In this document: in pieces, positions 1-64,000 of the stretch | Layout of the letters: each line of letters starts with the position of its first letter | Position numbering within the stretch: position 1 is the first letter of the stretch | Origin: a virus | Taxonomy: Duplodnaviria; Caudoviricetes | DNA: 64,000 nt | Strand: one strand, 5' to 3' | IMG/VR virus record: IMGVR_UViG_3300021387_000688 | Notes under the pieces: generated by a model | What the model was told of the DNA's origin: nothing | What the model saw: only the letters and a program-made list of their open reading frames with translations | The model's database searches: none | Program-made: the position numbers and the translations under genes

Positions 1-2
1 AA

Positions 3-164
3 CTCAGCCCTGAAGATAAAAGTTATCTTAAGGATTTGTTGCAAAAGGAAGAAAGGATAGATTTTGAAGAGGGGGACAACACTGAAATTCAACTTTCCGT
101 TTTAGATAGAGCTTATGAACATCTAAGAATGGATAATGTAGATCGTAGTTATTTCAATAAATAG
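3..164 (+). CDS. 3' end of hypothetical protein (partial)
   Basis: Open frame LSPEDKSYL...RMDNVDRSYFNK, TAG at 162-164, followed by a terminator. Confidence 0.75.
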   Translation, partial: LSPEDKSYLKDLLQKEERIDFEEGDNTEIQLSVLDRAYEHLRMDNVDRSYFNK

Positions 165-270
165 TAATAAAAAGCTCCTCGAAAGAGGAGCTTTTATATT
201 GCCCGAAATTGTTTACTCTCCTTTTATTTTATTCTTCGGATAGAAATAATTACGATCTACATTATCCATT
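128..270. repeat. 28-bp inverted repeat (128-155 / 243-270, 27/28 identical)
   Basis: AATGGATAATGTAGATCGTAGTTATTTC versus reverse complement of GAAATAATTACGATCTACATTATCCATT. Confidence 0.9.
170..195. terminator. Bidirectional intrinsic terminator
   Basis: AAAAGCTCCTC-GAAA-GAGGAGCTTTT between convergent genes. Confidence 0.85.
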
Positions 271-302
271 ATCTATTTTATTATAAGGCCTTCTTGATTC
301 TG

Positions 303-698
303 TTATAGAATCTTTTTAAAAGGTACATCTATAAGGGAATCCGAACCCGACTTTTTAAAAGTAAAACCTAAAATACCGGTTTGCTTATCATAACTTCTGA
401 GCATTATACCAGAATATATTTCCTTTATTTCTTTTATATTTCCAAGTCTTTGTGCAATTATCCTTGCAACGTTTTTTGGGAAACAATAGCGTACCCCGTT
501 TTTATAAACGAAAAGGTTATCAAAATCTATTAAAATTTTTACATCTGAAGGTGCATTCCTTACCCTTCTAACTGTAGTTTCCCCGTCTTCAAACTTTACT
601 AAGATTACTTTATTACCTTCTTCAATAACCCCATTTATTATTTCTTTTATTTGTTCTTGAATACCTGGCTTTCTAGAAAGCCACTTTAAGTTTTTCAT
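303..698 (-). CDS. Hypothetical protein
   Basis: 131-aa ORF with AAGGAG RBS. Confidence 0.8.
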   Translation of the reverse strand: MKNLKWLSRKPGIQEQIKEIINGVIEEGNKVILVKFEDGETTVRRVRNAPSDVKILIDFDNLFVYKNGVRYCFPKNVARIIAQRLGNIKEIKEIYSGIMLRSYDKQTGILGFTFKKSGSDSLIDVPFKKIL

Positions 699-740
699 TA
701 TAATATCTCCTTTATAGTTCGGTAAATTAAGTATAAAAAT

Positions 741-763
741 AGCTCCTCTTTCGAGGAGCTTTT
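741..763. terminator. Intrinsic terminator
   Basis: AGCTCCTC-TTTC-GAGGAGCT, exact reverse complement of the 173-192 hairpin. Confidence 0.8.
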
Positions 764-782
764 ATTTTAGATATTTTAATTT

Positions 783-1136
783 TTAGTCATCCCAGTCTTC
801 AACAGAACATTCGCCGGAATTGTACAAATAGCTTCCGTCTGGGCGCTTAATGTAGTAGATATAATCCTGCCCATCGCAATCAGTCATTGCGGTAACAATT
901 TCATCTACATCAGTTTCGCCTTTGATGTAAAGATCTTCGAGTTCATCTTCGTCGTAACCTTCTTCAAGGGCTTCTTCTCTTGAATTAAAGAACTCATCAT
1001 CTCCTACATAAAGTGACAAATGTTCTGCGACTTTCTTAAGTGCCTCGAAATCGTCTTCGGCAGAGAATTTAGCAGTACTAGTAGCACCACCTTCGTAGCG
1101 CTCATAAACTTCATAACTAACTTCGTATTTGTCCAT
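783..1136 (-). CDS. Acidic hypothetical protein
   Basis: 117 aa, very D/E rich, GAGG RBS, own promoter at 1157-1191. Confidence 0.85.
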   Translation of the reverse strand: MDKYEVSYEVYERYEGGATSTAKFSAEDDFEALKKVAEHLSLYVGDDEFFNSREEALEEGYDEDELEDLYIKGETDVDEIVTAMTDCDGQDYIYYIKRPDGSYLYNSGECSVEDWDD

Positions 1137-1156
1137 AACTATTACCTCTTAATAAT

Positions 1157-1191
1157 AATATAGTTAAACCCAGAAACTAAAGTTTCTATTA
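1157..1191 (-). promoter_or_regulatory. Early-type promoter
   Basis: TAATAGAAA-N20-TATATT. Confidence 0.55.
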
Positions 1192-2307
1192 ATATCCATA
1201 AGCATTTGCACGAGCTGTAGCAAACTGACCGGAGATATTAGACATAGCTTCTTCTGTAGCTTCCCAATCTCCATTATGTTCAATTACCCATTTCTTAAAC
1301 TCTTTCTTAGAATTGAAAGGAGTCTTATCTCCATATCTACCATATGCTAAACTCTTTGCATACTTTTTAAGTAATTCTAAATCTTCTTCATTAATTCCTG
1401 CATCTTTTTGAAGTTTATCAAATTTGCCATTGAATCCTGAAAAGCAAGAATATAATGAGAACTCATCATAATTCTTATCAGCTGCAATTCCAAACTTAGC
1501 TTTACGAGCATCTCTACGAGCTATTTCTTCTGCATCTTCATCGTGAACTCTCTTAGCATAATTCTGACGGGTAGCTTTATTTCCCCTATAAGGCACCTGA
1601 TCCTGTACGTAATCTCTATCATCATCTAGTGAATCAAATTCAGGATCGAACTCTTCTCCTGGATGCTTTTCTTTCCACTTAGCAAGGCCTTCTTCTGAAG
1701 GAACTTTATAACCATGTGCATCTTTTTTATAGAAAGTCTTAGTAACTTTATCCATGCTACTAACCTTTCTACCTATTGTTTTAATGTTATCTGGATTATC
1801 CCAATTTTCAATTTCATCAGTAGGTACTCTTAAAATCTTTCGATGTGAAAGAGAATCATCCTCATAACTTCTATATTCTGTCATCTTGGCGTAGCCAGTA
1901 GATTCAATTTTCTTTATATAATTTTCCCCTTGGCTACCTGGGAAAGTTTTTTTGATTTGAGTTTTAGTGAGAGCGTTACCAAATTCATCTACTGGATATA
2001 AATATACAAACATCCTATCTGGATTGTTATAAGTATGCTCATAATTCTCATCTAGGAATTGAACCTCCATAACTTCCCACCATTGATGTTTTGTATTTGG
2101 GGCATCCCCTTCCTCGTCCCCGTAAGGGTCAATGAGGTCCCCTTCTCTAATGTCGGTAAGGTTACAAGTATAAGCTATATCATCAAGAGACTGGTCGAAC
2201 TTAGCTTTAATAACTTTTGTTCTATAATGATCATCTCTTTCAGAACCACTAGCTCTAACGAACGGCTTATATTTTTTCTTATCTGCCTCTGTAATGTACT
2301 TTCTCAT
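1189..2307 (-). CDS. Putative capsid-packaged internal protein
   Basis: N-terminus MRKYITE-A resembles a T4-type capsid-targeting/cleavage leader; AAGGAG RBS. Confidence 0.55.
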   Translation of the reverse strand: MRKYITEADKKKYKPFVRASGSERDDHYRTKVIKAKFDQSLDDIAYTCNLTDIREGDLIDPYGDEEGDAPNTKHQWWEVMEVQFLDENYEHTYNNPDRMFVYLYPVDEFGNALTKTQIKKTFPGSQGENYIKKIESTGYAKMTEYRSYEDDSLSHRKILRVPTDEIENWDNPDNIKTIGRKVSSMDKVTKTFYKKDAHGYKVPSEEGLAKWKEKHPGEEFDPEFDSLDDDRDYVQDQVPYRGNKATRQNYAKRVHDEDAEEIARRDARKAKFGIAADKNYDEFSLYSCFSGFNGKFDKLQKDAGINEEDLELLKKYAKSLAYGRYGDKTPFNSKKEFKKWVIEHNGDWEATEEAMSNISGQFATARANAYGY

Positions 2308-2317
2308 TTATATCTCC

Positions 2318-3337
2318 TTAAAACTGATCTGTAACGTTTTCATTAGTTTTCTTATCAATGATTTCAAATTTTGTAGGATTCTTTGTTCTTCTTTTTCTCA
2401 ACCAAGCTACTGCTTCTTTAACATCTTCTTCCTCTACGCAAACCCAAGCCGCAGCTCTATCATCTACCCAATCTTCAGGATCTGCACCAGTTTCTCTTCT
2501 TCCATTGTTTTCAAATATAGACTGAATTGGTTCCCAAATGTTTCTAGAATTTCTTGTATAGAAATCTTGATTCAAGTAAACAATTAATTGATAAGTATTT
2601 GGATCATAATCTTTTGCATATTCACCTGTTGCTAGTTTGTTGGCAACATTTAATACATACCACATAGCTGCATCTTCATAACCTGTACCATTACCTTTCG
2701 ATCCATTAGCGGCTTCTACAGTGAAGTTTAGGTTTTTATCAAATGCAAAGGTTGCAAGCTCTTCATCAGATTCGGAACCAATAAACAAGATTGTATAATC
2801 TTTTGAATCGGACCATACATCGAATAATGATTCCCCATAGATATCATATTGTTCGCTAAAATCTATAAATTTACATTTATCTGTTTTGAAAGCTAATCTT
2901 AACTGCTTTCTTAAAGCATACATATTAGCTACAAAAGTATCTCCTGGATTAGGATTGTTTTGCATTAATAAAAATTGACGGCCTTTTCGGGCGCGTTCAT
3001 TTACATGTTCGTATTCACTGTCTTTGAATAAATTAGAATGGTCGATAGCTTTCTTTATAAGTTCATCTAAATCTTTATCCAAATCTTCTTCAATAGTTGG
3101 ATGTACGGTTGTGTCATTATAAACATCCATACCTATATCAAACTTTGGGGAAATTATTTTTACTTCTAGTCTATTGTCATGATATTTACTTGCTACAAGA
3201 CTTAAACCCCAAGCATCGCAATATTCGTCCATATCAGACCAAATACCAAAACTATTACAAACATCTTTGAAATGAGCTCTCATTTCTTTGAGATTCCATT
3301 CACCTGTTTCACTGTTATAAAAATCTCTAAACTGCAT
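2318..3337 (-). CDS. Hypothetical protein, putative late/virion
   Basis: 339 aa, downstream of ACTAATTT at 3360-3367. Confidence 0.6.
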   Translation of the reverse strand: MQFRDFYNSETGEWNLKEMRAHFKDVCNSFGIWSDMDEYCDAWGLSLVASKYHDNRLEVKIISPKFDIGMDVYNDTTVHPTIEEDLDKDLDELIKKAIDHSNLFKDSEYEHVNERARKGRQFLLMQNNPNPGDTFVANMYALRKQLRLAFKTDKCKFIDFSEQYDIYGESLFDVWSDSKDYTILFIGSESDEELATFAFDKNLNFTVEAANGSKGNGTGYEDAAMWYVLNVANKLATGEYAKDYDPNTYQLIVYLNQDFYTRNSRNIWEPIQSIFENNGRRETGADPEDWVDDRAAAWVCVEEEDVKEAVAWLRKRRTKNPTKFEIIDKKTNENVTDQF

Positions 3338-3378
3338 TTGGATAAAAACCTCTTTTATAAAATTAGTAAGTCCAATAA

Positions 3379-3409
3379 AAAAGGTATCTCCTTTTAAGAG
3401 ATACCTTTT
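3379..3409. terminator. Intrinsic terminator
   Basis: AAGGTATCTC-7nt-GAGATACCTT with A/T tails. Confidence 0.85.
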
Positions 3410-3429
3410 AGTTTTTTATCTAATTTGCA

Positions 3430-5499
3430 TTAAGCAAACAAGTCCAACAACATTTCCTTAGTTGGATTTGAGAAATCCAAGTAGTTTGGAAGTTTAGTTT
3501 CAACCTCTGAAGGAGGAAGAATCTTTACTTCAACATAATCTGGAAGCTCTGCATCTGGATTCTTATCAAGCATGTCTTTGATCATCTCAACTTTAGCAAA
3601 TGCTTCTTCTGAAGAAATGCCGTCAATGTTGATTTTATATTCCTTAATAGGTGCATTTAACATTTCAGGAGTAACTTTCTTCCAACCTGCTTCTTTCAAA
3701 ATATCTTCAAGATCCACAAAGGAATCCATCTTAACCTGATTTGCCTTCTGAACGATATCAGAAGCTTTACCACTTACACGGCAGTTACCTGACTGGAGTA
3801 CAGTAAAGTACAACTTGTTGTTGTGTACATATCCGATGTTCTTCTGTCCCTGCTCATCAAAATCCATCATTGCATCAAATACAATGTTGTTAGGATCGCA
3901 CATACAAATGCCTCTTTCACGACGTCCGTAACCGCCACCAATATAGTTATTAATTTTTGTTTCCATGTTTTCACGAGCTACGAACAATCGGAACTTAGAT
4001 CCTGGGTTACCATTAAACTTATTCAAAGTCAAAAGACCGTCCTTAGCAGTTTTCTTCATATAGAAGAGCTCTGCAGCTTCTGGATCTGCGTTTGTCATAT
4101 CTCCAGAATAGATTGGCTGATCTTTTCCTCCACCATAGCTGTAACACCAACCGTAAGAGTTTCCATTTACGTCACAGTAGTGAAGATCGAAGTCACGAGT
4201 ACCCCATTCGTTACGCCAGTAAACACCCACTACGTTATCCTTGTCTCCAAAGTCAACATTTGTGCCCATTGGGAAGTTTCCAATGAAGTTCTTTTCTGAA
4301 GTAGGGCAAGCAATATGCAAAGCATCTGGGATGTAATAGAAACCGCCCTTAGCTTTCAAAGCTTCTACCAAAGACTCTCTCAATACACCGTACAACTGAG
4401 TCAAGTAAACAACATTGACGTGTGGTTTATAACCTTCGCGGATAAACATCTTTCCATTACGGATCACATACATCTTACCTTCAATTTCCTTTCCGGTAAG
4501 GCGTTCCATAATAGACTGCATCAACTGTACTTTTCTGAAGTTGTTCAAGCTACCAACGTTAGCTTTAGCTGTATTGATAAGCTGCACAAAGTCCTTTCCA
4601 TTGTCGTTCATACAAGATTCCCAGAAACCAATTTTCAATGGAGTATGGTTCTTAACGGCCAAACGACGAATCTTGTTTACATATTTAGCGTTATCGCCAT
4701 AACCCTTCATTGCAAGGAACAATGGCTTGTAACGATAGAAGATACGAGAAAGTGCCTTAAGCTGAACATCTGACAAAATTGCCAAATCGAAATCTTTTCC
4801 TGTACCAAATCCGTTCTTATGCTGGATAGAATAGATGGTAGCAGTATCCTTAATCAAGGAAGTCTTTTCAGTGTAACGATAGATGATACATCTCAAAAGA
4901 CCAAATTCATCCTTTGGATATTTCTTCAAAAGGGAAGCAATTACAGCCTGAGCTTCTTTGTTTTTAATCAAATCTGTATCTACAGAATCGAGGAATTTGT
5001 ATTCCTTCAAAAATTCAATACAAACATTGATTGTATCAGATTTCATAGCTGCACCGGATGCAAACATCTTCAAAATCAAATCGCGGATTTCTTCTGGGGT
5101 TGCAACTTTAATAACTTTAAACTTGTTGTATGGGATAACAATTGGCTGTTCATTTGGAACATAACCGTTGCCTTTTACATTGTACTCAATCTGAACAGTA
5201 GAGTCAGTCATCTCCTGGAGCAAAGTTGCATTGTCAACAGTACCGTAAGTAGATGCATAATGACGAATCTGATCAAGATACAATTCAAAACGAGATTTAG
5301 AAGTAATATCTGTCCAAGTCTTGTAGAAGGTGGAGTTTGGATTCATCTTCATTTCACGAAGAAATGCCAAAACATCTTCGGTTGCACAAGCAGGGTCAAC
5401 TACGTAGCCAGCCTTCAAACCAGCTTCTGCAATCTTTTCATAAGAAACTTCGTTGCCTGCCAATGCGCAATTAAACATGCCAATAATTTTTGTATTCAT
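3430..5499 (-). CDS. Large protein with C-terminal TerD-like domain
   Basis: Motifs VGVYW...DFDLH...YSGDMTNA...AAELF; AAGGAG RBS. Confidence 0.55.
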   Translation of the reverse strand: MNTKIIGMFNCALAGNEVSYEKIAEAGLKAGYVVDPACATEDVLAFLREMKMNPNSTFYKTWTDITSKSRFELYLDQIRHYASTYGTVDNATLLQEMTDSTVQIEYNVKGNGYVPNEQPIVIPYNKFKVIKVATPEEIRDLILKMFASGAAMKSDTINVCIEFLKEYKFLDSVDTDLIKNKEAQAVIASLLKKYPKDEFGLLRCIIYRYTEKTSLIKDTATIYSIQHKNGFGTGKDFDLAILSDVQLKALSRIFYRYKPLFLAMKGYGDNAKYVNKIRRLAVKNHTPLKIGFWESCMNDNGKDFVQLINTAKANVGSLNNFRKVQLMQSIMERLTGKEIEGKMYVIRNGKMFIREGYKPHVNVVYLTQLYGVLRESLVEALKAKGGFYYIPDALHIACPTSEKNFIGNFPMGTNVDFGDKDNVVGVYWRNEWGTRDFDLHYCDVNGNSYGWCYSYGGGKDQPIYSGDMTNADPEAAELFYMKKTAKDGLLTLNKFNGNPGSKFRLFVARENMETKINNYIGGGYGRRERGICMCDPNNIVFDAMMDFDEQGQKNIGYVHNNKLYFTVLQSGNCRVSGKASDIVQKANQVKMDSFVDLEDILKEAGWKKVTPEMLNAPIKEYKINIDGISSEEAFAKVEMIKDMLDKNPDAELPDYVEVKILPPSEVETKLPNYLDFSNPTKEMLLDLFA

Positions 5500-5561
5500 T
5501 CTTTTCTCCTTTCGGGTAGTAAAAACCGAACTACCTATGAAATTAATTTTATTATTTATTC

Positions 5562-5596
5562 AATATAGCAAATTCTGTATAAAACATTTTCTAACT
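5562..5596 (-). promoter_or_regulatory. Early-type promoter
   Basis: AGTTAGAAA-N20-TATATT with TG extension. Confidence 0.7.
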
Positions 5597-5899
5597 TGCT
5601 AAAATCATAAAACAAACAAAAGATAAGTTTTCTTCTACATCGGATACAAAATCCGTTAACGGACCTTTATTCTTGTACATCCATTCTTTAGCTTTTTGCA
5701 AATCTTGAAAGTATGCATTGTTAGTAATAGATACTTGAACATTGGGGGCAAAATCTCCGTCCGGAACTGGTAATTCTGCATACCCTTCAATATCTGTATT
5801 AAAGAAATGATGCTTCATTTCTGACTTAACAATACTTCTTAATTCTTTAAATTTTTCTTTAGAAGGATCTGCAGGGTCCAAATAAAAGTTTAACGTCAT
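5591..5899 (-). CDS. Hypothetical protein
   Basis: Start moved to MTLNFY (GAGGAG RBS, ATGA overlap). Confidence 0.75.
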   Translation of the reverse strand: MTLNFYLDPADPSKEKFKELRSIVKSEMKHHFFNTDIEGYAELPVPDGDFAPNVQVSITNNAYFQDLQKAKEWMYKNKGPLTDFVSDVEENLSFVCFMILAS

Positions 5900-6690
5900 T
5901 TCAATAACTCCTCTTCGCTTTGGCAAATCTTTAAGAAACTTGCATACATTTTATTTGTATTAATAGGAGCAAGATATTTACCGGTTGGTTTACCATCTTT
6001 ATCTAAGATAGGGTACTTTCCTTCTTTGTCTGGAATAATATAATTAACTTTACCTTTTATAATACTGCCATCGTTTTCAAAGTAAATTGAATTTAAGTAT
6101 TCTGCTTTTTCAATACGACGTCTAGCATTATATTCCCAATCTGGAAATTGTTCAAAGTCTTCATAAACTGCCACGGTAGGGTATCTTCCTTGATCCCAAA
6201 AAACCCTTTGACTTCTAAAATCCGAAGAAATTAACATTAAACAAATTGCAGCAATTCCCCCTACAATCCAAGAAAGAATACAATAACCTATCCAACTCTC
6301 GCTATGGTTACAATTCAAATCATCTAACCATTCTGAAATCTTTCCGATTTTTTGCACAAACTTTCTATTAGCTCGTGCTTTATATTTTTCCAATTGTTCA
6401 TAATCGGATTCCAATTCTGGATACTTTTCAGCCCTTTGTTCTTTAGTTATTTCAATAACTTCACCTTTCTCATTTTTAGATTCATAAGAATCATATTCGT
6501 AGAAATGACTAAACCAAAAAGTATTGTACTTACTAGTAAGATTTCCTAGGAAATTGTCGTAAGGTTTTCCAAAACTTTTTACCCACTTATCAAATAAAGG
6601 TGCAAGAATCATTTTAATAAAAATCAATGCAACAGGGATAATAAAAATCCATGCAATAAGTAAATGACGATGATATGCTACGTAATCCAT
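5896..6690 (-). CDS. Membrane protein (2 TM)
   Basis: Two hydrophobic helices; start MDYVA after GGAG. Confidence 0.75.
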   Translation of the reverse strand: MDYVAYHRHLLIAWIFIIPVALIFIKMILAPLFDKWVKSFGKPYDNFLGNLTSKYNTFWFSHFYEYDSYESKNEKGEVIEITKEQRAEKYPELESDYEQLEKYKARANRKFVQKIGKISEWLDDLNCNHSESWIGYCILSWIVGGIAAICLMLISSDFRSQRVFWDQGRYPTVAVYEDFEQFPDWEYNARRRIEKAEYLNSIYFENDGSIIKGKVNYIIPDKEGKYPILDKDGKPTGKYLAPINTNKMYASFLKICQSEEELLK

Positions 6691-6691
6691 T

Positions 6692-7252
6692 TTAAACTCC
6701 AAATTTTACATCATAAAGATTTTGACTAGTTTTTCTTTCAAGCTTGTCAATTCTTTCAAGAAGGGCTGCAATAATTTCAAGCTCAAACCAATCGGGATTC
6801 ATATTACCATTAGGATGAGCGTTTTTTGCATTATCAATAATCTGTTGCGCCTCTTCCAATTTTTCCTGGTGGTATTTTTCTTCTCTTATCTTTTTTCTTT
6901 CTGCAATCATCTCTTCTATTTTAGGAACAACATACTTTTGATGATTTTCGAAATCGACATCGGGATGGCATGGCCAAAAAGCAGATGGTTCAAAATCCGC
7001 TTGCTGAATAGACCATTTTGCAAATTCCTCTGCATCCTTTTCAGAGAAGTTTGTATTCAAATCTTTTTTATAACACTCATAACAAAGCCCTTTATACCTA
7101 GGGTTTGCTATTTCCCATATCATTGTTTGGGTTTCTGATTTATACATTGTGCCGCAAGCAATGCATTTAATTACTTTCTCAGGTTCATCAAAAAGATGGT
7201 TGTTTGGGTCCCAAAGTGGAATGGCGGCTCCTGGTTTATCACTCAAAGGCAT
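6692..7252 (-). CDS. Hypothetical zinc-binding protein
   Basis: CIAC...CYEC pair. Confidence 0.7.
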   Translation of the reverse strand: MPLSDKPGAAIPLWDPNNHLFDEPEKVIKCIACGTMYKSETQTMIWEIANPRYKGLCYECYKKDLNTNFSEKDAEEFAKWSIQQADFEPSAFWPCHPDVDFENHQKYVVPKIEEMIAERKKIREEKYHQEKLEEAQQIIDNAKNAHPNGNMNPDWFELEIIAALLERIDKLERKTSQNLYDVKFGV

Positions 7253-7979
7253 CTGTATTCTCCTTTATAAGTTTATATTCTTGATAATAACTTTCAGCTT
7301 CTGTAACGGCTTCTTCTATAGTGTATACTGTATTGATTTCACTCTTGCCAAAACTATTTACAGCTACAATATTATAGGAATGTATACTGGTTTCTGCAAT
7401 AATTAATTCATCTCCTGCTCTCATATCTTTACGATAAAGTGCGAGGCGACCTTCAAGCATCATCATAGGAGTGTAGTAAGTTTTTACAATTGTTTTAGCC
7501 GGCTGATCAATTTCATTTATTCTTTTTTTAATTTCTGAAGCCGCATCAATTGTATTCATAATCCTTTTAGTAGAATCTTTTACATTTTCTTTACTTACCT
7601 TGTTTAGACCTTTTTCAAAGTTTGCAATATCTTCACGAGTAGCGGCTTCTTCCAAAGAAAGAATCTTTTCATACAGTTCTTTTTCATATTCGGAGTTTGG
7701 ATTACTCTTTATAAGGAGCCTCATCATAAGGTCCATCTTCTTTGTCATATCTTTCAATCTTAATTTGGTTTGAAAATCATATGCACAAAAAATCATGAGC
7801 CCGAAAAAGAATGAGCCATTAATTAGATTTACAATAAGTTTCAATTCATTGTTTTCAATCTTAAGAGCGTGGAACATATCTAATACCCAAAACACCCCAA
7901 AGAAAACGGATAGAAACACATAACTGAGATAGCCTCTCAAATAGGCCCATATAGGGTTTTTCTCTTTCTTATTCTTCAT
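7239..7979 (-). CDS. Membrane protein (2 N-terminal TM), leaderless
   Basis: Hydrophobic N-terminus; ATG 6 nt after TATATT. Confidence 0.75.
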   Translation of the reverse strand: MKNKKEKNPIWAYLRGYLSYVFLSVFFGVFWVLDMFHALKIENNELKLIVNLINGSFFFGLMIFCAYDFQTKLRLKDMTKKMDLMMRLLIKSNPNSEYEKELYEKILSLEEAATREDIANFEKGLNKVSKENVKDSTKRIMNTIDAASEIKKRINEIDQPAKTIVKTYYTPMMMLEGRLALYRKDMRAGDELIIAETSIHSYNIVAVNSFGKSEINTVYTIEEAVTEAESYYQEYKLIKENTDAFE

Positions 7980-7985
7980 ATTGAT

Positions 7986-8020
7986 AATATAGAAATGTAC
8001 AATTTATTTATTGACTAAAT
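7986..8020 (-). promoter_or_regulatory. Early-type promoter, leaderless
   Basis: ATTTAGTCA-N20-TATATT-N6-ATG. Confidence 0.7.
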
Positions 8021-8021
8021 A
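8014..8021 (+). promoter_or_regulatory. Late-type promoter
   Basis: ACTAAATA, overlapping the opposite-strand upstream box. Confidence 0.55.
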
Positions 8022-8050
8022 ATTTATGTTTGTTTTAAAGGGGATACAAA

Positions 8051-8656
8051 ATGTTTTACAACCAAAAGGATATTTATCAAAAATATTCAGAGCCACCTTT
8101 ACCTCATTTAATAGATGGTGACGATGTAAATGGGGTTCATGTTGTAGACGAGTCTGCTTTAAAAACAATAAACGGTATTCAAAAACATAAAGACAGTGTA
8201 AAAAGTAAAGTAGCATATCTCTCTAATAAATTAAAGGAGAGAGCCGAAAAGCACGACAATTCTAAATTAGAACACCCTGAAATCGATTGGCTTATTGAAA
8301 TGGATAGAGAACCTAGATACCCTTATGGTTCTCCTGAATACTTTGATAAAATGAAGAGATGGAATAAATTCTTCCAACACCATTATGCTAATAATAGGCA
8401 CCATCCAGATCATTTCCCAAACGGGATAAATGATATGAACCTTGTTGATCTATGCGAATATTGTTGTGACATTATTTCTTATTATGATGAGATGCATCCA
8501 AAAGATGCAATTAAAACAATTGAAGCTCAAAAGGAAAGATTCGGATTTGATCCTCAATTAACATATATATTAAAAAATACTTTATTGGATTACTTTACAT
8601 ACTTAGGCAATTTTGAACCTAAGTATGTAACAGCTACTAAAAAGAAAGAGGATTAA
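8051..8656 (+). CDS. DUF5662-like HD-type phosphohydrolase
   Basis: HKDSV...KHDNSKL...HHYANNRHHPDH...MNLVDLCEYCCD. Confidence 0.7.
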   Translation: MFYNQKDIYQKYSEPPLPHLIDGDDVNGVHVVDESALKTINGIQKHKDSVKSKVAYLSNKLKERAEKHDNSKLEHPEIDWLIEMDREPRYPYGSPEYFDKMKRWNKFFQHHYANNRHHPDHFPNGINDMNLVDLCEYCCDIISYYDEMHPKDAIKTIEAQKERFGFDPQLTYILKNTLLDYFTYLGNFEPKYVTATKKKED

Positions 8657-9216
8657 TCTTCTATATATTTTTTAGAAATTGTTAAATTTGGATAACGTTT
8701 AGTCATTTGCTCAATGTAATCATCTAAACGGCCTTCACCTATAAAAGACATAAACTCATCGTACTGCCAATCTATAACAGTAGGATAATTTTTTCCTTCT
8801 TTGTAAACTGGTTCAAGAGTTTTACTTCTTTCTCGGCCCTTACCTAAATCCGCTTTTACTCTTTCTTTACAAGCTTCTGGATCTTCGGAAGCCTTAAATA
8901 TCAACAACTTTAAATCCAAGCCATTATCCTTAACTAATGGCATACAAGTATTGATTATATCTGTAAGGTATTTTGCTTTAAGATTTGTATTAGAACAATA
9001 TACAGGAATATTCAATTCTGTAAAATGTTGTAATTCATCGTGGAATACAATTGCAACATCTTTCTCATGGTCTAAATCAGAAATGTTACCGGTGATTTCT
9101 TTTCTAATTTCATCCTTGTTTATTTCTTGAACTGAAGGATTAATATCGTGTTTTAATATTTTGTAATAATGACTTTTACCGCTACCTGAAATACCTATAG
9201 ACGCATATACTAACAT
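8653..9216 (-). CDS. P-loop kinase, polynucleotide-kinase-like (AAA_33)
   Basis: GISGSGKS Walker A, INKDEIR, NTNL, CKERV. Confidence 0.75.
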   Translation of the reverse strand: MLVYASIGISGSGKSHYYKILKHDINPSVQEINKDEIRKEITGNISDLDHEKDVAIVFHDELQHFTELNIPVYCSNTNLKAKYLTDIINTCMPLVKDNGLDLKLLIFKASEDPEACKERVKADLGKGRERSKTLEPVYKEGKNYPTVIDWQYDEFMSFIGEGRLDDYIEQMTKRYPNLTISKKYIED

Positions 9217-9230
9217 TTATAACCTCTTTT

Positions 9231-9431
9231 TTAATTTAGTACTTTGGTTAAGGTTTCAGGATTGCAGAAAGGGCAACATCTTATAACATATCTTGTGCCT
9301 GTTTTAGAAAAATATACTACCCGTCGGATGTTTTCTGTAAAGTAATTTTTGCAACAGACATCGCACATCTCAGTTACCTTTGGAGGTTCTGATTTTGCAA
9401 CGTTGCTAGATTCCCCAAATGGCCAACCCAT
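9231..9431 (-). CDS. Small zinc-ribbon protein
   Basis: CDVC...CPFC. Confidence 0.65.
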   Translation of the reverse strand: MGWPFGESSNVAKSEPPKVTEMCDVCCKNYFTENIRRVVYFSKTGTRYVIRCCPFCNPETLTKVLN

Positions 9432-9445
9432 ACCTTTACTCCTTT

Positions 9446-9670
9446 TTAATTATTAAGTCTAAACCCGCCTTTCAACTTTTCATGGTACTCATCTCTCTTT
9501 TTGATATGATGCTTGTGACTCCAAGTTAACCCCGCTATAAGGAAGCCAACCCAAAGACCTATTACAAATCCATACCCTTGTATAGGTTCTCCATCTCCTG
9601 CAATCATTCCACCGAACAGGAAGATACCCATCACTGTACCTAATATATAACCGATTAGATATCTAAGCAT
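9446..9670 (-). CDS. Small membrane protein
   Basis: Two TM helices; GGAGG RBS. Confidence 0.75.
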   Translation of the reverse strand: MLRYLIGYILGTVMGIFLFGGMIAGDGEPIQGYGFVIGLWVGFLIAGLTWSHKHHIKKRDEYHEKLKGGFRLNN

Positions 9671-9672
9671 CT

Positions 9673-10044
9673 TTATTTTCCCTCCGCGAGTTTCATAATC
9701 TCGTGAATGGCTTCCATCATGTCATCTGTTTCTACTCTGAAGTCACTTATATCGTAACTGTTCTTATCTGTTGCAGTTACAGTAAAGATATTTCTTTCAG
9801 GTCTAATAGAAAAAACAACACGAAAATTAATAGCTTCCAAATACTTAAAACAAACTGTAGTTTCCGAATAATAAGGAGAAGCATCTAATACGGTGCAAAA
9901 AGATATTCCAAAGTTTTTAGATTGATTCAAAAGAGTTTCTGTAAAGCCTTCAGCATATCTATAAAGCTCTATTGCGTTTTCCAAATCCTTAATGTGATTG
10001 TCAGTTGCCTTTTTATATTCTTCAAAAGACCATCTACTAATCAT
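9673..10044 (-). CDS. Hypothetical protein
   Basis: Operon-packed ORF, GGAGG RBS. Confidence 0.75.
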   Translation of the reverse strand: MISRWSFEEYKKATDNHIKDLENAIELYRYAEGFTETLLNQSKNFGISFCTVLDASPYYSETTVCFKYLEAINFRVVFSIRPERNIFTVTATDKNSYDISDFRVETDDMMEAIHEIMKLAEGK

Positions 10045-10603
10045 CTTTTACCTCCTCCCAATAGTCTCCTTTAATAGGGGGTTCATGTTCGAAACCGAAC
10101 TTCTTTTCTACTCGGGTTACTCCATCAGAATAAACCGTTTTTGTAGCTCCTCCAAAACAGGCTACAGTAAATCCATTCTCTCCCCAACCATCTGAAATCT
10201 GTCCATCCAACCAATCATGTAGCTTTTTTGGAGTATCGGAGTGATCTTTAAGAAAGTCTTTATCTACATAACAAATAACTAAAAGTTTGTTTTCTCTTGT
10301 AACTGAGTATTGGATTAAAGGTACTACGGTCTTATCAAAACCTATCCTGTCTGCGTCAAGATATTCTGCTAATCCAAAAATTCTACTTCTAAGACGATAA
10401 TGGAAATTATTTTCGTCCACACTTTCCATAAGCCAAAATGGTTCTTTTATTTCAGAAAGAAACTTTCCATCTTCTTCTGTACCTTCTAATTCTTCAGGTA
10501 CAGAAATTCTCAATTCGGACATGTAATAAAATAGGTCACATTTCCATGCAAGTTGATTAGTTCTTTCATCTAAAAGGTCTTTTATTTTTTCAACAAAATC
10601 CAT
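10037..10603 (-). CDS. Hypothetical protein
   Basis: Operon-packed; contains WLDGQISDGWGENG. Confidence 0.75.
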   Translation of the reverse strand: MDFVEKIKDLLDERTNQLAWKCDLFYYMSELRISVPEELEGTEEDGKFLSEIKEPFWLMESVDENNFHYRLRSRIFGLAEYLDADRIGFDKTVVPLIQYSVTRENKLLVICYVDKDFLKDHSDTPKKLHDWLDGQISDGWGENGFTVACFGGATKTVYSDGVTRVEKKFGFEHEPPIKGDYWEEVKDD

Positions 10604-10850
10604 TCATCTTCTCCCTTTCAATTAATTGCATTGCATATTCTTTTCTTGCTTTTTCAAAAGCGTCCATTGATTCTTTATTAGGAAAAATCATATCACAAGA
10701 GTCTGGAGTAAAATTCTTAAACCTTGCTCCAAACTTTCTCGCCAATTCTATTTCGCATTGGTGCCTAAACTTCATAAATTGTTCAGCTTCTTTCGTTTGT
10801 GCGAAAAAGTTTTTTATAGGATGACTATGGCCTTTATTCGTGTTTTCCAT
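10590..10850 (-). CDS. Hypothetical protein
   Basis: Operon-packed ORF. Confidence 0.7.
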   Translation of the reverse strand: MENTNKGHSHPIKNFFAQTKEAEQFMKFRHQCEIELARKFGARFKNFTPDSCDMIFPNKESMDAFEKARKEYAMQLIEREKMNGFC

Positions 10851-11100
10851 TGTTATAAAACATATCCCTGTTGTCGTTTAATACTTCAAAGTAAGTATGA
10901 CAACTCCAATCTTTTTTGTTCATACCCAACTTCTTCATAAGTCTTTTTATTCTACAATTTAATGCAGAATAAACCATTTGGAATTCAACCCCAAAGTAAG
11001 AAAGGCCTTTGGTATTGCAATAGTATGCAAGTTTTTCCCAATCGTCTTTGTTCTTGGTATCTCTATCCCATTGCAATTTCTGGGCTTCTACAAATCTCAT
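10834..11100 (-). CDS. Hypothetical protein
   Basis: Operon-packed ORF. Confidence 0.7.
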   Translation of the reverse strand: MRFVEAQKLQWDRDTKNKDDWEKLAYYCNTKGLSYFGVEFQMVYSALNCRIKRLMKKLGMNKKDWSCHTYFEVLNDNRDMFYNNGKHE

Positions 11101-11378
11101 AACCCCTTCCTTTTCTCTGCAAGTTTTTTCTTAGCAGCTTCTTCCATTTCAATTATGTTTGCTTCTTCTGCTTCGAAGGTAGTTAAATCCCCAATTACTT
11201 TACCACTATAAATATTAGAATCAAAATTGACACTACCATCTTCTTCTTTAAACCAACGCCCATACTTCCCGTCTTTCCAAGCCAAGAATTTATCTCCTTT
11301 GTACATATGCCAATGGTATAAAGTTCTTTTAACAGATTCTGGAGTATCTTTACTTACAATAGGAATTAAGTTTGTCAA
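11097..11378 (-). CDS. Hypothetical protein
   Basis: TTG start overlapping upstream stop. Confidence 0.7.
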   Translation of the reverse strand: MTNLIPIVSKDTPESVKRTLYHWHMYKGDKFLAWKDGKYGRWFKEEDGSVNFDSNIYSGKVIGDLTTFEAEEANIIEMEEAAKKKLAEKRKGL

Positions 11379-12322
11379 TCTCTTTCATCTCCTAAATGGC
11401 TAATCATTTCAACTTTCAATTTATCATAAACACTGGCCAATCCATGACGCTTAAGACTGTTTTCAAAGTTTACACAATACTTCCAAAGGGTTTCAGCTTC
11501 TTTAGCAGTTAAAGTTAATTCTATTTTTTCATCAGCTTTAACATTATTAATAAGGAAATTCAGCCACGTATTTATTTCAAAAAGTTTTCCGTTGATAAAA
11601 TCTAATGCTTCCCAACTATCATTGAAATAATTTTTAGCTTTCAATTTTATAAAAGAGATCAAATCATGGAAATCAAATTCATCATGTTTAATTCTTTCAG
11701 CGCATCTTTCTGTAGCAGTGTTATAAGAAATTTGGATTTCATCAATCAAATCTTTAAATGAAACATCTTCAGGTAATTTACCTATAAGATTAATTTCTGG
11801 TTTTGTGAAAAGAGTTGTATTGAAATTCTTAGAGCCGTCATTTGTAGAAAAAGTGAAAGAATAAACTCTTAATGACTTTTCATTTTCCTTAAATACAAAA
11901 CGATTTGCATAATAAGTTTCCATATAGTAGCGTTTGAAAGCTTCCATGTAGTTATGATACTTTTCCAACTCATCTACTATATTTGAGGTAAAAGGACGGA
12001 ATTTTATATCGGAAACTTTAGTTGCATAATCAAGGATATCTTCGATTAAATCTTTTGTACCGTCGTTTACAAAAGTCTTTTCAAGGGAACCGGAATTGTA
12101 CATTTCCTGTTCTCCAATATGATCGCTTTCCCAGGTAATGCAGGCCTTAACAGACTTAACAACGTATTTTGCAAATTCAGAAGTTTTGCTCATTTCAGTA
12201 GATGTCAATTCTCTTTCGAATTCGTCTTCGCATTTCATATTGGGGTACATATTAACTTGAAGTTGGTTTCCAGGTTCACCCTGATGTATGTTTAATTTCA
12301 ACGATAATGGCATCTTATTCAT
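11375..12322 (-). CDS. Hypothetical protein
   Basis: Start moved to MNKMPL after AAGGAG. Confidence 0.75.
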   Translation of the reverse strand: MNKMPLSLKLNIHQGEPGNQLQVNMYPNMKCEDEFERELTSTEMSKTSEFAKYVVKSVKACITWESDHIGEQEMYNSGSLEKTFVNDGTKDLIEDILDYATKVSDIKFRPFTSNIVDELEKYHNYMEAFKRYYMETYYANRFVFKENEKSLRVYSFTFSTNDGSKNFNTTLFTKPEINLIGKLPEDVSFKDLIDEIQISYNTATERCAERIKHDEFDFHDLISFIKLKAKNYFNDSWEALDFINGKLFEINTWLNFLINNVKADEKIELTLTAKEAETLWKYCVNFENSLKRHGLASVYDKLKVEMISHLGDERD

Positions 12323-12914
12323 CTTTAAACTCCTTATCTTCAATATAGATAAAACTGCTACATATTACTTCAATAATCATTTTTACCAAACGTAATTTAT
12401 ATTCATTCAATCCCAAATCCGAATTGATGAGATCTCTGAGTTCTTGTCTGCGGGCATCGATGTAACCTAAAAAGTTTTTATCATCGATCCAATCATATGC
12501 AGTATCCATAATATCTGTAAGGGCGTCCTCTGCATTAATTGAAATATTATCAATGGCACGATAGGTACTATCAATACCGATAAGTTTTCTTAAGGCATAA
12601 TAGTCATTTGACATTTCTTTGAAACAAAGTGAAAGCCCTTCAATCCAAAGTTTAATGATAGTGGCGTTTTTAAGTTTTTTATTTGTTATAGATTTATCGT
12701 TTTCAAGATTCCAAGCCTCATCGTAAAACTTTGAAATCTTTTCAATCTTTTCTTTATTTTTCACATACTCGTGAACCCCTTTAATAGTATCGTGCCAAAG
12801 GTAAATACCTCTACCCATTAACCAAACAAAAGCAGATGCACATGGACCGGCAATCTTGTTTTCGAGTTCACCTCTTTTGAGATTAACTATTTGATCTTTT
12901 GTAAGTTCACTCAT
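12315..12914 (-). CDS. Hypothetical protein
   Basis: Operon-packed ORF. Confidence 0.75.
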   Translation of the reverse strand: MSELTKDQIVNLKRGELENKIAGPCASAFVWLMGRGIYLWHDTIKGVHEYVKNKEKIEKISKFYDEAWNLENDKSITNKKLKNATIIKLWIEGLSLCFKEMSNDYYALRKLIGIDSTYRAIDNISINAEDALTDIMDTAYDWIDDKNFLGYIDARRQELRDLINSDLGLNEYKLRLVKMIIEVICSSFIYIEDKEFKDE

Positions 12915-12922
12915 ATTTTCCT

Positions 12923-13270
12923 CTACAAATAAGATTTAATTGTTTCCAAAACTTCTTCTGTAGTAGTTTCAGAATTTACCCATTCTATAATCTTTCTTTT
13001 ATTTGACAAATAACTTGAAACTTCAATTGAAGTAATAGAAGGTTCTACTAAAACCCTACGAAGATTCTTGTGCCAGATTTCAATGGCTGAATAAATGTTA
13101 CCTGGAATATCCTGTAAACAAATTTCATATCCTTCCAATTCTTTGCATTCGCTGATTGCTTTGTAAAGATTCTTAGTAAGGATAAGAAGTTTTTTACGAT
13201 CTTCCATTACTTTAATTTCTTTATCCAAAACTTCGTTTACAGATTTAATTGTATTCATCGTTTTCTCCAA
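12923..13270 (-). CDS. Hypothetical protein
   Basis: Operon-packed ORF; start may be MNTIK at 13258. Confidence 0.7.
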   Translation of the reverse strand: MEKTMNTIKSVNEVLDKEIKVMEDRKKLLILTKNLYKAISECKELEGYEICLQDIPGNIYSAIEIWHKNLRRVLVEPSITSIEVSSYLSNKRKIIEWVNSETTTEEVLETIKSYL

Positions 13271-13542
13271 ACAGAATGACCTGTCAAATATTTAATGATA
13301 AAAATTATCAAAGCGATTGGTACCAAAATACAAAGGCAAAGAAGGAAAGAACAACAAATTGGTACGCTGATAATTGTGTTAAATACTACCCAAAACCAAT
13401 TATGTATTGAGTGGTCCAGCCAATTGAAACACCAGATATCTGGATGATTCCAACCTACAGTATTGATAATAATTGCAAATACAATTGATGCAACTTCAAA
13501 TGGCCAAATACTTACACTGGCACTTACCTTTTCTGAACTCAT
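13255..13542 (-). CDS. Small membrane protein
   Basis: Hydrophobic segments, GGAG RBS. Confidence 0.7.
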   Translation of the reverse strand: MSSEKVSASVSIWPFEVASIVFAIIINTVGWNHPDIWCFNWLDHSIHNWFWVVFNTIISVPICCSFLLCLCILVPIALIIFIIKYLTGHSVWRKR

Positions 13543-13552
13543 CCTTTATCTC

Positions 13553-14104
13553 CTATTTTGACAAATAATCTTTAAAGAATGCATTGGCTTCTTTAACCCA
13601 AGTAGATCTTGCACGATCTCTTCCGCTTCTTTTTGGGCCCATCCAATTCTTAAAGTCTTCCAAAGCTTTCAATGGAAGTTTACTGTTACCAAACATTTCA
13701 TCGAAAGACATTATTTCTTCGCCTTTAGAAGCAAGAATTTCTTCTTTTCTTGCAATGAGTTCGTTGGCTTCTTTTCTCAACGCTTTGTAACGTTTAACCA
13801 ATTCATCGCGCTTACATTTCTTTGCAGCATATCTTTCAAAATGAGCTGTAACTGTAAGCCAGTTTTTTGTATTTACTGCATTGTCAAAATTCTTTTTATA
13901 TTCTTTCAATTCTTCTTCTGCACGAGGAAGCTGGTACAATTTGTAATTAGAAAGCTGGCTGGAAATGCTCATCAACCTTTTTCTAAGATACATCAAGGTT
14001 TTGGTTGAATTGTCCTTTTCATATTTATCGCACTGAGCTTCATCAAAAAACCTTGTACCGTCTTCTGCCTGATAGAATGTTATAGTCTCTACTTTCTTTT
14101 GCAT
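13553..14104 (-). CDS. Coiled-coil hypothetical protein
   Basis: N-terminal YQAEDGTRF..E.QC..YE motif typical of phage proteins. Confidence 0.75.
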   Translation of the reverse strand: MQKKVETITFYQAEDGTRFFDEAQCDKYEKDNSTKTLMYLRKRLMSISSQLSNYKLYQLPRAEEELKEYKKNFDNAVNTKNWLTVTAHFERYAAKKCKRDELVKRYKALRKEANELIARKEEILASKGEEIMSFDEMFGNSKLPLKALEDFKNWMGPKRSGRDRARSTWVKEANAFFKDYLSK

Positions 14105-14332
14105 TTATTCATCCTCCTCTTCTTCGTCTCCAAATATTTCGTCCCAGCATTCCGGACAAAAACCTGTTATGAACATTTCTCTATGTTCTGGTCTCATGTC
14201 CGGAAATACTTCCTGAATAGGTCTTGGATCTGTACGTGCATTCCAAAACTGCGCATTTACATAAGATTCCTCGCTACAAGGAATCTTAACGATTCTTTGA
14301 CATCTTGTACATTGTGCATTAATGTTAGGCAT
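14105..14332 (-). CDS. Small zinc-binding protein
   Basis: CTRC...REMFITGFCPECW. Confidence 0.75.
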   Translation of the reverse strand: MPNINAQCTRCQRIVKIPCSEESYVNAQFWNARTDPRPIQEVFPDMRPEHREMFITGFCPECWDEIFGDEEEEDE

Positions 14333-15895
14333 TTACATCTCCTCTTTAGACAGCTCTACATTTTTAACCATTCTGTACAGCTGAATTTTATCAGTAACTC
14401 CCTGATCAATCTGAATACCGAAAGCTACGTCCAGCATCTTTCTAAAGATTGGACCTGGCTTTCTACCGAATTTAATTAAATCATCTCCTGTCAGAATTGG
14501 TTTAGGAACTTCCATTTCCATAGCTTTAATTACTCGAGGATCTTGCATAATTTCCGCTACACAACCCCTTTCATCAAAACCTGCCATTTTGATTCCACCC
14601 CTTTCATCTGCTAATGCAACTAACATTATTTCCTTAAACTTTGGATGCTTAACAAACTTCAGGATGTCATGGAAACGGTTATGGCTAGCCAATTCGTGCG
14701 CCGACATGTGATGCGCAACCATACTACAAATAAAATGAGTTTCTTCGTTACTCATTCCTAATGCTTTACAGAATTGTTCTGCAGGTTCAATTCCTCTTTC
14801 CGGATGCTCGTTTACAACTGGAACTTCTTCTGCAAATTCTCTTCCATCAAAAGTAAAAGATTTCATTCTTGTACCCTGATGCTGGCAGTGAGCCTTTCCA
14901 ATATCGTGCAGAATTGCTCCCAGAACTAACAGGAACCTTTCTTCTTCATCTTCGAAGTTGACATTGATTGAATCAATTCCTTTTCCTTCAAAAATGATAC
15001 CATGCATTGCTTTCCATGTCAGTAAAGTATGGGCTAAAACTGTACCGTGATCAACTGGAGTGTAACCTCTAAAGTCTTTCTGCTCCCAAATCCATTCTTC
15101 TTTACCTTCTGGGTTTAAGAAAATAGAACCTTCAGCATGCCATCTCCAAGCTTGCTCAATTGTATCCATTTCATCGAAGATCTGCTGTAATCCAATATCT
15201 TCCCAAACCTTTAAATCAACGCCAGCCTGGAATGCAATTGAATCGTGAGTAAAGAATTTACCTGCAAAAATCTGTTTCAGTTCTTTCAGTTTTCTTTCTT
15301 TTGAAACTCCACCGAAGTCAATTCCAGAAGACATTTCAACCATTTCTGGAGAAGTGTATGGATTTGAAAAACCTTTCTGAGCTAAGAATCTTACAAATCT
15401 AAAAGCTCTTAAAGGATCTTCAGATAATCTTTCTTTCGGGTCTCCAACAAATCTTAATACCTTAGCCTTTACATCTGCAATACCCTGACCGGTTGGATCA
15501 ATAATATCTCCTTTTGAATCTTCGTACATTGCATTGATTGTAAAGTCTCTACGTTCAGCATCTTCTTTAATAGAAGCGTTTAATGAAATTGTTGGATGTC
15601 TTCCTTTTGAAGTATCCTTTCTAAAAGTTGCAATCTCAATTTCTTCTAACTTTCCATTAATATCAATTAATGGCATTGTAACTCCAAACTGTTCAGAGTT
15701 GTTAGAAACATTTGAGAATTTAGAAAAGATTGTATGTAAGTCAGATGGCTGCGCATCTGTAGTGATGTCGAAGTCGTGAGGTTCTTTACCTAACATTCTA
15801 TCACGTACACATCCTCCTACAAAGTAAGCTTTGAAGCCTGCTTTTTCGATAGGTGAGAATACTTTGCTTATTAACTGTTCCTTGATATCTGTCAT
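14333..15895 (-). CDS. cca: CCA-adding tRNA nucleotidyltransferase with HD domain
   Basis: VGGCVRD, DFDITT, EIATFR, EDAERRDFTINA, EDPLRAFR, SKER; HD motif LHDIGK; leaderless start at MTDIKE. Confidence 0.92.
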   Translation of the reverse strand: MTDIKEQLISKVFSPIEKAGFKAYFVGGCVRDRMLGKEPHDFDITTDAQPSDLHTIFSKFSNVSNNSEQFGVTMPLIDINGKLEEIEIATFRKDTSKGRHPTISLNASIKEDAERRDFTINAMYEDSKGDIIDPTGQGIADVKAKVLRFVGDPKERLSEDPLRAFRFVRFLAQKGFSNPYTSPEMVEMSSGIDFGGVSKERKLKELKQIFAGKFFTHDSIAFQAGVDLKVWEDIGLQQIFDEMDTIEQAWRWHAEGSIFLNPEGKEEWIWEQKDFRGYTPVDHGTVLAHTLLTWKAMHGIIFEGKGIDSINVNFEDEEERFLLVLGAILHDIGKAHCQHQGTRMKSFTFDGREFAEEVPVVNEHPERGIEPAEQFCKALGMSNEETHFICSMVAHHMSAHELASHNRFHDILKFVKHPKFKEIMLVALADERGGIKMAGFDERGCVAEIMQDPRVIKAMEMEVPKPILTGDDLIKFGRKPGPIFRKMLDVAFGIQIDQGVTDKIQLYRMVKNVELSKEEM

Positions 15896-15901
15896 GTTAA
15901 T

Positions 15902-15936
15902 AATATAGCAATTACCCGATTCCGAAAGTTCCAAAA
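15902..15936 (-). promoter_or_regulatory. Early-type promoter, leaderless
   Basis: TTTTGGAAC-N20-TATATT-N6-ATG. Confidence 0.75.
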
Positions 15937-15968
15937 AGTTAACTAGGTAAAGAAAAAAGTATCTTTTT

Positions 15969-15976
15969 ACTATTTA
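15969..15976 (+). promoter_or_regulatory. Late-type promoter
   Basis: ACTATTTA-ATTT-ATG. Confidence 0.55.
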
Positions 15977-15980
15977 ATTT

Positions 15981-16859
15981 ATGAGAATAAAAGAAGCTTA
16001 CATGGAAAATACCTACGGGTATCATTTAAGTCCTTATAGATTTTCTGAACCTAAAATCAATTATAAAGCAGGTTTCGGAACTAGTTTTTACGGGGCTGGT
16101 TTTTATATAACTTTAGATAAAGATGTACTTGAGGTAATAAAAGGCGAAGCTCAAGATATATTTGCAGAGTATTTTATTTATACAATTCAAGTAGATGAAA
16201 ATGCAAATATAGTTGATGAAGGTGAAGAGGATGGTTTACAGTTGTATGCAGATCTTGTAGACCAATTCGATGGAGACGAAGTTAAAGCATCTGCAGAAAT
16301 GGTGAAAAGAGGTATCGACGGGCTCCTTTATTACAGTGAAGAAGATGGACATTCAATTGTATTCTACAATCCAAAAATGGCAAAAATAGTTCACACAGAA
16401 TATCACGAAGGTTGGGGCGAAAGAAGTGAATTGAATGAAGGTAAGCTTAAGAAAACAATTATTGCCACTATGTTGGCTTTAGGATTAGCTACTAGTGCCC
16501 ATGCCGCCGCCAAGAATTTATACGGTATGTCAGAAAAAGAATTTACAACTCATGTAAACAGTGTATATAAGGCTATAGAAAATACTGCGGGTACAGATTC
16601 CGATATAGATGTATGGAGTTTTAAAAGTAAAAAATATTACGTAATGAGTAAAGACGCAGTTGAAAAATATTTGAAATCTATGCAAAAAAAGTTTGAATGT
16701 AACAGGTATTCAGCTGAAGCTATACTAATAACCACAGCTATATGTTATGATTTTGATTTTGAAAACGACGCGATAAATGCATTTGAAAATAAAGAGCTTG
16801 TAAAGCAAAAATTAAAAGCTAATAAAGAGGCCGGTATACAAAAAACAGGCTGTTGGTAA
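15981..16859 (+). CDS. Putative virion polyprotein: ART-like domain plus internal signal-peptide module
   Basis: MRIKE leader; GYHLS...FYGAGFYIT...RGIDGL...IVFYNP; then LNE-GKLKKTIIATMLALGLATSAHAA. Confidence 0.6.
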   Translation: MRIKEAYMENTYGYHLSPYRFSEPKINYKAGFGTSFYGAGFYITLDKDVLEVIKGEAQDIFAEYFIYTIQVDENANIVDEGEEDGLQLYADLVDQFDGDEVKASAEMVKRGIDGLLYYSEEDGHSIVFYNPKMAKIVHTEYHEGWGERSELNEGKLKKTIIATMLALGLATSAHAAAKNLYGMSEKEFTTHVNSVYKAIENTAGTDSDIDVWSFKSKKYYVMSKDAVEKYLKSMQKKFECNRYSAEAILITTAICYDFDFENDAINAFENKELVKQKLKANKEAGIQKTGCW

Positions 16860-16864
16860 TAATT

Positions 16865-16895
16865 AAAAGGTACTTCAAAAAGAAGTACCTTTTTT
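16865..16895. terminator. Bidirectional terminator
   Basis: AAAAGGTACTTC-AAAAA-GAAGTACCTTTT between convergent genes. Confidence 0.9.
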
Positions 16896-16901
16896 ATTTC
16901 C

Positions 16902-18686
16902 TTACAACTTTGCAATCAATCTATCAATATCTTTTTTAAGTTCTTCTATAGAATAAGAACTCCATCCTCCGCGCCTATCTTTTTCATTGTAAAGGTAGAG
17001 TTGAGCTTGTGTATCAGTAGAGGAAATATAAGCTACTACATATCTTCCTGGAACCTCTGAATCTTCAAATCTCATTTCAGTGTCTCCATCTTTATCTGGA
17101 CCTTCTTTTACTTTTTTGAAATTGATTGATTTCATTTCCTTTTCTATAAGGTCTTTAGCTACAGGAATGAAAGCTTTTGCTTTTTGTCTTCTTTCATATC
17201 CCCATGGATCTTCCAACTGTTCAAGAGGTTCTCCTAAATAGTTTTCAGCATCGTCTGGCAAGTTATCATTAAACAAATTTGAATTATAAGCAGAAGCTCT
17301 ACCTGCTTTTCCGAAAGAATGCATGTTAGATCTCAAGGCATCCTTTACAGCATCCCCTTTCCATGCAATCTTATAATGGGTATCGTACCCCCAACCAGAA
17401 CCATATCCTTTCTTTCTACCAACCTGGTCTACAAGATTGAAAGTGATTACATCTTCTTCATCATACTTTCCTTTCATAGCCATTTGATATTTCTTTGGAG
17501 AAATAATAGAATCGAAATTCCAAGAACCCCAAATGGAATCATCTACACGATATTCTTTAGAAACTAAAACTGCTTTGGCTTTACGTCTCTTTTCATCAAT
17601 TTCAATAATTACATAGTATTCAGGATTTTCATTAGAATCCTTTCTACCGATAGAAACGATGTCCCCTACTTCCAAACCTTTGAATTTGTTGTAACCTGCA
17701 GTATTACCATATACTAAATGGTCCCCGTCAACCTGAACTGTATACTCTTCATACTCGCGACCATCTTCAGTAGAATCTTCAGAAATTGTAAACTCTTCTG
17801 GAAATGAAACACCTGCACATGTTAAAGCATCCCAAACAATTTCATAGTTTTCAAATCTTTTAGAAGCTCTATCGTAATCAGATCCTTTGAAAATTTTATC
17901 ATTGAAAGAAATAGAATCTTCTACATCATATTCATCATATTCCGGTCCTTCTTTATGATAAGTACCTAAGAAAAATTCCCCCTTAAGTCTCCTACCATCA
18001 ATTTCGATTCCGGTTTTAATAATATTGTCAAACCATTTTTTAATTATACGGGATTCATAAATACGGCCATGTACTACAATTGTATAATCACCGTCTTTAA
18101 TATCAGCCCAAGTTCCTTTGTAAACTTTATCTGCATTTTTATTAAAGAATTTTTTAAGGTCTTTGATTCTTTCACTTGGACCTGAATATCCAGTCATTCC
18201 TCTATACAGCTGAGTATCCCAGAAACGATTTGGATTCTTTGTTACATTGTCATAAATATCAAATTGTCCAGGAGAAGTAAGAATTGCCCACTTAATAGTT
18301 TTTCTTGGGCGTTCATCCATATCATCCAATTCCTGATCTGTATACTTGTATTCTTCAACATCTGGATCATTTACAACTGGTTGCCAAGATTTATAAGTAC
18401 GCATATCAGTTCTTCCGTATTCTTCAGGGAAAGTATAATACTCAACTCCTGAACCATCAATGATTGGAAGATTTAATTCTTTTGACATTTCGTGAGCATA
18501 TTCCAAGGCATCTTCTACAATTGTATGGCCCTCAGTTGGCTTATAATACCCATATGTATATTCTTGGGTATCTACTCTTTTATCGTTTTGCCAAACTTCA
18601 ACTTTAACTGAATCTGCGTTTAGGTGGGAGAAAGGTATTAACCAAATACCATCTTTATGGACAAAGTGTTCCTGTAATTTTCTCAT
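16902..18686 (-). CDS. Putative capsid-packaged internal protein
   Basis: MRKLQE leader; ACTAATTT at 18705-18712. Confidence 0.6.
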   Translation of the reverse strand: MRKLQEHFVHKDGIWLIPFSHLNADSVKVEVWQNDKRVDTQEYTYGYYKPTEGHTIVEDALEYAHEMSKELNLPIIDGSGVEYYTFPEEYGRTDMRTYKSWQPVVNDPDVEEYKYTDQELDDMDERPRKTIKWAILTSPGQFDIYDNVTKNPNRFWDTQLYRGMTGYSGPSERIKDLKKFFNKNADKVYKGTWADIKDGDYTIVVHGRIYESRIIKKWFDNIIKTGIEIDGRRLKGEFFLGTYHKEGPEYDEYDVEDSISFNDKIFKGSDYDRASKRFENYEIVWDALTCAGVSFPEEFTISEDSTEDGREYEEYTVQVDGDHLVYGNTAGYNKFKGLEVGDIVSIGRKDSNENPEYYVIIEIDEKRRKAKAVLVSKEYRVDDSIWGSWNFDSIISPKKYQMAMKGKYDEEDVITFNLVDQVGRKKGYGSGWGYDTHYKIAWKGDAVKDALRSNMHSFGKAGRASAYNSNLFNDNLPDDAENYLGEPLEQLEDPWGYERRQKAKAFIPVAKDLIEKEMKSINFKKVKEGPDKDGDTEMRFEDSEVPGRYVVAYISSTDTQAQLYLYNEKDRRGGWSSYSIEELKKDIDRLIAKL

Positions 18687-18707
18687 CTTTTTTCCTCTTA
18701 AAATAAA

Positions 18708-18971
18708 TTAGTTAATCCATTCAGGACAAGTTAAAATTCCTTGATTGTACAATTCTACCCACTTCTGTTTTTGCCTTTTAATCTCTTCTTTCCTTTCTAA
18801 CTTCTCTTGTTTCTTTTCTAACTTTCTTTGTTTCTTTTCTGCCAAGTACTTAGAATAAGGATGATTTGGAGCTTCTTTAGGCAATACAATATTGTAAAGA
18901 TACCGATTGTAAATAATTGTTAACACAATATTACTAAGAATGATAGATCCTATTAAAATCAACTTTTCCAT
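18708..18971 (-). CDS. Membrane-anchored basic protein
   Basis: Start moved to MEKLIL; one TM then K/E coil. Confidence 0.7.
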   Translation of the reverse strand: MEKLILIGSIILSNIVLTIIYNRYLYNIVLPKEAPNHPYSKYLAEKKQRKLEKKQEKLERKEEIKRQKQKWVELYNQGILTCPEWIN

Positions 18972-19189
18972 TTTTTCCTTATATTCATTATCCAAAGAGC
19001 CCTTCCTACAAGGAAGCATTCTAACAGCATAAGTATTATTAAAGTATAGGCAGCCCAATCTGGAACAGGCCCCCCATTTTTAGACCCCAAGAGAATACAA
19101 AATGCAACCCAAAAATGGGTTACAAAAATGTAAGGTAAAGTAATCTTGTTTAAGAAAAGATTTATTCTTCTGGATGTTTTCTTGCTCAT
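18959..19189 (-). CDS. Small membrane protein
   Basis: Two TM helices. Confidence 0.7.
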   Translation of the reverse strand: MSKKTSRRINLFLNKITLPYIFVTHFWVAFCILLGSKNGGPVPDWAAYTLIILMLLECFLVGRALWIMNIRKKWKS

Positions 19190-19200
19190 TTGGTGCCGCC

Positions 19201-19761
19201 CTAGTTATGAATTAAATCCCTAAGCTGATGTTTTATAGCATCAAGAGTTTTCTGAGTACCCAATTCATCGTGAACATCTTTAGAACCCTTAGGGTACAAG
19301 AGATTGAAAATTTCCCAATACTTATCATTTTCAGATTTTTCAGTCATCTTATCGTAAAGATCAAAAAGCATTGTTTTGTACTTTTCTACTTCATATTTTG
19401 CGCCGATGCATTCAGACTTAAGCTTTTCAATTTTTCGATTCTTGCGGTGTATGATTTCAATCAAACCTGCGGCCATGTCTTGAAAAGAAGTATAATCTGC
19501 AACTTTTATTTCGTATCCATTTACATTCCAAACAAAAACATAATGCTTGGTTTCTATGTCTTTGTGCTTATCCCATTCAAGAGGATGCATACTGTTAAGG
19601 GCAGCTGTAAGTTCGATAGCTTCCTGTTTGTGTCTTGTTTTGAAAACCGGAACCCATTCTGTTGCGCAACCAAACGTTTCGTTAGTAACGATTTTATATT
19701 CCTTTCCCTGATAGGACCTGTAAACCTCGTAACCTAAATCTTTATTTCCAAACCAACTCAT
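19201..19761 (-). CDS. Hypothetical protein
   Basis: GGAGG RBS. Confidence 0.8.
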   Translation of the reverse strand: MSWFGNKDLGYEVYRSYQGKEYKIVTNETFGCATEWVPVFKTRHKQEAIELTAALNSMHPLEWDKHKDIETKHYVFVWNVNGYEIKVADYTSFQDMAAGLIEIIHRKNRKIEKLKSECIGAKYEVEKYKTMLFDLYDKMTEKSENDKYWEIFNLLYPKGSKDVHDELGTQKTLDAIKHQLRDLIHN

Positions 19762-19773
19762 ATTTATACCTCC

Positions 19774-20214
19774 TTAATTTGCTTCCAAAATATTTGCTAA
19801 AGCAACCTTTACATCTGTATGAGTTTCTTCTGTTTTCAAAGAAGCTTCTCTTTCAGCAGATTTTGCAGAAGAAGCCCAAACCAAAATTTTATCAACTTCT
19901 AACATATAGTATCCTTGATCAGGTTCGTTATAATAGAAGGTAACTTCATATAATTTCATTGACTTGAAATAACCATCACTGTCATCGCAAGGACCGTAGC
20001 AATTTTCAAACTGCTTTTTATTTCTTGAAGATACAAGGCTAAATACTTTTGGACCATCTCCAAATTCATTTCCGTAGCCTTCAAAGCCGTTAACTACGAT
20101 ATCTGAAACACCATCTGCATCGGCCTGGACCATTACAACTGCATCTCCATAGCCATCTGCAATTGCTTTTTCGCAAAGCTCTTTCAATTTGTTTACTGTC
20201 ATTTCTTTTGACAT
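19774..20214 (-). CDS. Hypothetical protein
   Basis: AAGGAG RBS; MTVNKL...GYGDA phage-type motif. Confidence 0.8.
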   Translation of the reverse strand: MSKEMTVNKLKELCEKAIADGYGDAVVMVQADADGVSDIVVNGFEGYGNEFGDGPKVFSLVSSRNKKQFENCYGPCDDSDGYFKSMKLYEVTFYYNEPDQGYYMLEVDKILVWASSAKSAEREASLKTEETHTDVKVALANILEAN

Positions 20215-20226
20215 GCTGGTATCTCC

Positions 20227-20796
20227 TTATGGTTCAATTCCTATATAAAAATAGAAATCTTCCCATTGATAAATATCTTCAGGCTCTTCTTCATTCACCT
20301 TCCAAATAAGGTGAATGTGTCTAGTTCCATCGTCTGTAATTTTAATACTTCTGGATTTTGGATCGTCTCCATCATATTCCATTTTATAAGAATTGATTGT
20401 TTCGATTAACCAATCTATCTGGGTTTCAAAAAGCTTTGTAGGTTTTAATGAAAAATGCATTAAGAACTGTAAGATATCCTCGCCTACGTTGTAAAAGGTT
20501 TCTTCCGGATTCCAATTCTCTTCTACATATTTCCAAACATCGTAAAAAGGGTTGTCAGAAGAAACTACAGGTTTTGTAAATTGTTTCTTGCGGAAATCGG
20601 CTTCCGCTTCATCCTGGCACTTCTTTTCATAAGCTTCATATTCAGGACACAATCCCTTATCTGTAATGAAACCCACTCTACAGAGATAAGATGAACCATA
20701 ATTGTTAATATTGTGAGCTACAAATTCTTTACATTCGTGAGTCAATCCATGCTCTTCAATAAATTCATCTGCAATTACTAAAGGAGATTTCGACAT
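20227..20796 (-). CDS. Hypothetical protein
   Basis: TAATG-coupled ORF. Confidence 0.8.
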   Translation of the reverse strand: MSKSPLVIADEFIEEHGLTHECKEFVAHNINNYGSSYLCRVGFITDKGLCPEYEAYEKKCQDEAEADFRKKQFTKPVVSSDNPFYDVWKYVEENWNPEETFYNVGEDILQFLMHFSLKPTKLFETQIDWLIETINSYKMEYDGDDPKSRSIKITDDGTRHIHLIWKVNEEEPEDIYQWEDFYFYIGIEP

Positions 20797-21305
20797 TAAC
20801 GACCTCTATTCAAAGACATTTCATAGTCCATTTTAGCTTCGAAAGCTCTCTGTTCCTGTTCAGCTTCCAAACGTGCAAATTCATTTTTATATTCGATCCA
20901 ACGACGTTCATCAGCTTCTGTCCAAACTGGCTTTTCTTCCTGTTTGCCAACCAGTTTTGAATTAACGTAACGTCCGTTTACTTTAACCATGATTCCTTTT
21001 TCAATTGACTGGCGTACAAGCTGGCGTGCATATCTTGGCATTCTCTTATAAGCATAAGCCAACTGTTTTGGTGAAAGGTGATAACCTTTTCTTGAATTAA
21101 GCTGCTGTGCAAAACTTGAAAGCATATAAGCATCACAAGGTGCAAAACCTTCTTCGTTGTAATTACGAACATCTTTATTACGCTGTTCATCTCTTGTCTG
21201 ATATTCATAGATACGGCGTAAACCAAATTCTACCCATTTAGGATCTGTAGCGAGTTTGATTTTCCAGTCTGAAATAATTGATTCAATGCTTGTATATGAT
21301 TCCAT
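20796..21305 (-). CDS. Conserved phage protein
   Basis: YEYQTRDEQ...GF..CDA..LSSFA...LSPKQ...YARQL. Confidence 0.75.
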   Translation of the reverse strand: MESYTSIESIISDWKIKLATDPKWVEFGLRRIYEYQTRDEQRNKDVRNYNEEGFAPCDAYMLSSFAQQLNSRKGYHLSPKQLAYAYKRMPRYARQLVRQSIEKGIMVKVNGRYVNSKLVGKQEEKPVWTEADERRWIEYKNEFARLEAEQEQRAFEAKMDYEMSLNRGR

Positions 21306-21323
21306 AACTTGTACCTCACTAAT

Positions 21324-21358
21324 AATATAGCAAGATTCGGATTCCGGAATTTCTAAAA
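21324..21358 (-). promoter_or_regulatory. Early-type promoter
   Basis: TTTTAGAAA-N20-TATATT. Confidence 0.8.
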
Positions 21359-21366
21359 AGGCAAAG

Positions 21367-21392
21367 AAAAAGTCCTCTTTTTGAGGACTTTT
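21367..21392. terminator. Intrinsic terminator
   Basis: AAAAAGTCCTC-TTTTT-GAGGACTTTT. Confidence 0.85.
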
Positions 21393-21410
21393 AATAGAAA
21401 GTATTTTAAA

Positions 21411-22058
21411 TTATTTTTCCACGCGTTTTCTAGTTATACTTTTTCTGGAGTTATTTCTATCTATCTTGGCTTCATCCAAATCTTCGTCATCTTCGTCATC
21501 TTCATTCCAAGATTCTACATAAGCATCAAGATCTGCTTTAGCGGCCTTGAAAAGTTTTTTATTACCTTTTACATAATCTATGAAGTCAGAATCGTCTTCA
21601 AAATCATCCTCATCATAAGAATCCCAATAAGGATCATTTTCATCAAAGTTATCTGTAAAGGCGCAACAACAACCATCCTTGAAGTCTGTGTCTCCCCAAA
21701 GATCTGTATCTCCATAATATTCACCCCATCCCAATTCCTCTGCATCATTAATACCTACTAAACGATCCCATACGGCTTGAGCTTTAGGCGGCCAATCTTT
21801 ATCTTCTTTTAAAGATTTCTTAGATTCAACTAATCCGCGTTTTCTGTAAATATAATCCAAAGCCGTTCCTGGAGTTGGTTTCCAAGTTGCAGCAACTTCT
21901 GCATCATCCTCTCCTTCTTCCTCTTCATAACCTGAAGCATCTTCAGTAACGCAAGGTCCCAAAGCTACATCGGCAAGTACATCATCTACTCTACCTCTAA
22001 TTTCGGCTTCATCGTCGTTAGCTCCGATTTTAACCAATACTGTTAAATACTTAATCAT
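21411..22058 (-). CDS. Acidic two-module protein with ESKKSLKE linker
   Basis: GLVESKKSLKE-D between acidic modules. Confidence 0.65.
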   Translation of the reverse strand: MIKYLTVLVKIGANDDEAEIRGRVDDVLADVALGPCVTEDASGYEEEEGEDDAEVAATWKPTPGTALDYIYRKRGLVESKKSLKEDKDWPPKAQAVWDRLVGINDAEELGWGEYYGDTDLWGDTDFKDGCCCAFTDNFDENDPYWDSYDEDDFEDDSDFIDYVKGNKKLFKAAKADLDAYVESWNEDDEDDEDLDEAKIDRNNSRKSITRKRVEK

Positions 22059-22227
22059 TTTCTATCTCCTTATTTGTAGACATTCTAAATGCGGTATAAG
22101 ATTCTGCTCTAGAATCGAAGAAATGAAAAATACCTGCATATTTATTGCAAATTAAATATCTTGAAGGTGTTTTCCATAATTCCAATTGAGTCGTAAAATC
22201 TTTATAAATTAAACTCCAACCACGCAT
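22051..22227 (-). CDS. Small hypothetical protein (58 aa, not in ORF track)
   Basis: MRGWSLIYKDF...KEIEND; stop overlaps next start; ACTATATT motif at 22234-22241. Confidence 0.6.
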   Translation of the reverse strand: MRGWSLIYKDFTTQLELWKTPSRYLICNKYAGIFHFFDSRAESYTAFRMSTNKEIEND

Positions 22228-22312
22228 AATATAAATATAGTCTAAAAGATGCGCTGTTTCAGTCTAATGATACTAATTTTATTAAAATTGACCTATAAGG
22301 AGACGTCAAGTT

Positions 22313-23329
22313 ATGAATAACGATATTACAGATTTTTCACCTAGAAAGTCAGGTGAAGTTAACAAGAACAAATCTCTCTATGAAAGTGCTTTAGCAGATG
22401 CAGATAAACAAATCTACTCTTTTAGAGAGGCCCGTAAGATGAAGGATTTAGGAAATGTTTCTTTTAAGAAAACTCATAACCCTTCTGATTTCTTAGATCC
22501 AAAAGCAATGGCAAAAAGAAACGCTGCAAGATTTAATGAAAACACAAATGCAACCTCTGAGTTGGCACGTCTTCAGGAAACATTGATGTATGGTGCAACT
22601 GAAGAAGATTTGGAAAAAGAAGTACAGGGAAGCTTCGGAAGAGAATTATGTGAACTTTTGATCAACCATGGTATCACAGGTGAAGCCGTAGAAGATGCTC
22701 TTAAATGTTTTGAAGACATTATTGGTAAAGAACCAAACGTACAGGAATTGTTAGATAACTGGCAAGGTGGAGACGATGACGATGACGGTTATGTAGACGA
22801 TGACGGCGAAGATTATTCAGATGAAGACTATTCTGAAGATGATGATAGTGGAGATGACGAAGACTATTCAGATGAAGGTGAAGATGAAGGCGGCGAAGAA
22901 GAATCTGATGAGGGAGAAGAAGTTCAGGAATCAGTTAAATATGAATCTATAATCAGATCTCTCAGAAAGAAGATTGCTGAAAACAAAATTAAAAATAAGG
23001 CAGCTTTGAAAGAAGCAGAATTCGAAGACGATTATGATGAAGAGGAAGAACTTACACCAGCTCAGATTCGTGCTATCGTTAGAAAATATCCAGCATTAGT
23101 AGCTCCAGAATTTGGCGGAATGCGTGCAGGTGAAACTAGAACCCTTAGGGACGGAACTGTAGTAAAAGCTACTAGAGATGGTACAATGACTCCTCAAGAA
23201 GTATATGCAGCTGAACAGAGAAAGAAGGCAAGCTTAAGAGACCCAGCTTTGAAGTCTTATGAATGGATGGCTGGAAAAGGAAGAGACATCAACTCACGCG
23301 GATATCGTGACGATGCTTTCTTGAGATAA
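22313..23329 (+). CDS. Putative prohead core/internal protein
   Basis: Many hydrophobic-x-E sites (LYE, FRE, FNE, LQE, VQE, IAE, LKE); long D/E tract; ACTAATTT at 22272-22279. Confidence 0.5.
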   Translation: MNNDITDFSPRKSGEVNKNKSLYESALADADKQIYSFREARKMKDLGNVSFKKTHNPSDFLDPKAMAKRNAARFNENTNATSELARLQETLMYGATEEDLEKEVQGSFGRELCELLINHGITGEAVEDALKCFEDIIGKEPNVQELLDNWQGGDDDDDGYVDDDGEDYSDEDYSEDDDSGDDEDYSDEGEDEGGEEESDEGEEVQESVKYESIIRSLRKKIAENKIKNKAALKEAEFEDDYDEEEELTPAQIRAIVRKYPALVAPEFGGMRAGETRTLRDGTVVKATRDGTMTPQEVYAAEQRKKASLRDPALKSYEWMAGKGRDINSRGYRDDAFLR

Positions 23330-23347
23330 TTAAAAAGGAGATGTAGA

Positions 23348-23818
23348 ATGGGAAATCGTAATATCTTTGATGTGGGTAACGACCCATTCGACTTAGATCT
23401 TTTTCAAGAGAATAGAGTAGATTCTTATAACGAAATGGTAAATGAGTTGTCAGAATCTATCTCTCTTGATGAGAAAAGGCTTTCAGATTCTACTGAAGAA
23501 GAGCATTTCATAGACAGGTCGAAAACAGGTAACCCAATGCAACCTAGAGTTAAAATCGATAGGAAGAGGGGAACTTGGAAGGATTATAGTAAGAAGCCAA
23601 AGAACCTCCGTAATAGAAGAAATGGCAAAGAGGTCGAAGATAAAAGAGAGTTTTATGACAAAGACATGTCTCCTGAATGGGCTAAAGCATTCAATGATTT
23701 GATCAACAACTCTACTAAGAATCCTGGCGGAAACAGCGGATATGATTGCAAAGCACTTATATCTAATGAAAAGAAACGTTGGGGTAAAGTTTACGGACCT
23801 GATGGTAAATTACTTTAA
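23348..23818 (+). CDS. Hypothetical protein, acidic N-half and basic C-half
   Basis: AAGGAG RBS; FQE, VNE, LSE, LDE sites before a basic region. Confidence 0.7.
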   Translation: MGNRNIFDVGNDPFDLDLFQENRVDSYNEMVNELSESISLDEKRLSDSTEEEHFIDRSKTGNPMQPRVKIDRKRGTWKDYSKKPKNLRNRRNGKEVEDKREFYDKDMSPEWAKAFNDLINNSTKNPGGNSGYDCKALISNEKKRWGKVYGPDGKLL

Positions 23819-23829
23819 TTAAAAAAATT

Positions 23830-23855
23830 AAAGCCTCTCTCACGAGAGGCTTTTT
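23830..23855. terminator. Bidirectional terminator
   Basis: AAAGCCTCTC-TCAC-GAGAGGCTTTTT. Confidence 0.85.
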
Positions 23856-23872
23856 CTTTGCGCTTTTAATTT

Positions 23873-24973
23873 TTAAGCTTTGCAAAGGATGCGAGGGATA
23901 ATTTCACCCATCTTGGCAATTCTGATTTTGTCTCCGATTCGGATTCCATGATTGTTAATGATGTTCAAGTTACAAAGATTAGCTCTTGTAACAGTTGTAC
24001 CATCCAATTCAACTGGTTCGATGATTCCTACTGGAGTCAAAGAAGCTCCTGACATAGACCAGTCAATTCCAATTAATGTAGATTCAGCAATCATCAAATC
24101 GAACTTAAGTGCGGTTGCATTTTTCTGAACCTTTTCCAACTGATCTTTGTAATCCATTCTGTTTTCAAAGATTACAATTCCGTCGATTGCAAAGTCTTCT
24201 TCCTCTGTACCACGTACTTTAGAAAGTGTTTCGCGGAACTTAAGAATTTCATCAATGTTCTTGCAAACTTTATGTTCTGGAAGTGTAAAGCCGCATTCCT
24301 TCAAGAAATCAAACATTTCTGATTTTGTAGCAAATTCAACTCCACGAACGTCGTAAGCAAAGAACTGCATGTACTGAAGAGCATCGATTTCTTCATCTGT
24401 ATACTCTTCAAACTTCTTATTCATCAAACCTGAACCTGCGTTTCTTGGATTCTTTTTATCTTCGAAACATTTATGAGATTTGAAAGCCTTGTTACCAAGT
24501 TCAAATTCTCCACGAACCTGCATTGTCAAGTTATTTGGAACTGTCTTTGGGAATTTAAGATACTGAGCAATCTTGAGTTTATCGAAACCCGTATAACCAT
24601 TTCCGCGAGAAATAAGATGTGCAAGTTTACCATTTTCATACTGAACTTCGAAACCAGCGCCATCCATTTTAGAACTTACATCATATTCTTTATAAGGATG
24701 TCTACGAATCCAATCTTTGAAAGCTTCTACAGTCATGCACTTATCAAGTGTACCTGTAACAAGCTTATGATCCATTTTTGCATAACCTGCAGCTGAAGCA
24801 ACTTCTTCGTCTTCATCACCTGCCATTCCTGCAATCAAAGGATTCTCAGGATCAAGTACACGAAGCTCTTCGATCATTGCATCGTAAGCTTTATCGCTGA
24901 TCAATTCTTTTCCACTGTAATATGCATCTGCATAGTATTTAATCTGGTTTATAAGTTCTTCTGTTCTATTCAT
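23873..24973 (-). CDS. ligA: NAD+-dependent DNA ligase, adenylation + OB domains only
   Basis: AYY..ISDKAYD (Ia), KMDG, SRGNG, VRGE, NPRNAGSG, DGIV, ALKF, TPV..IEPVELDG, GEIIP. Confidence 0.9.
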   Translation of the reverse strand: MNRTEELINQIKYYADAYYSGKELISDKAYDAMIEELRVLDPENPLIAGMAGDEDEEVASAAGYAKMDHKLVTGTLDKCMTVEAFKDWIRRHPYKEYDVSSKMDGAGFEVQYENGKLAHLISRGNGYTGFDKLKIAQYLKFPKTVPNNLTMQVRGEFELGNKAFKSHKCFEDKKNPRNAGSGLMNKKFEEYTDEEIDALQYMQFFAYDVRGVEFATKSEMFDFLKECGFTLPEHKVCKNIDEILKFRETLSKVRGTEEEDFAIDGIVIFENRMDYKDQLEKVQKNATALKFDLMIAESTLIGIDWSMSGASLTPVGIIEPVELDGTTVTRANLCNLNIINNHGIRIGDKIRIAKMGEIIPRILCKA

Positions 24974-24979
24974 GTTAAT

Positions 24980-25014
24980 AATATAGCAAAATTAGGATAC
25001 TTCATTTACTAAAA
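24980..25014 (-). promoter_or_regulatory. Early-type promoter, leaderless
   Basis: TTTTAGTAA-N20-TATATT-N6-ATG. Confidence 0.8.
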
Positions 25015-25276
25015 ATAAAACATTTTTTACAATTTCTGAAACCAATTCTTTTGTAGTAAAGGTAGGGTCGTTAAAACCTAACTTAATTTCTTCTATTGTT
25101 TCAGGGGTTTTGAGATTAATTTTAAGTAAGATTAATTCTCTCTTCTTTTTAACTTTAGCAATATACTTGAATGTGCCTTCTTTAAAAGGTAGAACTTTAG
25201 TTTGCAATCTTGCAGATGCTAAAGATGACGCGATTTTTACTGCTTGATATAAGTCGTTTCTGTCAATTCTGTTCAT
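24992..25276 (-). CDS. Hypothetical basic protein
   Basis: 94-aa ORF filling the gap. Confidence 0.6.
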   Translation of the reverse strand: MNRIDRNDLYQAVKIASSLASARLQTKVLPFKEGTFKYIAKVKKKRELILLKINLKTPETIEEIKLGFNDPTFTTKELVSEIVKNVLFLVNEVS

Positions 25277-25279
25277 AGT

Positions 25280-25298
25280 TACTATATAATATATTATA
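25280..25298. promoter_or_regulatory. 19-bp element with palindromic core, late-type promoter
   Basis: TACTATATAATATATTATA, identical copy at 37460-37478. Confidence 0.7.
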
Positions 25299-25311
25299 GG
25301 AGACGCCCCAA

Positions 25312-27075
25312 TTGAAATTACTAAAAGAATCTAATAACATCCAATCAAAAGAATTCGGTGACTGGGCAGTAGTGTTTTGGAAGAAAGGTTCTAAAACATT
25401 ATCTATTGCTCAAAATCAAGGGGATCCAGGTGCAACAGATTTTTGGATGGTAGGAACAACTACTAGACAATTTGATTATGAAAGTGGCTGGCTTCCAAAC
25501 AAAGAATGGTCAACTGCAATCAAAGGTCATTTCCCAAAAGATAAAGCAATTCAAATGGCGAAAGAGCAAGCAATGAAAGGATTAAAAGAAAGCCATATAA
25601 ATATCCCTAATAAATTCTCACTAAGTTTAAAAGAGTCTGCCGGCTTTGTGAAAAATGAAAATGTTTACGACTTTACAAACTTAGATGAGGATGAGAATAC
25701 TTTCAACACTATCATTAAAGAGTTTAATTTGAGGGAACTTTCTAGGGAAGAAATAGAGTCCCTAGGATTAGATATAAGTGTTCAAAATTCTGTAGTGGGT
25801 GTTTATGGTAGTTATGTTTCAGGAAATGGTATACCTGATGTAGTTGTATACGACTTTGAAATTTCCGACAGACAAAGACCTTATAAGTACACAATCAATG
25901 TAGTACAGATACAGGAACATGACAGGGCAGAGAAATATTTTTATATAATTTCTTCAAGATTATCTCAAATATTAGATGATCAATCAAGAGGATTAAAAGA
26001 AGGTTGCCTCGATCATATAAAAGATAAATGGCAATCAGAATTAGATAAAGGGGTTAAACCAAAAATTTTAATGGACCCTTGGGCTGTTTGTGAAGGAATG
26101 AAATGGTTAGGAAAAGATGGTTGGATTAGAGTAGAGGAAGTATTAACTCCAACAGAATACGAAGAACCTTATCCTGATTTTTATATGGAAATCTTCGACC
26201 AACATACTTGTGCAATCTCCCACGATATTTATACAATAAATGAAATTAATTCTTACGTTAGAAACACAAAGGCAAGATTGGTAAACAAGGGTATAAAGGA
26301 GAATAAAATGAAAAACTTAAAAGAAAGTGTAGAAGAAAGATATAAAATAGATATCTCCCCTATCCAAGGCAGTGGGGAAGAAATGTTATCTTTCCAAGAA
26401 ATGGTAGGTGAAGTACTTGAGAATATGGGGGGCATAGATAACATCGTAGAAATTGATGAAGAGTTCTTCGAAAGGAAATATCAATATTACTTAAAAAGTC
26501 ATCCTCGCAAAGAACATGGAGGTTGTAGATATGAAGATGATGAAGCCTGGATGCTTGCAATGAAATCTACTTTGAACAACGACCTTTCAATGTTGAACGA
26601 TGATATGGTTTACGATTATTACATGAGTGGCCGTTATAATGAAAGAAGCGATGAGTATAAAGCTATTTGGGATAAGTGCGTTCACGAAATCGAAAAGAAA
26701 GACCCAGACGATGGAAGTAGGTTCTACGATAGGTGGGATTTCACAACTCCAAGAGTAAACGAATCTAAAAAAGTAAGTAAGAAAAAAGTTCAGGAATCAA
26801 GAAAACCTTTCACTCCGGATATTCCTAATAACTTGTTAGAAATCCAAAACAATATGGAAGATGTGTTCACTATACATAGTTTATCAATAGCTGCAAGTGA
26901 ATCTGCAAATGGACTTGCAAAAGATATTCTTACATTAACAGGAACTAAAGTAGGGGAGTTGTTATTTACACCTGCAGGTTACTACATGGCAGGACCTCGT
27001 GAAGATATTTACTGGGAAGGTTCTACTTTAGAAGAATTCGAAGCTGACGTAACAGATTTAGCATATACATTGTAA
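25312..27075 (+). CDS. Putative virion polyprotein (about 5 modules)
   Basis: TTG start, AGGAG RBS; LLKES, GLKES, SLKES, GLKEG, IKENKMKNLKES, VNESKKVSKKKVQES. Confidence 0.65.
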   Translation: MKLLKESNNIQSKEFGDWAVVFWKKGSKTLSIAQNQGDPGATDFWMVGTTTRQFDYESGWLPNKEWSTAIKGHFPKDKAIQMAKEQAMKGLKESHINIPNKFSLSLKESAGFVKNENVYDFTNLDEDENTFNTIIKEFNLRELSREEIESLGLDISVQNSVVGVYGSYVSGNGIPDVVVYDFEISDRQRPYKYTINVVQIQEHDRAEKYFYIISSRLSQILDDQSRGLKEGCLDHIKDKWQSELDKGVKPKILMDPWAVCEGMKWLGKDGWIRVEEVLTPTEYEEPYPDFYMEIFDQHTCAISHDIYTINEINSYVRNTKARLVNKGIKENKMKNLKESVEERYKIDISPIQGSGEEMLSFQEMVGEVLENMGGIDNIVEIDEEFFERKYQYYLKSHPRKEHGGCRYEDDEAWMLAMKSTLNNDLSMLNDDMVYDYYMSGRYNERSDEYKAIWDKCVHEIEKKDPDDGSRFYDRWDFTTPRVNESKKVSKKKVQESRKPFTPDIPNNLLEIQNNMEDVFTIHSLSIAASESANGLAKDILTLTGTKVGELLFTPAGYYMAGPREDIYWEGSTLEEFEADVTDLAYTL

Positions 27076-27086
27076 GGAGCAGAAAG

Positions 27087-27938
27087 ATGAAAAGAAACTT
27101 AAAAGAAGATGACGGTGGAAAGATGGAATATCTAAAAGCATTGGAAGATGCTTTGGAAGCAGAAAACTATCTCTGCACTTATAACGACAAAAAGTTAATA
27201 GTAGATACAGACTTGGGAATGTTCGATATCGATTATGTTCCTGGAGAATGGGTTTATGTAATTCATTTCTCTGGTCCAAATAAAGAGTTTACAAAATACA
27301 AAAAGTATACTGATGACGTAGTAGAACTCATTGTAAATGTTGTAGAAGATCAATTAGATGATTGGAGTACAGAGCATTATATAGAATCTAAGAAGCCAAT
27401 TAAAAAGGGTATTAAAGAAGACCGTAGCTTAGGTCGTACACCTAAACCTTATAAAGCAGTTGAAAGGGGTACTACTGTTTTAGAACGTGACGGGGAACCA
27501 TGGACTGTAATCGAAAAAGGTACAGTAAGTGAATTAAATGAAAAATATCCAGAATGTCAAATATATGAGCGCCCTTACTATGATGCAGTATATGTAGGAG
27601 ATAATATATGTCAGTATGGGCATGAGGATAGAGGAAAGCATATATTCGTTTACGGTGAGCACGATGATGTCTATAATAATGTACTTGCTTATTATGATGA
27701 TGGACCTTCTCGTTCGTGGAGTGTTTATATGAGAGAATCTAGAAACTTAAAAGAAGGTGATGTAGAAGACGGGTGGTGTTTTATTTTCGGATCTGGAAAC
27801 TATAGTGTATATCAAAGAGGGGCCAATGAATATAAAGTAGAATGGAGTGACGGAGTTTGTTCTATTGAACCGATCCTTTGTAGCTCTGAAGAAGAAGCTA
27901 AACAAATCGTCGAGGAGTTACAGGATGCAGAAAAATAA
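27087..27938 (+). CDS. Putative virion polyprotein (3 modules)
   Basis: MKRNLKE, IESKKPIKKGIKE, MRESRNLKE. Confidence 0.65.
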   Translation: MKRNLKEDDGGKMEYLKALEDALEAENYLCTYNDKKLIVDTDLGMFDIDYVPGEWVYVIHFSGPNKEFTKYKKYTDDVVELIVNVVEDQLDDWSTEHYIESKKPIKKGIKEDRSLGRTPKPYKAVERGTTVLERDGEPWTVIEKGTVSELNEKYPECQIYERPYYDAVYVGDNICQYGHEDRGKHIFVYGEHDDVYNNVLAYYDDGPSRSWSVYMRESRNLKEGDVEDGWCFIFGSGNYSVYQRGANEYKVEWSDGVCSIEPILCSSEEEAKQIVEELQDAEK

Positions 27939-29058
27939 AAAAGAAAGTACTTTAGACTTGTTTGGACAGAATGCTAAAGTACATAAAGATAAAAATTGGA
28001 GACCGGACCTTATGAAGAAACAAATTAAAGAAAGAAGGATGCCTTATAGCGAAATACCTCAAGTAGAAGATTATATAGGTACCGCAAGAGCTAAAGGATT
28101 TGAATGTATTGAGGGTTCTTTAGTTAGTAAAGCTAAAGAAGTATTTACTCCCGTAATTATGAAGTTTAATGGAAATGTAGAAGCCAGGCTTAGAATATTC
28201 AGTCAAGGTAACTATACAATCTTTACAGACAAAGGTGGATGGGAAGGATTAGATTTAGAAGAGTTTGAAAAGGATTTGGACGACCTTCGTTCTTTATATG
28301 AAAGTGTTTCTAAAAAATCTAATAGAATTAAAGAATCTACAGCAGAAGACGATGCAGCTTTTAAAGAAGCAAAATCTTATATTAAAAAATCTTATCAAAA
28401 ATACGTACATAAGCTTTCAATAAGAAATGGTAAAGTAGATGCATTATCTCTTCAAAATTTCTTGTCAAGTCAAATAGGAAGAAAATTAAACTTCCATACA
28501 GCTAGTGGTAAAATGTTCTGGGAACTTTCAGAAGAAGAAGCTAATATTGAAGACGTAAATGTTACTCTCAATGCTTATGATATTCGTACAGATCTTTATG
28601 GAAGAAACTATGATAAAGTTAGAATCTATATCAACCAAGGTTCAAATTTAAAGAAAATTGATACTTCTTGTTGGAATAAAAATGTAAGGGCTTATAGGGC
28701 TGGGGTTGAGCAAAATGCAGATCCTATTGCAGTAGAACTTTCAAATATAATTATGCCACTTTGGAACAAAACAAAGTTCCCAGGAATACAAAGTGGAGAG
28801 ATTTACAAATCAGCTATTATGAAAACAAAGCCAGGAACTCCTAATACTATTGGTAGCACTTTAGATTTGGATAGAGTCGAAGCTTTGGGTAATATGTTGA
28901 AAAGGGAAAGCCGTGTTAATAATGTAGTTGTAGAGCCTACTAATGATATTGCAAAGAGAGTTAGAATTACTTTCGAATATGATTACCATGAAGTAGAAAT
29001 CTTGGCAATGGTTGCACAATTCGTTTGTCAAGTTGAATTAAGCATAGATTGTAAATAG
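27925..29058 (+). CDS. Putative virion polyprotein (2-3 modules)
   Basis: Start moved to MQKNKKES (GAGGAG RBS); MKKQIKE, LYESVSKKSNRIKES. Confidence 0.65.
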   Translation: MQKNKKESTLDLFGQNAKVHKDKNWRPDLMKKQIKERRMPYSEIPQVEDYIGTARAKGFECIEGSLVSKAKEVFTPVIMKFNGNVEARLRIFSQGNYTIFTDKGGWEGLDLEEFEKDLDDLRSLYESVSKKSNRIKESTAEDDAAFKEAKSYIKKSYQKYVHKLSIRNGKVDALSLQNFLSSQIGRKLNFHTASGKMFWELSEEEANIEDVNVTLNAYDIRTDLYGRNYDKVRIYINQGSNLKKIDTSCWNKNVRAYRAGVEQNADPIAVELSNIIMPLWNKTKFPGIQSGEIYKSAIMKTKPGTPNTIGSTLDLDRVEALGNMLKRESRVNNVVVEPTNDIAKRVRITFEYDYHEVEILAMVAQFVCQVELSIDCK

Positions 29059-29067
29059 GGGTTCAGA

Positions 29068-30909
29068 ATGAGAAAACTTAAAGAAGATAAAGAAGTTCCA
29101 GGAATGAAATGGTTTAGAGGTGGCCCAGTATTCAAGCCATATTTCCTCTCTGGAGTAGGAGTTGATGCAGCAGCTGTAGACAGTTATATAGACAAATTGG
29201 TTAAGGAACACAATAATCGTTTTGAAATAAAAGACCCTCGTATTACAGAAGAATTGTATTTTGAAGTAAAAGATTGGGATACAGGAGATGGAGACAATGT
29301 TTATGTAGACATTCTATTCAATCGTGAATTCGATAGAGAAATGAATGCAGAGAAATGGGGTAAAAAATCTTATGGGGCTACCAATGAGCATGGTTATGTA
29401 GAAGATTTACTAAACAATGGCTATTTAGAAAAACTTGGAATAACAGATGCTAAAATTACAGGAGTAGGATGGGACTCATCAAAACATGTACCAAGATGGA
29501 GTATTGAATTGTTCACATTCTCTGACAGAAATATAGACGGTACATTCAAACGTCCAAATACATCTGATTCATGGACTAGCTCTCATAATGTAAATGGTAC
29601 AGAACCTTTTAATAAAGAAGAAGGAAAAGAAATCAGTAAAGCAGTTACGGATTACATCATAGAGTTATTAAGAGCAAACCCTGCAAGAGTTTATTATAAG
29701 CCTTCTAAAGGAGTAACAGAAGTAAACATAGCTGATTACAGAACTCGTAGCTATGATCCTTCTTGGAAAGGAAGTTATACCCATAATACCGGTTGGTTTG
29801 GATTCACTTGTTACATTGAAGATGCTTATGATGAAAATGCAATCGATTGGAGAGGTAGACAAGGAGATACTTTTAGGGCAGACGAAGATGTTATTACATC
29901 CTTGCTACGAGATAAAGCAGCAGAAACTTTAAACGATTTCCTTTATGAGTTTAATCTAGAAGTTGTACCAGATGGTTGCAAAGCTGAATGGTATCACGGT
30001 AGTGAAGAGGATGATGAGAACGGACATTTGTTTGACGTTTCTATTAAGTTTAAAGAAATAGGTATTGATCCTGACAAATCTTATTTTGCACATCAAGGCA
30101 ATTCTTTCAAAGATTATTGGCCTGGTTCTGAACCAAAAGATCTTTACAAAGGTAAAACTTTCAAAAGGAATCCAAAAAGAATAAAAGAAGGTTTATTCGA
30201 TAATGTAGAATTTGGAGCAGAATTATCTACACCTCCTATGGAAAAATATAAAGACGTTGTATCTATGAGCATAGATGAAGGCATTTTGAATAGAGAAACT
30301 CCAAAGGAAACTATTGAAAATACTATTTACGAAGTATTGCGTATGTTCCCAGAAGATAATATAAATAACGAAATCCTCAGAGATTATGTATGCAAAAAAG
30401 TATATGAAAGAAATCCTTACGAAGAAGAAGCAGATGAATATTTAAAGGAATCTAAAAGTCTAAAAGAAGATGTAATTTTACATTTCGACCTAGAAGATGG
30501 TACTCACAAAGCCCTTCCATTTAAGTCTAAAGAAGAAGCTTTAGAATATTTGGATAGTGATGATTTTCCAGTTGGCGAATGGGTTGGAAGTTATGATATT
30601 GAAACTGTTAAAGAAACTAAACCTGTTAACGGAGATGATTACGACTACCAAGTTCTCCAACCAGAAGATGTTGAAAAGTTGAATGATCTTGTAAAAGAAA
30701 TAAAAGATGGTAATGAAGATGGTTGGGTTGACTGGATTGATCTTGCAATAGAAATTGGTAGAAAATATCTAGGAAAGAGTCTTTCAAGATATGGCGAAGG
30801 AGAGTATACACCATTCGAAGATTTAATAAACGAGTGTGAAACATTTGTATATTATAAAACACCTGGCATTGACAGAATGTTAAAGAAGAGACTTGACTTG
30901 CAAAACTAA
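29068..30909 (+). CDS. Putative virion polyprotein (about 4 modules)
   Basis: MRKLKE, KRIKEG, YLKESKSLKE, VKET. Confidence 0.65.
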   Translation: MRKLKEDKEVPGMKWFRGGPVFKPYFLSGVGVDAAAVDSYIDKLVKEHNNRFEIKDPRITEELYFEVKDWDTGDGDNVYVDILFNREFDREMNAEKWGKKSYGATNEHGYVEDLLNNGYLEKLGITDAKITGVGWDSSKHVPRWSIELFTFSDRNIDGTFKRPNTSDSWTSSHNVNGTEPFNKEEGKEISKAVTDYIIELLRANPARVYYKPSKGVTEVNIADYRTRSYDPSWKGSYTHNTGWFGFTCYIEDAYDENAIDWRGRQGDTFRADEDVITSLLRDKAAETLNDFLYEFNLEVVPDGCKAEWYHGSEEDDENGHLFDVSIKFKEIGIDPDKSYFAHQGNSFKDYWPGSEPKDLYKGKTFKRNPKRIKEGLFDNVEFGAELSTPPMEKYKDVVSMSIDEGILNRETPKETIENTIYEVLRMFPEDNINNEILRDYVCKKVYERNPYEEEADEYLKESKSLKEDVILHFDLEDGTHKALPFKSKEEALEYLDSDDFPVGEWVGSYDIETVKETKPVNGDDYDYQVLQPEDVEKLNDLVKEIKDGNEDGWVDWIDLAIEIGRKYLGKSLSRYGEGEYTPFEDLINECETFVYYKTPGIDRMLKKRLDLQN

Positions 30910-30925
30910 GAAGGTTTTGTAGAGA

Positions 30926-30933
30926 ACTAAATT
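30926..30933 (+). promoter_or_regulatory. Late-type promoter
   Basis: ACTAAATT in the intergenic gap. Confidence 0.5.
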
Positions 30934-30951
30934 ATTAAAGAGGATTAAAAC

Positions 30952-31956
30952 ATGGGTGCATGGTGGATTCGAAATGGTCATATAGTTGATATGGGAGAGG
31001 ACGATACCCACGGTCAATTGTTCTTAGAGGACCCTGATTTCTTTGGGTTCTCTAATGGTATTATCAATGACATTTGCAATCGGTACGAAATTAATGATTT
31101 ATGGGATTTGAAATACGATGATGACTTTGATAACGAATCCCACCCTGCATGGGACGAAATGATGGGTATAGCTTTAGCCAAAGGAGCTATACGTGTTAGA
31201 AATTTCAAAAACGAAACTTGGGTAACTTACGACATTCATTGTAGAAAAGATTTAATAAACGCAATGTTAGATTATCCTGAAGTATTTACTGGTATAATAC
31301 ATATAGGTGCTATTAACGGTTACGAAGGTATAGTACATGGGGGATATGGAGGGGATGAACGCTACAATTCTGTAGAAGAAGCCCTTCAATCACTAACTGA
31401 AAATAAGATTATGAAAAACAAAAGAATAAAAGAATCAGAAGAAAACTTTGATTCTAAAGACCCAGATTTATTTGATAATATCCAAGATGCCATTTATTCT
31501 ATCTTAACTGATTACGATAATGAAGTTTGGGAGAAAGCTGGTATTAAAAGATATTTTGAAGAACCTACAACTCATGGTGTTTTAGTTAGAGACCAATACG
31601 GTTCAAAAGTATTCCCAATTCATTATGGATTAAATGGCCCAGGTAAAGATGAAGATTATTTTGAAGCTATGGCCAAATTCATTGTAGATTTGGAAGACAT
31701 TCTTAAACCAACTTACCCAGAAGTAAATGTATACTGTGTTAATGTTTTAGTAGACTGCGCAGATGATGTAGGTACAGTAGTATTTGGAATAAGTGTTGGA
31801 GAAGACATAGACCCTAAAGAATCTATGAAGTGGAAAGAATCTGAAGGCGGAGTTGGTAAACCTCAAGATTCTGATGAAGAGAAAACTTCTAAATGGAATA
31901 AAGGTATTTATAAAATAGATCATTACAATGAACAAATTGATGAATGGGAGAAATAA
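30952..31956 (+). CDS. Putative virion polyprotein (2 modules)
   Basis: LTENKIMKNKRIKES linker; first module WWI..G..H...GAIRVR. Confidence 0.65.
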   Translation: MGAWWIRNGHIVDMGEDDTHGQLFLEDPDFFGFSNGIINDICNRYEINDLWDLKYDDDFDNESHPAWDEMMGIALAKGAIRVRNFKNETWVTYDIHCRKDLINAMLDYPEVFTGIIHIGAINGYEGIVHGGYGGDERYNSVEEALQSLTENKIMKNKRIKESEENFDSKDPDLFDNIQDAIYSILTDYDNEVWEKAGIKRYFEEPTTHGVLVRDQYGSKVFPIHYGLNGPGKDEDYFEAMAKFIVDLEDILKPTYPEVNVYCVNVLVDCADDVGTVVFGISVGEDIDPKESMKWKESEGGVGKPQDSDEEKTSKWNKGIYKIDHYNEQIDEWEK

Positions 31957-31958
31957 TT

Positions 31959-32441
31959 ATGGACAATGAAAGAATTAAAAAACATTATATCAACTCATTA
32001 TCTAAATTCTTGCCAGAAGATATTAAAAACAATTTCGATATTGACTGGGATGGTTATAATGTAAATATCGATGACAATGCAGAATGTGATTATGGTACGG
32101 TAACTGGTAAAGACGGAATAGAAGGGGCTTACTTTGAGTTTACTAACAAATCTAATCCAGAAGAGAAATACTCTGTAACTTATGGGATTGTTGGTAACTT
32201 CAGTACTTGGCAAACAGAAGATAGACCTTATGATAGAAACGGGGACCCAGGTGACCCAGGAGATATGGGTGATTATGAATTTACAGATTTCGATGACGAA
32301 GCCACTCAGGAACCTATTTTGTTAAATGCAAATGAAGATGAAATTAATCCTACTACAGATGTAGAAAAAGCCATCTTTGATGCAGTAGTAGAATACTATA
32401 GCGACCTTGAAAGTAGCATGGAAAATGGTTATTGGTTTTAA
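31959..32441 (+). CDS. Acidic hypothetical protein
   Basis: Start moved to MDNERI after GGGAG. Confidence 0.75.
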   Translation: MDNERIKKHYINSLSKFLPEDIKNNFDIDWDGYNVNIDDNAECDYGTVTGKDGIEGAYFEFTNKSNPEEKYSVTYGIVGNFSTWQTEDRPYDRNGDPGDPGDMGDYEFTDFDDEATQEPILLNANEDEINPTTDVEKAIFDAVVEYYSDLESSMENGYWF

Positions 32442-32444
32442 TTG

Positions 32445-32452
32445 ACTAAATA
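32445..32452 (+). promoter_or_regulatory. Late-type promoter
   Basis: ACTAAATA. Confidence 0.6.
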
Positions 32453-32471
32453 AAAATTATAGGAGAACTAA

Positions 32472-34034
32472 ATGAGAGTCTTAAAAGAAAATAGAGTAGT
32501 AGATGCAGTAGTAGACTACGTATATGGTTTAACAAAAGACGATTTAATTTCTTTTGAAGAAGCTGATAACTTTATAAATCTGCTTGCTCAAGGTGAAGTA
32601 GATGATGCAGATGAATATATAGTTTTTGATTGTGCAAACGGAAGCCCTCTTGGCAATGAAGACTTGGCGGTAAGGACTATCAAATCTTATCTTAAAGAAT
32701 CAAAAAAACCTTCTAAGAAAAGAATAAAGGAATCTTTTGATAACCCTATAGATGAAATCATTATGCCTTATACTAATTGGTCATCTATACCACTCCGCTC
32801 AGATGCAGATGCTATGATTGAAAATGCTAAAGAAGCTGCAGAAGAATTAAAGGCAAATGGATTTACTGCAGAAGAGGTAAAGGCGCATTTTGACGAAGAT
32901 GGATATTATGATGCAGTAAATGGTGTAGCTGAAGGCAATGGTACATGGGATCGTGCATTTGCAAATTGCATTCTTGCTAATCTTAAAGAATCTAAAAAGA
33001 ACTCTAAGAAGAGAATGAAAGAAAATGCAAACCTTGATGATGTTTATTATGTAGTCCTCTCTTGCCCTATTCAGTGTGACGAATACGGAAATCCTGAAGA
33101 TTGGGGTGCCGTAGAATTATTTGATACCAACTATGCTAAGTTTGAAGCTAAGGCAAGAGAACTTGGAATGAATGAGGTTTGCTGGGATGATGGGGATGCA
33201 GAATCAGGACCTATTATTAAAGGATCTGGTATATTCTACGGACCAGTAGAAAAAATTAGAGATTTAGTAGATGAAGGTTTTGACATTGAAGTATATGAAA
33301 ATTGCCGGGATGAACAACCTTATGAATTAACTGGCCGCATCTATGATGTTAACTCTTTAGTTTACGATGCAAACGGACTTTTAGGTGAGGAAGAGGTAGA
33401 TGCTTTAGATGAAGACGATGTTACGCTTCGTTCAATTCCTTCTTACAAATCTTTAAGAGAATCTGAATTAGATGATTTAGTAAATAAACCATTCAGTGAA
33501 TTAGTTGAGGATTTCTTAAATAAATTGGTAGCTGACGGATTGTTGGAAGAAGATGTAAAAGAAATCTTCATTACAGATTTCAAGAGCTCTAATGAACCAG
33601 AAGATATCGACATTGATTTACTTTATGATGGAGTAGGTGCAGATCCTCACGATCCTGCCAATCAAGAAATGTTTGCAGAAATTGCAAAAATGATTGAAGA
33701 CGCTTATCAGTTTAAGGATGAATGGAATGGCATCGATGCTTCAGACATGATTGATGAAGATGATCCTTTATACGGCTATGGCGAAGAAGATTTATTAGAA
33801 TCTAAGAAGCCAACTAAAAAGGCTATCAAAGAAGACGCTATAGCTAAAGACAGGGTAGGTATAGAAATTAAATCCTCAACAAAGGGTTGGGTATGGGCTA
33901 GTAAAGATGGACTCAAACCAGGTGCACCTTTAGAGTATAAAAACGAAAAAGCTGCAAAGAGTTCTAAAGAATGGAAAACATTCTTAGATAAGTACGGTGA
34001 AGAAAACTTAAGAGTAAGTAAAGCATATAACTAA
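32472..34034 (+). CDS. Putative virion polyprotein (5 modules)
   Basis: MRVLKE, LKESKKPSKKRIKES, LKESKKNSKKRMKE, LRES, LLESKKPTKKAIKE. Confidence 0.7.
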   Translation: MRVLKENRVVDAVVDYVYGLTKDDLISFEEADNFINLLAQGEVDDADEYIVFDCANGSPLGNEDLAVRTIKSYLKESKKPSKKRIKESFDNPIDEIIMPYTNWSSIPLRSDADAMIENAKEAAEELKANGFTAEEVKAHFDEDGYYDAVNGVAEGNGTWDRAFANCILANLKESKKNSKKRMKENANLDDVYYVVLSCPIQCDEYGNPEDWGAVELFDTNYAKFEAKARELGMNEVCWDDGDAESGPIIKGSGIFYGPVEKIRDLVDEGFDIEVYENCRDEQPYELTGRIYDVNSLVYDANGLLGEEEVDALDEDDVTLRSIPSYKSLRESELDDLVNKPFSELVEDFLNKLVADGLLEEDVKEIFITDFKSSNEPEDIDIDLLYDGVGADPHDPANQEMFAEIAKMIEDAYQFKDEWNGIDASDMIDEDDPLYGYGEEDLLESKKPTKKAIKEDAIAKDRVGIEIKSSTKGWVWASKDGLKPGAPLEYKNEKAAKSSKEWKTFLDKYGEENLRVSKAYN

Positions 34035-34037
34035 AAG

Positions 34038-34067
34038 AAAAGGAGGTCGCTAAGACCTCCTTTTTTT
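34038..34067. terminator. Bidirectional terminator
   Basis: AAAAGGAGGTC-GCTAA-GACCTCCTTTTTTT. Confidence 0.9.
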
Positions 34068-34068
34068 A

Positions 34069-34605
34069 TTACAAATCAAAATAATGATTTAATTTAGATG
34101 TGCCATAGTTTTCATCATATGGGCTAAAATATTTCCAGTCCATATCTTTTATATCTTCTTTTTTCAAGCTTTCAATTTCAACAACTTTCATAATTGTATT
34201 AGAATCTGTAACATAAACGTATTTGCAGATTCTATTCTTTTCAGGAAAGTTATTCATTCCGTCACCTGGAAGATATCTCTCCCATTCTAAATATCCAGGC
34301 TTGTTTATAGAAGGAAAACGTAATTTCTTTGCAAACTTGATTCTATCTTTTTCAAAACAAAATCTGTTCTGGCGGAGAATGAAAGCTTCAAAAGTCTCCA
34401 TTGACTGCTTCTTTACATAACCTTTAAACAAATATTGCTGTTTAGGATTTACTTTATCATGGGTGTAATGATAAACCATACCGTCTTTGATCCACATATA
34501 ATGGTTAATACCCATGTTCCATTTTTTCGGAAGATGTATAATGTGCACGTTTTTCGGATCTTTAATTTTTGCTTTTAAAGCCTCGATCAAACAATTACTG
34601 TACAT
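34069..34605 (-). CDS. Hypothetical protein
   Basis: 178 aa, own promoter. Confidence 0.8.
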   Translation of the reverse strand: MYSNCLIEALKAKIKDPKNVHIIHLPKKWNMGINHYMWIKDGMVYHYTHDKVNPKQQYLFKGYVKKQSMETFEAFILRQNRFCFEKDRIKFAKKLRFPSINKPGYLEWERYLPGDGMNNFPEKNRICKYVYVTDSNTIMKVVEIESLKKEDIKDMDWKYFSPYDENYGTSKLNHYFDL

Positions 34606-34627
34606 TATGTGCCCCCTGTACGATAAT

Positions 34628-34662
34628 AATATAGAAAACCCCAGGGAATGGGGTTTCTAAAA
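34628..34662 (-). promoter_or_regulatory. Early-type promoter
   Basis: TTTTAGAAA-N20-TATATT. Confidence 0.8.
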
Positions 34663-34672
34663 TGTGAGAAAA

Positions 34673-34987
34673 TTATGCTACTTTTTTAGCGTCAAAAACG
34701 TTAATATACTTTTCTCCAGGATTGTAAACTTTATTTAGATAAGTTTTTTGTAAACCTTTCTTTCCAGAACCCTCAATGTAAAGGCCTGCAGTATCTTTAG
34801 ATACTTTCAACATTGGGCCATAATGATCTGAAGGGTTTGGTTGGATTTCAAATTCTTTGTCTGAAAGTTTTTTGTAAGGGCGAATTCCCATAGCTTGTAC
34901 ATATTGAAGTCTTTTTGTTTCTTCAACTACATCATAGAAACGATAATAAACTCCGGCCTTGGTTTTAATTTCTGCTACGTAAATCAT
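34673..34987 (-). CDS. Hypothetical protein
   Basis: GAGGTGG RBS. Confidence 0.8.
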   Translation of the reverse strand: MIYVAEIKTKAGVYYRFYDVVEETKRLQYVQAMGIRPYKKLSDKEFEIQPNPSDHYGPMLKVSKDTAGLYIEGSGKKGLQKTYLNKVYNPGEKYINVFDAKKVA

Positions 34988-35009
34988 TTACCACCTCTTC
35001 TAATCGTCC

Positions 35010-35081
35010 TTAAACTACATAAGATTGTGCAATTGCAGCAATCGCTCCAATAGCCATGAGTACAATAATAGCTATTACCAT
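35010..35081 (-). CDS. 23-aa hydrophobic peptide (not in ORF track)
   Basis: MVIAIIVLMAIGAIAAIAQSYVV; AGGAGG RBS and own promoter. Confidence 0.7.
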   Translation of the reverse strand: MVIAIIVLMAIGAIAAIAQSYVV

Positions 35082-35104
35082 ATGGGCCTCCTATTAACGA
35101 TAAT

Positions 35105-35139
35105 AATATCGCTTCTTTTGGAATCCGAATTTACTAAAA
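35105..35139 (-). promoter_or_regulatory. Early-type promoter
   Basis: TTTTAGTAA-N20-GATATT. Confidence 0.7.
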
Positions 35140-35141
35140 AG

Positions 35142-35149
35142 ACTAAATA
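35142..35149 (+). promoter_or_regulatory. Late-type promoter
   Basis: ACTAAATA-ATTT-ATG. Confidence 0.65.
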
Positions 35150-35153
35150 ATTT

Positions 35154-36845
35154 ATGGTATTAAAAGTATATAGAGTTGGTGATTTAGATAAATACCAAAG
35201 AAAAGCAGATTCAATGTATCAAATGTTTGGAAGAAGTACAGGTTACTTTGGCACTGGTTATTACTTTTGTACAAAGCCAGAATATTGTTGTACAATGACA
35301 AGAGAAAATGATCCTTTGTATAGACTTACATTAAAGGAAGGTATCAAACTTATAAAAGGTACTCAAAAATTACACGACAAATTAAAAGCTTGGAATGCTT
35401 TTATGATTAACTATCCTCGTCTCTTGAGTAAAGATTTAATCGATAAGGAAAAACGGTTTGCACATTATGCAATAGATTATTATACAGAGCGCCAACTTAT
35501 AGGTTCGAAATTAAAAGAGGATTTTGAAGTTTGGGGAGACTGGGCAGACAATTGGAAAGAATATCTTAGCCGAGAATATGGTATAAGAGAAATGATAAAA
35601 CGTGCAAAAGATATACCAGATTTGGAAGAGTTTGCAAATATATTAGAGAGTGACAAACCTGACTTTGATAGGATAGATGAAATCCAAAAAGAAAATGAAG
35701 ATTTATTTGATTACGAATATTTAAGTTCTATGAGAGATTTGGTTTTCGATGTTTTAGAACTTTTACCTATTCAATTGAATACAGATACGGAAACAATAAA
35801 AATGGCGGCTGATCATATTTACGAAACTTATGAAAGTTTTTATGAAAACGGAAGATTGAAACATGATTCGGATTTATCTGAAGACGATTCCTTTCCTACT
35901 CAATTGTTAAAGATTTTAGGATATGAAGGCGTTTGGCCAAGCAATGAATGTGACAATACAACTTATGGGGGAGTAATATTTGATTTAGAAAATTTCACTT
36001 ACGAAAGAATTGCAGACCACGCTAAAGATTATATTAAGAAAGATTTGAAAGAATCTACAGAAACATTAAAACAATTTAAAGTTTTATATCATGGTTCTAA
36101 AAATGGGGAATTAAGAAAAAATGAAAAACATAGCTACAATTGTTTGTATGTGACACCCGTTTTTGCTTATGCTGCAATGTACAGTACAGATTCTGATTCT
36201 ACACATGGTTGTGTTTTTGAAATGAAACCTGTTAGAGACTTAAACATTTTTGATGCAAATGATGAAGGGGCTTTAGAACAATTAAAAGCAAAAGTAGAAG
36301 AATTAAATCCTGAAAATACTTTAGTAAGAAGAATCAAATGGGAAGACTTGAAAACAAAAGATTGGAGTTCTGTTTGTTTCAAGCAAGATGAGGTAAGGGA
36401 TAAATTATTACTCGAATCTGTAAAAGCTTTAGGATATGATGGTTATATAAATACCGAGTGGGATGAAGATTGCGCTGAATGGTATGCTAGAGGGTTAGGC
36501 GGTTGCGGTAAAGTTGTAAATACAACTTCTATTGGAATATTTAATGAAGACCTTTTAGAGATAGTCGATGAGAAATATTTTGAAGATTATTCAGACGATG
36601 AGTTATTTAATGAATGCCATCAAGCCGATGAGGATTTGTTTATAACCTTTTTGCAGGATGAAGGTTTTGATGATTACTATTACGATAGTGAAGAAGAAGC
36701 TAAAAAATGGGCAGCCAATAACTTGCTATTCTTAGACGTAGATGAAGTAAATGATTTGGTTGACGAATATGCAAGTTATTCCGATAGGGAAGATGACTGG
36801 GATGAAGAGGAAGATGAAGAGGAAGATGAAGAGGAAGATGATTAG
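35154..36845 (+). CDS. Tandem ADP-ribosyltransferase-like protein, putative virion polyprotein
   Basis: VYRVG..GYFGTGYYFCT..LGYEGV..GVIFD; DLKES; LYHGS..LYVTP..YAAMY..LNIFD..LGYDGY..IGIFN; acidic tail. Confidence 0.65.
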   Translation: MVLKVYRVGDLDKYQRKADSMYQMFGRSTGYFGTGYYFCTKPEYCCTMTRENDPLYRLTLKEGIKLIKGTQKLHDKLKAWNAFMINYPRLLSKDLIDKEKRFAHYAIDYYTERQLIGSKLKEDFEVWGDWADNWKEYLSREYGIREMIKRAKDIPDLEEFANILESDKPDFDRIDEIQKENEDLFDYEYLSSMRDLVFDVLELLPIQLNTDTETIKMAADHIYETYESFYENGRLKHDSDLSEDDSFPTQLLKILGYEGVWPSNECDNTTYGGVIFDLENFTYERIADHAKDYIKKDLKESTETLKQFKVLYHGSKNGELRKNEKHSYNCLYVTPVFAYAAMYSTDSDSTHGCVFEMKPVRDLNIFDANDEGALEQLKAKVEELNPENTLVRRIKWEDLKTKDWSSVCFKQDEVRDKLLLESVKALGYDGYINTEWDEDCAEWYARGLGGCGKVVNTTSIGIFNEDLLEIVDEKYFEDYSDDELFNECHQADEDLFITFLQDEGFDDYYYDSEEEAKKWAANNLLFLDVDEVNDLVDEYASYSDREDDWDEEEDEEEDEEEDD

Positions 36846-37444
36846 TAATCTCTCTTAGAATATTCTAACTTAAAACGTTTAGGCAATTCATCTAAGCACT
36901 TCTCAAAACAATCTGGACAAACATTGTCTCTAGGTTTCAAATCAAAAGTTTTGCAAAACTTGGCTATATCTTTTGAGTTGTTATTTAAGTGTCTAGTTAC
37001 ACTTTGCACTGGAGTACCATAATCATCTTCATAAATAGAATCGCACCAAATGCAATGCTTAAATCTTTCTTCCTTTAAGCTTTTATCTTTTATTTTATCT
37101 TTGTAAGCCCAACCATATTGTTTTATAAACTTTTTAGGGTCTTTCAAAGATAAGTCTTTTATATCAGCATATATGTTATAGAATTTATTAACAGCAGAAT
37201 CTTTAGAGAGTTTACCATTTTTGAAATCATTATAAATCAATTCAACAATGTCTTTAGAGCCTACTTCTGCAGCCCAATCCCAGAAATCAAAGAAATCTAA
37301 TTTTTCCTTATTTCCTTTATTTAAGTCATCTAAAACTTTTGCAGTGCAGAAATCTATAAAACCATCATCGCTATGGTGACTTAATTTCTTTCCGAGGGGT
37401 TCAATGTCTTTATCTACGTATTTGGATTCATTAAAAGTTCTCAT
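36842..37444 (-). CDS. Putative capsid-packaged protein (2 modules)
   Basis: MRTFNES leader, SLKE, then CIWC...CPDC module; ACTAAATA-ATTC-ATG at 37449-37456. Confidence 0.6.
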   Translation of the reverse strand: MRTFNESKYVDKDIEPLGKKLSHHSDDGFIDFCTAKVLDDLNKGNKEKLDFFDFWDWAAEVGSKDIVELIYNDFKNGKLSKDSAVNKFYNIYADIKDLSLKDPKKFIKQYGWAYKDKIKDKSLKEERFKHCIWCDSIYEDDYGTPVQSVTRHLNNNSKDIAKFCKTFDLKPRDNVCPDCFEKCLDELPKRFKLEYSKRDY

Positions 37445-37459
37445 GAATTATTTAGTGAC

Positions 37460-37478
37460 TACTATATAATATATTATA
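37460..37478. promoter_or_regulatory. 19-bp element with palindromic core, late-type promoter
   Basis: TACTATATAATATATTATA, identical to 25280-25298. Confidence 0.7.
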
Positions 37479-37494
37479 CTTAAAGAGGTTTTCA

Positions 37495-38442
37495 ATGAAA
37501 GAGAGACATATCACAGGTTATGAAGATGATCATGGAGTAAATCCTTTTGCATTCTTTGGGCAATCTGTAAATGAAAAAGATGCCCCTATAAAACTCATAT
37601 ACGATAATTTGGGGCTGGAATATGATTTGGAAGAGGCTATGTGGCCTTACATATTATTTACTCCTCATCGTAGTGCTAGGTTAGGTACTTACTGGGAAGT
37701 AGAACTTGGGGCTCCTGTATTTGAAAACGGGGGTACAACTCCCGTTATGAAATGTAGATATATTAAGCCACTTTCAACAAAGGCTGCTTGCGTAGTATAT
37801 GCAATGGCAGTATGTTGCCATGGAGTTGGTAACGACGCTATTAAAATTAAAAACAGATTCAGATCTGATATGTTCTGTGCACTTAAGATGGTAGCTCATT
37901 GTCAATATCCAGGAGGATTTGGAAAAGAAGGTTGGCACTCAGATTGGGATATCTCTTTTGTAAATATGTGCCCTACTTACTGGAAACGTATGGGATGGTG
38001 TGGTAACTTTACAAATTTGAAAAGATTATTAAATTATTTTGCACCCGTTGGTAGTAAAGTAAACGAACAGAGAATTATAACAAAAGGTAGAGAAACTAAA
38101 TGGACCAATTATGAAATGGATTCTAGTCTTTTTGAAGATTTCCAAAAAGAATTAAAAACTTTGATTCCTAATGCTCGTTGTACCCAAAATGTAGAAATAG
38201 AAGGAGATAAATTTGTCATAGAGGGGGAACATTGTAAAGTAGTTCTTACTTTTGAAGACAAATCTGGTCATCATTTACCAGACGATTCTTATAGATATCA
38301 AATACAGATTTATAACCGTAGACTCACTTTGAGTGAAGCTTGGATCGGTACAACCAAACAAGAATTTGATAGAGATAAGGCAGATGTTATTAAATACTTT
38401 ACAGAAACAAACTGGGAAGAAGCATTAGATAGTTTAGACTAA
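37495..38442 (+). CDS. Hypothetical protein
   Basis: 315 aa, GAGG RBS. Confidence 0.8.
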   Translation: MKERHITGYEDDHGVNPFAFFGQSVNEKDAPIKLIYDNLGLEYDLEEAMWPYILFTPHRSARLGTYWEVELGAPVFENGGTTPVMKCRYIKPLSTKAACVVYAMAVCCHGVGNDAIKIKNRFRSDMFCALKMVAHCQYPGGFGKEGWHSDWDISFVNMCPTYWKRMGWCGNFTNLKRLLNYFAPVGSKVNEQRIITKGRETKWTNYEMDSSLFEDFQKELKTLIPNARCTQNVEIEGDKFVIEGEHCKVVLTFEDKSGHHLPDDSYRYQIQIYNRRLTLSEAWIGTTKQEFDRDKADVIKYFTETNWEEALDSLD

Positions 38443-38456
38443 GAGAGGGTTCAATC

Positions 38457-39110
38457 ATGAAATGTATTAGATGTGGTAGAAATGTTAGAACCTCAGCAGA
38501 AGAAAGAAACTTCTTTAGAGGGATGGGTTATTACTCTCCAATGTATTGGGTTAGGGATCAAGGCTTGGATGAAACTCTTTGCAAAGCAGAAGGTTTAGAT
38601 CCTAACGATAGTGAACACTTTTTATGCTTTGACTGTTATTACGATTTGATGGAAAAGCAAAGAGATGAGTATTTAAAAAATAAGGACTTCGGCCCAATTA
38701 AAATAAAAGGAACATTTAAGGAGTCTAAAAATCTTAAAGAATCTACTCAAGAGGAAAGGGACCAAGAAGCTAGAGATTTAATTGAAAGCCCTTATAACAA
38801 TCTTCAGGAAGAAGATTTTGAATGGCTTAGGGAAAAAGACGAAACTTTAGACTATTGGTGGAATCAAACTTATGAAATGGAATTTTTAGAAAAAAGTCTT
38901 TATGATGGACCTACTTATGCAGATTTAGATGAGTCTAAAGAAGTTTCTTTTGAATTTTCAAATAATGCAGATGCAGATGAATTTATAGACGATGTAAAAG
39001 CCAGATATCATTATCCAACTTTGAGAAATAAACATGAAGTAGATAAAGGAGGTATAACTCCTAGGGGCGGAAAAGTTTATTTCAAAGGTGCAATTGCAAG
39101 ACCTAGATAG
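38457..39110 (+). CDS. Putative virion polyprotein with N-terminal zinc module
   Basis: CIRC...CFDC; FKESKNLKES; LDES. Confidence 0.65.
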   Translation: MKCIRCGRNVRTSAEERNFFRGMGYYSPMYWVRDQGLDETLCKAEGLDPNDSEHFLCFDCYYDLMEKQRDEYLKNKDFGPIKIKGTFKESKNLKESTQEERDQEARDLIESPYNNLQEEDFEWLREKDETLDYWWNQTYEMEFLEKSLYDGPTYADLDESKEVSFEFSNNADADEFIDDVKARYHYPTLRNKHEVDKGGITPRGGKVYFKGAIARPR

Positions 39111-39118
39111 GTAAAAAG

Positions 39119-39143
39119 AAAGCCTCTCATTTGAGAGGCTTTT
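39119..39143. terminator. Bidirectional terminator
   Basis: AAAGCCTCTC-ATTT-GAGAGGCTTTT. Confidence 0.85.
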
Positions 39144-39152
39144 ATTAAAAAA

Positions 39153-39683
39153 TTAGTTTTCTTTATTAGAAAGGATTTTTGAAAGCTGTTCGACTTCTTC
39201 TCTTGTAAGGTATTTTCCGCCTTCTTTACGTCTAACAATTTTTTCAGAATCTTCAGTCTTGCAGAGTTTACTAATATTCAAAAGCATTGAACATGTTTCT
39301 CCATCTCCACCTACATTTTCGCAGTTGTCTGGCCAAGCACCGCATTCCAAATGACCTGGGCAAGGATAAGTAATTCTTACATAATCCCCTGCATTGAAAG
39401 GATCGAGTCCTTTTGAAGGGCTCTGAATACAACCTTTGATGTAATTCAGGAAGCATTCTGTCTCCCATTCTTCTTTAGTAAGATCTACACCAGTTTCTGT
39501 TGTATCAACGTGACCCTGATAATACAACCACCAGCCAATTTCTTTAAGAGAATGATTTGCTAGCTGGTCTTTTATAGTTTCAAAATACTTTTCATAATTG
39601 GCGCGCAAAGTTTGAGACTGATTCTTCAAACTTTCAGTTACACGATCATTTACAATGGAATTGTCTTTATTTTTCTTTTTCAT
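39153..39683 (-). CDS. Hypothetical protein
   Basis: Start moved to MKKKNK (ATGA overlap). Confidence 0.75.
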   Translation of the reverse strand: MKKKNKDNSIVNDRVTESLKNQSQTLRANYEKYFETIKDQLANHSLKEIGWWLYYQGHVDTTETGVDLTKEEWETECFLNYIKGCIQSPSKGLDPFNAGDYVRITYPCPGHLECGAWPDNCENVGGDGETCSMLLNISKLCKTEDSEKIVRRKEGGKYLTREEVEQLSKILSNKEN

Positions 39684-40255
39684 ACAACCACCTCGAACCA
39701 ACTGCCTTTACCATCTCCAGTTGATTCATCTATTACTTCTTTATGGTAAACATAAGAACCTAATCCTCCAAAACCGTTAACGAAAGTTAAATCGTCTGGG
39801 GTTAAAGGATTACCTGTTGAATGAGCTCTGTAGATATGAAGCAATCGTTTCAAATCACTTCCTAAAAGATATCGCCCTGCTAGCATATCTGGACCGTTTG
39901 GCCAAACATATAAAAACAATTCTGCCTTACTTCTGTCAAGCCATCCTGGCAATCTTCTACCATTTCTAGTCTTACCATCTTCCAATGTTAGGCGATCATT
40001 CTTTCTACATTTGACTTGAACAGTATGTCCATTAACATAACAGTCAATGTCGAATTTAATGTCTTCATCTTCGGGGGCGGAAGAAACATTTGCAGCTTTT
40101 CCGTCAATGGAAAAGAATGTTTTACAAAGTTCTTCCTCCAATCCTTTATCGACATCTTTATCAGAGCAACGCCCTATATGGGGTTGTAATTGATTTAAAA
40201 CCCTTTCATATAGAGCGTGATCTACTTTTAGAGATTTCTGTTTGAATTTATACAT
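39680..40255 (-). CDS. PD-(D/E)XK-like nuclease
   Basis: GLEEE...EDIKFDID...VQVKCR...LE...PGWL..SKAE. Confidence 0.55.
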   Translation of the reverse strand: MYKFKQKSLKVDHALYERVLNQLQPHIGRCSDKDVDKGLEEELCKTFFSIDGKAANVSSAPEDEDIKFDIDCYVNGHTVQVKCRKNDRLTLEDGKTRNGRRLPGWLDRSKAELFLYVWPNGPDMLAGRYLLGSDLKRLLHIYRAHSTGNPLTPDDLTFVNGFGGLGSYVYHKEVIDESTGDGKGSWFEVVV

Positions 40256-40491
40256 TACTTCTGTGCCTCGAGGAGCTGAATAATCTTTTCCTGGTTTTCA
40301 AGAATCTTTTCCTGATTCTCAAGAATCTTTTCATTCTGGTTGTGAATTACAACAAAATTATGAGTTTCCATTCCCCGATGGATTGTATTGTAATATGGAT
40401 CAGTTTTCTCCTCTTCGTAGAGGAGGACTGAACAGCTAGACAGAATTGCTACTGCTGCAACCACCGAAATAACTGCGATTATCTTCTTCAT
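40255..40491 (-). CDS. Small lipoprotein with NQEKILE heptad repeats
   Basis: MKKIIAVISVVAAVAILSS-C lipobox; 21-bp tandem repeat at about 40280-40340. Confidence 0.75.
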   Translation of the reverse strand: MKKIIAVISVVAAVAILSSCSVLLYEEEKTDPYYNTIHRGMETHNFVVIHNQNEKILENQEKILENQEKIIQLLEAQK

Positions 40492-40513
40492 AATGTATCT
40501 CCTTTATGTTAAT

Positions 40514-40548
40514 ATTATAGGAAAAATATGGACTATTTTTTACGAAAA
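40514..40548 (-). promoter_or_regulatory. Early-type promoter
   Basis: TTTTCGTAA-N20-TATAAT. Confidence 0.75.
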
Positions 40549-40578
40549 TCGAACTTATTATTGTTATAAGGAGGATAT

Positions 40579-41334
40579 ATGTATACAGTGAATATTGGTA
40601 GCAAATTGCTACCATGGTCTCAACGTAAATCTAAATACGTACATATCCAAAAAGGAAAGAAAGGTTCTAACAAGATTGATTGGACCTGTGTTTGCAACGT
40701 ACACGCTCTTTGCAACTGTTTAGAGTATTCAAACTGGCAATTACCTACAGACATTGAATATTCTAGGGCACCCGATGCATTAGCAAATAACATCATTAAG
40801 GAATGTTTGAAACCTAACAGTTGGTTTAAGAAAAATTATCCTACAGAATTCCAAGCTTGGTACGATGGAAATCCAGAAGCTTATACTCCATTAGAGTTGC
40901 ATGCAGTATTAGCTCATTACGTAAGTGAATGGGTGGGTGATCCAGACGCAGATGTTTTCAAATCAAATCTTAATATTAGAGACATTATAAAGCAATTATA
41001 TGAAAAAGGAATTGCTTTAGCTGCTTCTGTTAAGTGGGGCGGATTGATTGGCCACATTATAACTATTGTAGGATTCGAAGCAGAATCTGAAGAAATGTTA
41101 AAAGAATGGCTTTACGGATTTGAAAGCAACGTTAAGACTACTGATGTTATCAAAAACATTATCATTGATGACCCATGGGGATTCTATGATGAAAAAACAG
41201 ATAAGTATGATGGTACCAAATCTGGAAATGATAACAAAATAACTACAAAGTATTTCTGGGAACATATGAAAGATGTTAATAATAAGAATTTCAAAATGGC
41301 CCATATCTTTAAGAAACCAAACTTAGTAGTTTAA
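40579..41334 (+). CDS. C39-like cysteine peptidase
   Basis: Q...CVCN (Cys), GHIITIVG (His), IIIDDPWG (Asp); AAGGAGG RBS. Confidence 0.7.
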   Translation: MYTVNIGSKLLPWSQRKSKYVHIQKGKKGSNKIDWTCVCNVHALCNCLEYSNWQLPTDIEYSRAPDALANNIIKECLKPNSWFKKNYPTEFQAWYDGNPEAYTPLELHAVLAHYVSEWVGDPDADVFKSNLNIRDIIKQLYEKGIALAASVKWGGLIGHIITIVGFEAESEEMLKEWLYGFESNVKTTDVIKNIIIDDPWGFYDEKTDKYDGTKSGNDNKITTKYFWEHMKDVNNKNFKMAHIFKKPNLVV

Positions 41335-41340
41335 CAAAAG

Positions 41341-41368
41341 AAAAGGATTCCTTTTTGGAATCCTTTTT
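41341..41368. terminator. Bidirectional terminator
   Basis: AAAAGGATTCC-TTTTT-GGAATCCTTTTT. Confidence 0.9.
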
Positions 41369-41371
41369 ATT

Positions 41372-41833
41372 TTAGTTTTTCAATTCTTCTCTTATTTCCA
41401 TTAGAAGTTTACCTAAATGATTCTCTCCAACCCCTTCGCAAACTCCCCAATAAACATCATGCCAGTAATTGCCTTCAACTATTTCTTCGTCTCCAGTCTG
41501 CAGGAGTTTTTCTTGCAATTCTGGATGGTTACTATCAAACTTAAGATGAAGTATTCGTTTCATTAACATTAGTTTTTTATAACCATTCCAATCCTTTACT
41601 TCCTGAGAGGTCATATTTTCTTTACGACCTTGTTTTTTAGATGCATAAGCAGTCAACCCTATATAAGCAGAAGGGTTTTTACTTTTACCTGCTTGGTACA
41701 AAGCTTCGGAAGTGTTTGCAGTTAATTCTCCTTTGCCAATAGAATCAATCCCATTGTAACAAATATGAAGAGGGGGGTCAACTACATAAAAATTAGAAAG
41801 GAATTCATATTCGCCTTCAAAACTATTTATCAT
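41372..41833 (-). CDS. NADAR (YbiA-like) family protein
   Basis: FLSNFY, SEALYQAGK, W..K..LM..KF, LLQTGDEEIVEGNYWHDVYWG, GENHLGKLLM..R. Confidence 0.9.
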   Translation of the reverse strand: MINSFEGEYEFLSNFYVVDPPLHICYNGIDSIGKGELTANTSEALYQAGKSKNPSAYIGLTAYASKKQGRKENMTSQEVKDWNGYKKLMLMKRILHLKFDSNHPELQEKLLQTGDEEIVEGNYWHDVYWGVCEGVGENHLGKLLMEIREELKN

Positions 41834-42233
41834 TTGTTGGTATTTGCTCCATTATTTTCTTATTCAATTCGATTCGCTTATTGAAGAGTTCATCGATGTG
41901 GCGCTTAAAGATTTTTTTACTAAGTGCAAACATTTCATCATACTCCTCTTCATTAAGATCATCTTCAGTCAAGCAAAGATCGAAAGGTCTATTATCCCCA
42001 ACCAATTTCATATAAAATTTTGCACCAAAAGTCTTTTCTCCCTTTAGATCTAAAAAATCCCCTAGGTTTTTAATTTCTTCGTTTACCTCATCGAGCTGCT
42101 TAAAAAGAGAAGCCTTTTTTCTAACACTACCCAACTTATTGGCAAATTCGTCTCCGAACAAAACACGTGTTTGTTCTACAACACTGTCTTTTTCAATTTC
42201 TTTATTTTTAGGCATTTTCTTTCCTTTTAACAT
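41823..42233 (-). CDS. Hypothetical protein
   Basis: Operon-packed ORF. Confidence 0.75.
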   Translation of the reverse strand: MLKGKKMPKNKEIEKDSVVEQTRVLFGDEFANKLGSVRKKASLFKQLDEVNEEIKNLGDFLDLKGEKTFGAKFYMKLVGDNRPFDLCLTEDDLNEEEYDEMFALSKKIFKRHIDELFNKRIELNKKIMEQIPTNDK

Positions 42234-42236
42234 TTT

Positions 42237-42467
42237 TTATACCTCCCTATACACGGTGACTTTAATTACTTCTCCAGTCTCTTCATTCTTCTGGCAGTAT
42301 ACAAAATCTTTGCCATCATTGTTTGCTTCAAAGAAATTGTACATATATGTACAAAGATTTCGCAGGCTATTAAATACTCCATTTGTTTGTCCTTTTCCTA
42401 ATCCTGGCAAGCAAAAACTTTCCATATCCAATTCCTCCAAATCTTCTTTCTTTGGTGTTTTAGCCAT
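42237..42467 (-). CDS. Hypothetical protein
   Basis: Operon-packed ORF. Confidence 0.7.
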   Translation of the reverse strand: MAKTPKKEDLEELDMESFCLPGLGKGQTNGVFNSLRNLCTYMYNFFEANNDGKDFVYCQKNEETGEVIKVTVYREV

Positions 42468-43128
42468 TTATCAATCCTTTAATTTTTTCAATTTCATAAT
42501 TCAACTTATCTTTAATCTTTGAATCATCGATTAAAGTAAACCTATCTTTATAATCAGGTTTAAGAAGTTCAATATCCATTAATGTCAATGCATCAAAAGT
42601 TATACTACTTTTAATCATCATAACGTTTTCAGTAAACGAAGTATGCAGCCAAAGAGAACCATCTCTAATAAAATCATCGCTTCCGATTTTGAAATAAATG
42701 TGAGTAACAGCTCCGTCAAAATACTCATACCACCTATTCTTTTCAAACGAATCAAAAAGGTTTACTTCTTTTGTTTTATTTTCTAGGCGGGTATTTATTC
42801 GTTCAAGTTCCTTTTCCAACCTCTCTTTTTCTGCAAGAAGTTTTTTAGCCTCTTCATCCTTATAATCGTAATGAATGTAATATACAGAATCCGGAGAGGT
42901 TTCTTTTGCTGACTCACTCATCCAATCTATTTTTGGAACAGGGCGAGACTGTTGTTCTTCTTCATATTTACGTTTAGCTTTAGCCATTTCTCTTTCTTCT
43001 ATTTGTCTACCCATTTCTTTTTTAACTATTTTATCCAATTCGGTTTCTACAGAAGGGTGTTCACATTCTCCTATTTTTCCAGGATAAAATTTTCCATATA
43101 TTGTCATCCCTTCAACTTTCTTTTTCAT
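42460..43128 (-). CDS. Hypothetical coiled-coil protein
   Basis: Operon-packed ORF. Confidence 0.75.
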   Translation of the reverse strand: MKKKVEGMTIYGKFYPGKIGECEHPSVETELDKIVKKEMGRQIEEREMAKAKRKYEEEQQSRPVPKIDWMSESAKETSPDSVYYIHYDYKDEEAKKLLAEKERLEKELERINTRLENKTKEVNLFDSFEKNRWYEYFDGAVTHIYFKIGSDDFIRDGSLWLHTSFTENVMMIKSSITFDALTLMDIELLKPDYKDRFTLIDDSKIKDKLNYEIEKIKGLING

Positions 43129-43748
43129 TATTCTCCTGAGCCGTTATAAGCTTCTTCTATTTCCTTAAACAGTTTTTCTACAATCTGCTCAATTCTGTGA
43201 TCGTCGGAATCTCTTGTTTGTTCGTAGAACCAATCCATAACCCCTGAAAGTCCAAAAACCTTTGGCATATTAATCAACTCGCAACTATACCAACCTGCTT
43301 TTCCTTTAATAACTCCAACTCTATTCAACCATTTTATAAATTGCCTTGTAATAAGATTTGAAGCTATATCCTTTGAAAGTGCATTTGTTATCCATTCGTA
43401 GTTGTTCTCAGTTTCGATATAAGAAAGTTCATCACTAAAACTTACAGTATATGGGGTAATATCTAATTCTGTAGAAGTGTGCTCCAATTCCAAAACATAT
43501 CTATGATCTTTATGTTCAATAGATTTTACCCTATTGTAAGTATGCATCAAAGTGTTTCCATCTTTACTATAAACGTAAATGGTGCGATTATATTTTGGCA
43601 TTTCTTTATCGTAGTTGCTTTCACTCATTTTCTTTTCCTCTTGTTCTTTATAATATCTTTGGGCTTCGTCATATCTTTTTCTATTTTCTTCTGCTTCTTT
43701 ATTCCATCTTTGTTTAGCCCTAAGCATTTCATCATTTACTTCACCCAT
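43128..43748 (-). CDS. Hypothetical protein
   Basis: GGAGGAG RBS. Confidence 0.8.
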   Translation of the reverse strand: MGEVNDEMLRAKQRWNKEAEENRKRYDEAQRYYKEQEEKKMSESNYDKEMPKYNRTIYVYSKDGNTLMHTYNRVKSIEHKDHRYVLELEHTSTELDITPYTVSFSDELSYIETENNYEWITNALSKDIASNLITRQFIKWLNRVGVIKGKAGWYSCELINMPKVFGLSGVMDWFYEQTRDSDDHRIEQIVEKLFKEIEEAYNGSGE

Positions 43749-44249
43749 CTACTCCTCCTTTAATAATACCATTATTAAAGGATTGGTTTTATTTCCATTT
43801 TGTATTGTTTTAGAAGTATCTACTTCTCCTTTAATAGTGTTTGCCAAATCCACGCACACTTTAAAGTATTCGCTTTGAGAAATAGGATGAAGATTTTTAG
43901 TGGCATCCTTATCTCCTAAAACTACAAAAGAGAATTTCTCTACAGGTACATATTCAAAAGCCCCGTTATCAAATACATGAATTACGGTAGGCACTTCCAA
44001 TTTGTCTTCTACTATTTTACAACTTTCTGTAAACTTGAAATAATTCTTTGTACCGAAACCAGATTCCAAGCAGTAGTAATTGCCTACAGACAATCCTCTA
44101 ACTAAAGCTTCTCCGGCCCTTGTCTGCATTTCCATTTCAATAACAGTTAATTTGTTTTGTAAAACTTTTTTAAGATAATCTAAATCTTCCATTGTCAAAG
44201 TATCTAATTGTTTTGCCAAATCCAAATTAAGATCAAGTTTATTCATCAA
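43749..44249 (-). CDS. Hypothetical protein
   Basis: Operon-packed ORF. Confidence 0.75.
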   Translation of the reverse strand: MMNKLDLNLDLAKQLDTLTMEDLDYLKKVLQNKLTVIEMEMQTRAGEALVRGLSVGNYYCLESGFGTKNYFKFTESCKIVEDKLEVPTVIHVFDNGAFEYVPVEKFSFVVLGDKDATKNLHPISQSEYFKVCVDLANTIKGEVDTSKTIQNGNKTNPLIMVLLKEE

Positions 44250-44802
44250 ACCACCCCATGTACATTAGAATATGCTTCTTTGCATCTTTATATCCATTAT
44301 TTCCATACTCCCCAGAAGTAAGAATTGGGTATTTACGATTGATTAAAAATGTTTGAGAAGGTAGACCATAGTTTTTTACAAAACACGCAGCATGTATTAA
44401 GCTACTTGATTCTATCATATCCTCAACATCTATACCTGTTTCACCAAATACAGTGAAGTCTAGATTTTCTGTGTAATAACTTACTAAAGATTTTTTACAT
44501 AAAGTACATTCCACATCATTCAATTCTGTATATTCATAATAACCTAAACATACAAACCAATCTACATTCTCGTTTATGAATTTAACTACTTCCGGGTCTT
44601 TCAAAAACTTGTAATTAGGATTGGTATTAAAAAGACAAACCAATTCTTTTTCCTTTGTAATTGCAAAACCGGAAAGTTTATCTTCTGTCAAGTAAAAATC
44701 CCAGTCGGTTCGGGGTTCATAATAACCTACAAAGGCCCGATATTTTATATTTGCATTTACAAACACTGTTGTAAATATTGCCGGAGTAGTTTTTTCCAAC
44801 AT
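44239..44802 (-). CDS. Possible GNAT-like protein of phage polyvalent-protein type
   Basis: AFV..Y...FYLTED..SGFAI..ELVCLFN...LVSYY...LDF. Confidence 0.4.
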   Translation of the reverse strand: MLEKTTPAIFTTVFVNANIKYRAFVGYYEPRTDWDFYLTEDKLSGFAITKEKELVCLFNTNPNYKFLKDPEVVKFINENVDWFVCLGYYEYTELNDVECTLCKKSLVSYYTENLDFTVFGETGIDVEDMIESSSLIHAACFVKNYGLPSQTFLINRKYPILTSGEYGNNGYKDAKKHILMYMGWFDE

Positions 44803-45720
44803 TTACTTAATCTCCTTAAAAAGATTTTCTCTATCCTCTTTTGTTTTATATTGAGACAACCAAACTGCATTTACCTTATCGGTTGAGTCGTAAGCAGTCC
44901 ATTTTGGATTTCTATCATCCCAAAACATCATGTCATGAAGGATATCTTTTATTTCATCCTCTTTACTTTTTCCGTCTTCCATATAAACGCCAAGTCTGAG
45001 AATTTCATCAACCCAATCTGTAATCAACTTTGTAATGTAGATTTTTACTTCATTTCGATTGGCGACTTCTACACGGTTAAAATCTACTAAAGGTACATCG
45101 TCTCCGGCCAATACTGTTTTATGAATTTCATCCGTTGTAAAAGTATTACCAATAATGTATAAAGTATCGGAATCATATTCCCCATAACAATGAGGACTTC
45201 TAACTAACCTTGCAGAGAAAATTTCTTCAGAATGGAAGGCAGGAGTATTATATTTTTGAAGAGAAATACTTTCAAAAGTTTTAAGCATTTCCATAAACAA
45301 ATCTACAGTTTGTGCAATAGTACCCATAGGATTCTGGTACCATTTATCTTTTGCAAAGATTTCCTTATCAGGGTCTTCTGGAAGACCGTTTGGCAAAACC
45401 CAATCATATACATCATGGGTCAAAATAGCTATGGCCAATTCTACTAATGGTTTGTAAGTAAAGGTCTCTCTAAAAGTTTTTTCTAATTCAAAAATTGTAC
45501 ATTCTGTTTTATTTGCATAACCTGAAAATCTAACAGAATGCTTTACAGTTTTCGAAAAAGGATATTTTTTAATAATGAAATTATAAGACCAGTAATCTTT
45601 TTCTCCGTCTTCGTGAGTTTTTTGAAATTGAACTAAAGTAACACTTGCATTTTCTAATGCCTTTAAGAAATCTAACAATGCCTGAAAAATTCCTGAATCA
45701 TATTTAGTAACTCCGTCCAT
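44803..45720 (-). CDS. Hypothetical protein
   Basis: Start moved to MDGVT (AAGGAG, TAATG coupling). Confidence 0.8.
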   Translation of the reverse strand: MDGVTKYDSGIFQALLDFLKALENASVTLVQFQKTHEDGEKDYWSYNFIIKKYPFSKTVKHSVRFSGYANKTECTIFELEKTFRETFTYKPLVELAIAILTHDVYDWVLPNGLPEDPDKEIFAKDKWYQNPMGTIAQTVDLFMEMLKTFESISLQKYNTPAFHSEEIFSARLVRSPHCYGEYDSDTLYIIGNTFTTDEIHKTVLAGDDVPLVDFNRVEVANRNEVKIYITKLITDWVDEILRLGVYMEDGKSKEDEIKDILHDMMFWDDRNPKWTAYDSTDKVNAVWLSQYKTKEDRENLFKEIK

Positions 45721-45977
45721 TATGATCTCCTTATCCAATCCTCTGTTTTTTCAGGATAACCTTTATATGTCATAACTTCTTTCAATTGAAGATTCTTTTC
45801 AATAATTTCTTTCAATTCTTTTGCAGGTTTGTCTACCCAATATCTTTGGTTTCTACCAGTAGTTATAATAGAACAATCTTTCATTCCTCTCTGGTAAGGT
45901 TCAACTAATACAATATCCTGTGCTGCTACATAAAATGTCTTTACTGTAGAGTGCGTATCCTGATGTGCTTCAATCAT
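45720..45977 (-). CDS. Hypothetical protein
   Basis: GGAG RBS. Confidence 0.75.
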   Translation of the reverse strand: MIEAHQDTHSTVKTFYVAAQDIVLVEPYQRGMKDCSIITTGRNQRYWVDKPAKELKEIIEKNLQLKEVMTYKGYPEKTEDWIRRS

Positions 45978-46001
45978 TTAAGATTCTCCGTTTGTTTCTC
46001 T

Positions 46002-46283
46002 TTAGTTATGGCATCGTCCATAACTAACCCCTCTATCAAAAGCTAACTTCGCGATCATTTTTTCTCTAGGAGAAAGGGGTTCTTCAAAACCTTCCTCCAT
46101 ATCTTTAATCCAACTCTTAATTACATCTTTTTCTTGATGTTCTTTTTCTTCTTTAAACTCTTGCATCATTTCCATAAAGTCAGAAATATTTTGTTGCATT
46201 CTTTTTGCCTCTATATGTGCACGGGCTTCCTTTATTTTGAGTTGTCTTTTAAATTCTTTATAAGAGTCTTCTTTTTCTTTCAT
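46002..46283 (-). CDS. Hypothetical protein
   Basis: ATGA-coupled ORF. Confidence 0.7.
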   Translation of the reverse strand: MKEKEDSYKEFKRQLKIKEARAHIEAKRMQQNISDFMEMMQEFKEEKEHQEKDVIKSWIKDMEEGFEEPLSPREKMIAKLAFDRGVSYGRCHN

Positions 46284-46645
46284 TCTTGATTTACCACATA
46301 TTTATAAGATTCCCCAAATCCGTTTTCTTCATGATCCGAATGATTTGGAAGGGTTCTTACTAGACCATATTCTTCAAATACAATACAAGGACTGCATTCG
46401 CAAGGTTGAACTTCTTTACAATAATCGGGATCGAAAAATCCTGCACCTACCATATAATCCCCGCGTCTTCGATAAGTACCTTTTGTTCCAGGTTTTTCAG
46501 GAGGGATATATTCTTCATCATGATTTATAGCAGTGCGAGGTTCAAAATGTTCCTCTACAACATAATAACTATGATACTTACCATCTACTCGAAAATCCGG
46601 TTGCTGAAATTTACCTACGTATACTTTTAGTTTTCCTGTTTTCAT
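46280..46645 (-). CDS. Hypothetical protein
   Basis: GAGG RBS, promoter at 46662-46696. Confidence 0.75.
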   Translation of the reverse strand: MKTGKLKVYVGKFQQPDFRVDGKYHSYYVVEEHFEPRTAINHDEEYIPPEKPGTKGTYRRRGDYMVGAGFFDPDYCKEVQPCECSPCIVFEEYGLVRTLPNHSDHEENGFGESYKYVVNQE

Positions 46646-46661
46646 AAATCCTCTTGTAAAT

Positions 46662-46696
46662 AATATCGTTAGAAAGCAGAACCAAGTTTACGAATA
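46662..46696 (-). promoter_or_regulatory. Early-type promoter
   Basis: TATTCGTAA-N20-GATATT. Confidence 0.55.
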
Positions 46697-47139
46697 TATT
46701 TTCCTTTTTTAGGCTCAACAACCTCTTCTGTTTTTGGATTCCATTTTACTTTCTTAGGAACATACTCTACTCTTAATTGGGTTTTAGATTGCATATTGCA
46801 ATCGGAAGATTCGCTTCCAAACCAAGTTCGTAAATGTTTGTCCCAATGCCAATTACAAGAAGGACATTCAAGGGTTGCATAGATTCCATTATTAGAATGG
46901 ATTTCATCTCCAAAATAACCTCCCTTAGAATAGTTGGTTACCATAAACTGCTTTGCAACATAAACTTCTTTGAAAAGTTTTTTACATTTTGGACAACGTA
47001 TTGCATCTTTAAGCAGGTTAGTCATGGAGTTTGCTTTCCTTCGAAGGTCTTTTAATTCCTTCTTTTCAATTTCATCAATCCTCTTTTTAGTTTCTTTTAG
47101 TTCCTGTTTAACAGTTTTTTCATCAATCTCTTTTATCAT
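46669..47139 (-). CDS. Zinc-ribbon protein
   Basis: CPKC...CPSC. Confidence 0.75.
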   Translation of the reverse strand: MIKEIDEKTVKQELKETKKRIDEIEKKELKDLRRKANSMTNLLKDAIRCPKCKKLFKEVYVAKQFMVTNYSKGGYFGDEIHSNNGIYATLECPSCNWHWDKHLRTWFGSESSDCNMQSKTQLRVEYVPKKVKWNPKTEEVVEPKKGKYIRKLGSAF

Positions 47140-47142
47140 AAC

Positions 47143-48405
47143 CTAATCCTCTTCCCATAAATGTTCATCTTCATCTTCTTCAAAATCTTTTGCTACTATT
47201 TTCTTTTGCTCTGTAGTTGCATTCAATTCATTTAATACCTTGGCTGTATTAGGAGGAAGTCTAACAACATCTTCAATAAAAGTCTTAATCAAATGTGCCT
47301 TAAGCGCTTCTTTGAAATTATTTGCTACCCATGGAGTATCTCTCAAAGACATTCTTGCAAGCATCAATACATCGGCATTCTTAAAATAAGCATCTGTTAT
47401 TGCTTCTCCATTTTCTTTTACAACAATCTTAATTTCATTTACAAGGCCTCTTGCTATTAAATAATTACCAAGATCTGAACGGGTTCTTGAATCTGAGTAT
47501 TCTTTGACTAATACATCTGCTTTAGCTTTAGACCAATTTACTGTAATGTCAACAACTTCACTGTTCCAATCCTTATGGGCTTGAATTACTTCATGATAAC
47601 AGAATTGGGTAAGATGAGAATGATTTTTTAGAAAATCTTCAGTATCATCCCGTACTATCTGATTAAACTGGGCCTGTACGTTAACCATTGTGTTTTCTTT
47701 TAGAAGTGCACCTTTCGAATGTTCTTCCATAGCCTGAATCCATTTCTCATAAGAATCTATATAAGTTGTACCTCGAGGATCAAAAGATTGTAAGAGCTTT
47801 CCATCCCTCCAAATCTTGAATCCGATATTAGCTATTTTATTACCCAGGTACTGCCCTTTCAAGTCTACGTCATTAGATTTGAAATGGTATTCTACTTGCA
47901 CGGCTGTTCCGTTTAAGTATGCCATAACAAACTCGATATGATTGGCAGAATCATAAACATGCGTACTAATAGTAAAATCTATTGTGAAGGCTTCAATCAC
48001 TCTATCAAATGCAAAATCTTTAATAGTTTTACTTACTTCCTCTCCAAGGGTTGGCGGGGTTGCTTTTCTTTTATTTTTAACAATGTACTTAGTTTCTGCT
48101 TTATTACAATCCTTTCGGATATTGTCAATAGTTCTTGCAGCATCATCTCCATCTTTAAAATTTTCTGCTTCATAAAAATTGAAGTAATAAGGATAATAAA
48201 CAGCCCCTGCATTTACTTTCACCTTTACCCCTACTTTAACAATCAATGAATAAAAACTTGCCCTACCGTTTTTTACTTTTGTCCATAGATCCCTATATTC
48301 ATATCGGTCTCTTAAAGACAACATGATTTCGTAATCAGTGTCGCAAAGGTTCCAAGCGTTCTTGCAAAAAGTTTTTTCAAAATGATATAATTCAGGTGTT
48401 TTCAT
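47143..48405 (-). CDS. Hypothetical protein with C-terminal LPPNT..VLNELNAT motif
   Basis: Start moved to MKTPEL (TAATG coupling). Confidence 0.8.
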   Translation of the reverse strand: MKTPELYHFEKTFCKNAWNLCDTDYEIMLSLRDRYEYRDLWTKVKNGRASFYSLIVKVGVKVKVNAGAVYYPYYFNFYEAENFKDGDDAARTIDNIRKDCNKAETKYIVKNKRKATPPTLGEEVSKTIKDFAFDRVIEAFTIDFTISTHVYDSANHIEFVMAYLNGTAVQVEYHFKSNDVDLKGQYLGNKIANIGFKIWRDGKLLQSFDPRGTTYIDSYEKWIQAMEEHSKGALLKENTMVNVQAQFNQIVRDDTEDFLKNHSHLTQFCYHEVIQAHKDWNSEVVDITVNWSKAKADVLVKEYSDSRTRSDLGNYLIARGLVNEIKIVVKENGEAITDAYFKNADVLMLARMSLRDTPWVANNFKEALKAHLIKTFIEDVVRLPPNTAKVLNELNATTEQKKIVAKDFEEDEDEHLWEED

Positions 48406-50624
48406 TATCCTCTCCATTCAATATCTCTACCATATACTTTATAAATTTCAAGCAATATCTTTCTTTTGATTGCTTTTGCTTTAAAAATATCTTCAAGGTA
48501 ATCATCCATTACTTGAACAAACTTACCTTCGTTTTCATCGCACTCCCCGTAAGAAGTATTATGCAATTGTTCTCCTCGTCTGTCAATGGTAAGCTGCCAT
48601 GAGTTCAAAGACCTAAAGTCCTTCATGCAAAGCCTTACGATAAAATTATAGTCTTCTGTTGAAAACTCAATTCTATAGCATGAAGGTCTAAAATGTTCTG
48701 GAGGAAAATTAATACAACGATGCAAATCAAAATTAAGAAGATTTAATTCCTTCATTGCATTTTCAACCATTTTTTCTTCTGTAATGGCGTCAATTGTTCC
48801 TTTATAAAAAGGGTTTAATTTACACACTATTTCAAAATCTTCAGCCACCTTAGCTTTCTGCTCATTTGTGGCGTTCAATTCATTCAATACTTCTTTTGTA
48901 TTAGGAGGAAGTTTGAAATCTTCTTTCCAGTAAAGTTTAACTAATTCGCTTTTTACAAATTCCAATAACCCAGTTGCAGAATTTACATCCATCTGTTTTT
49001 TAACATCTTTAACAAATTCACCATCTTCCATTCCGGTTCTTGTATAATCAATTACCTTAGGATTCTTAGGAAGTGCGCATTTAAGACTCCAGTTACCGTG
49101 AATCCATTTTAAGAGATGACTTCCGAGGTCATCTTTCGTAATATCTAAAGTCGGGTAATATTTAACTCTACTACGGAACCATTGACGTGCAGCGTCTTCC
49201 ATATACTTGTTATCAAAATCGATTCTAACCGTAGCATCCCCATAAAGGGTTGTAGTAGGAGACACAAAAGGCATCATAAAAGTATACTGAATATGACTTT
49301 CTTCTAGAGTTTTTCTCATCCATTCTTTCATAGCTGCTTTTACTTCTTCGGCACGTCGTTCATTTCTCTTTTTCCTAGCCTCTTCATATTCTCTTTCATC
49401 ATTCTTTACGGCCCAACCATTGTATTCGTTTTTAAGTTTTTCAAGTATATTGAATCTAAAATCATCCCAGAAATCTTCGTAATTATTAACAATGTTAAAG
49501 ATATCCCTCATCCTTGGGAAGAAGTTTGCTAGCGATCCCTGATATGGAAGATTTGGAAACTTTTTATCACAAATGCTAGAGATGCTAATATGATCAAAAA
49601 CGTCCCAAACATTCAATCCGCAAAAAGTAATGCCCTGAGGGTGCAAATCAATTTTTAATTTAAACTCTTTTTCTTCTCCGGAGAAGCCCTTAAAAGAAAT
49701 TTCTGCATAGCATTCAGGTTCACTACATTCTACAAAATCTATGTGAAGAGAATCTTTATAATATTCAATATGAGTTGGCCACAATCTTTCTATTTCTTCT
49801 TCTCTCCATTCATGGAATTTGTTAACTTCAAGTAAAGATACTTGATACAAGAATTCCTCAACTACTTTCGGTGCATCCATCTTATTCCAATCATTGCCTT
49901 CATAATCTTGCCAAAGCTGCACCAACTTCTTTTTCAAAAAACAAATATTATCCCCTTTACAAATTGTATAAGGAGGGAACGCATTACTATTAATATTCCA
50001 ATACATCTTTCCTGCAAGTGCTTCAAAGGAATTATGCAGCGTATCGCAAGACTGTTTTTTATTCAATTCAATTACCATACTCACGTCAAAGTAAATTGAA
50101 TTTATAAAAAATCCACCATGTACATGCTCTTCCATAGCTCTGCACTTATCTTCATCTGTACCAGAAGTGTAATTGAAAGATACTTGCCAATTTCTTTCAT
50201 CGTAAAGAGGTTCAACAATTTTAGGTTCAGAATTGGTCAACCTGTCATGGTAATTTTTTATTTCAACTTTTAAAGTCTCTATCATTTTGATCCAAAGGTA
50301 AGAAGATAATGGAGTTACATTATCTTTACTGAGCTTCTGCATTTTAAGACCTTTCCAGATTTTTGCATCAATATCTTTATTAAACTTTATATAAAGTTTT
50401 TCTTTACGGGCTGAATCACAAAGGGATTCAAAAACTACTGCATTAGAGTTTTTCTTGTAAAAACTTATTTCAAGCTTCATTGTTTCGATAGCTTTATTAT
50501 CCCATTCTTCAATCAAACCAGATTCCATAGAATCTATTGTTTCTACAACCCAATGTACAGAGGCTATTTGCCTTGCCCAGTATCCTAAATCTTCTAATCC
50601 TTCAAAGTGTAAATTATAATACAT
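48405..50624 (-). CDS. Large hypothetical protein with internal LPPNT..VLNELNAT motif
   Basis: 739-aa ORF. Confidence 0.85.
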   Translation of the reverse strand: MYYNLHFEGLEDLGYWARQIASVHWVVETIDSMESGLIEEWDNKAIETMKLEISFYKKNSNAVVFESLCDSARKEKLYIKFNKDIDAKIWKGLKMQKLSKDNVTPLSSYLWIKMIETLKVEIKNYHDRLTNSEPKIVEPLYDERNWQVSFNYTSGTDEDKCRAMEEHVHGGFFINSIYFDVSMVIELNKKQSCDTLHNSFEALAGKMYWNINSNAFPPYTICKGDNICFLKKKLVQLWQDYEGNDWNKMDAPKVVEEFLYQVSLLEVNKFHEWREEEIERLWPTHIEYYKDSLHIDFVECSEPECYAEISFKGFSGEEKEFKLKIDLHPQGITFCGLNVWDVFDHISISSICDKKFPNLPYQGSLANFFPRMRDIFNIVNNYEDFWDDFRFNILEKLKNEYNGWAVKNDEREYEEARKKRNERRAEEVKAAMKEWMRKTLEESHIQYTFMMPFVSPTTTLYGDATVRIDFDNKYMEDAARQWFRSRVKYYPTLDITKDDLGSHLLKWIHGNWSLKCALPKNPKVIDYTRTGMEDGEFVKDVKKQMDVNSATGLLEFVKSELVKLYWKEDFKLPPNTKEVLNELNATNEQKAKVAEDFEIVCKLNPFYKGTIDAITEEKMVENAMKELNLLNFDLHRCINFPPEHFRPSCYRIEFSTEDYNFIVRLCMKDFRSLNSWQLTIDRRGEQLHNTSYGECDENEGKFVQVMDDYLEDIFKAKAIKRKILLEIYKVYGRDIEWRG

Positions 50625-50627
50625 TTT

Positions 50628-50906
50628 TTACCCCGCATTAAATGAACTCAATATAATTGTTGGTTCATTGTATTTTGTTGTTGTTCCAATCTCTTTGACT
50701 GTATACTTTTGATAAGATCTTCTTTCAAAATTATCTTCTCTTTTAAATCTTTGACCTACAATATAAGAATGTGTTTCCTGGTCCCAGATGTCGTTTCCGT
50801 ATTCAGCTAAGTCTTTTGCTTGCGACAGGGATTCAGCTGCAACAATTGCGCTATCAAAATCGTCGTAATCTACATCTGTTAAAGATATCTTAAAAAGTTT
50901 AAGCAT
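50628..50906 (-). CDS. Conserved small phage protein
   Basis: YDDFDSAIVAAES...IG...IILSSFNAG. Confidence 0.8.
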   Translation of the reverse strand: MLKLFKISLTDVDYDDFDSAIVAAESLSQAKDLAEYGNDIWDQETHSYIVGQRFKREDNFERRSYQKYTVKEIGTTTKYNEPTIILSSFNAG

Positions 50907-51321
50907 TTATATCCACCTCCTTTAATTCTGTAAATTCTTTTATATGTTCTTCATCTACTACAAAAAGTTTTTTACCATCGCACATCAACCAATCATTATG
51001 GAAAAGATATAATGTACCTTCGTAATCATGTGTCCAAGTTCCATCATGATTGTCAAAAGATGTTCCGGCTTGTACAACCATTACTTCTAAAGATTTTTCG
51101 ATTTCTTCTATTGTTTGAGAGATTTGATGGTTTCGGTCAAATGCAATTTTACTATGACCAAATACTGCTTTTAATGCAGTTCCAAAAGAGAGTTGAGTCA
51201 TTATTTTAATGTCGTCAACTATGAAATCCGCAAATTCCCATTCCATAGATTCCTTTACATCTTTACCTGTAAAGCAAGCCCCATGGTACAGAACTTTATC
51301 TTTCATGAATAGTTTTGTCAT
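50899..51321 (-). CDS. Hypothetical protein, leaderless
   Basis: ATG 6 nt after TATATT. Confidence 0.8.
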   Translation of the reverse strand: MTKLFMKDKVLYHGACFTGKDVKESMEWEFADFIVDDIKIMTQLSFGTALKAVFGHSKIAFDRNHQISQTIEEIEKSLEVMVVQAGTSFDNHDGTWTHDYEGTLYLFHNDWLMCDGKKLFVVDEEHIKEFTELKEVDINA

Positions 51322-51327
51322 GCTAAT

Positions 51328-51362
51328 AATATAGAAAATTGAAGGGATTAATATTTCATTAA
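51328..51362 (-). promoter_or_regulatory. Early-type promoter, leaderless
   Basis: TTAATGAAA-N20-TATATT-N6-ATG. Confidence 0.7.
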
Positions 51363-51580
51363 AGAGATAAGATTTGAATTAATTTTATATCTTGGATTCG
51401 GATTCCTTCTTCATTTCCAATATCTAAAAAGTCACCCCAATCCTCATCAGAAAAGCACCCATGCCCATAGCAGCCTCCATCGGGTCTGCATTTAAGGCAA
51501 GGGTTTTTAGAGAAGTATTTAATTTTTTCTACATTAAGGACATCCGAAGTCCCGTTTTTGTATTTTACTAATATCCTCAT
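51359..51580 (-). CDS. Small Cys-rich protein
   Basis: CLKC..GGC..GC. Confidence 0.65.
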   Translation of the reverse strand: MRILVKYKNGTSDVLNVEKIKYFSKNPCLKCRPDGGCYGHGCFSDEDWGDFLDIGNEEGIRIQDIKLIQILSL

Positions 51581-52767
51581 GATTCACGAGCTTTCTTAAG
51601 AGCATTCGCAATAATATTTACCTGATCTTCTGTTGCATCCAAAGTTGCCAATATTTCAGATACTTCCTTTGGCAAAACTTGATTACTGTACATGCCATCT
51701 AATACTTTAGTAGTTTCATTTATCCAATCTTTATCGATCTGAAAGTTTGAATCTAATGTCAAGTTTCTCAATACAACAGTTGAAAGATTATGCCAGTTTC
51801 TAATAGATTTTGCATCCAAAATCATATGGAAGGAATCATTCAACATTGAAGATATTTCAATAGTTGGATGGAAATATTTGAAGATATAATTTCCAATACC
51901 GAACAATTGGCTTGATTTTTCGTATTTCTTTATAAGGGCTTTAGCTTCCCCTTCTGTCCAAGAAGTGACTACTTTGTAGTTAGCCATCTGGTAAGTAATG
52001 TATTTGACTGTCAAATCTTTTGACGCTTCAAGTTCTGCCACTCCTTTAATCTTATTGAAATAATTTCTAGCTATCTGGTTTGCAACTTCATAAGGAGTAG
52101 AATTGAATTCATTAAGTCTACTCAGTCCATCTGCCAATTCCGAAATCATTGCAGTTAAGTTTTTTCCAAATGGGCAAAATACCTTTATAATTCTATCCCC
52201 TGGTCCCGTCAACTTGAACCCAATATGAGTTACTGTAGTTTTATCTTCAAAATAAGTTTCAAACTTCAACTTGTAAGTATTGCACAACTTGCAATCGATA
52301 TCCAAAACCTTATAATCCCTATTCCAATTTTTACCTGTAATTTCTAAAGATACAGTCAATTCTTTTTTCTCCTTTTCAAACAGCAACGGGAACAATGTTG
52401 TTCTTATTTTACTCTCTAAAATCTTACTTAATGCAGGCATAATCTTATTATAAGAAGTTTTTCCTTCATCTTTTATACCCAGGCTTTTACAAGCCTTGTG
52501 ACCCATAGCAACAATGGCTCCTATAAAGTCACCCCAATATTCATTGTCATTAACTTTATACCATTTAGATGCGAATTCTTCTGTTCTTCCAAAAGGCATA
52601 GTTATAATAACAACTCTGGCTTTTTCTAGAGGTGTAGGATCAAATGCTACTCTAAGATTATCGATGTGATTTGTATTGTGTTGAATTTCAAATTCTGCTT
52701 TCCAAATACCTTCATTATAAAAAGGAAGCAATTCGTCGTACTCTGCAAATTCTATTACAATTTTCAT
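51577..52767 (-). CDS. Hypothetical protein with C-terminal LPKEV..ILATLDAT motif
   Basis: 396-aa ORF, TAATG coupling. Confidence 0.8.
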   Translation of the reverse strand: MKIVIEFAEYDELLPFYNEGIWKAEFEIQHNTNHIDNLRVAFDPTPLEKARVVIITMPFGRTEEFASKWYKVNDNEYWGDFIGAIVAMGHKACKSLGIKDEGKTSYNKIMPALSKILESKIRTTLFPLLFEKEKKELTVSLEITGKNWNRDYKVLDIDCKLCNTYKLKFETYFEDKTTVTHIGFKLTGPGDRIIKVFCPFGKNLTAMISELADGLSRLNEFNSTPYEVANQIARNYFNKIKGVAELEASKDLTVKYITYQMANYKVVTSWTEGEAKALIKKYEKSSQLFGIGNYIFKYFHPTIEISSMLNDSFHMILDAKSIRNWHNLSTVVLRNLTLDSNFQIDKDWINETTKVLDGMYSNQVLPKEVSEILATLDATEDQVNIIANALKKARES

Positions 52768-53417
52768 TATTCTTTTCCTTCTTCAATAATATATGCATAA
52801 GCTCTTACAAGCCAATCTTTTTCGAAGTTGTCTGTATAGAATATTTTCTTATGACCTTCTTTCTGTCCCCAGATTTCTCTAGAGAAATACTTTTTAGGTT
52901 TTACCCGGCACTGTTTTTCATATTCTTTATATTCTGCTTTTTCTTTTTTGGACATAGCTTTATATTCAAAACCGTTCCATTCTTTCTTGAAACAATCTTT
53001 ACAAAGATTTGCAATCCATCCACCTGTCTGCCAAATAATATGATTGCCTTTTGAATCTCTAGGAACTTTTCCACAATGCTGGCAAGTTACAGAAGAAAGC
53101 ATGTGAAGAATGGATTCTGCTTCTTGCATCCCGTCTGTATATCCTGAAAGAGAAACCCTTAGCGTACCGTACTTTTCTTTTGTATCGTAAATAGCAAAAT
53201 CCTTTTTAGCGGCATCAGGAAGCTTATCATACTCTTTAAAGATTTCTTGCATAAATCTCTTCCAAAGCTTTTCCCAACCGCAACCATCCCAGGCAACATA
53301 CCAGTTGTGCTCTAGATCCTCTTCTTCGGTTTTGAAAGATTTTTCTCCGGAGAAAACATTTCGATAAGTGAGGAAAGGATACTTCTCAAGAAGTTTTTTC
53401 ATTTCTTCTTTTTCCAT
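52767..53417 (-). CDS. Conserved phage zinc-binding protein
   Basis: GW...KEKYGTLR...S.VTCQHCG...GGWI.NLC..C. Confidence 0.8.
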   Translation of the reverse strand: MEKEEMKKLLEKYPFLTYRNVFSGEKSFKTEEEDLEHNWYVAWDGCGWEKLWKRFMQEIFKEYDKLPDAAKKDFAIYDTKEKYGTLRVSLSGYTDGMQEAESILHMLSSVTCQHCGKVPRDSKGNHIIWQTGGWIANLCKDCFKKEWNGFEYKAMSKKEKAEYKEYEKQCRVKPKKYFSREIWGQKEGHKKIFYTDNFEKDWLVRAYAYIIEEGKE

Positions 53418-53418
53418 T

Positions 53419-53640
53419 TTAATGCCCCTTTGAAAATTTTTCTGCTTGAGGGAAGTTTATATCTCCAGCTTCAGGTATTGGTACTCCTTTGAAAACTAGC
53501 ATTTCGTTTTCTGTACCACAATATAATTCCTTTGTTTCATTATTAAGGTAAAGTTCCCCGTCCCTGAGTTTTTCAATATTTTCTTTCTTCAAGTAGGTTT
53601 GAAAACCTTTTGTAGTTCCTCTTGCAATTCTAACTGTCAT
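53419..53640 (-). CDS. Small protein resembling a tail-fibre N-terminal (Mtd_N-like) domain
   Basis: VRIARGT...LRDGELYL..ETKELYCG. Confidence 0.5.
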   Translation of the reverse strand: MTVRIARGTTKGFQTYLKKENIEKLRDGELYLNNETKELYCGTENEMLVFKGVPIPEAGDINFPQAEKFSKGH

Positions 53641-53643
53641 TTT

Positions 53644-53883
53644 TTACAACCTTACAATGTTTGTAATATAGGTGCTAACATTGTCATAAAATTCGACATC
53701 GGTTTCTAAGAATTCTTTTGCAAGTTCCGTTTCTAGAGATTCCAACCAATTGTATACTTCATCTTCAGATTCCATATCAGTTGGAATCTCTTTTACAACG
53801 CGTCTATGTAATTCATGGCGCTGCATCAAATCAGATTTTGCGGACCAATAAATTGTATAATAAATAATTACAAACTTCTGCAT
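53644..53883 (-). CDS. Hypothetical protein
   Basis: Start moved to MQKFV (TAATG coupling). Confidence 0.7.
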   Translation of the reverse strand: MQKFVIIYYTIYWSAKSDLMQRHELHRRVVKEIPTDMESEDEVYNWLESLETELAKEFLETDVEFYDNVSTYITNIVRL

Positions 53884-54713
53884 TAGAGTTCCTCCCAATT
53901 AACAATGAAAGAACCATATTGTAAAATTCCTGGGCAAGGAATCATACAAGGGCCACTTTTGAATTCAACTTCTTTTACTTCGTAACCTTTATTTGTTAAC
54001 CAAGTGGCTAAAGATTTTGCAAATTCGTTTGGATTTCCTTTAATACAATTTTTATCTACAAGTACATGGAAACCACCGTTTGTAGAAACAACCATTCCTT
54101 TTAAGTTTACAAAAATCTTTGATTCTTTAAAGAAAGGTTTAATATAAACATCCTTAACTGTAGTTCTATCGAAGGTTTCAAGATTCTCAATATCAATATC
54201 AAAATCGATCCACTTTGTGCGGTTACATTCCATTCGTTCTGAACGGAAATCTGAATTTGTATGTGCAAGCTGGTTTTTACCATCTGCTCCACCATCATTA
54301 GACAATACGATATTCTTTTGGATATCATTAACAGCAGAGAGATGCTTTAAAGCAACTTTTCTTTCATCTGAAGGGTTGCAGCAAATAAATGTAGTCATTG
54401 CTTTCTGAGGGAGCGCGATTTCGTTTTCAGTACCTCTATTGAAAGTTAAACATTTAATAGGTACTTCAAGTTCGTACATTTTCTGAAGAGCGTTTTCTGA
54501 ATTAACTCTGCATCCGTCAGAACCCCGAATTGTTTTTGTTAAGTAAACCTCTCGGTTTCTTGCACCTAGCATTTTTCTTTCTTCGTCTGTAAGTTTCTTA
54601 GAACGGAATGCGGTATTTACAAGATATGTTTCGTAAGGAAAAATATCCCCTAATCTTTCGAGAAATGTTAAAAATTGATTTTCATCTACTAATACTTTGT
54701 ATGTTTCGCTCAT
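53883..54713 (-). CDS. AEP (primase-polymerase)-like protein, leaderless
   Basis: WIDFDID (motif I), STNGGFHVL (motif II), MIPCPG. Confidence 0.5.
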   Translation of the reverse strand: MSETYKVLVDENQFLTFLERLGDIFPYETYLVNTAFRSKKLTDEERKMLGARNREVYLTKTIRGSDGCRVNSENALQKMYELEVPIKCLTFNRGTENEIALPQKAMTTFICCNPSDERKVALKHLSAVNDIQKNIVLSNDGGADGKNQLAHTNSDFRSERMECNRTKWIDFDIDIENLETFDRTTVKDVYIKPFFKESKIFVNLKGMVVSTNGGFHVLVDKNCIKGNPNEFAKSLATWLTNKGYEVKEVEFKSGPCMIPCPGILQYGSFIVNWEEL

Positions 54714-54719
54714 GTAAAT

Positions 54720-54754
54720 AATATAGAAAAAATAGGAATCTACTTTTTCTTAAA
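54720..54754 (-). promoter_or_regulatory. Early-type promoter, leaderless
   Basis: TTTAAGAAA-N20-TATATT-N6-ATG. Confidence 0.75.
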
Positions 54755-55099
54755 ATCTACATAAACTTCATATCTAACTTCATCTTTATACCAATGTACT
54801 ACTTTTTCACTAATAGTTCTGTCCAAATTATTTTCTTTACAGAATCGTTTAATAACATTAAAAACTGTAGTCATGGCTTCCGATTCCTTATAGAAATCAG
54901 GGTGACAAATATATTTTACGCGCATGCAATTGTATTGCTCGTAGTATATTGTAATTACTTTAACGTCTTTTGCAGTCTCATGGCTTTCTGGAAAAACATT
55001 TCCCAAATCTGTTATCTTAGGCTCTAAATTACTTTTTGGTACAGAGAAAGCAAATACGCACATTAAATACATTAATATGATGCAAATTCTCTTTTTCAT
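54740..55099 (-). CDS. Secreted protein
   Basis: Signal peptide MKKRICIILMYLMCVFAFS. Confidence 0.75.
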   Translation of the reverse strand: MKKRICIILMYLMCVFAFSVPKSNLEPKITDLGNVFPESHETAKDVKVITIYYEQYNCMRVKYICHPDFYKESEAMTTVFNVIKRFCKENNLDRTISEKVVHWYKDEVRYEVYVDFKKK

Positions 55100-55110
55100 A
55101 GGGTCACCTC

Positions 55111-56085
55111 TTACACCATTGTTACTGGTATAGCTCTTAACGTTCTTTGGTTTTCTTCTCCTTTACTCTTAAATGTTTGCAACAACTTTACTATTGGTTT
55201 AGGGAATAAACTAAAGTCGTATTTTCTTTTCATAAAAGACCTAATCATCATTGAACTGAAGCATGCACTAAATTGAGTGGCTTCTTCTTCAGTCTTTCCA
55301 TAGGCAATACTGTAATCGTGTAATTGTTTAACTAGAAAATTTAGTTCAATAACTCTTACAGGGGCCTCATCTAAAACATGCGCCAATTCCTTCATAACAG
55401 GGGAAGCGTCTTTAAGAAGTCCTTTTGGAGGAGTCAATAAAATATTTTCTTTACGATGCTTGAACAAATTGTCTATCTTAATAAATAATACTTTTCTGTG
55501 GGACCAATACTTTCTAAAATACACAATTACCAAATTGGTCCAAGCAATTAAAACTATTAACAACCCCATCAACCCTATTACAAAAGAATGGTGAGTTTCT
55601 AGACTTAAATAATAGTTTGGATTTGTTTCATCTGGAAGAATCAAATAATCCAAAATCATATAAGCCACTATATATACGCAATCTAATACTTGGTACATCA
55701 TAAAGTGGCCTCCATATATATTACCATTCTTTAAATCAAATATTTTTACAAACAAAAACATTCCAATACTTATAACATACATAAGTATTTGGGATGCTAC
55801 TTTAATATGTTGTCCATATATACTTATACTTCCTGAAAAGTACATAGCTGCTAAACAAGCATCTAAACTTAAGAATAAGTAAAACACTCCCAGTAAGAAA
55901 TGTCTTAAGTTTGCATTCCATACCTTATCCATAACTATGTGTAAGAACATTCTACTAAACAATATAAATACTAAACACAAAGAAATTGTAGCGTTCATAA
56001 CTTCGTTAGTAAAGTCTGGGTACGAATGTTTAACTATCATGTTGGTTAGAAAGTATCCGATTAATGCTAACATCTCAACAATCAT
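55111..56085 (-). CDS. Polytopic membrane protein (about 6 TM) with soluble C-terminus
   Basis: Hydrophobic segments; GAGGTGG RBS. Confidence 0.8.
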   Translation of the reverse strand: MIVEMLALIGYFLTNMIVKHSYPDFTNEVMNATISLCLVFILFSRMFLHIVMDKVWNANLRHFLLGVFYLFLSLDACLAAMYFSGSISIYGQHIKVASQILMYVISIGMFLFVKIFDLKNGNIYGGHFMMYQVLDCVYIVAYMILDYLILPDETNPNYYLSLETHHSFVIGLMGLLIVLIAWTNLVIVYFRKYWSHRKVLFIKIDNLFKHRKENILLTPPKGLLKDASPVMKELAHVLDEAPVRVIELNFLVKQLHDYSIAYGKTEEEATQFSACFSSMMIRSFMKRKYDFSLFPKPIVKLLQTFKSKGEENQRTLRAIPVTMV

Positions 56086-56884
56086 AAAGCCACCTCAAAT
56101 CTTTAAAGGAGAATGCATTGATAGATAAAGTTACCAACTGGGCAACACGTATAAGCAAGAATGGTCCCATTAATAACATCTTGTAAAGGTCTTGCAAATC
56201 TCCAAATCTAGTAGGGTCTAAATTAACCATAATAGATAATAAATAACTGAAAGGTATTACGATCGCACTAAAAGCTATAAATACCGTCCAAGTATATAAA
56301 AGGTTTCTACAACCTGTAGAATGCTTGCATAAAAGTATCATGCTTGTTAGAGATATAAGGGTCCCCAATAAAGGACCTGTACCTACATAAATCAAGTATA
56401 TGGACAAAGGAATCATGCCTATCATTAAAGCTTGTATAAATGATATTACAGAACTTCCTATATAAATGGCCAATTTTGAAACTTTATTATCTCTTTGTTT
56501 TTTAGCTACATCCCCTGTATAAAAGTTTGTAGTAGGATTATCCATTGCAGTCTTATAGCAGAAAATCATTAAACAGGGAAAAGAACTCATAAAGAAAATA
56601 TTTTTGAAATAGTCGACTAAAATAGGGTTGAATTTTGGGCGACACATTATATCAATAGGTCCTTCGAAATAAAGATTCTTTATTAAATGTATTATTACGT
56701 AAATCAAATAAAACAATGCAAAATGGAAATAAAACCAATAACCTTCTTTAATATTTTTCTTTTTGAAGCCCCTAATAATTATCGTACTTATAAAGATTTT
56801 CATGAATAAGAAAGCTGCGGCTAATCCTTCCAACATTAAAATTATTGTTTTTGGTTGTACTGGGAAATCAATAAATGATATCAT
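56075..56884 (-). CDS. Polytopic membrane protein (about 7 TM)
   Basis: Start moved to MISFID (AGGAGG, TAATG coupling). Confidence 0.8.
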   Translation of the reverse strand: MISFIDFPVQPKTIILMLEGLAAAFLFMKIFISTIIIRGFKKKNIKEGYWFYFHFALFYLIYVIIHLIKNLYFEGPIDIMCRPKFNPILVDYFKNIFFMSSFPCLMIFCYKTAMDNPTTNFYTGDVAKKQRDNKVSKLAIYIGSSVISFIQALMIGMIPLSIYLIYVGTGPLLGTLISLTSMILLCKHSTGCRNLLYTWTVFIAFSAIVIPFSYLLSIMVNLDPTRFGDLQDLYKMLLMGPFLLIRVAQLVTLSINAFSFKDLRWLYDC

Positions 56885-57744
56885 TATTGGCCTCCTGCTA
56901 CAGAGTTTGGAGGAATAGTAGATTGGTCTTCTATCCAAGTACTTGGCATCAACTCATGGATTCTGGTATCTGTAAAGTATACTTTCAAAGCATTATTGAT
57001 TTTTAAGTTAAATGATTGATTGTTTTCATGTACTTCGTGTAAATACTTAACAGCTTCGTCATGCGCGAATTCCAAAGAATCTACAATGGTCTTTTTGAAC
57101 AAATCTTTCCTGTCATCCAAACTTGCTAATATTGCTTCTGAAGAGAAAGAAACTTTGTTTCCTTCAGAAGATACTGTAGCTAATAAACTTTGCAACTCTT
57201 GCCTTACTTTAGGGTAAGAAGTAGATATGAAAGGACGGTTTTGTTCAATCACAGCGTCCTTTGTTTTTTCAGCTAACCTATCTTGTACGCATATATGTCT
57301 TAAACCTGATAATACAATTTTCTCCAAACAATATTTAACTAATACTCTAACAATGGAAGCTTCCCCGTGGCATTTTTCCTGATAAGATTCCAATATGAAA
57401 GTTAACAACATATCGAAGTTATCTTTTATCTGAGACATTTGCGCATCAAACAACTGCTGTCTTTTTTCACTATTAGAATAACCTGCTTGAATAGAAAAGT
57501 TTACAACTTGGTTTATAGTAGAAAAGAATTTCGTTACATTAGCTGCATCATCGTCATTATTATTAGAAGGAATAGCATCCTTAGGGGGCTTATCCTCTCC
57601 AAAATCCACAGGCCCTATTTTCTTTGCGCGTTTGGCTAATATGATAATTCCCACCACTAACGTTACGACTAGTATACCTAAGAATGCTACTAGGGTTGCA
57701 ACAAGGACTGGGTGGTTAAGTAATTCTGTTAAAAATGAGTCCAT
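56884..57744 (-). CDS. Single-TM membrane protein with large helical domain
   Basis: N-terminal TM followed by KRAKK; ACTAATTA at 57765-57772. Confidence 0.8.
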   Translation of the reverse strand: MDSFLTELLNHPVLVATLVAFLGILVVTLVVGIIILAKRAKKIGPVDFGEDKPPKDAIPSNNNDDDAANVTKFFSTINQVVNFSIQAGYSNSEKRQQLFDAQMSQIKDNFDMLLTFILESYQEKCHGEASIVRVLVKYCLEKIVLSGLRHICVQDRLAEKTKDAVIEQNRPFISTSYPKVRQELQSLLATVSSEGNKVSFSSEAILASLDDRKDLFKKTIVDSLEFAHDEAVKYLHEVHENNQSFNLKINNALKVYFTDTRIHELMPSTWIEDQSTIPPNSVAGGQ

Positions 57745-57850
57745 CTAAACGTTCCCCATGTCTTTAATTAGTTAATTCAAAAATATTACAAAGTTTCGAG
57801 TTTAATATTTTTTCTATTGGGTCTAATTATATTTCAGAGACGTACTAGGA

Positions 57851-58465
57851 ATGGGTAGAATAAATAAGATTGAGAATATCATATCCTACAGCATATTACT
57901 ATTTGGCGTTATGGCAAACTTATTGGGTTTCGTAACTTGTTTTAATCATTTCGATCCTACTAATATTGACCACATTGCCAATATGCTATTCTCGGGTTCA
58001 AGTTTTATAATAGTATTATTATTTACTATTTTAGCATTCCTCATCCCTTCTAAAATTACCACATTCACTTATTTCATGATTTTATTTACAGCCTTCACTT
58101 CTTTCCCAACAATATTGTTTACCAGTAAAGGATTAGCATTCATCCCTTACTTAGGAATACAAGGAGTGTTATTTGGAATCACTTCAAAAGGGAAAACTAG
58201 AAATCTAATCATAGGTGTTTTACCTTTAATATTAGATATTGTTTTAATGTATCTTAAAGTTAGGATGGAAATAAACTTAGGGGATGATGGGCAGTTGAAA
58301 AGCCATTTACTTACATTGTCGATGGGAATTTCTACAAGTTATTTATTCAACTTATTTGTAACCTTTGTTTCCATGAAAGGTATTTACACTGCGGACAAAG
58401 ATAAGTACTTAAATATTTCAAAATCTCTTCCGGGCTTCAAGAGCCCTTTGGAAGATAAGAGTTAA
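57851..58465 (+). CDS. Polytopic membrane protein (about 6 TM)
   Basis: Almost wholly hydrophobic helices. Confidence 0.75.
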   Translation: MGRINKIENIISYSILLFGVMANLLGFVTCFNHFDPTNIDHIANMLFSGSSFIIVLLFTILAFLIPSKITTFTYFMILFTAFTSFPTILFTSKGLAFIPYLGIQGVLFGITSKGKTRNLIIGVLPLILDIVLMYLKVRMEINLGDDGQLKSHLLTLSMGISTSYLFNLFVTFVSMKGIYTADKDKYLNISKSLPGFKSPLEDKS

Positions 58466-59106
58466 ACCATATCAAAAAGAAATCCTTCATTGGCGGCCTG
58501 ATTCAAAACCTGTTGCATTGCATCTGGTGCATTAGGATCAACGTTGCAAATATTAAACATTGTTACTGCATTTCTATCATCCTGACATAACTGCATAATC
58601 TGCTGGCCGAGAGTATTCCAATATGCAGGGGTTTGACCTTTAATATCAGCTTCCGCAAAAAGTAATTTATTTTCAGAGTTACACATTTCTGAAGTTTTCT
58701 TACCAGTAAACAATTTGATAAGTTCAGAAAATCGTTTAGGGTCTGTAACCTTTACCAACTTTTTATAAGAGGTTGGAGCGGCTTTAGTATTCTTTCTAGC
58801 TTTCTTCCACTCCATAAATTCTTTCCATTCATTATTCTGTGCAGATAAGTAAGCTTCTAAATCCTCTGGATGAGTTGCATAGAAATGAGTTTTCTCTTTA
58901 TCATAAACAAGGTTGCCTTTCTTATCCAATGCAGTGAAATAAATTTTAGGCTTACAATCTTCCTTCACTGGCTCTGTAGGCTTATGATAAAGAGAATCAA
59001 TGAATCCCATAATTTCAGGACCGACTTCCTGTTCTTCGAATTTGCTTCTTATATAAGAAAAAGCTTCATTATAACCTTTCTCAAAATCTGTTTCTTCTTT
59101 CTTCAT
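58462..59106 (-). CDS. Hypothetical protein
   Basis: GAGG RBS. Confidence 0.8.
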   Translation of the reverse strand: MKKEETDFEKGYNEAFSYIRSKFEEQEVGPEIMGFIDSLYHKPTEPVKEDCKPKIYFTALDKKGNLVYDKEKTHFYATHPEDLEAYLSAQNNEWKEFMEWKKARKNTKAAPTSYKKLVKVTDPKRFSELIKLFTGKKTSEMCNSENKLLFAEADIKGQTPAYWNTLGQQIMQLCQDDRNAVTMFNICNVDPNAPDAMQQVLNQAANEGFLFDMV

Positions 59107-59107
59107 T

Positions 59108-59497
59108 TTATTCCTCGTTAGTACTATTGGCGTTACGAATTATTTCTGCATCATCTACGATTTTCAATTTCCAATCTTTTCGCTGAGCCATCTTTTTGTA
59201 AATATCCTTTTTGTTTTTCTTATAAAGATATTTAAAAGTTTTATATGCAGCTTTGGTGCAAGTAATTGTTACAGCATCTATTTCAGAAGAACCAAACTCG
59301 CAAGGAGCCTTGAATCGATCTGAATAAAATACTACCAAACCTACATACTTACGATAAGTAGGTAGGTATTTAAAATGAGGATAGTTAATAAACAAATCCT
59401 CCAGTGATGTGTATTTACCTTTAGTAATTGCTATTACTATTTCATTCAAAGGTGCAGTAGGTTTTGAAAACTTTGTAGCCCATTTTGCTAATGCCAT
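59108..59497 (-). CDS. Hypothetical basic protein
   Basis: AAGGAG RBS. Confidence 0.8.
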   Translation of the reverse strand: MALAKWATKFSKPTAPLNEIVIAITKGKYTSLEDLFINYPHFKYLPTYRKYVGLVVFYSDRFKAPCEFGSSEIDAVTITCTKAAYKTFKYLYKKNKKDIYKKMAQRKDWKLKIVDDAEIIRNANSTNEE

Positions 59498-59509
59498 ATA
59501 TTCTCCTTT

Positions 59510-60226
59510 TTATTTTACGTTACGGAAAGAAATCTTTTTATCGAATCCATGGTTTACAGCCTTGTCAACATCTGTTAAACCCTCACTCTCTTGGTCGACG
59601 TCATTGTGTTGAGCAATAAGCCATTCCTCAATTGCATAATAAGCGTCCCAAGCAGGTACATATTTTGGAATCCAAGTATTTTTAAGGATAGGTACTTTGT
59701 AAGGACCGCCCCCGAAAACATCCTTAAACTTCCAGTTTGCAATGTTACCTGTTTTGTACTCATTGAGGATAAATTCCTCATTCTTTTTAGAGGCGTTATA
59801 ATTTTTCCAATCTTTCCAAGTATTCAATTTCCAATTGTCAAACTCAAAAAGATTTGTTTTGATATAAACAAACTCAATAGGATTTTGATGAGTTACATTA
59901 TATTCTTTACGAGTTGCTATCAACTCTGCATTCCAATCGAATCCTGGTTTCAAAAAGGTGCCCATTACGTTACGTGTCCATCGATTTGGATCTGCCCAGA
60001 TTTTGAAAATGTAAAGATTGAATCCAATCCAAACTCCTACAACGGCCCCTTGAGGACAACCATCTGTAAGACTAGATACAAAGTTCTCAATACCTCTCCC
60101 ATTGTAATTTTGGCCCTGCTCAATCATGTCCATGTCACGTCGGTCAAAAGTAATGTCGTCTCCGTCGTAACCATCTTTATATCCTATGTAATCGTAATAG
60201 TCTTTCTCTTTGCATAAAATACGCAT
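59510..60226 (-). CDS. Conserved phage protein
   Basis: Start moved to MRILCK; KDYYD...DVDKAVNHGFDKKISFR. Confidence 0.8.
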   Translation of the reverse strand: MRILCKEKDYYDYIGYKDGYDGDDITFDRRDMDMIEQGQNYNGRGIENFVSSLTDGCPQGAVVGVWIGFNLYIFKIWADPNRWTRNVMGTFLKPGFDWNAELIATRKEYNVTHQNPIEFVYIKTNLFEFDNWKLNTWKDWKNYNASKKNEEFILNEYKTGNIANWKFKDVFGGGPYKVPILKNTWIPKYVPAWDAYYAIEEWLIAQHNDVDQESEGLTDVDKAVNHGFDKKISFRNVK

Positions 60227-60244
60227 AATTGTAACCTCTCTAAT

Positions 60245-60279
60245 AATATAGAAAATATTGGAATACAATTTTGCCAAAA
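60245..60279 (-). promoter_or_regulatory. Early-type promoter
   Basis: TTTTGGCAA-N20-TATATT. Confidence 0.8.
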
Positions 60280-60281
60280 AG

Positions 60282-60307
60282 AAAGCCCCTTATGATAAGG
60301 GGCTTTT
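60282..60307. terminator. Intrinsic terminator
   Basis: AAAGCCCCTTA-TGA-TAAGGGGCTTTT. Confidence 0.85.
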
Positions 60308-60309
60308 AA

Positions 60310-60624
60310 TTACTCCTGTTCTGTAGGTGCAGCTGGAGGAATCATTGTCAAGAAGCTTCCATCCTCAGGTGCTTCATAATTCCATCCCTCATCGTACATT
60401 TCGTGAACCATCTTTTCAAAGATTTCTTTTCTCTCTTTAGAGAAATTAGATTCTGGATAGTAGATAGTAACGCACTTAGTAGCATCAGGGTTTTTCAAAG
60501 AAGGAAGATCGATTGGCATGTTTACCATTTCTTCTTTCAACTGTTCCATTGAAGGTCCGTTATCTGCGATCCTACCTTCAAGCTCTCCAGGTTTAACTTC
60601 TGTCCATTCAATTGCAATTCTCAT
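60310..60624 (-). CDS. Hypothetical protein
   Basis: AGGAG RBS. Confidence 0.75.
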   Translation of the reverse strand: MRIAIEWTEVKPGELEGRIADNGPSMEQLKEEMVNMPIDLPSLKNPDATKCVTIYYPESNFSKERKEIFEKMVHEMYDEGWNYEAPEDGSFLTMIPPAAPTEQE

Positions 60625-60661
60625 AAGAATGAACTCCTAATAAAAATAAGATAATAGAGGG

Positions 60662-61279
60662 TTAACAACCCATATTCTTTAAAACCTCTAAAGGTTTCTT
60701 AGTTTTCTTCATGTAACAATCTGCACATAAACAAGAATATTGTCCATGGTCAATTACAGATTTCTTTCCGTTAAAGTCTCCTGTATCTCCGCTGTAATAA
60801 GAATACTGCGCAGGTTTACCACACTTCATGCAAATGGCTACGTCCTTTTCGATAGCATCCATAAATGGAAGAATTTCAATACTTGTAGGAAATAATTCTG
60901 CTGACCAAGAATATATAATACCTGCAAATACTAAAGGAATCTTTGAATACTTTGAAGCGTTATAATCATAAAAGAATTGGCGCTTAAAAGGAATCATAAA
61001 GAATTCGTCTATAAAAATACATTCTGGATCAACCCAATTATCCTTCAAAAGTGAAAAAATCTCTTCTGGTTTTTCAATTTGAAAAGAATGTACATAAGGA
61101 GATTCCTTCAATTCTTTCATTCGTAAGGAAGTAGTACTTTCGTGACTGCCTCCCCTATCATCCATTTTAGGTTCGAACCAGGCAATATGTTTTTTGGCCA
61201 AAACATATTTTTCAAGTTTACCTACTAACTTTGTAGTTTTACCTGAAAACATTGGGCCTGTAATAAGAGTACAATACAT
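60662..61279 (-). CDS. tdk: Thymidine kinase (type II), divergent
   Basis: GPMFSGKTT, P..DDR, IFIDE, AICMKCG...Y..LCADC. Confidence 0.85.
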   Translation of the reverse strand: MYCTLITGPMFSGKTTKLVGKLEKYVLAKKHIAWFEPKMDDRGGSHESTTSLRMKELKESPYVHSFQIEKPEEIFSLLKDNWVDPECIFIDEFFMIPFKRQFFYDYNASKYSKIPLVFAGIIYSWSAELFPTSIEILPFMDAIEKDVAICMKCGKPAQYSYYSGDTGDFNGKKSVIDHGQYSCLCADCYMKKTKKPLEVLKNMGC

Positions 61280-61282
61280 TAA

Positions 61283-61846
61283 TTATTCCTCCACTTTTAT
61301 ATCAGGGAAAGGACCGTACAATTCAAATATAACCATATCAGGCCTTAATTGAAAGTTTCTAACTTCGTATTGCATTTTATGAGCGAGGCAATCTACAAAC
61401 ATCTTAACTTGATATTCGTGGCAATGCATACCCCAGTTAGTTTTCATATTGATAGGTATCCTGTTTAGCTTAATTTCTTCTGGAGCAGAAACAGCAATAT
61501 CCTTTCCTTTTGGCTTTGATAAATTATAGGCATTGGATACGATGTCTGCAATAGAATTCGCCATATCCGTTGCATCTAAAGGTTTAGGGGCTTTCTTAGC
61601 TTTAGAAACAGCGGCATCTTTTCTAGCAAGTCTTTTAGAAGCTGCTTCTGCTATAGTCTCCTCTTCTTTTTTATCTTCTACCTCTTCTACCTTTTTGGTA
61701 GATTTTTTTAACGTAGTGTCCTTTTTGGTAGTTGTCTTTTTTGTTTTTGTTGCAGTAGGTTTCTTCGAACCAGTTCCAGTAACCTTCTTCTCTTTCTCTG
61801 AAGGCTTTTTGGACTTCGAGGTAGTTGACTTTTTTGTGACAGCCAT
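61283..61846 (-). CDS. Protein with Lys/Thr-rich low-complexity N-terminus
   Basis: KKSTTSKSKK...TKKTTTKK; AAGGAG RBS. Confidence 0.75.
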   Translation of the reverse strand: MAVTKKSTTSKSKKPSEKEKKVTGTGSKKPTATKTKKTTTKKDTTLKKSTKKVEEVEDKKEEETIAEAASKRLARKDAAVSKAKKAPKPLDATDMANSIADIVSNAYNLSKPKGKDIAVSAPEEIKLNRIPINMKTNWGMHCHEYQVKMFVDCLAHKMQYEVRNFQLRPDMVIFELYGPFPDIKVEE

Positions 61847-62267
61847 TTATTAAATCTCCTTTAATTTGAGTAGGATTTCTTATTTCCTTATGTACCCGGT
61901 TTAATGATTCTTCCGGTTGATCCCAACCCATTAATAAATCATCTACTTTAACAGCCAATACGTCATTTACCTTATCGTAGGTTTCTTTATTCCAAACGCA
62001 TTTTATTTTTCTGGCAGGAATTAAATCACATTCTACTTTATAGAATGGTATATAAAGCGGATTAGTTTTTTGTTTATAATTCCTAATGAGTTTACCAATT
62101 TTAGAATCAGCGGAATGTTCTAAATCTAATATGTAATCTTTCAAAGGGAGTGGATAACTTTTATATCCATCTCCTTTGAAATACATAATGGCGTCCCATA
62201 ATTCTCTGTTTTTGATTTTATGGATAATTGCGTAAATTCTATTAGGAATCCATTTTCGTAATTTCAT
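61671..62267 (-). CDS. Hypothetical protein, leaderless
   Basis: TATAAT-N6-ATG; 3' end overlaps next gene by 176 nt. Confidence 0.65.
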   Translation of the reverse strand: MKLRKWIPNRIYAIIHKIKNRELWDAIMYFKGDGYKSYPLPLKDYILDLEHSADSKIGKLIRNYKQKTNPLYIPFYKVECDLIPARKIKCVWNKETYDKVNDVLAVKVDDLLMGWDQPEESLNRVHKEIRNPTQIKGDLINGCHKKVNYLEVQKAFREREEGYWNWFEETYCNKNKKDNYQKGHYVKKIYQKGRRGRR

Positions 62268-62286
62268 ATTGGTATTATAGAAAAGA

Positions 62287-63042
62287 TTACATCCAAACGT
62301 CCATTTTTTGGAAACATCTGTTAACAGGTTCGTAGGATTCCCCGGCTTTACTACCGTACATATCTATAGGGTATACACCATTACGTAATTGGTTTCTTCC
62401 CCATCTTCCAATATTATGGAACATTGTAACACCCACATTATAAGCTATGTACGCGTCCCTCATTTTAGTAAACTCAGAAGTTCTGGTTATATAACCATAG
62501 TATTTATCATAATGTGTTAATATTCTATTATAATACCAGAAACCTACTTCGAGATTCAATGCAGGGTCTAACATATCTTCTATAGTGTAAGTCGTACTAT
62601 GTACTTCATTATACTCTCTTAAACAAACGGGAGTAACTTGAGTTACACCCCAAGCATCCCCTGTTTTATTATGGGCATTGATTTTAAAATCAGATTCTAC
62701 ATGGCATATAGAAAAACCTTCTGATATTTTTAGATTGTTTCGAATTGCGGCACTTATGATTTCATCTACTAACCAATCAACTGTTTCTGCGTTGTATGAT
62801 CCCCAAGATGCTTTTGTAGCTTCGTTAATCTTGTCTGCATAATTTACATTAACTACTAAAGGGGTATTGAATGTTATTTCATCGTTTGCAATAATTACTA
62901 AAGAATTTTCAATATTTATTTTTGGTTCAGGTGTTGATACTTTTCTAATTGCTGCGTCTACTCCAAATACTATAAATCCTAAGAACAAACAAATACCCAA
63001 TACGTAAAGTAACTTTTTTAATAATTGTTCTTCTTTTTTCAT
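62287..63042 (-). CDS. Membrane-anchored lytic transglycosylase (SLT domain)
   Basis: N-terminal TM; HVESDF, AWGVTQV, LDPALNL.VG.WY, AYNVG. Confidence 0.85.
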   Translation of the reverse strand: MKKEEQLLKKLLYVLGICLFLGFIVFGVDAAIRKVSTPEPKINIENSLVIIANDEITFNTPLVVNVNYADKINEATKASWGSYNAETVDWLVDEIISAAIRNNLKISEGFSICHVESDFKINAHNKTGDAWGVTQVTPVCLREYNEVHSTTYTIEDMLDPALNLEVGFWYYNRILTHYDKYYGYITRTSEFTKMRDAYIAYNVGVTMFHNIGRWGRNQLRNGVYPIDMYGSKAGESYEPVNRCFQKMDVWM

Positions 63043-63096
63043 GTCTGTAAATAAATTACTTGCGCAAAATATTCTCCTTTATTAAATACTTTCTAT

Positions 63097-63507
63097 TTAA
63101 TTAGTTTTTGGTGCAGATTCTTCTAACTTCTGTTTACCTGCTTTCTTTGCTGCAGGAGTGGGTATATAAGTAAGACATTGCAAAAACTTTACAAATTCCC
63201 CTACACTTGTTTCTACAATTTCTGGGTCTCCCGGCATTGCTACTTTTACAGTATTCTTAGAGTTGTATTTAATGAAACGATAAGTCTGTCCATGAGTCTT
63301 ATCCACTACATGCAATACATGCCTTATGTCGTCCCTGTTTCCAGAAGTTACTACATTACTTGTATGCAAGAATGCAAAATTACCTGACAATGCTTCTTCA
63401 TCTACTTCTGTTATTCCGTTAAAAATCTTCATATGTTTTCCTCCTACTTTCCAACTACGAAATCGATCTTTAAAATATCTACTTGTTATTAATGGTACTT
63501 TCTTCAT
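63097..63507 (-). CDS. Hypothetical protein
   Basis: AGGAG RBS. Confidence 0.75.
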   Translation of the reverse strand: MKKVPLITSRYFKDRFRSWKVGGKHMKIFNGITEVDEEALSGNFAFLHTSNVVTSGNRDDIRHVLHVVDKTHGQTYRFIKYNSKNTVKVAMPGDPEIVETSVGEFVKFLQCLTYIPTPAAKKAGKQKLEESAPKTN

Positions 63508-63979
63508 TTGTATCTCCTACGTCTTCGTACCAATCTGCTGCTTTGTTTACATAATAGGCAACCTTTCTCAAATCCTGGATTGCCTTCTCTCCTTTTGTTT
63601 TGGCTTTTTCATCCCCAAACTTTCTACCACAACGAAGTACATATTTTAATGCGTCTCCCATTGCCCAAGAAGCCCTAGGATTCAAATTCAAATATTCAAG
63701 GATTGAAGTAATAATTTCCCAAGCCTCTAATTCTACTACATTTCCATTTCTATCTTTCAAAGGAATGTTTTGATAATGAGGGGCCTTCTGTACAATCTCT
63801 CCTCCATCATTTTTTGTATAAGGTCTAACATCTGCGCCCGTTGAAATTTCGGCCTTCAAATCTGTAAAAGGATTTCCACCTTTATCTATACAATCTTTTA
63901 CCTGTTGCAAAGTTTTCTCATAAGAGAGTTCTTTTACTTTCTTTCTTTTTTCTTCTGCCATTGCCTTTGATTCCTCCAT
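63479..63979 (-). CDS. DUF3310 (T7 gp1.7-like) protein; may start beyond the window
   Basis: PHY...EAWEII...GDALKYVLRCGRK...QDLRKVAYY; frame open to window end. Confidence 0.8.
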   Translation of the reverse strand: MEESKAMAEEKRKKVKELSYEKTLQQVKDCIDKGGNPFTDLKAEISTGADVRPYTKNDGGEIVQKAPHYQNIPLKDRNGNVVELEAWEIITSILEYLNLNPRASWAMGDALKYVLRCGRKFGDEKAKTKGEKAIQDLRKVAYYVNKAADWYEDVGDTNEESTINNK

Positions 63980-64000
63980 CGAGCAGGGTTCAAATCTTTT

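Follow-up and report, generated by a model that had tools for sequence, protein, structure and literature searches.

A plus-strand gene in the 64,000-nucleotide stretch of phage DNA analyzed here (the window, by which we mean that whole stretch) encodes a 292-aa protein, P0001 (15981-16859), in which a Sec-type signal-like segment lies in mid-protein, directly behind a candidate head-protease site. The best explanation is that the gene is a separately transcribed member of a leader-bearing, linker-punctuated, cargo-type class, with a leader and an ART/RES-like enzyme module followed by a second module built for the cell envelope, the latter consisting, as judged from its sequence, of a Sec-type signal and a small domain with a probable disulfide. 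By this means, a giant phage of the rumen, uncultured so far, may deliver a ready-made protein that is exported by the newly infected cell. The route that would achieve this, a cut in the capsid followed by export after entry, is a tentative reading that we put forward with less than even confidence, and it is weighed below against several others.

The gene is the sole plus-strand gene within a long run of minus-strand genes. A promoter-like motif of the ACTAWWT class, ACTATTTAATTT (15969-15980, plus strand), abuts its ATG, so that the transcript is probably leaderless; motifs of the ACTATTTAATTT type are kept upstream of the gene in 5 loci. Translation starts in this phage are otherwise either preceded by strong AGGAG-type sites or leaderless. 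A strong intrinsic terminator (16865-16893, plus strand) is common to this gene and the convergent gene at 16902-18686 (minus strand) and is kept in loci L006 and L007. The ACTAWWT class also precedes leader-bearing genes at 18712 (minus strand), 25281, 30926, 32445, 35142, and 37456 (minus strand), whereas CTATATT takes its place ahead of the DNA ligase and CCA-adding enzyme genes. Within the window, no structural gene ties the ACTAWWT class to late expression.

The convergent neighbor (16902-18686, minus strand), which adjoins the gene in L006 and L007 too, encodes a 594-aa product with the leader MRKLQEH and a ACTAATTT motif; no family match was found for this product, and it is a candidate for another cargo-type protein. 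On the other side, the intergenic region 15893-15980 is divergent, with ACTATTTAATTT directed toward the plus-strand gene and CTATATTATTAAC abutting an ATG at 15895 (minus strand). Because CTATATTATTAAC directly precedes the ATG there, the CCA-adding enzyme probably starts at this position (MTDIKEQ, leaderless) and not at the upstream TTG at 15934. Its first residues, MTDIKE, contain I-K-E, possibly by chance. In a 64%-identical relative (L001:6001-8526), the gene lies head to tail upstream of the CCA-enzyme gene, whereas the two are divergent in the window (14333-16859), and a small transcription unit has therefore been inverted or reinserted. In the relative L002 (8175-10960), the CCA-adding enzyme is encoded in two parts, a PolyA_pol head gene and an HD gene; the opposite-strand 323-aa gene between them may be an inserted mobile gene.

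The product begins with M-R-I-K-E (15981-15995, plus strand), a candidate capsid-targeting sequence or propeptide ending in [IVF]-x-E that is in frame in all nine loci. Its variants there are MRIKEA, MRVKEA, MRIKES, MRIEES, MKSIKES, and MKFKEA, with [IVF]-x-E always kept. Written with an arrow for the candidate cut (MRIKE↓A), the leader has the form of the short N-terminal propeptides of T4-type cargo, which end in L/I-x-E. The same peptide recurs as an internal linker in other proteins, as K-I-K-E-A in P0007 and as K-M-K-E-A in P0014 to P0018. Leader-bearing genes of the window with an ACTAWWT motif include those whose products begin MRKLQEH, (M)KLLKES, MRVLKEN, and MRTFNES, and the polyprotein genes at 25-37 kb. 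Genes of the leader class contain the motif [LIMF][KRNQT]E[SGDNA] at a rate of 6.85 per 1,000 aa and other ORFs at 1.69, a roughly 4-fold excess. In kind of leader and type of promoter, then, the gene resembles the linker-rich polyprotein genes of the window, which we take as putative cargo genes. No protease match was found among the window ORFs scanned.

Behind the leader lies an N-terminal module (M8-E153; 16002-16439, plus strand) that is shared, at 56-97% identity, by 17 metagenome proteins and may have an ART/RES fold. The initial annotation had placed an ART-like domain at about 15981-16410; the module in fact ends at 16439, and its likeness to ART proteins comes from weak fold and language-model matches. 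P0001 had no match in Pfam or PHROG at E ≤ 1, ART-PolyVal included, and comparison of the N-terminal module with PDB sequence profiles returned nothing relevant. The AlphaFold2 (AF2) model of the module is poor (pLDDT, 51). A Foldseek search with this pLDDT 51 model nonetheless placed ART-fold proteins in 10 of the first 11 rows, among them NatT, MbcT, VPA0770, AcrIF11, diphtheria toxin, Xre-RES, and ParT, at E values of 0.013 to 0.33 and TM scores of about 0.3; VIA-align gave Z scores of 3 or less. Language-model look-alikes from the Atlas (score, 0.91) carry the ART-PolyVal and AcrIF11 families, and the RES family PF08808 aligned with P0019, the most divergent relative, at a subthreshold E value of 0.3 over G-I-D-G-L-x-Y-x-S...S-I-V-x-Y-N-P. 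As candidates for the catalytic triad of the ART/RES superfamily (R-S-E, H-Y-E, or R-E-S), H15, Y42, and E63 do not vary within the closer set, although the model is too poor to place any of them reliably. In the wider alignment (A5), only Y42 (column Y35) of the three is invariant, since E63 is not kept in P0019 and H15 is missing from several rows. Profile comparison by hhalign of the module with the tandem ART-like protein encoded at 35154-36845 and with the first domain of P0014 was not significant. Taken together, these matches make an ART/RES-like fold a reasonable lead rather than an established assignment.

The N-terminal module is also found in other company. In P0014 to P0018 (about 600 aa; e.g., L012:10001-11794), it stands behind a putative ART-like domain (GYRTG ... 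STGYFGTGYYF ... GGVVFE) and a further module that is small and basic, with K-[IM]-K-E-A as the link. As the N-terminal module there follows another candidate ART-like domain, these proteins have the appearance of carrying two enzyme modules in tandem.

The module ends at the joint L151-N-E153 (16431-16439, plus strand), a candidate head-protease site and a point of module exchange. All 17 relatives have [LIMY]-x-E at this position (LNE, LTE, LKE, IEE, LQE, MKE, or YNE), and similarity among the architectural groups stops exactly past the joint Glu. At least four continuations were seen beyond it: the signal module described below; a module with "AYDDAYK...KDKWNLK"; a "ETQKIDVIEKANY" module that has an [FL]-N-E of its own ahead of it; and others. 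The joint fits the cutting rule of T4-type head proteases, and we propose that it is cut. ELNEG, however, does not have the basic context (K-x-[LI]-K-E) of the stereotyped linkers in the window, and L-x-E is a common tripeptide, with about nine instances of [LIVFM]-x-E in the product as a whole.

Directly behind the joint, residues G154-A175 (16440-16505, plus strand) form a segment laid out like a signal for Sec export and type I signal peptidase. The translation across the joint reads ...GWGERSE-LNE-GKLKK-TIIATMLALGLA-TSAHA-AAKNLYG.... The n-region (G154-K158, GKLKK; 16440-16454) has a net charge of +3. The h-region (T159-A170, TIIATMLALGLA; 16455-16490) comprises 11-12 uncharged residues with a Kyte-Doolittle 11-residue mean of 2.15-2.64, and the c-region (T171-A175; 16491-16505) has Ala at both -3 and -1. 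The translation thus bears out the initial description of a complete Sec-like signal, with n-, h-, and c-regions, in mid-protein behind LNE, and this layout is kept in 8 loci.

We compared the segment across seven proteins (P0001 to P0006 and P0013) from these eight loci. Identity in the downstream domain falls to 27-41% while the n/h/c layout persists. K-L-x-K, T-M-L-A-L, Ala at the predicted -1 position, and the His just ahead of that Ala are invariant in all seven, and invariant positions make up 9 of the 22 in the segment versus about 10 of the 117 in the rest of the module. The cleavage-site forms are A-H-A↓A, L-H-A↓F/E/K, and A-H-A↓I, so that the -1 residue is small in every member and the -3 residue is A or L; three members have Pro at -5. 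The core contains no charged residue in any of the eight loci, and 5-6 of the 22 signal codons show synonymous changes between divergent members; these two observations together indicate that the constraint acts on the protein. Invariance of TMLAL is atypical for ordinary signal peptides and hints at a further constraint.

These comparisons bear on the possibility that the segment is a left-over of gene fusion, from a formerly secreted protein, or a buried hydrophobic helix, with no role in export. Modules are shuffled freely in this gene family, as such an origin would have it, and the pattern alone is not beyond chance: a loose n/h/c search found one internal case in 77 nonoverlapping ORFs of the window, and shuffled proteomes of this size yield about 0.7. 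Conservation of the segment is another matter and, going by the aligned relatives, is beyond chance. Across relatives that are 27-41% identical, the segment is the best conserved part of the module and is under purifying selection; its pattern of charges and its core have been kept, along with residues -3 and -1. AF2 leaves the segment detached from the domain, as a helix of low confidence, which also speaks against a buried helix. We consider this explanation improbable.

By hydropathy, the segment does not behave as a plain internal transmembrane (TM) helix, whereas such behavior would have told against the initial annotation. A TM anchor is classically expected to have at least about 19 hydrophobic residues with a Kyte-Doolittle mean of ≥1.6. 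The 19-residue mean of the segment is 1.19-1.58 in all seven proteins, versus 2.38-3.22 for the true TM segments of the window, and a stable anchor was rejected since the mean is below 1.6 in 7 of 7 proteins and the core is just 11-12 residues long. Such features typify a cleavable signal peptide, or a weak segment like the signal-arrest-release (SAR) type, and not a stable anchor. In related phages, the ordinary N-terminal signal peptides (L012:8638-9924 and L012:16021-16842) are far more Leu-rich, so the buried signal is unusually weakly hydrophobic for the phage group. One of these Leu-rich signals, MKKFLSSMLVLLLACALFA, is carried by an Endonuclease_NS protein, possibly a lipoprotein.

Sec signals are N-terminal, whereas this one begins at residue 154, and at about residue 340 in P0013. 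The initial claim that no Met stands ahead of its basic region holds, since no start codon precedes the core save the TTG that encodes the Leu of LNE. Initiation at this TTG (16431) would yield a separate secreted protein beginning M-N-E-G-K-L-K-K..., and such a start would have the sequence AAAGAAG 4 nt upstream and the same TTG in L007. The codon is unconserved, however, being CTG in the 98%-identical L006 and CTA, CTT, or TTA in L001, L008, and L009, and for that reason an internal start was rejected as highly improbable. Phage genes here use strong AGGAG-type sites or leaderless starts, no other start precedes the core, and in P0013 the module sits deep within a polyprotein. A search for an internal sigma-70-like promoter ahead of the signal gave nothing above chance. 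All of this indicates that the signal-like segment is truly internal.

Beyond the signal, the C-terminal domain (A176-W292, 117 aa; 16506-16856, plus strand) ends in GCW and contains a Cys pair (16695-16697 and 16851-16853). Both C239 and C291 are present in six of the proteins and neither is present in P0013. Such covariation fits a disulfide, which we consider probable, and a disulfide would in turn suggest an extracytoplasmic destination, for which the case is thin. AF2 modeled the C-terminal module with a mean pLDDT of 77 over 139 residues, and past the signal the means of 10-residue blocks are mostly 73-94. Searches with this domain recovered no known fold: Foldseek against the PDB gave nothing at E ≤ 0.001 (best row, E = 0.6), VIA-align gave winged-helix-like pieces at noise level (Z ≤ 5.5), and the Atlas search gave a TM score of 0.36 with no feature match. 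Because the domain matches no known fold, the roles in superinfection exclusion or membrane resealing that had been proposed for it at the outset are unsupported.

The whole architecture is common to six proteins, P0001 to P0006, with a further near-identical locus in L011 (JGI metagenome contigs). A profile of the signal module, searched against 1.84 billion representative proteins, found its own cluster and P0013 only; no stand-alone or N-terminal form was present among those representatives, and bacterial species genomes yielded no copy of the module at all. Neither the DNA nor the protein nor its family had a match in the phage GenBank collection or IMG/VR. In P0013, a linker-rich polyprotein of 494 aa, the signal module again comes last, behind LEE↓VSKLQK.... 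In every case the module is last and stands behind a [LIM]-x-E joint at which modules swap. A similar arrangement occurs in a different protein of a related phage, P0020 (L002:5148-5909), which has an internal signal-like segment behind L-E-E (KKLEE↓GN-KLKK-ALLATAMATGLIG). The first 82 residues of P0020 are 50% identical to those of the window ORF 21411-22058 (minus strand), whose unrelated C-terminal part lacks the segment. The P0020 gene is led by a Shine-Dalgarno site and has no typical leader, and its window homolog lies in a minus-strand, noncargo block.

We infer from this anatomy the following route, which draws on T4-type head maturation. The MRIKE leader would take the whole precursor into the prohead, where a T4-type head protease would cut past the Glu of MRIKE and that of LNE. 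With the second of these cuts, at LNE↓G, the released piece would begin at GKLKK... and so with a complete signal peptide; in P0013, a cut at the nearest site, LEE↓VSKLQK, would likewise free the N terminus of the signal. The released piece would be ejected with the DNA, still unfolded, and exported by host SecA/SecYEG, with signal peptidase cutting past AHA. Proteins presumably pass through the tail unfolded, and an unfolded state is what post-translational Sec export needs. On this route, an envelope-bound module would enter the capsid only by riding behind a leader-bearing one, and the absence of a stand-alone form would be expected of a module that rides on the capsid tag of another protein. 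The lack of that form, the fixed last position, and the recurrence behind L-x-E in independent contexts fit export after a capsid cut better than they fit a plain secreted or membrane protein. What holds our confidence down is that L-x-E is so common, that the ELNEG joint departs from the basic linker context, and that P0020 has no typical leader. It is held down further because an internal signal in N-in orientation works without a free N terminus, and because TMLAL suggests an extra constraint.

That internal signals work in this way leads to a rival of nearly equal standing, which we hold to be possible though doubtful, in which the head protease plays no part. Here, the full-length protein would be made late, and the segment, serving the producing cell as a weak SAR-like anchor or an internal signal, would insert N-in/C-out via Sec/YidC. 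The C-terminal domain would reach the periplasm or the surface, perhaps freed by signal peptidase, and the enzyme module would stay at the inner face of the membrane. The positive charges on the N-terminal side of the core give the correct start-transfer orientation, the core resembles that of SAR domains in its many Ala, Gly, Ser, and Thr residues, and a pair of Cys would be at home in a domain outside the cytoplasm. Among viral polyproteins, those of alphaviruses contain internal cleavable signals that work (PMC5580485), and P0020 has its similar segment in a gene without a typical leader. Engagement of Sec or YidC in the producing cell, with no cut, would also compete with packaging, which tells against the capsid route. 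The rival would leave unexplained, though, why the module never occurs as a simple stand-alone secreted protein, why it is the last module of leader- and linker-bearing proteins, and why it starts right past the swap joint in independent contexts. The hydrophobicity of the segment is also below the level of a stable anchor. This rival changes the standing of two claims in the initial annotation. The signal need not be exposed only after cleavage, as a free N terminus is not needed for an internal signal to act as a start-transfer sequence; and, for the same reason, the segment, which had been offered as independent support for cleavage at these motifs, supports it but weakly.

Alternatively, the protein could be packaged and the segment could serve on ejection as a membrane-insertion element, anchoring the enzyme or helping to form a channel, with neither Sec export nor cleavage by signal peptidase. 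It is established that T7-, P22-, and N4-like phages hold in their capsids ejection proteins with membrane-active segments (PMC8954989). The TMLAL core is more conserved than ordinary signals are, and a cyanophage pre-ejectosome chain ranked first in VIA-align and fifth in Foldseek when the N-terminal module was searched, in both cases at noise level. The short core, with its 19-residue hydrophobicity under 1.6, does not fit this role well, and a cleaved signal accounts better for the helix-breaking Pro of three members and for the conserved small residues at -3 and -1. Nor are myovirus-type T4-like phages, to our knowledge, in need of ejected membrane-insertion proteins. We judge a membrane-insertion role to be unlikely.

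Export after a capsid cut would be a new combination on a known theme, in that T4-type processed head cargo appears here with an export address. We know of no T4 head protein that carries an export signal. In T4, gp21 cuts past L/I-x-E, and a 10-residue capsid-targeting sequence (CTS) is enough to load foreign proteins; the ADP-ribosyltransferase Alt, trimmed of propeptides at its N terminus (7 residues) and its C terminus, leaves the capsid together with the DNA (PMC9026906). P0001 is like Alt and the internal proteins IPI-III in having a short N-terminal propeptide that ends in hydrophobic-x-Glu, and would be like Alt in having an ADP-ribosyltransferase-type enzyme as payload if the tentative ART/RES-like fold of its N-terminal module holds. 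Since Alt is cut near its C terminus, it offers a precedent for an internal cut that frees a C-terminal piece (PMC9026906). P0001 has no sequence similarity to Alt or the internal proteins, and, unlike in theirs, the C-terminal piece freed from it would be a complete Sec preprotein.

A protease cut that yields a signal sequence as a new N terminus is known from the alphavirus structural polyprotein, in which autoproteolysis by the capsid protein frees the N terminus of the E3 signal sequence for the translocon (PMC5580485). That system is eukaryotic and cotranslational and is cleaved in cis, whereas here the cut would take place in the capsid and export would follow in another cell after injection. 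P0001, with its several modules and candidate ART-type domain, also recalls the polyvalent proteins of phages and conjugative elements, which are multimodular, contain ART-type domains, and are believed to be delivered with the DNA and processed; the survey describing them makes no mention of a signal peptide or TM segment (Iyer et al. 2017, PMC5512222). P0001 differs from them in that its N-terminal module reaches no Pfam threshold, that of ART-PolyVal included. With Sec/signal peptidase I signals and phage SAR domains (T4 RI and the SAR endolysins), the segment shares its basic, hydrophobic, and small-x-small parts and a weakly hydrophobic Ala/Gly/Ser/Thr core, and the cargo shares with SAR and Sec proteins a probable disulfide. 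Sec and SAR signals start with the initiator Met, at the N terminus, whereas this one lies 153 residues into the protein and has no start codon. In the searchable literature, we found no phage example in which a head protease unmasks an export signal buried within a protein.

Should the signal be used in the producing cell, the product would be an ordinary late protein, secreted or held in the membrane, and unusual for the enzyme domain at its N terminus. The broader proposal, which we regard as speculative and rather doubtful at present, is that giant T4-like phages load complete Sec preproteins into their capsids, with the signal masked in a polyprotein until the head protease cuts, and that, within seconds of entry and ahead of all phage gene expression, the newly infected cell exports them to its envelope. 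If true, this would be a new delivery route, from capsid to cytoplasm to host translocon to envelope. Capsid cargo would then not be confined to cytoplasmic targets such as RNA polymerase and restriction enzymes, since the periplasm and surface could be reached through host export, and the envelope could be changed immediately and without transcription, for example by excluding rivals, blocking receptors, or defending the wall. It would also supply a sequence rule for metagenomes, namely an export signal directly behind a head-protease motif, and a design principle for T4-type protein delivery vehicles.

Follow-up and report, generated by a model that had tools for sequence, protein, structure and literature searches.

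Short Lys-Glu sites at the junctions of shuffled protein modules in a gene cluster of an uncultured rumen phage

Results

Mosaic genes built from modules

In a cluster of plus-strand phage genes, alignment with related genomes shows that relatives differ by insertion, deletion, replacement, translocation and fusion or fission of whole protein modules, and that nearly all junctions between modules lie on sites of the type [LIM]KE. The process most likely to underlie this pattern is ordinary short-homology recombination filtered by selection; we consider it probable that the genes are strings of modules shuffled in this way at sites that a prohead protease would cut. The window, i.e., the whole stretch of 64,000 nt that we analysed, comes from an uncultured rumen phage with a genome of about 398 kb.

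Between 25.3 and 34.0 kb of the window (and again between 35.2 and 39.1 kb), the plus-strand genes consist of independent modules, arranged like beads on a string. Five of them open with a leader of the M-x-x-L-K-E type: gene 1 (25312..27075; 587 aa; xKLLKE), gene 2 (27087..27938; 283 aa; MKRNLKE), gene 3 (27925..29058; 377 aa; MQKNKKE), gene 4 (29068..30909; 613 aa; MRKLKE) and gene 7 (32472..34034; 520 aa; MRVLKE). These leaders are kept in relatives; genes 5 (30952..31956; 334 aa) and 6 (31944..32441; 160-165 aa, without a [LIM]KE site) have none. The joints between modules read [L/I/M]-K-E followed by S, D, G or N, and are sometimes doubled around a basic 11-residue spacer, SKKxxKKxxKE. 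We counted 23 [LIM]KE sites, whereas shuffled versions of the proteins contain 3.8 (P <= 2e-4); at 21 of the 23, the P1' position is S, D, G or N. Between the same flanking genes, the cluster counts seven genes in the window, six in the related locus L001 and nine in L003. It includes no recombinase gene, in agreement with the initial annotation, which had proposed that modules are exchanged without a dedicated recombinase.

Gene 1 comprises its leader, a1, a mini-module of 15 aa, a2, a3, a fossil leader and a4; the region specifies 687 aa in L001 and 265 + 345 aa in L003, with indels at LKE or IKE sites. The fossil leader belongs to an in-frame relic of a gene junction, IKE-NKMKNLKE (26293..26325, plus strand), made up of a Shine-Dalgarno-like AAGGAG, an ATG and a leader, and it is a breakpoint with respect to both L001 and L003 (breakpoints 26281-26328). 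In gene 2 (leader, b1, linker, module X, short linker, b3), L003 carries a module W in place of X, and L001 has a fusion with gene 3. The latter consists of leader, c1 and c2, and L001 carries a 1.4-kb insertion at its site RIKE/S (scissile nt 28335). Gene 4 (leader, d1, d2, SKSLKE, d4) has breakpoints at 29086, 30184-30189 and 30453-30471; its d1 occurs at 74% identity between c1 and c2 in L001, i.e., in a different module order. The two modules of gene 5, e1 and e2, are joined at RIKE/S, a joint that is kept while the flanks diverge (RLKE/D in L005, KLKE/S in L007), and the N-terminal part of gene 6 is replaced in L004, with the junction SLKE/K. Gene 7 reads leader, A, linker 1, B, linker 2, C-D, linker 3, E, and its homologues are mosaics of 628-870 aa with extra or different modules. 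Module order thus varies among the relatives and is not fixed.

None of genes 1-7 matches a PHROG (E <= 0.01), and their Pfam matches are at chance level (E 0.035-0.07), far below the curated cut-offs. Among the 51 other window ORFs, PHROGs and Pfam revealed no protease family and no head genes, just ligase, CCA-adding enzyme, thymidine kinase, NADAR, SLT and similar matches. Scans of IMG/VR using the linker DNA and gene 7 gave no match, nor did DNA and protein searches of GenBank phages, and no cultured relative was found. The AlphaFold2 model of the gene 7 product (8 sequences) reached a mean pLDDT of 46, which is insufficient for searching by fold; just B, D and E are modelled with moderate confidence, and the linkers are low.

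A near-identical linker pair and the translocation of module X

The linker of gene 2 (27383..27422, plus strand) and linker 3 of gene 7 (33797..33836, plus strand) match at 37 of 40 nt, as initially annotated and confirmed by our recount; the longest exact run is 17 nt. The pair encodes (I/L)ESKKPIKKGIKED and ESKKPTKKAIKED, respectively, and two of the three nucleotide differences change the amino acid. The modules flanking the two linkers had been described as unrelated. The 45 nt downstream are unrelated (8/45 identical). In the 45 nt upstream, which encode acidic stretches in both genes, 25/45 are identical, whereas random in-frame pairs average 13.7 (P = 6.5e-4).

Such likeness could arise by convergence, if two linkers of separate origin encoded one peptide under a common codon bias. 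Synonymous positions are mostly shared, as had been claimed: 10 of the 11 residues common to both linkers use the same codon. Since Lys, Glu and Ser codons are biased, 6.5 matches are expected for this peptide at the codon usage of the cluster; the unconditional P is just 0.02, or 0.002 if the use of the rare codons AAG and GAC is taken into account. As 10 linker pairs are possible, the codon statistics by themselves are only suggestive. We take as decisive evidence for a common history the lysine-codon pattern AAG AAG..AAA AAG..AAA, which among 30 linkers in seven loci occurs in this pair and in the linkers upstream of X in L001 and L004 only; the rare codons (three AAG, one GAC) are likewise shared with the linker before X in these two loci alone. 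Moreover, a single L001 linker is the match of both copies in the window, and X adjoins that linker in three relatives. Codon bias, named at the outset as the explanation that could undo the claim, does not by itself account for the identity; the rare-codon pattern and the relatives' arrangement of X and linker refute convergence for practical purposes, leaving it a negligible probability.

Module X (DRSLGRTPK...WSVYMRE; 27420..27737, plus strand; 106 aa) is 90.7% identical at the nucleotide level to L001:11325-11688 and 80-81% to the copies in L003 and L004. In three related metagenomic phages, X resides inside the gene-7 homologue, directly behind the counterpart of linker 33797, and both window linkers are therefore copies of one ancestral linker. 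Downstream of X, the short linker SRNLKE (27738..27755, plus strand) looks like a 12-residue linker, Lb (SKKAPNRKTLKE), that has undergone in-frame deletions of 15 nt and 3 nt. The comparison shows that X, together with its upstream linker (La) and the shortened downstream linker, left its place between D and E of gene 7 and entered the gene-2 linker; the direction of the move rests on parsimony over few genomes. Linker 27383..27422 is a hybrid, in which the first ~10-13 nt are those of the resident gene-2 linker and the remainder is La, travelling with X. Linker 33797..33836 is the La copy left behind D after X (and Lb) was lost from gene 7. On this evidence, the 37/40-nt pair represents copies of one ancestral linker and is the consequence of a single translocation: the two resemble each other because X moved with La and one La copy stayed behind.

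X is found in about 10 different protein contexts, always with the N-terminal cut KE/DRSLGR, and the linkers upstream of it differ widely. An exhaustive profile search with X delimited a small family, with 6 clusters below 1e-10; matches of lesser significance are repeated stretches of ~30 residues in long bacterial proteins, uninformative on function.

Other copies of the linker

Linkers of the form E-SKKxxKKxxKE occur five times, in three genes. The related copies annotated near 32691 and 32982 are real and correspond to linker 1 (ESKKPSKKRIKE; 32697..32732) and linker 2 (ESKKNSKKRMKE; 32988..33023) of gene 7, both on the plus strand. A fifth copy in gene 1 (ESKKVSKKKVQE; 26761..26796, plus strand) is orthologous to linkers at L001:4286 and L003:2239 and is not a breakpoint. 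Nearly identical linker DNA, proposed as a general property, was not borne out: on average, linkers share 25.7 of 36 nt (71%), and their similarity mostly follows orthologous position rather than genome; general concerted evolution of the linkers was rejected on these grounds.

Linkers 1 and 2 bound a linker-B-linker tract of 329 nt that recurs, at 94.5% identity, in the otherwise unrelated locus L008. Both of its ends lie inside linkers, the left one within linker 1 and the right one in linker 2, and the left linker of the L008 tract is a hybrid. Linker 2 is also the place where L004 swaps module C for a module V. In L001 and L004, linker 1 is linker-2-like (32-34/36 nt, against 28/36 in the window), and in the homologue P0003, linker 2 is shortened to SKKRVKE, as expected if a deletion had occurred between its two SKK half-repeats.

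These observations bear on the idea that the linkers are dedicated in-frame recombination hubs, whose DNA is itself the substrate and is kept similar for recombination. Cassettes, each a module with its linker, would leave the genome, perhaps in the form of small circles, and return to it at any linker, in the style of a PeSL cassette or an integrase-less integron. The hybrid linkers at the gene-2 junction and in L008 speak for hubs, as do the apparent conversion of linker 1 towards linker 2 in L001 and L004, the use of four of the five full window linkers as breakpoints, and the precedent of PeSL mini-circles (PMC2839356). The mean identity of 71%, following orthology and not genome, and lysine-codon patterns that differ between linkers argue against it.

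Breakpoints between related genomes

Within the cluster, 12 of 17 synteny breakpoints fall within 15 nt of a [LIM]KE site, where 1.8 are expected (P < 5e-6; 0/200,000 permutations). The neighbouring genes provided an independent check, in which both intragenic breakpoints (2/2) proved to be on such sites. At DLKE/S (36045..36056, plus strand) in gene 35154-36845, L003 and L004 have an insertion of 455 nt, and the gene is split in both; at NLKE/S (38721..38745, plus strand) in gene 38457-39110, the same two loci carry insertions of 1.2-1.6 kb. The breakpoints of the relatives are thus on linkers or [LIM]KE sites, as the proposal of linker-based exchange had predicted. Two window breakpoints lie off [LIM]KE sites: at 33380, there is a 7-nt microhomology, CCTTTAA, and the relatives' insert begins PLTE/G; the one at 32311 corresponds to the SLKE/K junction of L004.

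We considered assembly chimeras and rejected them: exact repeats in the window are <= 17 nt, and several independent samples show the same architectures. Seven contigs from four sources carry the gene-2 protein of the window, and in a 389-kb relative the genes are of the same sizes as in the window.

Each indel is flanked by two sites, one of which is retained in the short form. This, too, speaks for hubs; plain 9-nt LKE sites, however, serve as breakpoints about as often as full linkers (about 9/18 versus 4/5 in the window), and the 7-nt microhomology outside any linker was used too. Site pairs flanking real indels share 14.1 of 24 nt, compared with 13.1 for random site pairs (P = 0.09); recombined pairs being no more alike than random ones, we rejected a homology-ranked choice of recombining sites, and dedicated hubs appear unlikely to us. 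Of the proposal that linkers provide in-frame microhomology for module exchange, the breakpoints on sites are upheld; the shared sequence, just 6-13 nt in every junction examined, and the same comparison (P = 0.09) speak against a maintained recombination sequence.

At the other extreme, illegitimate joins could occur anywhere and only in-frame joins at domain borders, which the sites would mark, would survive, the linker sequence being mechanically irrelevant. Consistent with this are the lack of a similarity excess between recombined sites, the N-terminus of X, identical in all its contexts despite the diversity of upstream linkers, and the disuse of most K-E hexamers: there are 70 AARGAR hexamers, 23 of them at [LIM]KE sites, and the other 47 are almost unused. 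Selection alone would leave unexplained the 6-13 nt shared at the junctions, the junction linkers that are precise hybrids of normal length, neither ragged nor duplicated, the deletions between SKK half-repeats inside linkers, and the two-ended exchange of a 329-nt tract that ends exactly inside two linkers. We therefore regard it as quite improbable.

The same hexamers limit what homology can do. Thirteen breakpoints are on a K-E hexamer, 12 of them at [LIM]KE and one at the KKE leader of gene 3. With 12/13 at [LIM]KE when these sites are just 23/70 of the hexamers, much of the pattern must be due to selection in favour of modules that are intact and releasable; as recombined pairs are not more alike and 47 hexamers are almost unused, homology alone cannot explain it.

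Discussion

A process that combines both elements, short-homology recombination and selection, may be envisaged as follows. The general recombination machinery of the phage would act on short homologies, namely the 6-13 nt of A-rich K-E codons or, in full linkers, up to about 36 nt. Selection would then retain almost only products joined on a site, because every module stays intact there. The cleavage rule of the T4 prohead protease gp21 is (L/I)xE, which [LI]KE fits; by this motif resemblance, a prohead protease may cut the sites and the products may be packaged into the head. If the sites are cut, genes that are fused, split or re-ordered would yield the same mature pieces, and shuffling would thus be nearly cost-free.

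A more far-reaching version is an in-frame cassette system, in which module-plus-linker units re-insert at any linker, within and between co-infecting giant phages, forming a recombinable injected arsenal without a recombinase. If so, the head protease would cut each linker, and the mature proteins delivered would be the same however the modules were ordered, fused or split. We think this scenario rather doubtful.

It has long been debated whether phage mosaicism arises at conserved "linkers" (Susskind-Botstein, PeSLs) or at any place, with selection acting afterwards (Hendrix). In the present cluster, what is shuffled are protein modules within genes; the junctions are legible at nucleotide resolution, and genomes of ~90% identity display several independent events. 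Should the sites be protease sites, they would account for the ability of giant phages to join, divide and rearrange cargo genes almost without cost, and would supply a simple rule to find injected proteins, with their exact mature ends, in uncultured phages. We found no published account of protein modules shuffled in frame at putative cut-site linkers.

Comparison with known systems

The internal proteins IPI-III and Alt of T4 are diverse, small, unrelated and fast-evolving, and share only a leader (PMC3012670, PMC5694885). The likeness to the present cluster lies in the short N-terminal leader ending in hydrophobic-x-Glu, matched here at the motif level only. The leader is 6-7 residues long here, compared with about 10 in T4, and in the cluster many modules share one reading frame, with internal sites and basic spacers.

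Multiply cleaved head or ejection proteins are known from phiKZ, 201phi2-1 and SPN3US (PMC5694885, PMC10052503). These too are giant phages with many head-internal proteins, an x-x-Glu protease motif, proteins that are each cut in several places, paralogue families that vary in size and a preference for Ser at P1'. Their motif is (A/S/G)-x-E, however, the cuts remove propeptides rather than separating strings of different modules, and linker-based shuffling has not been reported for them.

Polyvalent proteins of phages and conjugative elements (Iyer et al. 2017, PMC5512222) and polymorphic toxin systems (PMC3482391) resemble the cluster in that a single, extensively mosaic polypeptide unites many unrelated domains; they have been proposed to be delivered along with the DNA, and cassette recombination generates polymorphic toxin diversity. 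They carry recognisable conflict domains, often with their own peptidase, whereas genes 1-7 revealed none in PHROG and Pfam searches, neither the several conflict domains of polyvalent proteins (ART, nucleases, peptidases, MuF or portal fusions) nor the N-terminal trafficking domain, pre-toxin motif and C-terminal toxin of polymorphic toxins. Unlike in the latter's layout, modules vary along the whole length of the proteins, and the cluster contains no small downstream immunity-like genes. A recurrent putative cut-site linker, the unifying feature here, is not described in PMC5512222, where "linker" and "shuffling" occur 0 times.

T4-type phages need < 50 bp of homology for recombination, and ORFans are shuffled at conserved flanking motifs (PMC2839356). 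PeSLs, ~100-bp intergenic motifs of promoter plus stem-loop, move whole genes (Arbiol et al. 2010, PMC2839356; Comeau et al. 2014, PMC4122927). As in the cluster, short conserved sequences flank variable units and no dedicated recombinase is invoked; indels between close relatives are bounded by two copies with one chimeric copy left, a pattern also seen here, and the argument of "acceptable locations" applies to both. The recurring sequences of the cluster are not ~100-bp intergenic promoter and stem-loop motifs; they differ from PeSLs in being 9-40 nt long, coding, in frame and ~55-71% alike, and in moving protein modules.

Repeated linkers and candidate cleavage sites in the polyprotein cluster

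The seven plus-strand genes of the cluster (genes 1–7; 25312–34034), bordered by an NAD-ligase/94-aa gene pair and a 178-aa gene, lie in a window of 33–36% GC. We found no match to the window DNA or the cluster in GenBank phages or IMG/VR, and none of the seven genes, all queried, gave a credible PHROG or Pfam match; the gene 2 protein occurs on uncultured-phage contigs, the longest of ~398 kb. Five genes (1–4 and 7) start with a leader (e.g., MRVLKE, MRKLKE, MKRNLKE), and the seven contain 23 [LIM]KE motifs (3.8 in shuffled sequences; P <= 2e-4), followed by S, D, G or N in 21 of the 23 instances. T4-type prohead proteases cut by a hydrophobic-x-Glu rule. The [LIM]KE sites fit that rule and the capsid-targeting leaders of T4 internal proteins, and by analogy they would be cut and their products packaged.

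The 40-mers at 27383–27422 (gene 2) and 33797–33836 (gene 7), encoding ESKKPIKKGIKED and ESKKPTKKAIKED, are identical at 37/40 nt, as the initial annotation had it. In a peptide scan of the window, we identified five E-SKKxxKKxxKE linkers in three plus-strand genes (26761, 27384, 32697, 32988 and 33798; repeat families D1 and D2); the related copies previously placed near 32691 and 32982 are real and correspond to those at 32697 and 32988. The 45 nt of flank downstream of the pair are unrelated, matching at 8/45 positions; the 45 nt upstream (27338–27382 and 33752–33796) match at 25/45 (P = 6.5e-4 versus random in-frame pairs) despite encoding different peptides, probably because acidic tails are encoded at both places. 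Acidic stretches precede many linkers, e.g., EEDLLE|SKK and EEEDLEE|SHK (|, presumed cut point), so the linker unit may include an acidic tail ahead of the basic spacer. The pair uses the same codon at 10 of 11 shared residues, where amino acids and local codon usage predict 6.5 (P = 0.02; P = 0.002 if conditioned on the rare AAG and GAC codons); taken from the window alone, this codon evidence is suggestive only.

Within gene 1, an in-frame stretch (26293–26335, plus strand; repeat D8) contains AAGGAG (resembling a Shine-Dalgarno sequence), an ATG and the leader KNLKES, much like the true gene 7 start. It is a breakpoint versus both L001 and L003 (relatives' loci), and looks like a fossil gene boundary. 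The same gene carries a 15-residue mini-module, SHINIPNKFSLSLKE, between two LKE sites (25591–25635); the L001 gene at 2537–4600 has an 18-residue version elsewhere in its sequence.

Module order and synteny breakpoints in relatives

The relatives whose DNA we compared are L001 (233-kb contig), L003 (191 kb), L004 (35 kb), the more distant L005/L006 and L007, and L008, from another genomic context. With the same genes on either side, the cluster numbers seven genes in the window, six in L001 and nine in L003, and homologues of gene 7 (520 aa) measure 628–870 aa, covering just 21–92% of it. Split at the sites, the proteins of window and relatives become differing strings, with some modules in common and others not. 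Module d1 follows the gene 4 leader in the window, whereas L001 has it between c1 and c2. A 329-nt tract made up of B and both its linkers matches L008 at 94.5% identity, the sole match there; V in L004 takes the place of the window's C. Gene fusions and splits coincide with site positions, as at 26293–26325 in gene 1 and in the L001 fusion of gene 2, gene 3 and part of gene 4. Contrary to a fixed module order, which would have spoken against linkers as recombination hubs, the placements of d1, B, V and X vary.

Between genes 4 and 5, L003 has an additional 720-aa gene (L003:6306–8468), absent from the window and L001, with a Gly/Ala/Ile-rich hydrophobic middle stretch and no [LIM]KE leader; its joint is intergenic (window 30938–30949). 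The NAD-dependent DNA ligase adjoining the cluster (23873–24973) is 366 aa long in the window and close relatives, and 619 aa in a 403-kb relative (NCBI GCA_016295295.1; L009:8061–9920), where the neighbouring cargo cluster is one 508-aa gene with module X.

BLASTN of the cluster against L001, L003, L004 and L008 yielded 17 distinct breakpoints, of which 12 lie <=15 nt from a [LIM]KE scissile position; 1.8 were expected, and 0 of 200,000 placements reached 12. The prediction that synteny breakpoints fall on linkers or sites is thus strongly borne out. The remaining five are at 27936 (the start of a gene whose leader is of the KKE type), 30938 (a joint between genes), 29846, 32311 (where the L004 side of the junction reads SLKE|K) and 33380. 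That at 29846 is the edge of a 74%-identical allele, hence a detection limit and no true joint, while 33380, where the relatives' insert starts PLTE|G, is the one clear non-site joint, with a 7-nt CCTTTAA repeat. Independently, neighbouring plus-strand genes compared with L003 and L004 gave two intragenic breakpoints, both exactly on sites: 36053 (DLKE|S) and 38741 (NLKE|S). The 563-aa gene there (35154–36845) corresponds to genes of 450 and 251/252 aa in L003 (13942–16054) and L004 (3306–5415), whose 455-nt insertion sits exactly on its DLKE|S site.

Three-way junction alignments revealed 6–13 nt common to both flanks of every indel, chiefly AAAGAA (K-E) and adjacent bases. Recombination has also left traces inside the linkers themselves. 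Hybrid linkers occur at the gene 2 junction and in L008. Linker 1, upstream of B, is linker-2-like in L001 (10226–10261 and 10517–10552) and L004 (709–744 and 1000–1035), the two linkers being identical at 32–34/36 nt versus 28/36 in the window, which suggests gene conversion between neighbours. In one homologue, linker 2 is cut down to SKKRVKE, the pattern expected from deletion between SKK half-repeats.

We also considered a DNA signal maintained in the linkers. Linker identity averages 25.7/36 nt and groups by orthologous position; site pairs flanking real events are no more alike than random site pairs (14.1/24 versus 13.1/24 nt; P = 0.09); and, of 70 AARGAR hexamers in the cluster, the 23 that are [LIM]KE sites hold 12 of the 13 breakpoints falling on a K-E hexamer. 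Mean identity, site-pair test and hexamer usage speak against such a signal.

Origin of the linker pair

Module X (27420–27737, plus strand) directly follows the linker at 27383 in gene 2. In L001, L003 and L004, it lies in the gene 7 homologue between D and E, with linker La upstream and the 12-residue Lb downstream. Both window linkers align to one and the same L001 linker, and the lysine-codon pattern AAG AAG..AAA AAG..AAA is confined, among 30 linkers from seven loci, to four: both window copies and La of L001 and L004. In L003, and likewise in the more distant L005, gene 2 carries module W in X's place, behind its own, different linker; in the junction alignment, window gene 2 tracks L003 to about TAGAATCTAA and La from there on. 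Together, these observations indicate that X, along with its linkers, was transferred from gene 7 to the linker of gene 2, leaving one La behind after D in gene 7. SRNLKE after X could derive from Lb through in-frame deletions of 15 and 3 nt. The 37/40 near-identity is the scar of a single translocation and not a conserved recombination signal. The gene sizes of the window recur in a 389-kb relative; in that lineage, then, the arrangement is stable.

X occurs in ~10 proteins with different neighbours, always starting KE|DRSLGR... and ending ...E|[S/A]K..KE. In the metagenomic protein P0013 (626 aa), X sits behind a DUF6267 domain (Pfam PF19782, E = 8e-19), to which it is fused via DKLKE|D; no other domain could be recognised beside any of these modules.

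Mechanism and comparison with known systems

T4-type recombination systems need <50 bp of homology (PMC2839356). The best reading is short-homology recombination with strong selection for on-site joints: general recombination would make the module joints, and selection would retain those located at sites. Were the sites cut, the mature modules would be the same however the genes were fused, split or re-ordered, which would account for the survival of such joints. The initial recombination-hub interpretation is supported in part: the breakpoints on sites stand, near-identity as a conserved signal does not, and the protease-site role of the linkers and the effector role of the modules are putative.

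Our literature search found no published description of in-frame module shuffling at protease-type linkers. The closest known systems include head proteins of phiKZ and SPN3US, which are cleaved at several points, and the "polyvalent proteins" (Iyer et al., PMC5512222); neither linkers nor shuffling come up in that paper. The T4 internal proteins, also in this group, have capsid-targeting leaders (PMC3012670, PMC5694885), the leader being common to proteins otherwise diverse. PeSL cassettes (promoter/stem-loop motifs of T4-type phages) likewise shuffle at conserved flanking motifs, but these are intergenic and ~100 bp long, unlike the linkers of the cluster.
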